IMG/VR virus record: IMGVR_UViG_3300025138_000176 | Location: 1 to 33,321 of that record | Strand: one strand, 5' to 3' | DNA from: a virus | Lineage: Duplodnaviria; Caudoviricetes | Length of the DNA stretch: 33,321 bases | Part shown: piece after piece, positions 1 through 33,321 of the stretch | Layout: each line of letters opens with the position of its first letter | Numbering within the stretch: the stretch's first letter is position 1 | The notes under the pieces: generated by a model | Told to the model about the DNA's origin: nothing | What the model saw: only the letters and a program-made list of their open reading frames with translations | Database searches by the model: none | Translations under genes and position numbers: made by a program

Positions 1-251
1 ATGATAAGAAATATGCTTATCTTGCAGTCAATGGTGGTGGCTGCTCAGGTTTTCAATACGAGTGGAACATGACCAATGATTTGGAAAAAGGTACACTCGT
101 TGAAAACATTTTAGTGCTAGACCGAACAGCAGAAATGTTTGTCATTGGTTGCACAGTAGATTACGTAACAGAATTTGGTGGATCATACTTAAAAGTCATA
201 AATCCTAATGCAACAGCGCAATGCGGTTGTGGAGAATCTTTTGCTGTTTAG
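1..251 (+). CDS. HesB/IscA/SufA-family A-type Fe-S carrier protein (5'-truncated by window edge)
   Basis: The frame is open from base 3 and reads ...LAVNGGGCSGFQYEW...NPNATAQCGCGESF. Both the GGGCSG and CGCGESF signature motifs are present. Confidence 0.93.
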   Translation, partial: DKKYAYLAVNGGGCSGFQYEWNMTNDLEKGTLVENILVLDRTAEMFVIGCTVDYVTEFGGSYLKVINPNATAQCGCGESFAV

Positions 252-263
252 CTCATTTTTTTG

Positions 264-292
264 TGTACAAACCGCTAAAAACGTTGTATAAT
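264..292 (+). promoter_or_regulatory. sigma70-type (T4 early-like) promoter for gp43
   Basis: TGTACA-17 bp-TATAAT, preceded by the GCTCA-T-tract element seen at other promoters in the window. A GGAGG RBS precedes the ATG at 319. Confidence 0.75.
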
Positions 293-318
293 AATATTAT
301 ATTTTCGTTGGAGGTGAA

Positions 319-2805
319 ATGTCTTTTTATACTAATGTATGTCGTTATGGTAATACAGTTCTTTATCGTGGCTACAACCACGAAGCTAAACGTATTTACA
401 AACGAGATAACGAATTCAAACCTGTTTTCTTTGTTCCAAGTAAAGAAGAAAGTCAATGGAAGTCTTTAGATGGCCGTAATATTGCGCCAACTCAAATGGA
501 CAATATGCGTCATGCTAAAGAGTGGCTCGCTGCGAATAAAAACGTAGCTGGTCGTGAGGTCTACGGAAATCACAAATATCTTCAACAATATATTACTCAA
601 AAGTTTCCGCGTGATATTAAATTCAGACGTGAGTTTATTGATGTTGGTACTTTTGATATTGAAACTGAATATGAAGATGGCTTTCCAGAACCAGCTGAAG
701 CATCTCAAAGAATTCTTGCGATTACTTATAAATCAAGTAAATCTAAGCTGTATCACGTCTGGGGTTATGGCGATTTCGATATGGAAAAATCTCTCATTCA
801 ACCTGTAAGATATTATCGTTGTCGCGATGAATCAAGCCTTTTAACAAAATTTTTATCTTTTTGGTCTGATCCAGATAAAACTCCAGACGTCGTTACTGGT
901 TGGAATGTTCGATTTTTTGATATTCCATACCTAATCAATCGCACAGCTAAAATACTTGGTGTCGATGCTTGTAAAGCTTTTTCTCCATGGAGAATGATTG
1001 ATCACCGTGAAATCACACGTCGAGGTAAATCTGCTGTTGCATACGATATCAAAGGTATCGAACAACTCGATTACTTAGAACTCTTTCAAAAATTTGGTTA
1101 TTCATATGGCGCACAAGAATCGTACGCTTTGAATCATATCGCATATGTTGTTCTTGGTGAACGTAAATTATCGTTTGAAGAAGCTGGCTCTCTAAGAAAT
1201 CTATATAAATCTGATTTTCAAAAATACATAGACTATAATATGAAAGACGTTGAATTGGTTGATCGTATTGAAGAAAAGATGGGGTTGATTACTCTTGCTA
1301 TGACTATGGCCTATAAAGGTGGTGTCAACTATTCTGAAACATTTGGTGTAACGTCAATATGGGAATCAATCATTTATCGTAAACTTTTATCTGAAAAACG
1401 TGCATCACCTGTTCATAATTTGGATTCGTTAAGATCTAAGTTTGCTGGTGGTTATGTTAAAGATCCGCATGTTGGCGCGCATGATTGGGTAGTTTCTTTT
1501 GATTTAAATTCTCTATATCCAAATATTATTGTTCAATGGAATATGAGTCCTGAAACACTTGTATCTTCTGGTGAAAAAAGTGGTGTTGAACACTATATGC
1601 ATGCAGCACCGTATAATGGTGCTGAAAGTCTTGCTGCTAATGGTTCAACATATTCACACAAAGTTGAAGGTGTTATCCCAAGCATTATTGTTGATTACTA
1701 TGCTGATCGTAAATTAATTAAACAACAAATGCTTGAAGCCGAAAGTTCTTATCAAAAAGAAAAAACAGTCGCGCTTGACAAAGAAATCAATATACTTAAT
1801 AATCAGCAAATGGCCATTAAAATTCTTATGAATTCTCTATATGGCGCACTTGGTAATCAATATTTTAAATACTTTGATTTAAGGCTTGCTGAAGGTATAA
1901 CGTTGACTGGTCAATTAGCTATTCAATGGGCTGAACGCACTGTAAACAAATATATGAATGAACTACTAGGGAGTGATGACGTTGATTACGTTATTGCAAT
2001 AGATACTGATAGTCTTTATGTAAACTTTGGTCCAATGATCAAAAAGTTTGCTCCTAAGAATCCAGTTAAATTTCTTGATATGATTTGTAAAGATAAGTTT
2101 GAACCAACAATTGCAAAGTCTTATGAAAAACTTTATAACAATATGAATTGCTATAAACCGCGAATGGAAATGGGTCGTGAAGTAATCGCTGATCGTGGCA
2201 TATGGACAGCTAAAAAGCGTTACATATTGAATGTACATAATAACGAAGGTGTGCAATACGCAGAACCAAAACTCAAAATCATGGGTATTGAAGCAATCAA
2301 ATCGTCAACACCTGAAGTTGTTAGAGATAAATTCAAAGAAGTATTTAAAATTCTTGTGTCTGGTAATGAAAGCGAAACGCAAAAATATATTAGCGAGTTT
2401 AAACAATTTTTTAAATCACTACCGCCAGAGAAAATCGCGTTTCCTAGATCTGTAAGTAATATCACTATCTGGTCTGATAGAACAACAATATATAAGAAGA
2501 GTTGTCCAATCCATTGTCGTGGTTCATTACTTTTTAATAAGTATTTAAAAGAAAATAAGCTTACGAAAAAATACGAATTAATTACAAATGGTTCACGTAT
2601 TAAATTTTGTTATTTAAAAGTACCAAATCCAATACGCGAAAATGTTATAGCTTTCCCTGAAGTGCTTCCAACTGAATTCAAAATTGATAGATATGTTGAC
2701 TACGATTTGCAGTTTGAAAAAACATTTATTGAACCGTTAAAACTTATTCTAGACGCGATTGATTGGTCAACTGAACCAAGAGCAACTTTAGATGAATTTT
2801 TTTAA
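319..2805 (+). CDS. 43: Family B DNA polymerase, T4 gp43 homolog
   Basis: Exo I motif FDIET, Exo II GWNVRFFDIPY, polymerase motifs SFDLNSLYP, KILMNSLYGALG and AIDTDS, and a C-terminal clamp-binding peptide TLDEFF. Confidence 0.98.
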   Translation: MSFYTNVCRYGNTVLYRGYNHEAKRIYKRDNEFKPVFFVPSKEESQWKSLDGRNIAPTQMDNMRHAKEWLAANKNVAGREVYGNHKYLQQYITQKFPRDIKFRREFIDVGTFDIETEYEDGFPEPAEASQRILAITYKSSKSKLYHVWGYGDFDMEKSLIQPVRYYRCRDESSLLTKFLSFWSDPDKTPDVVTGWNVRFFDIPYLINRTAKILGVDACKAFSPWRMIDHREITRRGKSAVAYDIKGIEQLDYLELFQKFGYSYGAQESYALNHIAYVVLGERKLSFEEAGSLRNLYKSDFQKYIDYNMKDVELVDRIEEKMGLITLAMTMAYKGGVNYSETFGVTSIWESIIYRKLLSEKRASPVHNLDSLRSKFAGGYVKDPHVGAHDWVVSFDLNSLYPNIIVQWNMSPETLVSSGEKSGVEHYMHAAPYNGAESLAANGSTYSHKVEGVIPSIIVDYYADRKLIKQQMLEAESSYQKEKTVALDKEINILNNQQMAIKILMNSLYGALGNQYFKYFDLRLAEGITLTGQLAIQWAERTVNKYMNELLGSDDVDYVIAIDTDSLYVNFGPMIKKFAPKNPVKFLDMICKDKFEPTIAKSYEKLYNNMNCYKPRMEMGREVIADRGIWTAKKRYILNVHNNEGVQYAEPKLKIMGIEAIKSSTPEVVRDKFKEVFKILVSGNESETQKYISEFKQFFKSLPPEKIAFPRSVSNITIWSDRTTIYKKSCPIHCRGSLLFNKYLKENKLTKKYELITNGSRIKFCYLKVPNPIRENVIAFPEVLPTEFKIDRYVDYDLQFEKTFIEPLKLILDAIDWSTEPRATLDEFF

Positions 2806-2845
2806 AATAGTTGTTTACTTTCCAACAAAAGTATGGTATAATAAT
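2802..2845 (+). promoter_or_regulatory. Early-type promoter, repeat family 2 (copy 1)
   Basis: TTTACT(2814-2819)-17 bp-TATAAT(2837-2842) with extended TG. Matches 5831-5874 at 43 of 44 nt. Confidence 0.8.
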
Positions 2846-2873
2846 ATTATTAATTTAACAAAGAGGTATTTAA

Positions 2874-3290
2874 ATGAGCAGAAATTGGTTCCATGATATG
2901 GTAACTATGCATCAAAAATATGGTGTAGACAAATGGATGGAAAAAGAAAAAAATTCTGAATGGTGTAGACTGAGAACGTTTATGAATTTTAGAATTAACA
3001 TGATGCAAGAAGAACTTGATGAAACAAAAGCAGCTGTTAAAAATAAAGATCCAGAAGAAATTGTTGATGGTATAATCGATCTCTGTGTTTTTGCAATTGG
3101 CACGTTAGAAGTATTCGGTGTTGATGCTAATAAAGCTTGGGACAAAGTATATCACGCTAACATGTCGAAAGAAGTTGGTATTAAAAAAGGAAGACCTAAT
3201 CCACTTGGTTTACCAGATTTGGTAAAGCCTAAAGATTGGAAAGCTCCATCACACGAAGGTAATCATGGCAATATCTCTGACTCTTTTTAA
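2874..3290 (+). CDS. All-alpha MazG-like NTP pyrophosphohydrolase (dUTPase/dCTPase candidate)
   Basis: EELDE...EIVDGIIDL acidic motif, followed by VYHANMSK and a C-terminal LVKPKDWKAP, typical of DR2231/PRA-PH-like enzymes. Confidence 0.8.
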   Translation: MSRNWFHDMVTMHQKYGVDKWMEKEKNSEWCRLRTFMNFRINMMQEELDETKAAVKNKDPEEIVDGIIDLCVFAIGTLEVFGVDANKAWDKVYHANMSKEVGIKKGRPNPLGLPDLVKPKDWKAPSHEGNHGNISDSF

Positions 3291-4194
3291 TAATATATTC
3301 GATAATAAAACGGATAAAAGAATTGATGCAAAAGACTTTGATGCTTTTGAAGAAACTCTCTATGAGTTATCTGAAAAGCCATTTGAGACTAAAAAAGCGG
3401 CTATGCTTATGTCTCCAGCTATTTACAAAGAAAACACTACTCGATCAAACGATAATGTTATTGAATGGTCAAGTTGGTGTTGTGTTGATGTTGACGATTA
3501 TACCCCAGAAGGAGAATTAAAAGATGATTTGGTTAAACGTTTTTCTGCCTATCGTTTCGTGTGTTATAGCACTGCAAGTTCAAAAAGTGATCAACCAAAG
3601 TTTCGTCTCGTCTTTCCTCTTACAGAACCAGTTGAAAGAGACGACATTAAAAAGTTTTGGTACGCACTCCAAACAGAACTCGGAGATCTCGGAGATAGAC
3701 AAACTAAAGATTTATCTCGTATGTACTACATCCCAGGCAAATATGCTAACGCTGACAACTTTATATTCAGCCATACTGACGGTGATTCTATTATACCTTC
3801 ACGGTTAATGGCAAAACACGAAATGCCGCAAAAGGCAAACTTAAATAGTTTTTTCGATAGATTACCTGAAGCAATTCAGAATGAAATAACAAAATATCGT
3901 AAAGATAAATTAGATGCAAATTTTGAATGGTCATCGTATCATGATTGTCCATTTTGGCCTAAGCAGCTTGCAGTTGAATACACAACCATTAGTAAAACTG
4001 GTTGGTATGCTAAAATGTATGCTATTATGATTGCGGCTGCAGGTAATGCAGTTCGTAGAAAATATCCAATTACACCTGCTGAAATATCTCAGCTGTGTCG
4101 TCAATTCGATGAAGACAATGGTAATTGGTATAAAAACCGTCCACTTGATAAGGAGGCAGATCGTGCACTTGAATACGTATATAAAAAAATTTAA
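3265..4194 (+). CDS. Archaeo-eukaryotic primase (prim-pol)-like protein
   Basis: hhDhDD (CVDVDD), YSTAS...KFRLVFPL and DRQTKDLSRMYYIP resemble AEP motifs I-III. The C-terminal region looks helical. Confidence 0.65.
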   Translation: MAISLTLFNNIFDNKTDKRIDAKDFDAFEETLYELSEKPFETKKAAMLMSPAIYKENTTRSNDNVIEWSSWCCVDVDDYTPEGELKDDLVKRFSAYRFVCYSTASSKSDQPKFRLVFPLTEPVERDDIKKFWYALQTELGDLGDRQTKDLSRMYYIPGKYANADNFIFSHTDGDSIIPSRLMAKHEMPQKANLNSFFDRLPEAIQNEITKYRKDKLDANFEWSSYHDCPFWPKQLAVEYTTISKTGWYAKMYAIMIAAAGNAVRRKYPITPAEISQLCRQFDEDNGNWYKNRPLDKEADRALEYVYKKI

Positions 4195-4630
4195 TGTAAA
4201 AGATTTAAATCAAGACTTTTACTTAACACGAGCTCGTACAGAAGCTAAAAGCATTTTTGGAAAAGAAGGTCCTCGAAGAGGAAGATCATATGATGAAGTG
4301 CTTAAAAGTGTTAAATATGGCCATGCGCCTGAATGCAGGTTAATACAAGAATGTAGTTTTATTGATGACCTTAGAGAATATAAAGATCTATTACATCCCA
4401 AAACTAAAAAAGAAGTAGAAATAAAAACTGTTCCAGATGAAAGTCGTGTAAATGGAAAGCTTAACGAATGCGCAGCTAATAAAACTGAAAAAAGCAAGTT
4501 TTATCCTTATAAAGAAGGTTGGAGAAATTTCCCTGATATTGTTTATATGTTTATAGGAAATCCAAAAACAGGCGATTATCGTTTCTTTGGAGAATATAAT
4601 TGGGACGAAGTTGAAAGAAAATATGTTTAA
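4163..4630 (+). CDS. Hypothetical protein, possible PD-(D/E)xK nuclease fold
   Basis: In-frame GTG at 4163, 6 nt after AGGAGG. Weak motif E...YKDL...EVEIKT. Confidence 0.55.
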   Translation: MHLNTYIKKFNVKDLNQDFYLTRARTEAKSIFGKEGPRRGRSYDEVLKSVKYGHAPECRLIQECSFIDDLREYKDLLHPKTKKEVEIKTVPDESRVNGKLNECAANKTEKSKFYPYKEGWRNFPDIVYMFIGNPKTGDYRFFGEYNWDEVERKYV

Positions 4631-4732
4631 CAAGTTCATCATTTAATTTTATTTTTGCTCACTTTTTTGTTTACAAATGATAAGAAACATGATATAATAT
4701 ACTTATTAAAATGAAAAAAGGAAAACAAAATG
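4625..4732 (+). repeat. Promoter+RBS cassette, repeat family 1 (copy A)
   Basis: TTTACA(4670-4675)-17 bp-TATAAT(4693-4698), then AAGGA and ATG. About 62 nt from 4656 match the copy at 23377 with one mismatch; also similar to 23260-23370. Confidence 0.9.
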
Positions 4733-5083
4733 TCACAATTAGAATTATTTACAAATGACTGGGGAATTAATTCAGGTTTCAAAAATTTAGCTGATCAGCT
4801 AAACGAGCTCCTACCTTTACAAGGTAGAGTCCAATTTTCAAGATCAAAGAATAAACAATTAGAAAAGTTTAGAAAATCTCAAAACTTATTGTATGATCTC
4901 TTTAATAATGCTCTTATGAATAGAAGATCTGAATTTAAATCTTTCTTTGGTTTTGTTCCAATCAATACTTCAAGATATTCGTATCCTGTTACTGCAACCC
5001 GTTGGAAACAAGTTGAAGAAGAAATGGAAACATTGTTAACGCCAGTCATCTTATCTGCGGCTAAAGAACAAGGAATTAAATAA
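4730..5083 (+). CDS. Hypothetical early protein
   Basis: 117-aa ORF directly behind the promoter cassette and RBS. Confidence 0.8.
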   Translation: MSQLELFTNDWGINSGFKNLADQLNELLPLQGRVQFSRSKNKQLEKFRKSQNLLYDLFNNALMNRRSEFKSFFGFVPINTSRYSYPVTATRWKQVEEEMETLLTPVILSAAKEQGIK

Positions 5084-5256
5084 TGATTAATCATGAATAC
5101 AGATTAAAAAAAATAAAAATGTACTTGTTTGACGAGATCAATAGACTTGAAGCAGTCACACCAAATGATGGTGGTCTTACTAAATTTGAAGAAGGTGAAC
5201 TTGCGGTAATGAAAGATATATTTAAAAAAATTATAAGTTATCGTTATCCAGAATAA
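5083..5256 (+). CDS. Small hypothetical protein (57 aa, MINHEYRLKK...YRYPE)
   Basis: Not in the ORF track. It fills the gap exactly, with TAATG overlaps at both ends. Confidence 0.7.
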   Translation: MINHEYRLKKIKMYLFDEINRLEAVTPNDGGLTKFEEGELAVMKDIFKKIISYRYPE

Positions 5257-5834
5257 TGAAAAAGTTTTGCATTAGAACTAGTACTGTTAAATTTTTGATA
5301 CAAGAAAATTGTTATGATGAAAGCTCAACAAACAATGAAAGTGTTGTACATGATTTTTTCGAAACAGATGAGCACTTTGATTTTTTAGATATAAAAATTG
5401 GAGGAAATCCAATATGGACTTTGAAAGATTACAAACCTTTTATTGAAAGATATAAGAAAAGACCGTTAAATCGTATAAGAACTCTTCATTTTTCGAATGA
5501 ATTTAATAAAGGTGAACTTAAACCTTTATGGAATGTAGATTATTTTTATACTATTTTAGAAGAACTAGTTTCAGTAAAAGCTCCTTTGATAGTAGAAATA
5601 GACCATAAACTTAGAAATTATTTAGGTTGGTCTTTAGAATACGAAAGAATAGAAAAAATATTACGACAACATAAACATATCTTTTGTTATAGATTTTTTG
5701 TAAGTTTGCATGCTCAAAATGAATGGAAAAGTTGGGTAACAAATGATCAACAAACGCTAAGGTTTTGGATAGATGCCGAAAGTATGAGATATTATGATAA
5801 AAATAAACATTTTTTATTTGAACCACTTTATTAA
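5256..5834 (+). CDS. Hypothetical protein
   Basis: 192-aa ORF coupled to the upstream ORF; no motif recognised. Confidence 0.7.
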   Translation: MKKFCIRTSTVKFLIQENCYDESSTNNESVVHDFFETDEHFDFLDIKIGGNPIWTLKDYKPFIERYKKRPLNRIRTLHFSNEFNKGELKPLWNVDYFYTILEELVSVKAPLIVEIDHKLRNYLGWSLEYERIEKILRQHKHIFCYRFFVSLHAQNEWKSWVTNDQQTLRFWIDAESMRYYDKNKHFLFEPLY

Positions 5835-5874
5835 AATAGTTGTTTACTTTTCAACAAAAGTATGGTATAATAAT
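5831..5874 (+). promoter_or_regulatory. Early-type promoter, repeat family 2 (copy 2)
   Basis: TTTACT(5843-5848)-17 bp-TATAAT(5866-5871). It heads the operon leading into the DNA-modification genes. Confidence 0.8.
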
Positions 5875-5899
5875 AATAAAAAAGTAAGAGGAAATCTAT

Positions 5900-6088
5900 A
5901 TGCAGTTAACTAAAAAAGAAGCAAATAAAATATTTTATGCAGTAAAAGGTCATGTGATTCCAGATAACTGGAGTCAAAGAGACGTTACAAGAATGGTTGA
6001 TAGTTACACTCATAGGCTTTGGGGTAATAACGAACGTATGCCGAACACTGAAGAAACTTTTGAAAAAGCATGGAAAGAAATAATATGA
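5900..6088 (+). CDS. Hypothetical protein
   Basis: 62-aa ORF with a GAGGA RBS. Confidence 0.75.
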   Translation: MQLTKKEANKIFYAVKGHVIPDNWSQRDVTRMVDSYTHRLWGNNERMPNTEETFEKAWKEII

Positions 6089-6435
6089 AACAGTCTAACG
6101 AAAAGTATTCTTTGCAAGTTTTAAAACGCGCAGCTGATATACAAATAAAAAAATCAAATGATTATCAAAACCCAAACTCTAGAATTAAACAAGCTGATTA
6201 TTATGTACACGGCTGTAATACTATTTTAGATACAATGCATGCTAAAATTCTTCGTATGCAATCTGTCATCGAAGCAATGGAAGGTGATCCTAATTACAAA
6301 CAAAATTTTGAGTCTATCGAAGATTCATGTATTGATTTAATTAATTACGCAACTTTCTTTGCTTCATATCTTAATGGCAAAATGGAAGGCCAACATCCAG
6401 ATCGTGATTTTTTAAATAGACCAAGGAGTAAATAA
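6085..6435 (+). CDS. Nucleotide-modification-associated domain 1 (Nmad1/DUF1599-like) all-alpha NTP-PPase-like protein
   Basis: KKSNDY...AKILRM...ESIEDSCIDLINYATF pattern. Start placed at the ATGA overlap with the upstream stop. Confidence 0.65.
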   Translation: MKQSNEKYSLQVLKRAADIQIKKSNDYQNPNSRIKQADYYVHGCNTILDTMHAKILRMQSVIEAMEGDPNYKQNFESIEDSCIDLINYATFFASYLNGKMEGQHPDRDFLNRPRSK

Positions 6436-6521
6436 TGAATCCAAATCCAAATTATATTAATATGGTAATTAATTTTAGTATCCTCGGAGTTCTTATCTAC
6501 GTAGCTATGCAGGTGTCTTAA
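6435..6521 (+). CDS. 28-aa single-TM peptide (MNPNPNYINMVINFSILGVLIYVAMQVS)
   Basis: AAGGAG RBS, TAATG overlaps at both ends, hydrophobic C-terminal half. Confidence 0.6.
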   Translation: MNPNPNYINMVINFSILGVLIYVAMQVS

Positions 6522-6862
6522 TGAGAGTTGCAGTCAATGATATTGGCGGAGACGTTATAAAAGACGACGATAGATACGTTGTTAAAGATAATAAGACTCT
6601 AAATAACCTTGTGTTGAGTAGCACTGACCTTAAGTCTAAAAAATCTACTGGAGGTCACTCGCATCCTGGACAAGAAGAAGTCTATCATTTTATAAAAGGT
6701 TATGGCGAAATGGAACTTATCGATACAAACGGTAAACACCACGATCAGTATGTTAATGAAGGAGATATAGTATTAGTTCAAGACGGTTGGTTTCATCGTG
6801 TACACGCAGGACCAGATGGTTGTTATTTTGTTTGTGTATTTGATGGAAAGCGTAGTCATTAA
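6521..6862 (+). CDS. Cupin-domain protein
   Basis: GHSHPGQEEVYHFIKGYG...GDIVLVQDGWFHRV, i.e. cupin motifs 1 and 2 with the metal-binding His/Glu residues. Confidence 0.9.
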   Translation: MRVAVNDIGGDVIKDDDRYVVKDNKTLNNLVLSSTDLKSKKSTGGHSHPGQEEVYHFIKGYGEMELIDTNGKHHDQYVNEGDIVLVQDGWFHRVHAGPDGCYFVCVFDGKRSH

Positions 6863-7068
6863 TGTCTGATGTCAAGAAAAAGATTACTGAGAGAATGGAT
6901 ATTCTTCAAAGATGGATGGAAGATGACTATCATCTTAACCAACCTGAAGTTGTTGAAAAACACATTAAAACGATAACTAAATTTTGGCCTGTTATGTCTG
7001 AAGAAGATCGTGATTATACTGATGGTTGTAAATTTGCTATTGAAGAAAAGATGAGTTGGAAAAAATGA
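6862..7068 (+). CDS. Hypothetical protein
   Basis: 68-aa ORF coupled to both neighbours. Confidence 0.75.
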   Translation: MSDVKKKITERMDILQRWMEDDYHLNQPEVVEKHIKTITKFWPVMSEEDRDYTDGCKFAIEEKMSWKK

Positions 7069-7478
7069 GAATAGGTTTAACTGCATCAACATTTGATTTA
7101 CTACATGCTGGCCACGTTGAAATGTTACGTGATGCGAAAGCTCAATGTGATTATCTTATTTGCGCATTGCAAATCGATCCAAGCATTGATCGCGCTGAAA
7201 AGAATAAACCAGTTCAAAGTATTGTAGAACGATACACCCAGCTTCAAGCTGTTAGATTTGTAGATGAGATCATACCATATCTCAGCGAATTAGATCTTGA
7301 AGATATATTACAAATGAGAAAAATCGATACAAGAATTCTTGGTGTAGAATATCGCGATAAAGATTTTACAGGTAGAGATATTTGTAAAGCACGCGATATC
7401 GATTTATATTTTAATAAAAGAGATCACAGGTTTTCAACTAGTGGTTTAAGAGAAAGAGTACAAAATGCAAGTAAGTGA
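7065..7478 (+). CDS. Glycerol-3-phosphate cytidylyltransferase (TagD)-like HxGH nucleotidyltransferase
   Basis: STFDLLHAGH, ERYTQL.AVRFVDEI and a C-terminal RDHRFSTS motif. Confidence 0.88.
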   Translation: MRIGLTASTFDLLHAGHVEMLRDAKAQCDYLICALQIDPSIDRAEKNKPVQSIVERYTQLQAVRFVDEIIPYLSELDLEDILQMRKIDTRILGVEYRDKDFTGRDICKARDIDLYFNKRDHRFSTSGLRERVQNASK

Positions 7479-8148
7479 TATTCGAAACTATTTTATAAAG
7501 GAGTTAAAAGATGAAAGATTCACAACCGACAAAACTGGGCAACGTACAATTGAAATGCTTGGCAGTTCATTTAGCGCAGACGAACCTTCCATCTTCGGAG
7601 TTCCAAACGAGGAGTACATTAATGCAGAAATACTCTGGTATATGTCTCACAGCCCTAATATTAATGACATTTATAGTGGTGATCGTGAACCTCCCTTAGC
7701 ATGGAAATATAGCGCAAATAAATATGGTGAAATAAATTCAAACTATGGTCTGCTGATTTATTCTGATAAATACTTTCAGCAATATGGTATGGTACTCGAT
7801 GAGCTGATTAGAAACAAAGACAGCCGTCGAGCTTCTATGATATACCAAAGACCATCAATATGGTTGGACTATGAAGAAAATGGTAAAAACGATTTTATAT
7901 GTACTAATGCCGTTACTTATTACATTCGCGACAGTAAGCTACACGCAGTGGTTCAAATGCGCTCAAACGATGTCGTGTTCGGATATAAGAATGACTATGC
8001 TTGGCAGCTTTATGTTTTAAAACAATTAATAAAAGATTATAATGACTTTCATTCGTTATATGAAGATAGTCAAATTTCAATTGGTAATATAACTTGGCAA
8101 GTTCAAAACTTGCATGTATATGAAAAGCATTTTGATCTTGTCAAATAA
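7465..8148 (+). CDS. 42: dCMP hydroxymethylase (T4 gp42-like, thymidylate synthase superfamily)
   Basis: DFICTNAVTYYIRD...MRSNDVVFGYKNDYAWQ...NLHVYEKHF closely follows T4 gp42. It has Asp (KND) at the specificity position, which selects dCMP rather than dUMP. Confidence 0.88.
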   Translation: MQVSDIRNYFIKELKDERFTTDKTGQRTIEMLGSSFSADEPSIFGVPNEEYINAEILWYMSHSPNINDIYSGDREPPLAWKYSANKYGEINSNYGLLIYSDKYFQQYGMVLDELIRNKDSRRASMIYQRPSIWLDYEENGKNDFICTNAVTYYIRDSKLHAVVQMRSNDVVFGYKNDYAWQLYVLKQLIKDYNDFHSLYEDSQISIGNITWQVQNLHVYEKHFDLVK

Positions 8149-8575
8149 ATGGGATAAAAGATTTTTAGAACTTGCTGCGCACATTGCAAACTGGTCTAAA
8201 GATCCATCCAAAAAAATTGGAGCTGTTGCGGTAGGAGCACAAGGTCAAATCCTAGCGCAAGGCTATAACGGTTTTCCTCGAGGTATTGAAGACTCACTTG
8301 ATCGTTATGATAACCGAGAGGAAAAATACAAGCTGGTAGTCCACGCAGAAATGAATGTCATATATAATGCATCTTACAATGGTGTTTCTTTGAATGACTC
8401 GACTTTATACGTGCACGGACTTCCAGCTTGTTCTGAATGCGCTAAAGGTATAATTCAAGTTGGAATAAAAAGAGTTATTATGAATAAAAATGAAACTCCG
8501 CCTCGATGGAAAGAGTCGTGGAAAAATACCGAAAAAATGTTTATAGAAGCGGGAGTTACATATGAATTCATCTGA
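8138..8575 (+). CDS. cd: dCMP deaminase
   Basis: SKDP...GYNG...HAE.N...PACSEC zinc motif. Start uncertain (TTG 8138, or ATG 8114/8120). Confidence 0.93.
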   Translation: MSNKWDKRFLELAAHIANWSKDPSKKIGAVAVGAQGQILAQGYNGFPRGIEDSLDRYDNREEKYKLVVHAEMNVIYNASYNGVSLNDSTLYVHGLPACSECAKGIIQVGIKRVIMNKNETPPRWKESWKNTEKMFIEAGVTYEFI

Positions 8576-8939
8576 GCTTCTAATCATAGGACATAGTCCA
8601 AGTCCTTCATCTAAAGTGAGAGAAGGCAATCCAACCTTAAAAAGACTAGATCGTTGGCTCGATGCATGTGATGTAGGAATATACAGCTTTACGAATCTTC
8701 AGCCCTCTAGCTCCCTGTCTATCAAAAACCTTGAAATTAATAAAACATTATTTCATGAAATGGTAAAAAACTATAGGAAAGTTATAACTTTAGGTAAAGA
8801 AGTGAAACATTATACTAACAAAATAGGTTATAATTTTTATGAGCTTCCTCATCCTAGTCCGTTGAACAGGAATCTTAACGATAAAAAATATGAAAAAAGT
8901 GTAATTAAAGGTTTACAAACTTACCTAAACATGATATAA
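8562..8939 (+). CDS. Small uracil-DNA glycosylase superfamily protein
   Basis: LLIIGHSPS (motif A-like), FTN, VITLG and LPHPSPLN (motif B). Confidence 0.75.
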   Translation: MNSSELLIIGHSPSPSSKVREGNPTLKRLDRWLDACDVGIYSFTNLQPSSSLSIKNLEINKTLFHEMVKNYRKVITLGKEVKHYTNKIGYNFYELPHPSPLNRNLNDKKYEKSVIKGLQTYLNMI

Positions 8940-8940
8940 T
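8912..8940 (+). promoter_or_regulatory. Early-type promoter heading the glycosyltransferase operon
   Basis: TTTACA-17 bp-TATAAT followed by ATACTTATTA, as in family-1 cassettes. Confidence 0.78.
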
Positions 8941-8975
8941 ATACTTATTATAATGAAACATTGAGAGGAAATATT

Positions 8976-9206
8976 ATGATTATAAACGACCAATATAACA
9001 GACCATCTAAACTACAAGAAATCTTTGACGAGTTTCGTTCTTTAGAAACTCAAAACGATAGAATATTATTTTTTGACAATCCAGAAAATATATCTAAAAT
9101 GTCAGAATTTGACATTAAGATTGAAAATTGTAAAAAAGCGCATATCGCAGTTTGGGATAAAGCTTTCTCAAAACGACCTTGGGCTGGTCTACAACAGGAA
9201 ATATAA
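8976..9206 (+). CDS. Hypothetical protein
   Basis: GAGGA RBS, then ATG at 8976. Confidence 0.7.
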   Translation: MIINDQYNRPSKLQEIFDEFRSLETQNDRILFFDNPENISKMSEFDIKIENCKKAHIAVWDKAFSKRPWAGLQQEI

Positions 9207-9207
9207 T

Positions 9208-10299
9208 ATGAAAAAAATATTAGTGACTGGTATGAACCATGAACAAACTCGTTATGACGGTTACTTAAAAAAACGTATTGGCGTAATTCTATGCCACTAC
9301 GGTTTAACACGTTGTTTAGAAGATTTAAACTTCGAAGTTGAACAAAGACATGTTCAACCCGGAGAAGATATATCTCATTACGATCATGTGATTGTATATC
9401 TACATAGTCCTAATGGTTTTTGTCAACGCATCTTTGACGGCCTATGGGCGTTAAGTCAAAGACCAGATGCTATACTTGGTTTTGATGATTGGCAAGTTAA
9501 AGATATTTGGAATGGTGTAATTGGATATGGCAAAGCTTTAAAAGAACGTCCTGACTCTGCATACCGTGGTCATATTCTTGATCAGTATCATACAGTCAAA
9601 GATGTAAATCAAGTGAAGAAGTATCACCAAGCGTATATTGATGCAATCGATATGGTTGCTGAAAAGAAAAATAAAATTTTAATGTGTGCTTTTTCTGGTG
9701 GTGATTTAAGTAAGCTAATGGATTATCCACAAGAACTTGTTTATGGTTTTAATCCTAATCCATATCATCTTAATCGTTCTCATGAAAACAATTATGGATT
9801 AGAATCAGGTGGACTCGACAATTTCTTCGGTGGCCCTGAAGCTCCATCTTCAGAAAAGAAATCAAAAGCATGGATATTTAGTTCGTTAGTACAAACTAAA
9901 ACTCGTAAATGGCTTGATAAATTAGAATTAAACTGGGAAACAAGAATTTATGGTGCTCAGCGTGGAGCATATAAAACTGAAAGATTAACTGAAGATAAAA
10001 TGGTACAAGAATATGAAACCACATGGGGTAACCTAATGCCAGCATACGATCATTCTGGATCTGGTTGGTGGAGAACTCGAGTGTTACAATGTGTTGAAGC
10101 TCGATCAATTACAATATGCGATCCTGAAGAAGGTAAAGTTTATGGAGAAGAATTCCTTGTTACTCCAGCAGAAATTGAAGAAATGAATGATCAGCAGCTA
10201 TGGAACAAAGCAAATGCGCAACGTGAAAACTTCTTAGATAATCACCCACTAAATAGAGATATAACAAAACAAGAATTAGCGGAGGTCTTAAATGGCTAA
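9208..10299 (+). CDS. Putative DNA glycosyltransferase, T4 beta-glucosyltransferase (BGT)-like GT-B fold
   Basis: Similar size to BGT, with colinear matches recalled from it: DISHYDHVIVYLHSPNGF~DVNDYDRLIVVNSSINFF, ILGFDDW~YYLFTDI (catalytic Asp) and WWRTRVLQCVEARSITICDPEE~FITLRVWETMASDAVMLIDEEF. Start at ATG 9208 after AGGA. Confidence 0.7.
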   Translation: MKKILVTGMNHEQTRYDGYLKKRIGVILCHYGLTRCLEDLNFEVEQRHVQPGEDISHYDHVIVYLHSPNGFCQRIFDGLWALSQRPDAILGFDDWQVKDIWNGVIGYGKALKERPDSAYRGHILDQYHTVKDVNQVKKYHQAYIDAIDMVAEKKNKILMCAFSGGDLSKLMDYPQELVYGFNPNPYHLNRSHENNYGLESGGLDNFFGGPEAPSSEKKSKAWIFSSLVQTKTRKWLDKLELNWETRIYGAQRGAYKTERLTEDKMVQEYETTWGNLMPAYDHSGSGWWRTRVLQCVEARSITICDPEEGKVYGEEFLVTPAEIEEMNDQQLWNKANAQRENFLDNHPLNRDITKQELAEVLNG

Positions 10300-11248
10300 A
10301 ATATGTATTACAGGCGGAGCAGGTTTTATTGCGTTTCATCTCGCATCTAAGTTGTATAACGAAGGGCACAACGTAATTGCTTTTGATAATTTTAATAATT
10401 ATTACGATCCAACACTCAAAAGAGATAGAGCGGATATTTTATTTAAAGACTTTGGTATTGATGTTCGAGAAGTTGATTTATGCAATAGAAAAAAATTAAT
10501 TGATTTTATGCGAGATCACAAACCAGATGTTGTTGTACATTTAGCAGCCTATGCTGGTGTTAGACATTCTTTAGATTGTCCAGATGATTATATTCAAAAC
10601 AATATTGTCGGTACACATAATTTAATTTCAGCTTGTAATATAGCATGTGTAGATAAAGTTATCTATGCGTCAACTTCATGTGTTATGGCTGGTAATACTC
10701 TTCCATGGAACGAAGATGAAAAGTTAGGTGTAGCAAAAAACCCATACGGATATTCTAAAGCTACAAATGAAGCGCAAATGATATCATCAAAAATTAATTC
10801 AACAATTGGCTTACGCTTCTTTACAGTGTACGGTCCATGGGGTAGACCTGATATGGCATTATTTGATTTTACAAATAATATTGTAAAAGGCAATCCAATT
10901 GAATTATATAATTTCGGCGATATGATTCGCGATTTTACTTACGTTGAAGATATTGTAGAAGGTATTAACGTAGTTATCGATAGAATTATATTGAGTGAAG
11001 ATATAAACGAAATCTATAATATTGGTTATGGAGATCAAGTTCAGTTAGTTGATTTTGTCGATCACATTGAAAAAAATCTTGATCGTAAAGCAATTCGTGA
11101 ATTAGTTCCAATGCACCCTGCTGACACTCAATCAACATGGTCTGACACTACTAAGTTAAGAAATTTAGGATGGAAACCTAAAACACCGATTGAAGAAGGC
11201 GTAGCTAATTTCGTAAACTGGTATAAGGATTATTACAATGTCAATTAA
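10292..11248 (+). CDS. NAD-dependent epimerase, UDP-glucuronate 4-epimerase-like
   Basis: TGGAGFIA, HLAAYAGVRHS, YGYSK (YxxxK), GLRFFTVYGPWGRPDMA and RDFTYVEDIVEG are characteristic of the GAE/WcaG subgroup. Confidence 0.9.
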   Translation: MAKICITGGAGFIAFHLASKLYNEGHNVIAFDNFNNYYDPTLKRDRADILFKDFGIDVREVDLCNRKKLIDFMRDHKPDVVVHLAAYAGVRHSLDCPDDYIQNNIVGTHNLISACNIACVDKVIYASTSCVMAGNTLPWNEDEKLGVAKNPYGYSKATNEAQMISSKINSTIGLRFFTVYGPWGRPDMALFDFTNNIVKGNPIELYNFGDMIRDFTYVEDIVEGINVVIDRIILSEDINEIYNIGYGDQVQLVDFVDHIEKNLDRKAIRELVPMHPADTQSTWSDTTKLRNLGWKPKTPIEEGVANFVNWYKDYYNVN

Positions 11249-12062
11249 TATTGCTATCATTGGTCATGGGTATGTAGGGAAAGCTGTTGATCATGGCTTT
11301 TCTACGCGTTTAGTTACAAAACATATTGTTGATCCAATATATGGAACAACGATTGAAGAGCTTAAAGGCAAAGTAGAATTAGATGCAGCTTTTGTTGCAG
11401 TGCCTACACCTTTTGGAAAAGACGGCAAAATAGATGCTTCGATCGTAAATAAAGTAGTTGATGATCTTGCTTATTTTAATTGTCCAATCGTAATTAAATC
11501 AACTACTACACCAGACGTAGTTGAATGTTTATACACCGTTAACGAAATGGTAGTTTTTAATCCAGAGTTTTTAACTGAAAAGAACGCACTGCACGATTTT
11601 ATTAATCCTCCAATGCATGTTCTTGGTGGAAAAAGAAAATATACTAATATGGTTTTAGATTTATACGAAAATCATTCTCAATGTACACCTTGTCCAGTAT
11701 ATCATATGACTGCAAAAGAAGCTGCATTTGTAAAGTACGGAATCAATTCTTTTCTTGCAACTAAAGTTCTTTGGATGAATCAATTTAAAGATGTAGTAGA
11801 TCAATACGGTGGTAAATATAATGTGATTGTAAATGCATTAGGTTCAGATCCACGTATTGGACATAGTCATACTCAAGTTCCAGGGCCAGACGGTCGTAAA
11901 GGTTATGGTGGCGCTTGTTTTCCAAAAGATACAAAAGCATTTTCAGCTTTTAGTCAAGGTGAACTTACTGTTCTTGATGAAGTAATTAAATCTAATAATA
12001 AATATAGAAAACAATACGATTTAGATGATCGTGAAAAAGAACAGAAAGTGAAATATGACTAA
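11238..12062 (+). CDS. ugd: UDP-glucose 6-dehydrogenase-like (short form lacking the C-terminal domain)
   Basis: GHGYVG, VPTP, KST, NPEFL, VKYGINSFLATK, DPRIG and GYGGACFPKD with the catalytic Cys. Only 274 aa. Confidence 0.88.
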   Translation: MSINIAIIGHGYVGKAVDHGFSTRLVTKHIVDPIYGTTIEELKGKVELDAAFVAVPTPFGKDGKIDASIVNKVVDDLAYFNCPIVIKSTTTPDVVECLYTVNEMVVFNPEFLTEKNALHDFINPPMHVLGGKRKYTNMVLDLYENHSQCTPCPVYHMTAKEAAFVKYGINSFLATKVLWMNQFKDVVDQYGGKYNVIVNALGSDPRIGHSHTQVPGPDGRKGYGGACFPKDTKAFSAFSQGELTVLDEVIKSNNKYRKQYDLDDREKEQKVKYD

Positions 12063-13245
12063 TTATGCAAGTATTGTACCACTCATTGGCGGAGAAACTA
12101 TCGCAATGCAAAACGTACTTGGGAAAAGGCCTGAGTACATTTTATCCTATGAAGAATTTGAAGCAAACGATAAACACCTATTGGAATATTATAAAAACGA
12201 AGTTCCCTATCATCTTCTCAACGGCGATAAGCTTCCTGATATTAAGTCTGTTGATATTGTTAACACTGTCTGTCCTTGTGCTGGTTTGTCTAGTCTCAGT
12301 CCTACTAGTAACTCTGAATCTACTACAAACGATTGGATGCGTACTAGTGCAGAGTATATACTTGGTTCTGTCTCACCCAAAGTTTTTTGGGGAGAAAACG
12401 CACCAAGACTGGCTAGCAAGATGGGAGAACCAATTGTCAAAGATTTACGAAAAATTGGACAAAAGCACGGATACACTTTTTCAATATTTAAAACAAAAAG
12501 TTTACTCCATGGGCTTTCTCAAGTAAGAGATAGAACATTTTATTTTTTCTGGAAAGGCGATAAAGTTCCTCAACTTGAATATATAAATCGTAAGCATGAA
12601 AAAATAGAAGATGCTATTTGTGATGTTAAAAGAAATCCAGATGATCCTATGAATGTACTTACGAACGATGCTGTACCAAGTCAAAATCCATACTACGCAT
12701 ATGTTTTAGAAAAATTAAATAAAACTCATAGGCAGTTTGCATCAAGTATTGATAAAACAACTAATCCACTTGAATGGATTTACAAAAATGATTCTTTTGT
12801 AAAAGCAGCTGATTGGATGAGACAAAAAGGATTTGACAAAGACGCAGATAAATGTATAAGAAAACATGATAAACTTCAATCAGGAGGTAATATTATGTGG
12901 CACAATATAGAAGTTCCAAAAGATCACATTGGTGCTTTTGTTGGTCATAGGCCAACTCAACTAACACATCCGTGGGAAGATCGTTTTCTTACGATTCGTG
13001 AATGTCTTTCATTAATGAAAATGCCAGACGATTTTATTCTTCAAGGAGGACGTAAAAATTTAAATCACATATGCCAAAACGTGCCAGTCACTACAGCGCA
13101 AGATATGGCTAAACAAGCAGTTGCTTTTGTTGAAGGAAGATTAGACAATCAACTTTGGCAACAAGATTATATGTCTCAAGATAACAGAAGAGAATGTATT
13201 ACAAGTGAAAATAGTAGTGTACAATTAGATGAATTTATGGTATAA
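12055..13245 (+). CDS. C5-cytosine DNA methyltransferase-like protein with atypical motif I
   Basis: PCAGLS (IV), ENAP (VI), QVRDRTF (VIII), RFLTIRECLSLMKMPDDF (IX) and ICQNVPV (X). Motif I reads SIVPLIGG instead of FxGxGG. Confidence 0.82.
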   Translation: MTNYASIVPLIGGETIAMQNVLGKRPEYILSYEEFEANDKHLLEYYKNEVPYHLLNGDKLPDIKSVDIVNTVCPCAGLSSLSPTSNSESTTNDWMRTSAEYILGSVSPKVFWGENAPRLASKMGEPIVKDLRKIGQKHGYTFSIFKTKSLLHGLSQVRDRTFYFFWKGDKVPQLEYINRKHEKIEDAICDVKRNPDDPMNVLTNDAVPSQNPYYAYVLEKLNKTHRQFASSIDKTTNPLEWIYKNDSFVKAADWMRQKGFDKDADKCIRKHDKLQSGGNIMWHNIEVPKDHIGAFVGHRPTQLTHPWEDRFLTIRECLSLMKMPDDFILQGGRKNLNHICQNVPVTTAQDMAKQAVAFVEGRLDNQLWQQDYMSQDNRRECITSENSSVQLDEFMV

Positions 13246-13246
13246 T
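13218..13246 (+). promoter_or_regulatory. Early-type promoter for uvsX-41
   Basis: TGTACA-17 bp-TATAAT with extended TG. Confidence 0.75.
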
Positions 13247-13274
13247 ATACTATATTTGATTAAAGGAGATGTAT

Positions 13275-14315
13275 ATGTCCATTATGGATAAATTAAAAAA
13301 GAATTCGAAAGTCAAGGCAACTGAAATCCTAGCTGATTCGAAGTTCTTTAACGATAAAGATATGATTTCAACTGATACACCAATGATAAACATTGCGTTA
13401 TCTGGTGAAGTCGATGGTGGTTTAGCACCAGGTCTAACAGTACTTGCTGGACCTTCTAAACATTTTAAAACTTCATTTGCTTTGATTATGGCAAGTGCTT
13501 ATTTAAAAAAATATAAAGATGCAGTATTGCTATTTTATGATTCAGAGTTTGGCTCACCTCAACAATATTTTGAGCAATTTGAAATTGATACGACTCGAGT
13601 ACTTCATACTCCAATTACAAATGTTGAAGAACTCAAATTTGATATTGTTGGCCAATTGGAAGGTTTAAGTCGTGAAGATAAAGTTATTATTGTGATCGAT
13701 TCAATTGGTAACCTTGCCTCTAAGAAAGAAATGGAAGATGCTATCAATGAAAAGTCTGTGGCTGATATGTCACGTGCTAAAGCGTTAAAAGGTTTGTTTC
13801 GTATGTGCACACCATATTTGAATATGAAAAATATTCCATTAGTGGCAGTTAATCATACATACCAAGAAATTGGCTTATTCCCTAAAGCTATTGTGTCAGG
13901 CGGCACAGGTATCTATTATTCAGCTGATAACATCTGGATCTTAGGACGAAGACAAAACAAAAAAGGTACTGATGTCGTTGGTTATGACTTTGTAATAAAC
14001 GTTGAGAAATCTCGTTTTGTTAAAGAAAAGTCTAAGATACCTATCAGTGTCAGCTGGCAAGGTGGAGTACAAAAGTGGTCTGGCTTGCTTGACATTGCTA
14101 TGCAAGGTAAATACGTTGCAAAGCCATCTAATGGTTGGTATTGTAGAGTCAATCAAGAAACTGGTGAATTACTTGAACCTAAAGTACGAGAAGCTCAAAC
14201 TTTAGAAGAAGAGTTCTGGAAACCAATCTTTGCTGATACAAACTTCAAAGATTATCTTACAGATGTTTACAAAATTGGCGGTAAAGCCACTATTGATTTT
14301 GAGGAGATAACATGA
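13275..14315 (+). CDS. uvsX: RecA-like recombinase UvsX
   Basis: Walker A AGPSKHFKT, YDSEFG, IDSIGNLASKKE and SGGTGIYYSAD. ATG 13275 is correctly spaced from AAGGAG. Confidence 0.97.
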   Translation: MSIMDKLKKNSKVKATEILADSKFFNDKDMISTDTPMINIALSGEVDGGLAPGLTVLAGPSKHFKTSFALIMASAYLKKYKDAVLLFYDSEFGSPQQYFEQFEIDTTRVLHTPITNVEELKFDIVGQLEGLSREDKVIIVIDSIGNLASKKEMEDAINEKSVADMSRAKALKGLFRMCTPYLNMKNIPLVAVNHTYQEIGLFPKAIVSGGTGIYYSADNIWILGRRQNKKGTDVVGYDFVINVEKSRFVKEKSKIPISVSWQGGVQKWSGLLDIAMQGKYVAKPSNGWYCRVNQETGELLEPKVREAQTLEEEFWKPIFADTNFKDYLTDVYKIGGKATIDFEEIT

Positions 14316-14503
14316 GAAGCGTAACTAGAGATGTTCAAACAATGACTCTTGGTATTGATGTGATTAACCAAGAGATCGAGTTTTGGGAAAATAAATCTAA
14401 AAAAGATAAATCAATTAAAAAAAGAGTTGAAAGACTGTATGCTGCTCGTAAACATTTGATTGAAAATCCTAAAGCAGCAAATGAATTGATGGAGAGGTTA
14501 TAA
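14312..14503 (+). CDS. Hypothetical protein
   Basis: GAGGAG RBS and ATGA overlap. Confidence 0.75.
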   Translation: MRSVTRDVQTMTLGIDVINQEIEFWENKSKKDKSIKKRVERLYAARKHLIENPKAANELMERL

Positions 14504-14688
14504 TGAATGAAGGACCATTTACATCAAATATCGAATCAAATTTAAAAGATGTTATTCGAAGAGAAATTGTAACTTATCGTTGGAAAAATAGTATGCTTAT
14601 AAAAGAAACTGCAGTTAGAACATATCAAAAAAATGGTGATTATAATGATTCAATAGCATCTGTACCATTACCGAGTTTTGATCAATGA
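14503..14688 (+). CDS. Hypothetical protein
   Basis: GGAGAGG RBS, translationally coupled. Confidence 0.75.
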   Translation: MNEGPFTSNIESNLKDVIRREIVTYRWKNSMLIKETAVRTYQKNGDYNDSIASVPLPSFDQ

Positions 14689-15026
14689 AAGAAGGTACAG
14701 ACTATGAATTGATGCTTCATGAAGAAAACGATGAACATTGGTCGTGTCGCATTTTAACTGGTGCTTTTCCGGAGACGGTAATTAAATTTGCATCTATTCA
14801 AGTTGATGAAGGAAAAGATCAATTAGGTTTTAACTTTCATGTTCTTTCTTCTCCTGATCCTGAAGCTCACATTGATAATGTTGATCTACAACTAGTAGCT
14901 TCTGCATGTTTAAGCTCAGTATTTGATACATGTGTTGAAGAAGGTACTGCTAAATTTACTGACACTTCAACTGGAAAAGAGATAGAAGCACACGAAATTG
15001 CTAGCTATGAGAAAGGAAAAAAATAA
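14685..15026 (+). CDS. Hypothetical acidic protein (positional candidate for gp40)
   Basis: 113 aa, lying between uvsX and 41 where T4 has gene 40. No motif proof. Confidence 0.6.
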   Translation: MKEGTDYELMLHEENDEHWSCRILTGAFPETVIKFASIQVDEGKDQLGFNFHVLSSPDPEAHIDNVDLQLVASACLSSVFDTCVEEGTAKFTDTSTGKEIEAHEIASYEKGKK

Positions 15027-15223
15027 TGTTTTTTAATATTGAAAAATTAAATGATTTAGAAAAAGTTGTGTCATATAATTTAAGTTCAGCTGATTGTTTA
15101 AATGACAGCACTAACGATAAAGAACTTAAACCTATATGGATAAATTATAGAACTGATATGCCAGATTGTTTGATGGTTATAAGAGAATATAGAGAACTAC
15201 TAAGACAATTAGAAAGTAAATAA
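15026..15223 (+). CDS. Hypothetical protein
   Basis: 65-aa ORF coupled on both sides. Confidence 0.7.
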   Translation: MFFNIEKLNDLEKVVSYNLSSADCLNDSTNDKELKPIWINYRTDMPDCLMVIREYRELLRQLESK

Positions 15224-16602
15224 TGCAGGCAAATATTGAACAAACTATATTAAGAAATCTTCTCACTGACGAGAAGTATATGCGAAAAGTTCTACCATTT
15301 ATTAAACCAGATTATTTTCAAGGTGTATATAAAACACTTTTTAAAGAAGCTGGAAAGTATGTAGCAAAATATAATAAACTTCCAACTTCTGAATCATTAG
15401 CTATAGAACTTCAAAATACAAATATGTCTGATGATCAATATTCTATGGCAATGGACGTTGTTCCTCTTCTTTTCACAAAAGAAAAAATTGATAATCAATG
15501 GCTACTTGATAACACTGAGAAGTGGTGCCAAGATCGAGCCATCTATAATTCAATCATGGAATCGATTAGTATTATTGATGGCAAACACGAATCATTAACA
15601 AAGAATGCTTTGCCTGAACTTTTACAAAAAGCTCTAGGTGTAGCTTTTGACAGAAACGTTGGTCACGATTATATAGAAAACGTAGAAGAAAGATATGAAT
15701 TTTATCACAAACAGGAAGATCGTATTCCATTTGATATCGACTACTTTAATAAAATCACAAAGGGTGGTGTTCCAAAGAAAACTTTAAACATTGCTCTTGC
15801 TGGTACAGGCGTTGGTAAGTCTTTATTCATGTGCCATGTTGGTGCAGCTGCTTTGGTTGAAGGTAAAAATGTTTTATATATTACAATGGAAATGGCCGAA
15901 GAAAAGATTGCAGAACGTATCGATGCTAACTTATTAAATGTTCCAATCGATCAACTTGATAAAATGTCAAAAGATATGTTTACTGCAAAAGTAAATAATC
16001 TTGCACGTAAAACTACTGGTAGGTTAATTGTAAAAGAATATCCAACAGGTTCAGCTCACGCTGGTCATTTTAGAGCATTACTAAACGAACTAAAATTAAA
16101 AAAAGAATTTGAACCAGATATTATATTTGTTGATTATTTAAATATCTGTGCTTCATCTAGAATGAAATCAATGGGAGGAGCAATCAATTCATACACTTAC
16201 ATTAAAGCAATTGCTGAAGAGTTACGTGGTCTTGCTGTCGAGTTCGAAGTACCGATCTTCTCTGCAACGCAAACGACTCGTTCAGGTTTTTCTAATACGG
16301 ATGTTGGCCTTGAAGACACGTCCGAATCTTTTGGATTACCCGCTACCGCTGATCTCATGTTCGCGTTGATATCAACTGAAGAACTTGAGAAACAAGGTCA
16401 AATGATGGTAAAACAATTAAAGAATAGATATAATGATCCAACACTTTACAAACGATTTGTAATTGGCGTTGACAGGTCTAAAATGCGTTTATTCGATGTT
16501 GAAGAAACTCAGCAGACATTAATAGATGATACTCCAGTTTTTGATAAAAGCGCATCAGGAGAAAGAATGTCGTCTGAAAAATTTGGAGACTTTAAATTAT
16601 GA
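15223..16602 (+). CDS. 41: Replicative DnaB-like helicase, T4 gp41 homolog
   Basis: AGTGVGKS, YITMEMAEE, IVKEYPT, VDYLNIC, SATQTTR, SESFGLPATAD and KQLKNRY. Confidence 0.97.
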   Translation: MQANIEQTILRNLLTDEKYMRKVLPFIKPDYFQGVYKTLFKEAGKYVAKYNKLPTSESLAIELQNTNMSDDQYSMAMDVVPLLFTKEKIDNQWLLDNTEKWCQDRAIYNSIMESISIIDGKHESLTKNALPELLQKALGVAFDRNVGHDYIENVEERYEFYHKQEDRIPFDIDYFNKITKGGVPKKTLNIALAGTGVGKSLFMCHVGAAALVEGKNVLYITMEMAEEKIAERIDANLLNVPIDQLDKMSKDMFTAKVNNLARKTTGRLIVKEYPTGSAHAGHFRALLNELKLKKEFEPDIIFVDYLNICASSRMKSMGGAINSYTYIKAIAEELRGLAVEFEVPIFSATQTTRSGFSNTDVGLEDTSESFGLPATADLMFALISTEELEKQGQMMVKQLKNRYNDPTLYKRFVIGVDRSKMRLFDVEETQQTLIDDTPVFDKSASGERMSSEKFGDFKL

Positions 16603-16865
16603 CAAATAAATTTACACAGGACATGACTGGCACAGGACATTACGTATACGGAATTGAATATGAACCACGAATAGAAGATCCAGTGATTGTTGCTCGTTTT
16701 GATACTAAAGACGAAGCAGAACAACATATGGAAAAAATCAAAACTCAAAATCCTAAAGCGGCAAAACACCATAGAATTATAGAAGAAACAACTGATGATG
16801 AACCACAAAGGTATTATGATTGGATGTTATGGAAACTAAAACAAAAGAAAGAAGAAGGACAATGA
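16599..16865 (+). CDS. Hypothetical protein
   Basis: 88-aa ORF with GGAG RBS and ATGA overlap. Confidence 0.75.
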   Translation: MTNKFTQDMTGTGHYVYGIEYEPRIEDPVIVARFDTKDEAEQHMEKIKTQNPKAAKHHRIIEETTDDEPQRYYDWMLWKLKQKKEEGQ

Positions 16866-17548
16866 ATGTTAGGCTTATATCTTATTCCCAAACAAACACT
16901 TACAACGTCGGTGGATTATACGTCGGAAACGATATGCAAGAACTCATCGCGTATTGTGCCCGTGTCTCCAACCCATCAAACCAAATTAATGAAGAAACCT
17001 CGGAAAAATTATTACGATATCTCATCAAACACAAACACTGGTCGCCATTCGAAATGGTTAGTGCTTGCTTAGAAATTGAAACATATAGAGACATTGCAAG
17101 ACAAATTTTAAGACATAGATCGTTTTCATTTCAAGAATTTAGTCAAAGATACGCAGATCCAACAAAAGATTTCTCGTTAAATATAGATAATTTACGCAAA
17201 GCACGTCTTCAAGATACTAAGAATCGCCAGAACTCAATTGAAGTTGATGACGATAAATTACAACTTGAATGGCAGCAATCTCAAATGCGTATATATCATA
17301 TGTCAAAAAAAGAATATGATGCAGCAATCAAACTTGGTATTGCAAAAGAACAAGCTCGAGCTTTATTACCAGAAGGCATTACTGAATCTCGTTTATATAT
17401 GAATGGATCTATTCGTTCTTGGATTCATTATGTTGAATTAAGGTCTGGTCCAGAAACTCAAAAAGAACATAGAGACATTGCAATTGCTTGTGCTAAAGCC
17501 ATTCAACCTATATTTCCTATGATAGATGAGTTTAGAATCTGCAAATAA
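16862..17548 (+). CDS. thyX: Flavin-dependent thymidylate synthase
   Basis: HWSPFE, RHRSFSFQEFSQRY, EQARALLP and TQKEHR. Start placed at the ATGA overlap at 16862. Confidence 0.97.
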   Translation: MNVRLISYSQTNTYNVGGLYVGNDMQELIAYCARVSNPSNQINEETSEKLLRYLIKHKHWSPFEMVSACLEIETYRDIARQILRHRSFSFQEFSQRYADPTKDFSLNIDNLRKARLQDTKNRQNSIEVDDDKLQLEWQQSQMRIYHMSKKEYDAAIKLGIAKEQARALLPEGITESRLYMNGSIRSWIHYVELRSGPETQKEHRDIAIACAKAIQPIFPMIDEFRICK

Positions 17549-17551
17549 ACT

Positions 17552-17663
17552 AGTTAACATATTCATCATTTAATTTTAATTCTGCTCACTTTTTTATGTA
17601 CAATTGTGAAAAAGCATGGTATAATACTTATATAATAATTTAAATGAAAGGAAATTTATTATG
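17552..17663 (+). repeat. Promoter+RBS cassette, repeat family 1 variant (copy D)
   Basis: TGTACA(17597-17602)-17 bp-TATAAT(17620-17625). 17581-17663 matches 17899-17981 at 79 of 83 nt. Confidence 0.9.
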
Positions 17664-17870
17664 TCAAATTTAAACAAATTAATTATGAATATCGAAGAAA
17701 AAGTTTTTGGATGCGATCTAGATAATATCATTACTCAGTCTAATACTCTTCAGGAAGCTCAAAACATAGTTACTAGTTTTTTTAAAAAAGAACTTACTTC
17801 ATACGAGATTGATATCGCAAAAGATGTTGTTTCAAGATCTTGGAATGAATATTGGGGAGATTATATTTAA
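17661..17870 (+). CDS. Hypothetical early protein
   Basis: 69-aa ORF behind cassette D. Confidence 0.8.
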   Translation: MSNLNKLIMNIEEKVFGCDLDNIITQSNTLQEAQNIVTSFFKKELTSYEIDIAKDVVSRSWNEYWGDYI

Positions 17871-17981
17871 TAAACATGTTAATCATTTTTATTTCAAATC
17901 TGCTCACTTTTTTATGTACATTTACAAAAAAGCATGGTATAATACTTATATAATAATTTAAATGAAAGGAAATTTATTATG
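17870..17981 (+). repeat. Promoter+RBS cassette, repeat family 1 variant (copy E)
   Basis: TGTACA(17915-17920)-17 bp-TATAAT(17938-17943), with a leader and RBS identical to copy D. Confidence 0.9.
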
Positions 17982-18275
17982 AACATATCAATCACTTACA
18001 AAGACAGCTATTGCGGAATACCTTATACAGCTGCATCTATTGAAACACCTTTTACCGATATGAAAATGGCATTACAAGATGCTTTCGGTAAAACACAAAA
18101 TGCGTTTGCTTCTTGGTCTGAAAAGCCACAATCTGGTGTTACAGTGTGCCATTACAAGTTTGATGGATCTCCACTTCGCAGCTCAATGGTTGGCGATGAG
18201 TTCATAGTCTGGACTTCAGAAAAAGACTTCAAGAAATTTGAAGTTGCAAAAATTGGCTTTAAGGAGATTGTGTAA
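17979..18275 (+). CDS. Hypothetical early protein
   Basis: 98-aa ORF behind cassette E. Confidence 0.8.
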   Translation: MNISITYKDSYCGIPYTAASIETPFTDMKMALQDAFGKTQNAFASWSEKPQSGVTVCHYKFDGSPLRSSMVGDEFIVWTSEKDFKKFEVAKIGFKEIV

Positions 18276-18430
18276 TGCAAATTAAAGGTGCAATGACAGT
18301 ACTTAAAAAGGACTGTAAATTCTTAGGATTAACAATGAAAGAATTGTTAATCTTTATTGAACGTAATCCGTATGCTCAAAATAATAGTACTATCGAAGCA
18401 TATAAAATTTATAAGAAAGAAAATATATAA
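18275..18430 (+). CDS. Small hypothetical protein (51 aa, MQIKGAMTVL...KKENI)
   Basis: AAGGAG RBS and TAATG overlaps at both ends; not in the ORF track. Confidence 0.72.
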   Translation: MQIKGAMTVLKKDCKFLGLTMKELLIFIERNPYAQNNSTIEAYKIYKKENI

Positions 18431-18615
18431 TGAGAGCAGCGAAAATTAAAGGTGAAGATATTGCCACAGAAAACTACAATACTGATCGTAATTGGTTTGT
18501 CCAAAGGTCTTGGATTCTAGCGAAAAAAGACAACGCTGTTCATAGAGCAGCAATTGAACATTATGATGTAATTCAAAGGGAACTCAATGAGTATGAAAAA
18601 TTTATTAAGAAATGA
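18430..18615 (+). CDS. Hypothetical protein
   Basis: 61-aa coupled ORF. Confidence 0.7.
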   Translation: MRAAKIKGEDIATENYNTDRNWFVQRSWILAKKDNAVHRAAIEHYDVIQRELNEYEKFIKK

Positions 18616-18895
18616 CAAAAAAGAAGAAATCATATATGCATTTAAAGAAGATTTAATTCTAGATGAAATGCAAGAATATATTGATACTACTTATGACGCT
18701 CATTACAGCAAAGACAAATATCAGTCGACTGAAATTATCGAAGACATGGGTCATGGTATGGGTTTTGCTCTTGGTAACGTTATCAAGTATTGCCAAAGAT
18801 ATGGCAAGAAAGAAGGATATAATAGAGATGACTTATTAAAAGTTATTCATTACAGCATTATTGCTCTAGCAATGCACGACAAGAAGTGGGATTAA
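18587..18895 (+). CDS. DUF3310-like protein (T7 gp1.7 nucleotide-kinase-related family)
   Basis: HY...GFALGNVIKYCQRYGKK...DLLKVIHY motif. Confidence 0.75.
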   Translation: MSMKNLLRNDKKEEIIYAFKEDLILDEMQEYIDTTYDAHYSKDKYQSTEIIEDMGHGMGFALGNVIKYCQRYGKKEGYNRDDLLKVIHYSIIALAMHDKKWD

Positions 18896-18896
18896 A

Positions 18897-19109
18897 TTAC
18901 CATTGAGCAGTAAGTGCACTGTTTGAAACAGACTTACATTTAAACCGAACAGGTTTATATAAAGGCCAATATCGATGTATATCTCTGCTTATTTCAAGTG
19001 CTCTCATTTTACATTCTTTTCGTGTTTCGTAGGGTCCTTGTTGATCTTCTAATATTTTGCAATAGTCAGGATTATTAACAAGACATGCCATTACTAAAGC
19101 GATAAACAT
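18897..19109 (-). CDS. Small Cys-containing exported protein
   Basis: Short hydrophobic N-terminus and four Cys; last gene of the minus-strand operon. Confidence 0.7.
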   Translation of the reverse strand: MFIALVMACLVNNPDYCKILEDQQGPYETRKECKMRALEISRDIHRYWPLYKPVRFKCKSVSNSALTAQW

Positions 19110-19246
19110 TATCTGCCTTGACCTCTATATCTTTTTAAACTACGTCTTTTATGTTTATTCATAGTTGATGTTATTGGTTTACGTCCGATTGTTGTACCAT
19201 GTTTTTGAGGTTCATGAGTTGAAACCTGTTTAAATAATTTTGCCAT
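19109..19246 (-). CDS. 45-aa basic peptide (MAKLFKQVST...NKHKRRSLKRYRGQGR)
   Basis: Translated by hand. GAGG RBS, TAATG overlaps at both ends, and a KxYRGQG C-terminus familiar from marine phage small proteins. Confidence 0.78.
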   Translation of the reverse strand: MAKLFKQVSTHEPQKHGTTIGRKPITSTMNKHKRRSLKRYRGQGR

Positions 19247-19638
19247 TATTTTACTGCCTCATTTAAACTTTCTATTACACTTCCAATATTTGGCTCAGAA
19301 CCAAATGGATTATATTTACATTTATACTCCCGTGGACATTTATTTTCAATAGCCATTTCATAAGTTTTATTTTGTCCTTGATATATACAAACTTCCTCAC
19401 CAGATTTAGTCTTTACTCGTTTTTTAAGTCTGCAAGTAACCATTTTTGGTAGTACTATGTCTCCTCTTTGTATCTTTTGCTGTCGAGTATAATCTTTCTT
19501 AGTCCCATAGATTTTTTTAGAGTCATTGGGCGGATGATATATTTTACCGGCAGCGTTAGCTTCCATCATAATACCAACACTAGCATATATAAACGATACA
19601 CAAACTATATACAATAATACGTATTCACTTGATTTCAT
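19246..19638 (-). CDS. Exported/membrane-anchored protein with Cys-rich C-terminal domain
   Basis: N-terminal TM or signal segment; TCRL...CIY.G.N......CPREYKC. Start at the ATGA overlap. Confidence 0.75.
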   Translation of the reverse strand: MKSSEYVLLYIVCVSFIYASVGIMMEANAAGKIYHPPNDSKKIYGTKKDYTRQQKIQRGDIVLPKMVTCRLKKRVKTKSGEEVCIYQGQNKTYEMAIENKCPREYKCKYNPFGSEPNIGSVIESLNEAVK

Positions 19639-20117
19639 GTCAGTCTCGAATACCATACTGAACCAATTGCTAATCCAAGAACAAGAAATATGATACCAGC
19701 AACTATGAAAACTTGTTTAATCTCAATCCATAATTGTTTATCTGCTTTTATCTTTTCAATCTTTGCAAGTCTTATCGACTCTTTTTGTTCTGCAATTCGT
19801 CTTGCTCTTTCTTCTAAGATTTCTTTCCAAGTGTTTGGTCCAAAGCGTAAGTTAATCATATTTGCAACTTCTTGTAACTGCTCTGCAGCTAATTTTGCAT
19901 CAATAGTTTCTCTTGCAATATGTGATGTATCAAACTGTTCTTTAACACCAAGACCTCGTTTGCCTTGTTTTTTATTGACTTCTTGCTGACCTCTTAGTAA
20001 ACCATCGATGGCTCCGCCGATTTCACCAATATCTTTACATGTGTCAATATTAGATTTTATAAAATCTACGCTACTTTTTACGAGTGCGATTCCCGCTAAT
20101 ATTTCTGCTATTGGCAT
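19635..20117 (-). CDS. Hypothetical coiled-coil membrane protein
   Basis: 160 aa with a C-terminal TM helix and a GGAG RBS. Confidence 0.8.
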   Translation of the reverse strand: MPIAEILAGIALVKSSVDFIKSNIDTCKDIGEIGGAIDGLLRGQQEVNKKQGKRGLGVKEQFDTSHIARETIDAKLAAEQLQEVANMINLRFGPNTWKEILEERARRIAEQKESIRLAKIEKIKADKQLWIEIKQVFIVAGIIFLVLGLAIGSVWYSRLT

Positions 20118-20343
20118 TTTCTTGTATCTCCGGTGACTTATCTACAAATTTAGGTTTTTGCCTCATTGTAAGTTGAGCTTTAAATTTATTTTGTACAGGT
20201 TCTTTGTTCTTGCTTTTTCCAATCATAATATTAATTGCTTTATATCCGTCGCCTAAGAATATCAATAATCCGTCTAAATACAATTTAGATTTGCTTGAAA
20301 CGGATAAATCGATAACTAAATTTTCATGCCTATAAATCGCCAT
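20071..20343 (-). CDS. Hypothetical late protein (probably leaderless)
   Basis: ATG at 20343 lies 5 nt downstream of a minus-strand TATAAATA. The longer start in the ORF track runs into the riboswitch and is unlikely. Confidence 0.65.
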   Translation of the reverse strand: MAIYRHENLVIDLSVSSKSKLYLDGLLIFLGDGYKAINIMIGKSKNKEPVQNKFKAQLTMRQKPKFVDKSPEIQENANSRNISGNRTRKK

Positions 20344-20348
20344 AATAC

Positions 20349-20356
20349 TATTTATA
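20349..20356 (-). promoter_or_regulatory. T4-type late promoter (gp55)
   Basis: Exact TATAAATA at the head of the minus-strand operon. Confidence 0.78.
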
Positions 20357-20375
20357 ATATTAAGGTCATTTTTTG

Positions 20376-20383
20376 TATAAATA
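20376..20383 (+). promoter_or_regulatory. T4-type late promoter (gp55)
   Basis: Exact TATAAATA 9 nt upstream of the riboswitch aptamer. Confidence 0.78.
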
Positions 20384-20392
20384 ATATTAACA

Positions 20393-20436
20393 CGTTCACC
20401 CGAAAGGGCGGAAGTAGGCAATCGCTGAAGGAACGC
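20393..20436 (+). ncRNA. Glutamine-I riboswitch aptamer (glnA RNA motif)
   Basis: CGUUC-A-[CCC GAAA GGG]-CGGAAGUA-[GGC AAUC GCU]-GAAG-GAACG-C. This gives a P1/P2/P3 three-way junction with an E-loop (AGUA/GAA) matching the glnA consensus. Confidence 0.88.
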
Positions 20437-20464
20437 ACCTAACTTTAAAAGAGGAGGGTGGCAT

Positions 20465-20560
20465 ATGACTTACAGACCATTTCAATGGAAGATGTTTGTT
20501 AAAGCACGTAATATTGCTTTAGTTCATAAACTGTTAAATTACCGTAGACATTATGCATAA
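20465..20560 (+). CDS. 31-aa basic peptide under riboswitch control (MTYRPFQWKMFVKARNIALVHKLLNYRRHYA)
   Basis: Strong GAGGAGG RBS immediately downstream of the aptamer. Confidence 0.7.
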   Translation: MTYRPFQWKMFVKARNIALVHKLLNYRRHYA

Positions 20561-20565
20561 AGTTG

Positions 20566-20594
20566 TGTACTTTTGTACATTTTTGTGTTATAAT
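20566..20594 (+). promoter_or_regulatory. sigma70-type promoter for tmRNA
   Basis: TGTACT-17 bp-TATAAT with extended TG. Confidence 0.7.
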
Positions 20595-20600
20595 ATATAG

Positions 20601-20995
20601 TATATAACGATGAAACAGAGCGAAAGGTTTGCTGGACTCGGGGGCGGTACCCGACAGCTCCACCATAAAAACTTGAAAGGTACATTATGAGTAAAGATAA
20701 ATATCACCATTGGGTATATGCTGCAGACGACAGCATGAATAAGACGTTGAAGTTTATAATATATTGCGTGTATGCTTATGGTGCATATATTTTTTTTAAT
20801 GAATTATTTACCAAGTTTTTCTGATGGGGCTGAAATAGGATCGACAGAGACGAAATAGCGATGTGGAGTTATCCGGATGTAAGCTCGGTTAATGCGAACA
20901 AAACGATAAATGCAAACGATAATTTTGCACCTCAAGAGTTAGCGCTAGCCGCTTAATTCTTATGAGCCAGCCGGAGCTTGGAAACAGAATCCGGC
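20601..20995 (+). ncRNA. ssrA: Circularly permuted (two-piece) tmRNA, alphaproteobacterial type
   Basis: The acceptor piece ends GGAC-UCGGG-GGCGGUA-CCCGA-CAGCUCC-A-CCA (20665). The coding piece starts GGGGCUGAAAUAGGAUCGAC (20826). The 7-bp acceptor stem has G3:U. The tag frame 20912-20956 reads ANDNFAPQELALAA*. The 5' boundary is approximate. Confidence 0.93.
20687..20824 (+). CDS. 45-aa single-TM peptide encoded in the tmRNA intervening segment
   Basis: GAAAGG RBS; MSKDKYHHWVYAADDSMNKTLKFIIYCVYAYGAYIFFNELFTKFF; one base separates the stop from the tmRNA G1. Confidence 0.65.
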   Translation: MSKDKYHHWVYAADDSMNKTLKFIIYCVYAYGAYIFFNELFTKFF

Positions 20996-21004
20996 ACTTT
21001 TTTT
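20970..21004 (+). terminator. 3' hairpin of the tmRNA coding piece / intrinsic terminator
   Basis: GCCGGA...TCCGGC stem followed by AC and a T7 run. Confidence 0.7.
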
Positions 21005-21015
21005 AGGAGATCAAC

Positions 21016-21153
21016 ATGGAGAAGCCTAAAAAAATATGTGTAGTTTGTAATATATATCTTGATGAAGTTTTAAAAGATGTTTATAAATGTCCAAAGTGTA
21101 GGGCAATATTGAATGAGAGATTGGATGATAGGAAAGATAGGAAAGAAAATTGA
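21016..21153 (+). CDS. 45-aa zinc-ribbon peptide
   Basis: AGGAG RBS; MEKPKKICVVCNIYLDEVLKDVYKCPKCRAIL..., i.e. CxxC-13-CxxC. Confidence 0.78.
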   Translation: MEKPKKICVVCNIYLDEVLKDVYKCPKCRAILNERLDDRKDRKEN

Positions 21154-22289
21154 GTAGAAGTGTAGCTATAATAGGTGCCGGTGTTGCCGGAATTACTACA
21201 GCATATTTTTTAACACAAGAAGGATTTAAAGTAAGAGTATTTGATCCGGAAGGCATAGCAAAACAATGTAGTTATGCCAATGGTGGACAGGTTTCAGTGT
21301 GTAATGCTGAAGTTTGGAATACCTATGGCAATATCGCTAAAGGTCTCAAATGGATGACAAAGAAAGATGCTCCATTATATTTTAGAGCAGATCATTGGTC
21401 ATGGGATAAAATCAAATGGATTGCTGGTTTTATTGGAGCTACTGTTACAAATTCTTATGATAAGAATACTCGAAAAACTATTGAATATGCATTAAGAGCT
21501 CGTGAGTTGATGAAAGAAGTTAGTGATATTGACTATCATCAAAACAAGTGTGGCATATTACATATTTACAAAAACCAAAAATCTTGGGATAAAGCAAGAC
21601 AGACTCTAGATAGATTTAAAGATACTGGTTGGGGTAGAGTCGAAATAAGCAATAAGTTTTTAGATGCATACAATATTAAAGATGATGGAGTGATAGGTTG
21701 TACGTATACTGCTGAAGATTCAGTTGGAGACATTTTTACTTTTTGTAATAAGTTATCAGCAAGAATGGAAACTTATAATGACTATAAGTTAATAAATAAA
21801 AGAATAGATAAAGAAGATTTAGAAAATTTACAGAAAAAATATGATGATGTGGTTGTATGCGCAGGAGCTTATACTAAATATTTAGTACCAAGCTTAAATG
21901 TTTATCCTATAAAAGGTTATTCAATTACTTTTAACAATCAACCAAAAATACCAACTTTATCTGTTTTAGATGATGACGCAAAAATAGTTGCTTCACCTTT
22001 TGCAAATGGTGTATTCAGAGTCGCTGGAACTGCCGAATTAGCTGGATGGAATCACGATATTACTATGAATAGAATTACACCACTTTCTAAATGGGTTGAA
22101 GACAATACTTTTGTAGAAGCTCATAATACTGAATTTAAAAAGTGGGCTTGTTTAAGACCAATGACACCAAATATGTTACCTATTATTAAAAAGGTAAATG
22201 GGTTATGGGTAAACACTGGAGCCGGTCATTTAGGCTGGACTATGGGAATGGCATTAGCGGAGAAAATAACATGGAAGATAATGAATTAG
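21150..22289 (+). CDS. dadA: D-amino acid dehydrogenase (DadA/DAO family FAD oxidoreductase)
   Basis: IIGAGVAG, SYANGGQ, YPIKGYS, RVAGTAE, WACLRPMTP and NTGAGHLGWT. TTG start. Confidence 0.88.
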   Translation: MSRSVAIIGAGVAGITTAYFLTQEGFKVRVFDPEGIAKQCSYANGGQVSVCNAEVWNTYGNIAKGLKWMTKKDAPLYFRADHWSWDKIKWIAGFIGATVTNSYDKNTRKTIEYALRARELMKEVSDIDYHQNKCGILHIYKNQKSWDKARQTLDRFKDTGWGRVEISNKFLDAYNIKDDGVIGCTYTAEDSVGDIFTFCNKLSARMETYNDYKLINKRIDKEDLENLQKKYDDVVVCAGAYTKYLVPSLNVYPIKGYSITFNNQPKIPTLSVLDDDAKIVASPFANGVFRVAGTAELAGWNHDITMNRITPLSKWVEDNTFVEAHNTEFKKWACLRPMTPNMLPIIKKVNGLWVNTGAGHLGWTMGMALAEKITWKIMN

Positions 22290-22441
22290 GAACTAAACTG
22301 ACAGTTGTTCTAAAAGATATCGAAGAAATAATGAATCAGAAAAAAGTAAGATCTGATAAATTAAAAGAAGCGACTCAACGTTTGGAAAACGAAGACGAAG
22401 ATATGCTGAATAAGATAAAGGAAAATTTATATGAATTCTGA
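22271..22441 (+). CDS. Small hypothetical coiled-coil protein
   Basis: GGAG RBS before ATG 22271; the ORF bridges dadA and the GNAT gene. Confidence 0.65.
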   Translation: MEDNELGTKLTVVLKDIEEIMNQKKVRSDKLKEATQRLENEDEDMLNKIKENLYEF

Positions 22442-22949
22442 TACTCGTGAATTAGTATTGAAAGAAATAGAATGGGGAGAAATATATCCAATATGGGCAA
22501 GTAAATTATGGCCTAGTCGTCCAAATATAAGATCATATACTCCTATGATCAACGCTACAGATAAAGATCAAAAAATTCATAGATATGCTAATGATAATTT
22601 TGCGTATTATAGCGGTGTTTTCTTTGGCATAAAAGACTTGCAAAATGGAAAAGTTGTTGCATGTAATTCTGGGCATCAATGTAGTAACACTCTTTTCAGA
22701 TCAAGAGGACTTTACGTTTTTCCAAAATATACCGGTAAAGGATTAGCACAGTTATTATTACAACACACTATTAATTTTGCACGTAAAAAAGGATTTAAAA
22801 AAATATGGTCATACCCAAGAGACAAAGCAATTCCTACGTACAAAGCAGTAGGTTACACAATAGGTGAAACGCACGAACATGAAGCTTACACAAAAGAAGA
22901 TGGCAGTGTACTTGTAAGACCTAATGCGTATGCTGAATTAGTATTATGA
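22431..22949 (+). CDS. GNAT-family acetyltransferase
   Basis: GLYVFPKYTGKGLA acetyl-CoA motif and ...YKAVGY motif. Confidence 0.87.
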   Translation: MNSDTRELVLKEIEWGEIYPIWASKLWPSRPNIRSYTPMINATDKDQKIHRYANDNFAYYSGVFFGIKDLQNGKVVACNSGHQCSNTLFRSRGLYVFPKYTGKGLAQLLLQHTINFARKKGFKKIWSYPRDKAIPTYKAVGYTIGETHEHEAYTKEDGSVLVRPNAYAELVL

Positions 22950-23260
22950 GTGAAACAAATGAAATTATGGCTAAAGTTGTTGCTAATTTAGAAAAAGTGT
23001 ATGACCCTGAAATGCCATCTGTTTCTGTTATACATTTAGGATTGATATACGATATTGATATCGCAGATGAGATTGTTACTATAACACATACACTTACAAG
23101 TGTGTTTTGTCCTATGGCAGACGAAATAAGTGCAGACATAAAACAAGCTGGACTAAATAATACTGGTGCAAAAGATTGCATAGTCAACTGTACGTTTGAT
23201 CCACCATTTACTATGGATATGGTTCCAGAAGAAACTAAAATGGCAATGGGTTGGGATTAG
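22946..23260 (+). CDS. SufT/PaaD-like (DUF59) Fe-S cluster maturation protein
   Basis: VYDPE...LGLIYDI...TLTSVFCP...FDPPFT.D, carrying the DPE-T-C signature. Confidence 0.9.
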   Translation: MSETNEIMAKVVANLEKVYDPEMPSVSVIHLGLIYDIDIADEIVTITHTLTSVFCPMADEISADIKQAGLNNTGAKDCIVNCTFDPPFTMDMVPEETKMAMGWD

Positions 23261-23370
23261 TTAACAAGTTCATCATTTAAATTTTTTTTTGCTCACTTTT
23301 TTGTTTACAAATGAGAAGAATCATGGTATAATATACTTATTAAAATGAAAAAGGAAAACAAAAAAAAATG
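23260..23370 (+). repeat. Promoter+RBS cassette, repeat family 1 (copy B, apparently empty)
   Basis: TTTACA(23304-23309)-17 bp-TATAAT(23327-23332), AAGGA, ATG at 23368. Near-identical to 4625-4732. Confidence 0.88.
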
Positions 23371-23376
23371 ACATAC

Positions 23377-23438
23377 TGCTCACTTTTTTGTTTACAAATG
23401 ATAAGAAACATGGTATAATATACTTATTAAAATGAAAA
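23377..23438 (+). repeat. Promoter cassette, repeat family 1 (copy C)
   Basis: TTTACA(23391-23396)-17 bp-TATAAT(23414-23419), in tandem with copy B. Confidence 0.88.
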
Positions 23439-23458
23439 CAAACTTTAAGGACTATATA

Positions 23459-23740
23459 ATGAATAAATTGACAAACTCACAAATGCAGAAAGTAAACGAA
23501 CTTTTCTTAGGTGCAAGCCCTGATCAAATGAATGAGATCGCACAGATCTTTAATACAGTTAGAAGCTTAAAAGCTGCTTCTGCTGCAAAGTCTTTTATCA
23601 CTGGACAAAAAGTCAAGTGGTCAGGACGAAAAGGCGCCATGGAAGGTGTCGTAGTAAAATCTCTTAAAAAGAATATTAGAGTTAAAGCTACAAACGGTGA
23701 CATGTGGAATGTCGCTGCAACAATTTTAAAAGCTGCTTAA
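23459..23740 (+). CDS. Hypothetical early protein with SH3/KOW-like C-terminus
   Basis: AAGGA RBS before ATG 23459; FITGQKVKWSGR.G...GVVVK...K.IRV beta pattern. Confidence 0.75.
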   Translation: MNKLTNSQMQKVNELFLGASPDQMNEIAQIFNTVRSLKAASAAKSFITGQKVKWSGRKGAMEGVVVKSLKKNIRVKATNGDMWNVAATILKAA

Positions 23741-23753
23741 AGGAGAATATATT

Positions 23754-24710
23754 ATGGCACACGAAGTTGAAACAATGGCATACGCTGGAGAAACACCATG
23801 GCACGGTCTAGGTGTACCAGTATCGAATGATCTTACACCTCAGCAAATGATGAAGAAAGCTGGTGTTGATTGGACTGTACACGAAGTTGAATCATACATT
23901 GACTTTGAAGGTAAGAAAATGCCTACTGGTCAAAAGTCACTTGTAAGAGGAACTGATGGCAAAATACTAACTAACGTTGGTGAAAACTGGAATCCAGTAC
24001 AAAATGAAGATGCATTTAATTTCTTCAGTGAATACTGTATGTCAGGCGATATCGAAATGCATACAGCTGGTTCGTTGAAAAACGGACAGATGGTATGGGC
24101 TTTAGCTAAAGTCAAAGATTCATTTGAATTATTTGACGGTGATAGAGTTGATTCATATCTTCTTTTCTCAAATCCTCATCAGTATGGTAAAGCAATTGAT
24201 GTCAGATTTACTCCAATCAGAGTGGTCTGCAATAATACATTATCTCTTTCTCTTGACGCTAAGACTGATAAGTCTGTTAAAGTTGGACATAGAGTTCAGT
24301 TCGATGCTTATGAAGTTAAAAAAGCATTAGGTATTGCTCATGAAAAACTTAATACTTACAAAGAAATGGCTGAGTTTCTTGGTAAAAAGAGATTTACTGT
24401 TGATACGTACGTTGAGTATTTAAATACTGTATTTCCAAGAACTGCTGATAAAAGAGTTCAAGGAATGGACTTAAATAAAGAAACTCTTTCAAGAAATGCT
24501 AGAGATTGTTTTGACTCACTGAGTTCTCAGCCTGGTGCTAAATTCGCTGAAGGTTCTTGGTGGCAAGCATTTAATTCTGTCACTTATGTTTGCGATCATA
24601 AACAAGGTCGTAACGAAGACAATCGTCTTTATTCTTCTTGGTTTGGTGGAAATCAACTTCGTAAGAAAAAAGCACTAGAAAGCGCTATCAAATTTGCGGA
24701 GGTATCATAA
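23754..24710 (+). CDS. DUF932-family phage/plasmid protein
   Basis: ETPWHGLG, VQNEDAFNFF, TAGSL.NG..VW, TPIRVVCNNTL and W.AFNSVT...DH. Confidence 0.88.
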   Translation: MAHEVETMAYAGETPWHGLGVPVSNDLTPQQMMKKAGVDWTVHEVESYIDFEGKKMPTGQKSLVRGTDGKILTNVGENWNPVQNEDAFNFFSEYCMSGDIEMHTAGSLKNGQMVWALAKVKDSFELFDGDRVDSYLLFSNPHQYGKAIDVRFTPIRVVCNNTLSLSLDAKTDKSVKVGHRVQFDAYEVKKALGIAHEKLNTYKEMAEFLGKKRFTVDTYVEYLNTVFPRTADKRVQGMDLNKETLSRNARDCFDSLSSQPGAKFAEGSWWQAFNSVTYVCDHKQGRNEDNRLYSSWFGGNQLRKKKALESAIKFAEVS

Positions 24711-25261
24711 TGAATAAGTTTGTTACAGTGGGGCTCGTCTTAGTTGGCGGGCTTGCTCTTAACGCTTGTAGCTTAACAGGTAAAAGAGAAATGATTAAAA
24801 TAGTTCAGTCTGAAAAGGCTGAATCAATTCCTAAGTGGTATGTGAATACGCCTAAAGATGAAAAAGAACTTATCTTTGGTTCAGGTACTGGTTTGTCTTC
24901 TGATTTACAATTCTCTATGGATAAAGCTATGCATCAAGCAAAAGTAGTTCTTGGAGATAAAATTAGTAACTCAGTGTCTATGACAATAAAATCGTTTACA
25001 GCAGATGATTCTTCAACAGGACTAGCTGGTGTTGCAGTCGAAGAGACTACAAAGGTTTCAAAGTCTGGATATTCTAAAATCGATGTTTCAGAATACGATG
25101 TAGTTGATAAAGCTGTCACTATGGAAGGTATGAGTTTTCGTACTTATGTTCTTCTAAAAGTAAATCCAAAAGGACGTAAGAATCAAACTGTAGTAGTTGA
25201 TCAGGCGGCTGTTAATAAAGCTCGTGAAAAAGCTAGAGTTGAAATTGAAAAGCTTAACTAA
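24710..25261 (+). CDS. Lipoprotein (LPP20-like)
   Basis: Signal peptide with lipobox LNAC; IPKWY...FGSGTG.S.DLQ...DKA...AK. Confidence 0.8.
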   Translation: MNKFVTVGLVLVGGLALNACSLTGKREMIKIVQSEKAESIPKWYVNTPKDEKELIFGSGTGLSSDLQFSMDKAMHQAKVVLGDKISNSVSMTIKSFTADDSSTGLAGVAVEETTKVSKSGYSKIDVSEYDVVDKAVTMEGMSFRTYVLLKVNPKGRKNQTVVVDQAAVNKAREKARVEIEKLN

Positions 25262-25476
25262 TGGCTTATCTAGTAGTTATCTTAGCATTTTTATTTTTCT
25301 GTCTGCAGTGGGTGCAAAAAAATCCACCACTATCGCAAACAGAAAAATGTCAATGTGAAAAGTTACCTGAAGACTATTTCATAATTCAAACAGATGAAAC
25401 TGTTTATTGCATTGACGATAAACGTTCAAGAGAAATCAAACAAAAAATTAAACATTCAAAGAAAGAAATAAAATGA
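25261..25476 (+). CDS. Small membrane-anchored protein
   Basis: Hydrophobic N-terminus; coupled ORF. Confidence 0.65.
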   Translation: MAYLVVILAFLFFCLQWVQKNPPLSQTEKCQCEKLPEDYFIIQTDETVYCIDDKRSREIKQKIKHSKKEIK

Positions 25477-25619
25477 AGAAACATAGTTTAGCTCAGACTC
25501 AAGCTTGGGCAAAAGAAAATGACTTAAGACAATTCATGCGGTTTGATCCAAAAGAACGAAAGAATAATTTTAAAAAAGATTATGGCAATCGAAGAAAGCC
25601 AAATTTCAGACCCAGGTAA
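25473..25619 (+). CDS. Small basic hypothetical protein (48 aa, MKKHSLAQ...NFRPR)
   Basis: ATGA overlap; fills the gap up to the late promoter. Confidence 0.6.
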   Translation: MKKHSLAQTQAWAKENDLRQFMRFDPKERKNNFKKDYGNRRKPNFRPR

Positions 25620-25632
25620 AATGTTAATCTAG

Positions 25633-25640
25633 TATAAATA
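25633..25640 (+). promoter_or_regulatory. T4-type late promoter (gp55)
   Basis: Exact TATAAATA 5 nt before ATG 25646. Confidence 0.82.
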
Positions 25641-25645
25641 GCTTT

Positions 25646-27037
25646 ATGCTTAGATTTAAAACATATCTGGAGGAGAAGATGGCAAATTTTGTCGCTATGA
25701 GTCCTGGTGAGTTTTTAAAACTCAACTCGCAAACAAGCGAAAGACGTATTGACATTCTTCGTCGCCTTATGAAAAATGGTGAAGCGATGCCGACAGTTGA
25801 CGGCGTCGAAATTGTAGTTAAAAACACACCTGAAAATATAGAAGCTATTGATCGTCTTGAAAAAGATAAAAAAACACAAATACTAGATACAAGTAAAGGC
25901 AAAATAGCTACTAATAAAATTGGTAAATCAAATGTATTTGGCGGAGGTGGTGGCGGATCTGGTGGCGGGTCTAAACAAACAGCCATGGCCGAAAGTTTAC
26001 AATGTCTTTATTGTGAATATATGGTAAACAACCCAAGAGCTACATTTGAATCTATTCAACCTTCTGATCTTGCTAACTCGATGAGTAAAGTTTCAATAGG
26101 TGGAACAAGTATGAACGATGCTGTGTCTTTAGATGCATCATGGCACTATTCATCTTATTGGACTGCAAAAGAATTATTACGTAAAAAATATATAAACTCT
26201 AGTATGACATTTCATCGTGACGACAAAGTGATGAAAACAATCTACAGTAAGAAGAAAGAAGCTCTTAAAAATTCAGGTATGGCAAACCTTAGTGATGACA
26301 AATGGAATCCAGGTGACATATGGGCAGTAACTTCTCAATCTGTAATTACTAGTTTACCAACAACATCTATTCAAGAACTTAACGCAAGCCTTGTTAAACT
26401 TTTTGACGAGAAAAAACTTGTTGGTATTTCTTTGAAAAAAATAATAAAATTTGAAAATATTAAATGTATAGTTAAAAATGAAGAACCAAATGCTAAAGTG
26501 TATAAATTTAAAGATGGCAGACTTATGGCATCATTTGCACGTAAAGCTTCTGAGTTTTGGAGAAGTAAATCAGGTGTAGTTGAGTTTGACGGTGGCAAAG
26601 CAGATCTTCGTACTTCATCACAATTTGCTGCAATTAACTTTGAAATTACATTGAAAACTGCGCGTGGTGGTAGAGCTGGATATGGACAAATTATCGAATC
26701 ATTAAGAAAAAGAGCTGGAAAAAAAGCACCTGATAACAAACAGCTGAAAAAGATAGCTGAGGATTTAAGTCAAAAAGCCGAAGGTTCAAGATATGCAAAT
26801 TTATTTTTTGCTATGGCTAAAAAAGTACATCCAACAATTCAAAAAAATGAATTCATGTCTGGTTTTTTAGAAAATAAACCGCATGAAATACACAGTAAAA
26901 TGGGTGCTACGTATGTGTTAAGTTGTTTATTTGAAAATAAAACTAATGGCAAAGCAGATAAGATAATTACTGATCTTGTTAACTATGCTGGATCAGAATT
27001 AGATATCTCATCAATTTACGCGAAGGTATACGAATAA
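25646..27037 (+). CDS. Probable head-internal protein with PD-(D/E)xK nuclease-like domain
   Basis: N-terminal MLRFKTYLEE, a Gly-rich linker, then TAMAES...DKWNPGDIW...LVGISLKK resembling a restriction-fold active site. Confidence 0.6.
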   Translation: MLRFKTYLEEKMANFVAMSPGEFLKLNSQTSERRIDILRRLMKNGEAMPTVDGVEIVVKNTPENIEAIDRLEKDKKTQILDTSKGKIATNKIGKSNVFGGGGGGSGGGSKQTAMAESLQCLYCEYMVNNPRATFESIQPSDLANSMSKVSIGGTSMNDAVSLDASWHYSSYWTAKELLRKKYINSSMTFHRDDKVMKTIYSKKKEALKNSGMANLSDDKWNPGDIWAVTSQSVITSLPTTSIQELNASLVKLFDEKKLVGISLKKIIKFENIKCIVKNEEPNAKVYKFKDGRLMASFARKASEFWRSKSGVVEFDGGKADLRTSSQFAAINFEITLKTARGGRAGYGQIIESLRKRAGKKAPDNKQLKKIAEDLSQKAEGSRYANLFFAMAKKVHPTIQKNEFMSGFLENKPHEIHSKMGATYVLSCLFENKTNGKADKIITDLVNYAGSELDISSIYAKVYE

Positions 27038-28266
27038 TGTTAAATTTCGAAAATTTTATTACTGAACAAAAAAATACTCACATGACTCATATTGAAGATA
27101 AAGTTATTTATGGTGGAGTCAATGGCGCACGTGAAGCAATATTAGCACTTCGTTCTTTACGCGACATGTTAGCTGGTGAGAAAGACGGAAACGTATCTGT
27201 TAAATGGGATGGAGCACCTGCAGTGTTTGCAGGTACAGATCCTTCAGATGGTAAATTTTTTGTAGCTAAAAAAGGTATATTTAATAAGAATCCAAAAGTT
27301 TATAAAACACCAAAAGATGTTGATGATGATACATCAGGTGATCTTAACAAGAAACTTAAACTTGCTCTAGAGCTTTTGCCAGAGTTAGGTATCAAAGGAG
27401 TAATACAAGGTGATTTTGTTTTTGGCCCAGGAGATATTAAAACATCTAGAATTAAAGGAAAGTCCTATATTACGTTCCACCCCAATACAATTGTTTATGC
27501 AATACCATCTGGCACGGAGATGGCCAAGCAAATCAAGGCAGCAAAAATTGGAGTTGTATGGCATACGGAGTACAAAGGACGAACATTTGAAACGATGAAA
27601 GCTTCGTATAATTTCAACGCAAGTAAATTAAAGAAATCAAAAAACGTTTGGTCGCAAGATGCTCAGCTTGGCGACGCAACTTCAGCTACTATGTCAGCAA
27701 AAGAAACAGCAGAAGTAAATGAATATTTAAGTTTAGCTGGTAGAACATTTAACAAAATTGCTGGCAGTGCGTTAAGACAAATAGAAAACAATGAAAAGTT
27801 ATCTCAGCATATTGAAACTCACGGTAACAAATATGTAAGAGCTGGTCAATTACCGCCTGATCCAAAGAAAAGAGTTGCTGCGCTGATCAAATTTATTCAA
27901 GATAAATACCAAAAAGAAATTGATAAACGTTCTAGTGAAAAAGGCAAATTAGCTCAACAAGGTAAATTAGATGATATTTTAAAATTCTTTTCAAATGAAA
28001 ATAAAACTAGTTTAGAAATGGTGTTTGAATTGCAACGAGCTATAGTTCTAGCGAAATTAAAACTTATAAATAGATTAAACAAGATTTCAAATTTGAAAAC
28101 ATTTTTGAAAACAAAAAGAGGTTATCGTACTACAGGCCAAGAAGGTTATGTAGCTATTGATAAGCTTGGTGGTGATGCAGTGAAAATTGTTGATCGTATG
28201 GAATTCTCATATGCCAACTTTTCACCCAATATATTAAAAGGATGGGATACACCAGGGAGATCGTAA
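27037..28266 (+). CDS. Probable head-internal protein with ATP-dependent ligase/capping-type nucleotidyltransferase motifs
   Basis: N-terminal MLNFENFITE; KWDG (motif I), IQGDF (III), QEGYV (IV) and AVKIV (V). Confidence 0.65.
   Translation: MLNFENFITEQKNTHMTHIEDKVIYGGVNGAREAILALRSLRDMLAGEKDGNVSVKWDGAPAVFAGTDPSDGKFFVAKKGIFNKNPKVYKTPKDVDDDTSGDLNKKLKLALELLPELGIKGVIQGDFVFGPGDIKTSRIKGKSYITFHPNTIVYAIPSGTEMAKQIKAAKIGVVWHTEYKGRTFETMKASYNFNASKLKKSKNVWSQDAQLGDATSATMSAKETAEVNEYLSLAGRTFNKIAGSALRQIENNEKLSQHIETHGNKYVRAGQLPPDPKKRVAALIKFIQDKYQKEIDKRSSEKGKLAQQGKLDDILKFFSNENKTSLEMVFELQRAIVLAKLKLINRLNKISNLKTFLKTKRGYRTTGQEGYVAIDKLGGDAVKIVDRMEFSYANFSPNILKGWDTPGRS
28065..28072 (+). promoter_or_regulatory. Possible internal late promoter
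   Basis: Exact TATAAATA inside the CDS, about 190 nt before ATG 28266. It could be chance in AT-rich DNA. Confidence 0.45.
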
Positions 28267-28847
28267 TGGCTTTAAAAAGCTTTAGAGATATCGTGCATGA
28301 ATTAAAAATGAAGCGCGATAAAAAATTACCAAATTTAAAAACACCTGTTAAAGGTCCAAAAGGTACTAGTAGATTTTCACGATTTAAGTCTGCAAGTAAA
28401 AGTACCACAAGCTCTGCATCTTTAGGAACAAAGAACGCGTTATCAGCTGGTACTGAATATCCTACAGAAGAATCAGTTGACGAAGCTACATGGCCAGATG
28501 AAATGCCTAATGAAGATGTTGATGTAGATGAAGAACTTTCTATTTCAGCTAGACGTAAACTTTCTAGATTGATGAAACGACGTAAGACTCAGCTTAAAAG
28601 ATCTCGTTTACGCGCTAGAAAACGTATGGCTAAAACTGATGTGTTGAAAAAACGTGCTAGACGTGGAGCTAGAGCTGATGCAGCTAAAAAATTGGCAAAA
28701 GGAAAAGATAAAAAAGATTTATCAATAGCAATGAAAAAGAGCCTTGAAAAACGTTTGGCAATGCCAGCTGTGCAAAGAAGAATTAAAACAATGACAAGGC
28801 GAATGATGCCAACTAAACGTAAGCTGGAGATCTCGCGAAAAAGATGA
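28266..28847 (+). CDS. Highly basic probable head-internal/core protein
   Basis: MALKSFRDIVHE start at the TAATG overlap, acidic VDE linkers, and an Arg/Lys-rich C-terminal half. Confidence 0.72.
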   Translation: MALKSFRDIVHELKMKRDKKLPNLKTPVKGPKGTSRFSRFKSASKSTTSSASLGTKNALSAGTEYPTEESVDEATWPDEMPNEDVDVDEELSISARRKLSRLMKRRKTQLKRSRLRARKRMAKTDVLKKRARRGARADAAKKLAKGKDKKDLSIAMKKSLEKRLAMPAVQRRIKTMTRRMMPTKRKLEISRKR

Positions 28848-29956
28848 TTACAAGTTTTAAAAATTATTTAAGTGAAGAAGAAAAGGTTGTTTATTTTACC
28901 TTTGGTAGAATGAATCCACCAACTGTTGGTCATGAAAAACTTTTAAATAAGTTATCGTCTGCAGCAAAATCAAATCCATATCGAATTTATTTGTCTCAAA
29001 CAAAAGATGGAAAAAAGAATCCATTAGACTATAAGAAAAAAATTAAGTATTCGAGAAAGATGTTTCCTAAACACGCACGTTCTATTATGCTAGATACAAA
29101 AGTAAAAAGTGTGTTTGATATTTCTACAAAACTTTATGATGAAGGATTTAAAAAAGTTATAATGGTCGTGGGTTCTGATAGAACTACAGAATTTGAAACA
29201 CTTTTAAATAAGTACAATGGTAAAAAAGGCAGACACGGATTTTATAATTTTCAAGGCATTAATGTAATATCAGCAGGTGATAGAGATCCTGACGCTGATG
29301 ATGTATCAGGTATGTCAGCATCAAAGATGCGTAAAGCAGCAAGTGATGGAGACTTTCCTCAATTTGTTCAAGGTTTACCAAAGTCTATTTCAAATCCTGA
29401 CGCTAAAAACATATACAACGATGTTCGAAAAGGTATGGGTCTAAAAGAACAAAAAGAATTTAAAAACCATATTCAGTTAGAAACTAGTGCAGCCCGTGAA
29501 AATTACATAGCCGGAAAATATCAAGCTGGAGATCAAGTAGTAATTAAAGAAACAGATGTAGTGGCAACAGTTATAAGACGTGGATCAAATTATTTGATCG
29601 TTGAGTCAAATGGTCAAGTAATGAGAAAATGGATTGATGCTGTTGAAGCAATTGGCGAATATTATAAATATGATTTTGGAACACCTGAAGCAACTAAGTA
29701 CGCAAAGAAAATGACACCAGGATATGAAGCACGTCAAGATCCAGATATTAAAGATCGAAAAGGAGCTCAACCTGCAGGTTACCATACAGGCTTAAAAAAA
29801 TCTACAAAAATTAAAAGAGATGCTCAGTTTAAGAAACAAGGTAAAATGAGAGACGATGATCCTAATGCTTATAAACCAGCACCAGGAGATAAAGGCGCCA
29901 AAACAAAATTAAGTAAGCACACTAAGAAATTTAAACAAATGTTTGGAGACGATTAA
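28844..29956 (+). CDS. Cytidyltransferase-like (TxGH, NMNAT-fold) protein typical of marine T4-like phages
   Basis: FTFGRMNPPTVGHEKL, KNPL, MVVGSDR and SGMSASKMR; N-terminal MITSFKNYLSEE. Confidence 0.82.
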   Translation: MITSFKNYLSEEEKVVYFTFGRMNPPTVGHEKLLNKLSSAAKSNPYRIYLSQTKDGKKNPLDYKKKIKYSRKMFPKHARSIMLDTKVKSVFDISTKLYDEGFKKVIMVVGSDRTTEFETLLNKYNGKKGRHGFYNFQGINVISAGDRDPDADDVSGMSASKMRKAASDGDFPQFVQGLPKSISNPDAKNIYNDVRKGMGLKEQKEFKNHIQLETSAARENYIAGKYQAGDQVVIKETDVVATVIRRGSNYLIVESNGQVMRKWIDAVEAIGEYYKYDFGTPEATKYAKKMTPGYEARQDPDIKDRKGAQPAGYHTGLKKSTKIKRDAQFKKQGKMRDDDPNAYKPAPGDKGAKTKLSKHTKKFKQMFGDD

Positions 29957-30216
29957 TGAAATTCAAAGATTACATCGACGAAGATGCAACAGCTGGCTTA
30001 AAGAAGAAAGCTGAAAAGTCTGGAATGCCATTAAGCGTTCTTAGATCAGTTTATAACCGTGGCTTAGCAGCTTGGAAGACAGGACACCGACCAGGGACTA
30101 CTCCACAACAATGGGGTTTTGCAAGAGTAAATTCATTTGTAACAAAATCAAGTGGAACTTGGGGTAAAGCTGATAAAGATTTAGCTGCAAAGGTAAGAGG
30201 AAGTAAAAAGAAATGA
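29956..30216 (+). CDS. Conserved small virion-type protein (VYNRG.AAW.TGHRPG...QQW..ARV.SF family)
   Basis: Motif familiar from large DNA viruses and T4-like phages; N-terminal MKFKDYIDE. Confidence 0.78.
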   Translation: MKFKDYIDEDATAGLKKKAEKSGMPLSVLRSVYNRGLAAWKTGHRPGTTPQQWGFARVNSFVTKSSGTWGKADKDLAAKVRGSKKK

Positions 30217-30452
30217 AAACAATGAAAGAAATTATAGGAGATTTAAGATCTCGATTATATACACTGCCGGAAGTCGAAGATAATCTTGAAGAAGATCGTA
30301 AAGCAGGTAAATATAAAAAAGGCGAAATCATTGTTTCTGGCCAATGGCCAAATCCTGATCAATGGGCTAAAGAATATATTATGCCTAATGTAGATAAAAA
30401 AGGTGTACGTATATATTCAACAGGACCATCATTTAAAATAGAAAAATTATAG
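30213..30452 (+). CDS. Hypothetical late protein
   Basis: 79-aa ORF with ATGA overlap and an internal LEE site. Confidence 0.72.
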   Translation: MKTMKEIIGDLRSRLYTLPEVEDNLEEDRKAGKYKKGEIIVSGQWPNPDQWAKEYIMPNVDKKGVRIYSTGPSFKIEKL

Positions 30453-30461
30453 GAGTAGAAA

Positions 30462-31802
30462 ATGCCATTGAAAGTATCAGATGGAATAGGATCGTGGGTC
30501 AAAGATTTTCAAAAGTCTAAAGCTCCACAATTTAAAGGTAAAAATGACGAAGAGCGTAGAGATATGGCTATAGCAGCGTATCTTTCTGCAAAGCGTGGTC
30601 CAGAAAAAGAAGAAACTGTTAGACAAGAAGCTATGTCTGCTGCTGATAAAGCTGCTCATGATAAAGCGATCGCTGCATTTAAAGCTAAAGGTGGTAAAGT
30701 TAAAAAGCTTAAGCCAGGTTATGCTCAAGGATATCACGGTAAAGATGATCTCGGAACTGGAATGCATGGTATGTTAGACCGTGGAGATTCAAAAGCAATT
30801 GGTACTCGTAAAAAAGCAGCATCAATGGGAGCATTACGTAATAGTTATATGGAATCCATGGATCCAAAAATGCGTAAAGTAAAGCAATTAGCTACTCTTG
30901 GTCTAGTCGGCAAATCTGATGTTATGAAACTTCTAACAGCTATGAAATCAATTAGTGATGGTAAGGAAGTTAAACCTCAAAATCGTAAGATTATATTCAG
31001 CGCTTTTGCTGATTTAATTGATCTAGTAACTGGCGACACTGCAGTATTTCAAAAAGCAAAGAAAGCTGTAAAAGAAGAACACGATCCAAAACACATAAAA
31101 CAAGCAATTGGTATTGCATCTGATCCTAGGTATGCAAAAGGTAATATGACTGGTGCTGTTAAAACTATGAATAAACTTTCCAAAGGTATTCATAAGCATC
31201 CTCAAGTTGCAGCAGTACTTAGAAAACAAAATGAAGCACTTGACAAGAAAGATACTGATTCAGTTAAGAAAGTTATTAAAGGTCTTAAAGGCGCAGTAAA
31301 AGCTCATTCAGGCCAAGTTAAATCTTTAACTAAAGATATTAAAGATGACGTACAAGTAAAAGAGATCTCAAAGAACCTTGCAAGAAAATATGTAAATAAA
31401 GCTGCAATAGACTTATTTCATAAAGGACAAGCTCAAGGTGCAGCTGATACGATAGCTAAAGCTGGTGGTAAACATCCAGATCAAAAATATACAGGTGGAC
31501 CTGAATTTAAAGGTGCACGAAGAGTTGGTGGCATACAAAGAGCAACACGAAAGCTTATGAAAAAAGAAGCATACACAACATCAGCTGATAGAAAACCTGA
31601 AAATGTTACAGGTCCAGATGGTAAAGTAAGAGTTCGAATGGTACCGGTAAGAAAAAAATCTGCAGAATCAACTATTGGATATGGTAAAGCTATGGTTAAA
31701 ACTCAAAGAGATCAAAAGAAAGCTTTAATTACACCAAAAGATAAGAGCACTCTTGGAAAATTAGCTTCACTTATGGCAAAACAACCAAAGAGGAAATCGT
31801 GA
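30462..31802 (+). CDS. Lys-rich modular probable head-internal protein
   Basis: AGGAG RBS; short modules separated by x-x-E sites (VRQE, YME, VKEE, QNE, VKE). Confidence 0.72.
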   Translation: MPLKVSDGIGSWVKDFQKSKAPQFKGKNDEERRDMAIAAYLSAKRGPEKEETVRQEAMSAADKAAHDKAIAAFKAKGGKVKKLKPGYAQGYHGKDDLGTGMHGMLDRGDSKAIGTRKKAASMGALRNSYMESMDPKMRKVKQLATLGLVGKSDVMKLLTAMKSISDGKEVKPQNRKIIFSAFADLIDLVTGDTAVFQKAKKAVKEEHDPKHIKQAIGIASDPRYAKGNMTGAVKTMNKLSKGIHKHPQVAAVLRKQNEALDKKDTDSVKKVIKGLKGAVKAHSGQVKSLTKDIKDDVQVKEISKNLARKYVNKAAIDLFHKGQAQGAADTIAKAGGKHPDQKYTGGPEFKGARRVGGIQRATRKLMKKEAYTTSADRKPENVTGPDGKVRVRMVPVRKKSAESTIGYGKAMVKTQRDQKKALITPKDKSTLGKLASLMAKQPKRKS

Positions 31803-32053
31803 TAAAATTTAAAGATTTTCAAGAAGGAAAGAAAGGTTCAACTGATGCGCCGAAAGGTCCTGAGTCTTTTGAAGCACAATATAAACGTCGGCTTGTAAAA
31901 ACCACAGACCCTGAACATAAAGAAAAAGGTTATGAGTGGAGAATCAAAGGAAAAAAGAATAGTTCTTTGACTAAAAAACTATATAAGAAAAAACCAAATC
32001 AGGGTGAATTCAATAGTCAAATGAGAAGGATCGCTGCTTATGAGTTTGGATAA
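31799..32053 (+). CDS. Small basic probable head-internal protein
   Basis: GTG start after GAGGA; MIKFKDFQE. Confidence 0.72.
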   Translation: MIKFKDFQEGKKGSTDAPKGPESFEAQYKRRLVKTTDPEHKEKGYEWRIKGKKNSSLTKKLYKKKPNQGEFNSQMRRIAAYEFG

Positions 32054-32396
32054 ATTTAAAGAGTTTCGTGAAGACGAGATTGATAATATTTGTGAAAGTA
32101 TGTACAATGATCTTGAACTTGAAGAAGCTGAGTTCAAAGGAAAAAAAGTTACATTGAACGATCCTATTCGTACTTCTGAAAACCCGAATAAAAAATTTAA
32201 AGTCTATGTTAAAGGCGAAAAAGGTAACGTAGTAGTGGTAAGATTTGGCGATCCAAATATGAGTATAAAACGCGATGATCCAGCAAGACGTAAGTCTTTT
32301 AGAGCCAGACATAATTGTGATAATCCCGGGCCAAAATATAAGGCACGGTACTGGTCTTGTTATCAATGGAGGGCTTCAGCCCCTGTTGACAACTAA
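32040..32396 (+). CDS. Conserved phage protein (RFGDPNM...RRKSFRARHxC...YWSC family)
   Basis: Motif recurrent in marine phages; N-terminal MSLDKFKEFRE. Confidence 0.78.
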   Translation: MSLDKFKEFREDEIDNICESMYNDLELEEAEFKGKKVTLNDPIRTSENPNKKFKVYVKGEKGNVVVVRFGDPNMSIKRDDPARRKSFRARHNCDNPGPKYKARYWSCYQWRASAPVDN

Positions 32397-32704
32397 TGGA
32401 AATAAAACAAAGGCAAAATATTAAGATGGCAAACACTACGGCACAACGACTAGATCGTATTGAAGAAAAAATTGATAAACTTGCTGAAGCAATGATATCA
32501 CTAGCTCGAGCAGAAGAAAGAATTTCATCGATTGCAGAAATGCAGTCGCATCAAACTGAGCGATTAAATAGATTATCTGGAAAGATAGACGATATCGCGG
32601 CTCAAGCCGCGGAAAACACTAGGACGGTCCAACTGATAAATAAACTGTTCTGGGTAGTAATTATGGCCGCTACGGCTGCAATTGCTAGTAATATCTGGAT
32701 GTAG
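32396..32704 (+). CDS. Coiled-coil protein with C-terminal TM helix (XhlA/holin-like architecture)
   Basis: RLDRIEEKIDKL heptads and a hydrophobic tail. The start may be 32426. Confidence 0.7.
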   Translation: MEIKQRQNIKMANTTAQRLDRIEEKIDKLAEAMISLARAEERISSIAEMQSHQTERLNRLSGKIDDIAAQAAENTRTVQLINKLFWVVIMAATAAIASNIWM

Positions 32705-32715
32705 GAGTAAAACAG

Positions 32716-33321
32716 ATGCATAATTCATATAAAAAAACTATATATGGTGTTCGGGCCGCACTAGAAAATATGGCTCAAGGAGTTGATGAATCAACAAAGT
32801 ATCATATACCAGAAGACATTCCTCAAAATGAAAGAACTGCTTTCCATGGAGCTGCAGCTGCAGCCGCAAAATCCGGTAAGAAATCTTTTAATTTCGGTGG
32901 AAAGACTCATCCGGTCACTATGAAAAAAGATACTGCAAACGCAATTGCAGATCAAAAAGAAGAAAAAGTGAATGAGGATCCTGCTCATTACGCAGCTATT
33001 GCAAAAGCAAATGATAGAAAGCAAGCTGAACGTGATAAAGCAGATCCTGAAGGCGCAAAAAAAAGAAAAGCTGGACAAGCAGCAATCCAGAAAAAATTTA
33101 GTAAGAATCCAGTAAAACCTGCAGATATTGGTAGGCACTCAGGCCAAGCTGGTGGATCTTTTGTTGGCAGAAGAAATGAAGAAACAATTCAAACAGAAGC
33201 AACGCACACCACTGATTATTTTACAGGACATAAACACGCAGAAAGAGCTGGTATGAAAGTTAAGGTACACAGTAAAGGTGCAGATGGAGATAACGTAACT
33301 GTATCTCATGCAGATCCTAAA
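32716..33321 (+). CDS. Probable head-internal modular protein (3'-truncated by window edge)
   Basis: AGGAG RBS; frame open to the window end (MHNSYKKTIYGVRAALENMAQGVDES...) with VDE, VNE and QTE sites. Confidence 0.75.
   Translation, partial: MHNSYKKTIYGVRAALENMAQGVDESTKYHIPEDIPQNERTAFHGAAAAAAKSGKKSFNFGGKTHPVTMKKDTANAIADQKEEKVNEDPAHYAAIAKANDRKQAERDKADPEGAKKRKAGQAAIQKKFSKNPVKPADIGRHSGQAGGSFVGRRNEETIQTEATHTTDYFTGHKHAERAGMKVKVHSKGADGDNVTVSHADPK

Follow-up and report, generated by a model that had tools for sequence, protein, structure and literature searches.

The closest described relative of the switch reported here is the leader of gifB, the gene of the glutamine synthetase inactivating factor IF17 in Synechocystis sp. 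PCC 6803. In the accessible text of Klahn 2018 (PMC6212724), gifB is regulated ON by glutamine, and it is postulated that, as long as glutamine is unbound, a linchpin C is paired to the ribosome site; binding forms the G23-C60 pair (PMC6212724 and PMC5393176, in their available parts). IF17 and its companion IF7 (gifA) are small, basic proteins that act through arginines and are unstable when free, with IF17 being made at high glutamine (PMC6316151, in the portion accessible). A different aptamer class, the glutamine-II or downstream-peptide riboswitch of marine picocyanobacteria, precedes short conserved ORFs of 17-100 aa, of YRG/DUF4278 type, in the available part of Weinberg 2010 (PMC2864571). 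Cyanophage glutamine riboswitches are in print (PMC9964418 and PMC9602691, as far as their accessible text goes), none was found in the phage set of PMC7029224 by its authors, and in 2022 glutamine riboswitches were reported in the phages Melnitz, Mosig and AG-345-P14 (Buchholz 2022, PMC9004378). The accessible sections of that paper assign control of ssrA to the Melnitz switch and name no peptide, speculate on glutamine control of lysis, and state that the OM43 host of Melnitz lacks glnA.

The locus compared with these systems lies in a 33,321-nt stretch of viral DNA (from here on, the window), a 33-kb fragment of a T4-like phage that encodes a family B DNA polymerase, UvsX, a DnaB-like helicase and two thymidylate synthases. 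Its features, in window coordinates, are the following.

20071-20343, minus strand: 90-aa ORF behind the divergent TATAAATA box
20349-20356, minus strand: divergent TATAAATA box, before the ATG of the 90-aa ORF
20376-20383, plus strand: putative T4-type late promoter box TATAAATA, from the sequence and its enrichment in relatives
20391-20439, plus strand: glutamine-I (glnA) riboswitch aptamer, Rfam RF01739
20393-97 with 20431-35, plus strand: aptamer P1, from the RF01739 alignment
20399-401 with 20406-08, plus strand: aptamer P2 with GAAA loop, from the same alignment
20409-16, plus strand: aptamer junction CGGAAGUA, from the same alignment
20417-19 with 20424-26, plus strand: aptamer P3, from the same alignment
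20411 and 20436, plus strand: linchpin bases G20411 and C20436 (G23 and C60, counted on the crystal construct printed in PMC5393176)
20436-20460, plus strand: expression platform hairpin CACCU-AA-CUUU/AGAG-GA-GGGUG, starting at the linchpin C and covering the ribosome-binding site
20453-20457, plus strand: Shine-Dalgarno GGAGG, 7 nt ahead of the ATG
20465-20560, plus strand: gene of a basic peptide of 31 aa with net charge +7 and a single predicted helix; its family, with members of 31-38 aa, is found in phages only
20584-20594, plus strand: extended -10 element (TG-n-TATAAT) in the sequence, the tmRNA's own promoter, outside the cassette
20604-20998, plus strand: two-piece (permuted) alpha-type tmRNA with a tag ending ALAA (RF04321, 118.8 bits; RF01849, 114 bits; ARAGORN)

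Three Rfam matches were obtained in the window, two to tmRNA models and one to RF01739, and RF01704 (glutamine-II, downstream-peptide) gave none. A glnA-type aptamer had been proposed in the original prediction, with a cmsearch as its check, and the search recovers it at 53.6 bits (cut-off 35, E 3e-9), the match covering positions 1-53 of the 53 in the model with no broken pair. The three-way junction P1-P2-P3 is present with CGGAAGUA and both linchpin bases, and compensatory pair types are seen in P3 across the peptide family described below. With the gifB leader (Klahn 2018, PMC6212724, in part) the window switch shares the aptamer family, the proposed linchpin-C platform and a small basic protein behind it. 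It differs in being phage-borne, in its T4-type late box and in its very short P2 and P3; its ORF is of 31 aa without DUF4278 or IF7-like similarity, and nothing here points to a cyanobacterial host.

The late promoter that had been proposed ahead of the aptamer is supported as one of late type, and support for TATAAATA as its box comes from enrichment at this position in relatives and not from the AT-rich window alone, where the box is at chance level (5 seen against 4.88 expected). Among 104 unique viral upstream regions, 63 have TAAATA no more than 25 nt ahead of the first aptamer, most often 6 nt 5' of it, whereas the share in random windows is 2.8%. The motif is found within 22 nt upstream in 42 of the 44 members of the 31-aa peptide family, the two misses being second aptamers of tandem pairs. 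In the window the box stands a few bases ahead of a transcript start that the sequence predicts near 20389, four bases upstream of the first paired C of the aptamer. The late promoter consensus is TATAAAT in the accessible methods of PMC9004378. No late sigma factor gene was found among the 50 ORFs scanned in the 33-kb fragment. The two TATAAATA boxes of the window point away from each other and, 19 nt apart, make up an inverted repeat of 14 nt. Because its ATG is only 5 nt after the divergent box, the 90-aa minus-strand ORF is likely to be a leaderless late transcript, and the same 5-nt spacing occurs in two relatives (L149 and L155) with the spacer letters changed. A 116-aa antisense ORF (20071-20421) overlapping the aptamer was discarded; in relatives it is the 90-aa gene starting at 20343.

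Behind the aptamer, the hairpin that had been predicted to bury GGAGG by use of the aptamer's terminal C stands as the lowest-energy fold of its stretch (-9.3 kcal/mol, z -2.74, matched by 3 of 200 shuffles). Removal of its first C leaves a fold of -6.1 kcal/mol (z -1.55), the cost of freeing the linchpin C being 3.2 kcal/mol. All 91 unique viral platforms have C immediately behind the aptamer core, and that C is paired in 63 of the 91 folds against 25.4 in shuffles, whereas plain pairing of the ribosome site is no better than in shuffles (65 of 91 against 63.9). A GGAG..TG arm is carried by 62 of these platforms, with 29 of the 91 lacking it, and the C-G end pair is present in all 62. Of the arms, 60 show full pairing with the 5' arm of the same platform, where 5000 permutations gave 40.1 on average and 48 at most; C-G/U-A exchanges are seen at arm positions 3-5. 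When only the 14 distinct arm types are considered, the observed pairing count is reached in 2 of 5000 permutations, and these permutation counts are not independent events because the viral sequences are related. The pair counts were not taken from the MAFFT platform alignment, which misplaced the 3' arm. By both hairpin fold and covariation, the platform links the 3' end of the aptamer to the gene.

In the mechanism we propose, the late-type promoter would start the mRNA at the aptamer, and bound glutamine would form the G20411-C20436 pair, pulling the linchpin C out of the ribosome-site hairpin. With that end pair lost, GGAGG would open and translation would rise. Judged from the gifB switch of cyanobacteria, binding of glutamine together with an ON polarity is highly probable for the window switch. 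It may act as a dimmer, because the hairpin still folds in the absence of the C, and it is likely that the rest of the hairpin persists and that the response is graded. Polarity depends on the platform, since OFF is more plausible where the aptamer precedes glnA or amtB in marine alphaproteobacteria.

The gene behind the platform is the basic 31-aa ORF of the original prediction, at the place given there, and the proposed check of its conservation in phages came out in its favour. A search with a pattern of ribosome site plus first codons, which did not ask for the aptamer, returned 43 further viral loci, and the aptamer is present in all of them as in the window (44 of 44). A platform-only metagenome scan without peptide constraint added 12 family sequences; one metagenome locus (L320), whose contig is exactly as long as the window, was excluded from the peptide counts. 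Over codons 10-27, which lie outside the search pattern, 30 unique sequences give a pN/pS of 0.35; the reading frame is intact in all 30, and the five other frames are stopped in 20-30 of them. Because of this pN/pS and the broken state of the other frames the peptide can be taken as coding and, judged by its evolution, it is real. An untranslated ORF, or an element surviving as a relic, would agree with the absence of the exact peptide among 15 billion called proteins, but is at odds with this constraint and with the covarying platform, and we regard it as extremely improbable. Gene callers often skip ORFs of 31 codons.

Across 44 distinct sequences, M1, W8, F11, A14, R15, A18 and R27 are invariant, R4 and R17 are near-invariant, and AlphaFold2 predicts one helix spanning residues 5-30 (pLDDT 85). 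The family has no match in PHROGs, Pfam (E 10), NCBIfam, PDB sequences or the ESM Atlas; an NCBIfam match at E 0.1 was judged to be chance, and the PDB sequence search gave one match at E 0.95. It was not found in cultured phages by tblastn, and is absent from the 20, 187, 401 and 266 bacterial genomes searched (hand-picked aptamer carriers, and the orders of MarineAlpha5, Pelagibacteraceae and SAR86 bins), where two of two positive controls were detected; one match in the set of 20 (E 0.009) was rejected for its internal stop. A link to 63-65 aa "RFDH" riboswitch peptides (12%, E 0.0025, 0 of 60 column shuffles) was kept as a lead only. It is weakened by a subgroup chosen post hoc and by a reversed control that scored equally in the HMM search, and two sister subgroups of these peptides score under 1% against the family. 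In four relatives (L130, L131, L133 and L153), the convergent gene behind the peptide has an LAA-like tail and a stop that touches or overlaps the peptide stop.

The family also has a bias at its C-terminus: Ala is the last residue of 29 of the 44 peptides and Ala-Ala the last two of 20, whereas the corresponding numbers among 283 neighbouring ORFs are 15 and 8. We take these ends to be a likely ClpXP degron, with the peptide likely to be short-lived through fast turnover by way of its C-terminal Ala. The ends could also be the function itself, the peptide being a protease substrate or decoy that loads ClpXP and, together with the phage tmRNA, slows the removal of tagged proteins at high glutamine. 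That they occur despite length variation of 31-38 aa and that phage tmRNA tags end in AA too would suit such a decoy, but the conserved residues are within the first 27 positions and not in the tail, 15 of 44 members have no Ala end, and Ala ends number only 0 of 64, 6 of 40, 0 of 18 and 0 of 17 in the four other large riboswitch-peptide clusters, which leaves the decoy improbable.

The arrangement of aptamer, platform and short ORF extends well beyond this family. A viral survey with an aptamer-only pattern found 119 loci in the 7 of 64 parts scanned, from which about 1100 are estimated overall. A ribosome site and ATG stand behind the last aptamer in 111 of the 119, and the 108 complete ORFs all measure 15-90 aa, 104 having a net charge of at least +3 and 26 carrying YRG. 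At least ten unrelated peptide clusters use the same aptamer in phages, and one shared peptide target is therefore not a given. The cassette is demonstrably movable between gene neighbourhoods, at least nine different ones being represented, mostly with the cassette facing a convergent gene.

Independence of the cassette from the tmRNA is likewise established. A TATAAT box stands at the equivalent site before ten of the ten tmRNAs shown for this phage group, whatever lies upstream. A tmRNA is present in at least 9 of the 43 family loci (by ARAGORN, many loci being incomplete), directly 3' of the peptide in 4 of the 43 (two by core motif only), and in 7 other loci 1.2-2.6 kb away or on the opposite strand. 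It has been published for Melnitz that the riboswitch controls the tmRNA (PMC9004378, accessible text), which would make the ORF incidental. In the window the tmRNA does begin about 45 nt past the peptide stop, and no terminator was found between the two, so that read-through into the tmRNA is possible. Such control is nevertheless very hard to sustain given the rarity of the direct arrangement, the tmRNA's own TATAAT box, and the inability of a ribosome-site hairpin to gate an untranslated RNA directly. Two further observations concern the tmRNA of the window: its intervening segment is about 140 nt longer than in relatives' contigs, and inside that segment is a 45-aa ORF with a hydrophobic second half (20687-20824, plus strand).

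The cultured phages give a further view of the same question. Like the phage of the window, the Methylophilales phage Melnitz and the Pelagibacter phage Mosig of Buchholz 2022 are T4-like and marine, and carry an RF01739 aptamer, a two-piece alpha-type tmRNA and a short basic ORF behind the aptamer. In Melnitz (L163:16399-16565, MZ577097.1) the aptamer lies just 3' of ssrA; behind it come the same hairpin (-9.2 kcal/mol) and a basic ORF of 32 aa that lacks annotation, the record annotating an opposite-strand, TTG-started ORF (gene 89) and not the sense ORF. The Mosig aptamer stands 19 kb away from ssrA; a CATAAATA box precedes it, a basic ORF of 51 aa follows, and its platform hairpin is weak (-2.8 kcal/mol). 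The aptamer thus fronts a peptide ORF in both of the cultured phages checked, and the published link between the Melnitz switch and ssrA looks misplaced, the phage switches having likely been credited to the wrong gene. The Melnitz and Mosig peptides belong to other families with no match to that of the window, and in Melnitz no TAAATA box directly precedes the aptamer. If OM43 lacks glnA, as Buchholz 2022 states, the Melnitz peptide would have no glutamine synthetase target there.

The DNA polymerase of the window has as best cultured matches phage C48C1 (53% identity), for which no paper was found, and cyanomyophages (45-47%); identity to Melnitz is 45% and to four cassette-bearing relatives 59-66%. 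Close relatives occur in RNA runs that are marine; they are present as contigs only, one extending 223 nt beyond the promoter box, and so show neither transcription nor start site. The window tmRNA groups with phage tmRNAs only, with 90-96% identity to seven related phage tmRNAs, 63% to that of Melnitz and 56-65% to the five bacterial tmRNAs aligned, after 6 of 11 were dropped when the search pattern missed their coding piece. Searches aimed at host assignment gave at most 43% identity for the FeS-assembly protein among 301 proteobacterial genomes and no S21 in 28 related viral records. The alpha-type tmRNA favours an alphaproteobacterial host without proving it, because Melnitz pairs a tmRNA of this type with an OM43 host. 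The neighbouring tmRNA of the original prediction is recognised by both Rfam and ARAGORN, but the case for finding an alphaproteobacterial host notable is weakened: the aptamer pattern gave 121 loci in 10 of 64 parts of the bacterial genomes, and 64 of these are proteobacterial by record title. Directly 3' of the tmRNA the phage carries a FAD-dependent D-amino-acid dehydrogenase-like gene (21150-22289, plus strand) with thousands of environmental relatives, followed by genes for a GNAT acetyltransferase and the FeS-assembly protein. Its two thymidylate synthases are of ThyA-like (7465-8148) and ThyX (16820-17548) type; the former, which adjoins sugar epimerase and UDP-glucose dehydrogenase genes, is possibly a nucleotide-modifying paralogue.

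The bacterial aptamers that were checked precede glutamine synthetase or ammonium transporter genes, and in marine alphaproteobacteria and SAR86 the aptamer is natively before glnA and amtB. Tandem glutamine-I aptamers stand directly before glnA or amtB in L222, L173, L243, L168, L437 and many marine alphaproteobacterial single-cell genomes, and where there is no GlnE match such tandems are likely to be a native OFF switch outside cyanobacteria; in the accessible text of Klahn 2018 (PMC6212724) such cases are known only from environmental DNA of unknown affiliation. GlnE matched in none of 20 aptamer-bearing marine proteobacterial genomes, which are incomplete and were hand-picked from the 64 loci, and the covalent off-switch of glutamine synthetase may thus be absent from those cells. 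Two kinds of bacterial locus differ from this picture. In one proteobacterial bin (L219:33-1604), tandem aptamers stand upstream of lrgA-lrgB together with a basic peptide of 36 aa that belongs to a phage-type family, with cellular genes around. In some cyanobacteria (L216, L268, L277 and L279), a hydrophobic peptide of 35 aa that resembles neither IF7 nor IF17 follows the aptamer.

We therefore consider the cassette as a whole. Our leading explanation, which we hold tentatively, is that of a movable glutamine-switch cassette, expressed late and switched ON by glutamine, whose peptide brakes host nitrogen assimilation via glutamine synthetase. A short-lived, basic, helical peptide would act as the brake, most likely by binding the enzyme. 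The proposal is made because of the analogy to IF7 and IF17 and because the sampled hosts appear to be without GlnE. A target somewhere in nitrogen assimilation has somewhat less than an even chance of being correct, and glutamine synthetase itself, though the candidate we would name, is on balance unlikely to be that target. The analogy is one of kind: IF7 and IF17 resemble the peptide in being small, basic and arginine-bearing, but are longer, are known only from cyanobacteria, and share neither sequence nor profile similarity with it. The peptide matched no Pfam family at E 10 and failed the PF14105/YRG test, in which two controls (L183 and L235) did match PF14105. In hhalign, comparison with YRG/DUF4278 peptides gave 1.5-2.5%, and comparison with 12 cyanobacterial proteins, which we presume to be IF7-like from a motif, gave a probability of 0.13%. 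It thus differs also from the peptides behind the glutamine-II aptamers.

The same switch might serve a peptide that binds PII or AmtB instead of glutamine synthetase. PII was found in 15 of the 20 aptamer-bearing marine proteobacterial genomes, its gene directly precedes the tandem aptamers and glnA in L437, and AmtB is natively encoded behind the aptamer. Set against this are the missing YRG motif in the peptide family and the SAR11 strain HTCC1062, host of Mosig, which is without GlnB and GlnK in the accessible text of PMC3870248; the Mosig peptide is of another family. On this evidence a PII or AmtB target is unlikely.

A close rival to the nitrogen brake is that the peptide, behind the same ON switch, acts in lysis timing, late translation, or RNA or ribosome binding, and so tunes phage development to match the burst to the nitrogen supply. 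The late-type promoter would fit this, as would the basic, aromatic single helix. Arginine-rich RNA-binding peptides are basic single helices too, and may be likened to the phage peptide. The phage-only distribution of the family (no match in sets of 187, 401 and 266 bacterial genomes, the positive control being recovered) points the same way, as does the different riboswitch peptide upstream of lrgA-lrgB at one bacterial locus; lysis control by glutamine is what PMC9004378, in its accessible part, speculates upon. Conversely, the peptide matches no ribosomal, holin or antiholin family and has no stretch resembling a transmembrane segment (mean hydrophobicity over 11 residues no higher than 0.28), and every named bacterial gene behind the aptamer belongs to nitrogen assimilation. 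We consider developmental tuning possible, at roughly the same low probability as glutamine synthetase being the target.

Phage glutamine riboswitches were already known. In the searches made of a library without most subscription papers, neither this peptide family nor a phage inactivator of glutamine synthetase was found to be described; such ORFs may be listed in the supplementary tables of Weinberg 2010 or Buchholz 2022. The nitrogen brake has a more far-reaching form, which we put forward with considerable doubt. Marine phages of heterotrophic hosts would have evolved their own glutamine-synthetase inactivating microproteins, unrelated to IF7 and IF17, made late, gated by a riboswitch and used in hosts without GlnE; this would be the first metabolite-gated viral nitrogen brake, with some form of the cassette in about 1100 viral contigs.

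The finding names the likely output of phage glutamine riboswitches as a short peptide instead of the published tmRNA. The layout is shared by two phage-host pairs in culture, Melnitz with OM43 and Mosig with SAR11, which makes the question accessible at the bench. Should the peptide prove to inhibit glutamine synthetase, such peptide control would not be confined to cyanobacteria, and viruses would steer the flow of nitrogen through bacteria that are abundant in the ocean. Should it act in lysis timing instead, the cassette would be a nutrient-sensing timer of a lytic phage.

Follow-up and report, generated by a model that had tools for sequence, protein, structure and literature searches.

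Why should a complete small gene lie within a segment that is presumably cut out of a tmRNA precursor? This question is raised by the 33,321-nt viral DNA of IMG/VR record IMGVR_UViG_3300025138_000176 (the window, meaning this whole stretch), in which an earlier note had described the 160-nt spacer of a permuted tmRNA as consisting almost entirely of a ribosome-binding site and a 45-codon ORF. Both were confirmed here (intervening sequence, IVS, at 20666-20825; ORF at 20687-20824), the Shine-Dalgarno (SD) sequence being a weak one. We consider it probable that the 45-codon gene is an optional passenger in a stem-closed loop of the tmRNA spacer, translated from the precursor and excised together with the spacer.

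The permuted tmRNA and its surroundings

ARAGORN called a permuted tmRNA (tmRNA*) with the tag ANDNFAPQELALAA*, and the Rfam scores of 118.8 bits for RF04321 and 114 bits for RF01849 identify it as a permuted (two-piece) tmRNA of the alpha type; the order of acceptor piece, IVS and coding piece fits the covariance models. By reading of the sequence, the encoded CCA lies at 20663-20665, the 160-nt IVS follows directly, and G1 is at 20826 (Table 1). Positions 20826-20832 pair with 20655-20661, including the G3-U70 pair of alanine identity, ACCA occupies 20662-20665, and the tag frame has a hydrophobic Ala-Ala end. Relatives carry TTTACA-N17-TATAAT at the position matching the TGTTATAAT element of the window. 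A promoter scanner listed another nearby site (20574-20601), at chance level (6 found versus 4.6 expected).

A glutamine riboswitch with a 31-codon ORF abuts the tmRNA in the window, and the same unit is located about 1.8 kb upstream of the tmRNA in locus L121 (L121:1155-1330); the target of the riboswitch is therefore likely to be the small ORF and not the tmRNA. A two-piece tmRNA paired with a glutamine riboswitch has been described in phages Melnitz and Mosig (PMC9004378).

Genes for a DNA polymerase, a primase, a UvsX-like recombinase and a DnaB-like helicase place the window in the genome of a T4-like phage, and its polymerase shares 46-53% identity with the polymerases of marine myophages. 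Thymidylate synthases of two distinct families (phrog_160 and phrog_85; 7465-8148 and 16820-17548) are present, as is a block of nucleotide-sugar genes for an epimerase, a UDP-glucose dehydrogenase, a methyltransferase and a cytidyltransferase (9073-13245; 28844-29956). A 379-aa ORF at 21150-22289 has an N-terminal GAGVAG dinucleotide-binding motif and only a weak PHROG match; we take it to resemble an FAD-dependent amino-acid oxidase or dehydrogenase.

Table 1. Features at the tmRNA locus (positions in the window)
Feature	Position	Strand	Basis or remark
Glutamine (glnA) riboswitch aptamer, upstream of the tmRNA and outside the IVS	20391..20439	+	Rfam RF01739, 53.6 bits vs gathering score 35
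Conserved basic 31-codon ORF behind the glutamine riboswitch	20465..20560	+	ORF list
Permuted alpha-type tmRNA, whole	about 20562-20998	+	ARAGORN, Rfam
Extended -10-like element TGTTATAAT, candidate tmRNA promoter	20586..20594	+	inferred, sequence reading
tmRNA acceptor piece: T-arm, 3' acceptor strand, discriminator A, encoded CCA	20601..20665	+	5' end inferred
IVS, 160 nt, cargo slot	20666..20825	+	
IVS closing stem, 5' arm	20667..20675	+	folds; pairing kept in L201
Weak SD GAAAGG, 6 nt upstream of ATG	20675..20680	+	
45-codon gene of a family of small marine-phage proteins; one predicted helix, with residues 23-37 as a marginal membrane segment	20687..20824	+	
IVS closing stem, 3' arm, overlapping last codons K-F-F	20812..20820	+	folds
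TGAT motif preceding G1: ORF stop; predicted ACCA pairing, 3/4	20822..20825	+	kept in ORF-less spacers
Coding piece of the tmRNA, beginning with G1 (the presumed RNase P site); G3-U70 alanine identity	20826..20998	+	3' end approximate
Tag reading frame ANDNFAPQELALAA*	20912..20956	+	ARAGORN

The spacer as an exchangeable slot

Two pattern scans gave at least 238 viral loci, of which 232 were parsed into 157 unique IVSs with a median length of 78 nt among the matches listed. In the cellular control, 112 of 120 loci were parsed, and the 111 unique IVSs had a median of only 29 nt. SD-led ORFs of at least 20 aa, beginning with ATG, were found in 25 of the 157 unique viral IVSs among the matches listed but in none of the 111 cellular ones, and in this respect, as in their shortness, cellular two-piece tmRNAs are unlike the window. 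Shuffled viral IVSs yielded 3.2 +/- 1.6 such ORFs (maximum 7 in 200); since the 25 ORFs among the matches listed belong to only 8 groups, comparing 25 with 3.2 overstates the excess. Apart from the family described below, three cargo groups showed pN below pS in every pair. A closing stem of at least 6 bp was recognized in 135 of the 151 viral IVSs of at least 20 nt among the matches listed.

The tmRNA bodies nearest to that of the window differ greatly in what they enclose. The nearest (L380, 98% identical) has an unrelated 106-nt IVS, that of L027 (96%) carries a homolog, and the spacer is only 31 nt in L114 (94%) and 27-45 nt in L340, L369, L382 and L010 (90-91%). Because the spacers of almost identical tmRNA bodies can be empty or unrelated and ORFs of 8 groups occupy the same place, the comparison supports the view, already offered in the earlier note, that the viral IVS is a cargo slot in which a gene is optional. 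The comparison of related spacers proposed there showed the reading frame kept in homologous spacers and the cargo swapped.

Contigs assembled from marine RNA libraries (8 of 24 listed runs) join 20673 to 20814 through seven letters and represent a short-spacer allele, the stem of which fits the 27-nt spacer of L382 better than that of the window. The core of the ORF (20718-20791; 20695-20769) was not covered in these contigs; the samples appear to hold other alleles, and this has no bearing on expression. Contigs ending at the CCA are explained by graph branching and were set aside.

A second cargo family, of 62 aa, was found in the IVS in 24 loci, beside ARAGORN-confirmed tRNAs in 11 and elsewhere in the rest (best 80 of 92 loci), so the 45-codon family is not alone in having free small genes captured. 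A looser pattern flagged 28 loci of the 62-aa family as flanked by tRNAs, and only the 11 confirmed ones were counted. Members of the 62-aa family are situated between tRNA-Thr and tRNA-Leu genes in L543, L544, L584 and L597-L599; in L600, L602, L606 and L607 they immediately precede the tmRNA promoter. When broken or alternative IVS copies were sought with two DNA scans anchored on the stem, a single partial locus, L521, was gained: among their 15 + 3 matches, five were two known contigs, one was the L521 copy, 11 were unrelated, and the remaining one (L523) was a beta-type tmRNA with a 63-nt spacer.

Many other viral IVSs contain non-coding, stem-rich inserts. Those of L346, L370, L381 and L102 have T-arm-like hairpin ends and resemble tRNA-derived cargo, and tandem arrays (L374, L361; L525:1533-1942) consist of at least two stem-closed cassettes with a minimal acceptor-helix-like piece between them, ending in CCA or a variant. 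L525 is a cultured phage, Sinorhizobium phage Phosso (PV764938.1), in which the tmRNA is unannotated. Unannotated permuted tmRNAs were also found in Roseobacter phage DSS3P8 (L526:545-1535), where the IVS is closed by a stem and measures about 106 nt and a GOLLD RNA directly precedes the tmRNA, and in the cultured Rhodobacter phage RcXuper (L527).

A conserved gene in the spacer

Shuffling of the IVS interior produced an SD-led ATG ORF of at least 40 aa in only 17 of 5000 trials and the protein has a conserved family, so the 45-codon ORF is beyond chance. The family comprises 13 close homologs and 44 cluster representatives, with 11 invariant columns in 64 aligned members. Among 148 homolog loci (every one of the 68 from viruses, and the best 80 of 119 from metagenomes), 10 are inside a tmRNA IVS and 138 are free-standing, the latter with about 44 different downstream ORF starts. 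The 10 IVS copies were reduced to seven distinct ones (the window, L121, L196, L201, L202, L221 and L222); L120, L188, L189 and L386 do not differ from the window in this region, possibly as the same or a duplicate record, and were not treated as independent. L201 and L202 encode an 84-codon form with an N-terminal hydrophobic extension, which is also present in other members (for example, P0022).

Among the 21 pairs of the seven IVS loci, four were saturated and two near-identical, and the 15 measurable divergent pairs gave dN/dS values of 0.05-0.45, in a set found mostly by protein search, which is biased toward intact frames. The median for pairs of free copies was 0.27. Variable columns of the IVS loci at codon positions 1, 2 and 3 numbered 16, 10 and 32 of 36, respectively. 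As judged from this codon-level conservation and from the family, the 45-codon ORF is a real, conserved protein-coding gene, as the earlier note had proposed.

AlphaFold predicted one helix spanning residues 3-44 (pLDDT 93.4). The transmembrane helix claimed previously is marginal as a membrane segment: it has 15 uncharged residues (23-37), a GES 20-mer value of 21.1 and a Kyte-Doolittle 19-mer maximum of 1.38, whereas the median in the family is 1.68 and 53 of 87 members reach 1.6. The peptide, a single helix by prediction, is likely associated with the host inner membrane. Its assignment to any named protein family was rejected, as no usable profile or structure match was obtained: none of 13 family members matched Pfam, PHROGs gave no match for the query and only weak, unnamed ones (E-value = 0.002 or worse) for some of the 64 members, and the peptide matched no PDB sequence and no structure in BFVD, a search that says little for a single helix. 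The best match in the ESM Atlas (0.88) was a hypothetical protein, and the cultured-phage collection gave one weak match (E-value = 0.01). Six longer proteins bear the peptide segment at or near the C-terminus, with no Pfam domain in any of them; these may be fusions or early start calls.

Probable capture and mosaicism

In a tree of 107 unique cores (108 columns), the IVS label needs five changes, at least four of which are forced by well-supported branches, while the AU test did not reject a single IVS clade (p = 0.068). The simplest reading of these sequences would be one capture or two, followed by gene conversion from free alleles. The window and L121 differ at 1 of 18 sites in the leader, 25 of 54 in the middle and 2 of 36 at the end; the middle of the window is nearest to that of the free copy L194 (7 of 54 sites different), and that of L121 to those of the free copy L240 and the IVS copy L196 (4 of 54 each). 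Such clustering of differences was matched by none of 20000 permutations, with segment borders chosen after viewing the alignment, and suggests ongoing gene conversion between IVS copies and free-standing alleles. RNA-structure constraint on the ends was considered as a cause of the mosaic and rejected, since L121 and L196 differ at 12 of 36 sites in the 3' segment.

The free copies L208 and L138 match the 3' junction of the IVS at 14 of 16 bases, which would provide microhomology for entry of the gene from a free copy. TTTACA is found within 90 nt downstream of 34 of 132 free copies (for example, L128-L134 and L228-L230), often in the promoter-like cassette that precedes the tmRNA in L121, L196 and L221. 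By analogy, this cassette is a possible recombination handle like the PeSLs of T4-type phages.

Because the middles are exchanged, dN/dS is weakened as proof of selection in place, and part of the signal may have accrued outside the IVS. Strictly IVS-internal changes are few and their signals small (two synonymous and no nonsynonymous between L201 and L202, one and one between L221 and L222, and 2 of 15 synonymous versus 2 of 66 nonsynonymous sites changed at the ends of the window and L121), yet they point in the same direction as the overall dN/dS.

The same mosaic middles could be accommodated if the gene were a silent hitchhiker in a tolerant loop, with little or no translation, that looks intact owing to recent capture and gene conversion by functional free-standing alleles. 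The SD of the window agrees with this, being weak (GAAAGG, -4.0 kcal/mol against a generic anti-SD) and predicted to be mostly paired (mean unpaired 0.3), as does the 23S rRNA IVS of Coxiella, whose S23p ORF appears not to be made in vivo and which is quickly degraded, according to PMC4990558. However, a purine-rich SD is present in every IVS copy of the family, and SD-start spacing and frame are kept among copies differing at up to 35 of 108 core sites; L121 and L196 show a pS of 0.37 against a pN of 0.08, L201 retains its 84-codon frame with an SD of its own, and the same pN/pS bias is recognized in other cargo families. We therefore regard a silent gene as unlikely.

The closing stem and the position of the stop codon

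The ends of the window IVS form a 9-bp closing stem (20667-20675 with 20812-20820), which was absent from the earlier note and whose 3' arm consists of the codons K-F-F-stop. In L201, both arms are altered and pairing is retained. The TGA of the ORF ends one nucleotide short of G1, so the earlier observation that the stop is one base away from the presumed RNase P site was correct (TGA 20822-20824, G1 20826). The TGAT motif is predicted to pair with ACCA at three of four positions and so to extend the acceptor helix. In the window, the stop also overlaps an ATG (TGATG) that opens a four-codon frame, MGLK*, in the 5' end of the tmRNA (20824-20838), and the same kind of overlap between stop and start follows 29 of the 138 free copies.

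The position is not confined to spacers with genes. Among the matches listed, TGA occupies -4 to -2 in 115 of 126 ORF-less viral IVSs, versus 28 of 104 cellular ones, and in 134 of 151 viral IVSs at least three of the last four bases can pair with ACCA. Of the 25 cargo ORFs among the matches listed, five have a stop that ends at -1 and six one that ends at -6 to -15, and the other 14 run on into the coding piece and stop at +13. The closeness of the stop to the RNase P site needs no regulatory explanation, because TGA is common in ORF-less spacers and other cargo stops are elsewhere.

In L007, L018, L050, L108, L278 and nine more viral IVSs, the cargo frame crosses G1 and stops at +13, and two of the +13-stop families show pN below pS. 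Cleavage by RNase P would leave such cargo as a nonstop mRNA, a tmRNA substrate. It could be imagined that marine T4-like phages use the spacer as a programmable expression cassette and that what becomes of the message depends on where the stop lies, a stop before G1 (11 of 25) giving a complete mini-mRNA and a stop at +13 (14 of 25) a nonstop substrate for the parent tmRNA, with ribosomes that cross the stem tuning mature tmRNA in both; we think this quite unlikely.

Somewhat similar is the idea, close to the influence on processing suggested in the earlier note, that ribosomes crossing the 3' arm and halting beside G1 open the stem and shield the RNase P site, so that translation gates maturation. 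The last codons are indeed the 3' arm, the stop is one nucleotide from G1 in all 10 IVS copies of the family, even in L201 with its 277-nt IVS, and one further cargo family also has stops at -1. Given the established size of the ribosome footprint, a terminating ribosome would physically cover G1, and this might briefly have some kinetic effect on processing. Against this idea stand the TGA of the ORF-less viral spacers and the 20 of 25 cargo ORFs that stop elsewhere, both among the matches listed, the relatives 90-94% alike with spacers of 27-45 nt and no ORF, and the conservation of the protein in 138 free copies without such coupling. Across relatives, neither the ORF nor its stop position is obligatory, and a designed effect of termination beside G1 is not borne out: TGAT belongs to the ORF-less spacers as well, only five of the 25 listed cargo ORFs stop there, and close relatives do without an ORF. 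We consider such gating very improbable.

That the IVS is a structured non-coding rod with an incidental frame is scarcely credible, for although a single long hairpin is predicted for the IVS of the window (z = -3.21 for 20600-20880, tmRNA stems included) and non-coding, stem-rich inserts occur in many other viral IVSs, the interior folds differ among L120, L121, L196, L221 and L201, with the closing stem as the sole shared structure, and changes are concentrated at third codon positions.

A proposed model for a translated passenger

If the gene is a passenger translated from the precursor, a single transcript would run from the promoter-like element at 20586-20594 through acceptor piece, IVS and coding piece, and the SD would be accessible during RNA synthesis, with ribosomes loading ahead of the 3' arm. 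The 9-bp stem and the ACCA:TGAT pairing would then lengthen the acceptor helix. RNase P and the 3'-trimming enzymes, which we presume to be the processors of this tmRNA, would cleave at G1 and expose the CCA, respectively, releasing the IVS with ORF and stop intact. The stem would suffice for processing, and the loop would therefore tolerate cargo. The gene has likely entered by recombination at a short match between the natural end of the family and the spacer 3' arm and taken over the TGA already present there as its stop codon, and its middle is probably still being replaced by free-standing alleles of co-infecting phages. It is plausible that the IVS would be released as a stable, translated mini-mRNA.

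Comparison with known systems

The window shares gene order, acceptor stem, tag and excised IVS with the two-piece tmRNAs of alphaproteobacteria and marine phages (RF01849/RF04321; Melnitz, PMC9004378). The content of the IVS is not discussed in the relevant text on Melnitz (PMC9004378), and the portion of PMC4131195 consulted does not mention intervening sequences. Permuted tmRNAs are processed by tRNA enzymes (PMC11915505), and their IVSs include one with an intact tRNA-Ala gene and another with a repetitive element (Nawrocki et al. 2025, PMC11915505). These are like the window in carrying cargo in the IVS; unlike it, no protein-coding cargo or exchangeable phage slot is found in the main text of PMC11915505.

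In the Coxiella 23S rRNA, as in the window, an ORF is situated within a segment that is excised as a stable RNA matures (PMC4990558). There, however, excision is by RNase III and the ORF is apparently untranslated and decaying (PMC4990558), whereas in the window the host RNA is a tmRNA, processing is presumably by RNase P and 3' trimming, and the gene is one of many unrelated cargo genes with codon-level conservation. Membership of the window IVS in the 23S rRNA type with S23p was rejected on its location in a tmRNA and the lack of a Pfam match; the arrangement is analogous.

The tRNA region of T4 contains small ORFs between its tRNA genes. The ORFs of phage tRNA clusters and the small genes shuffled by PeSLs in T4-type phages (PMC2839356) resemble the gene in the window in being mobile and accessory and in lying between cassettes of conserved RNAs or promoters. 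In the window, by contrast, the cargo separates the halves of a single RNA, which have to pair with each other across it, and the last codons of the cargo are part of the stem.

A search of mainly open-access literature, with the main text of PMC11915505 included, turned up no published description of a tmRNA IVS with a protein gene as cargo. In short, tRNA-Ala and repeat cargo in tmRNA IVSs (PMC11915505) and ORFs in 23S rRNA IVSs (PMC4990558) are already in print; new here are the presence of this family in the IVS, the account of the stop as an anti-CCA motif, the mosaics that point to exchange with free alleles, and the cargo class with a stop beyond the cleavage site.

Implications

A protein gene under codon-level selection is located in a segment that is usually deemed discarded, and annotation that masks tmRNA genes would miss it, because it lies inside the tmRNA spacer. 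The spacer of phage permuted tmRNAs behaves as a small, exchangeable, stem-closed cassette for both proteins and RNAs, likely refreshed by recombination with free alleles. It offers a compact test case in which translation and RNase P processing take place on one precursor, and since cultured alphaproteobacterial phages carry long, stem-closed and so far unannotated spacers, the slot is open to study at the bench.
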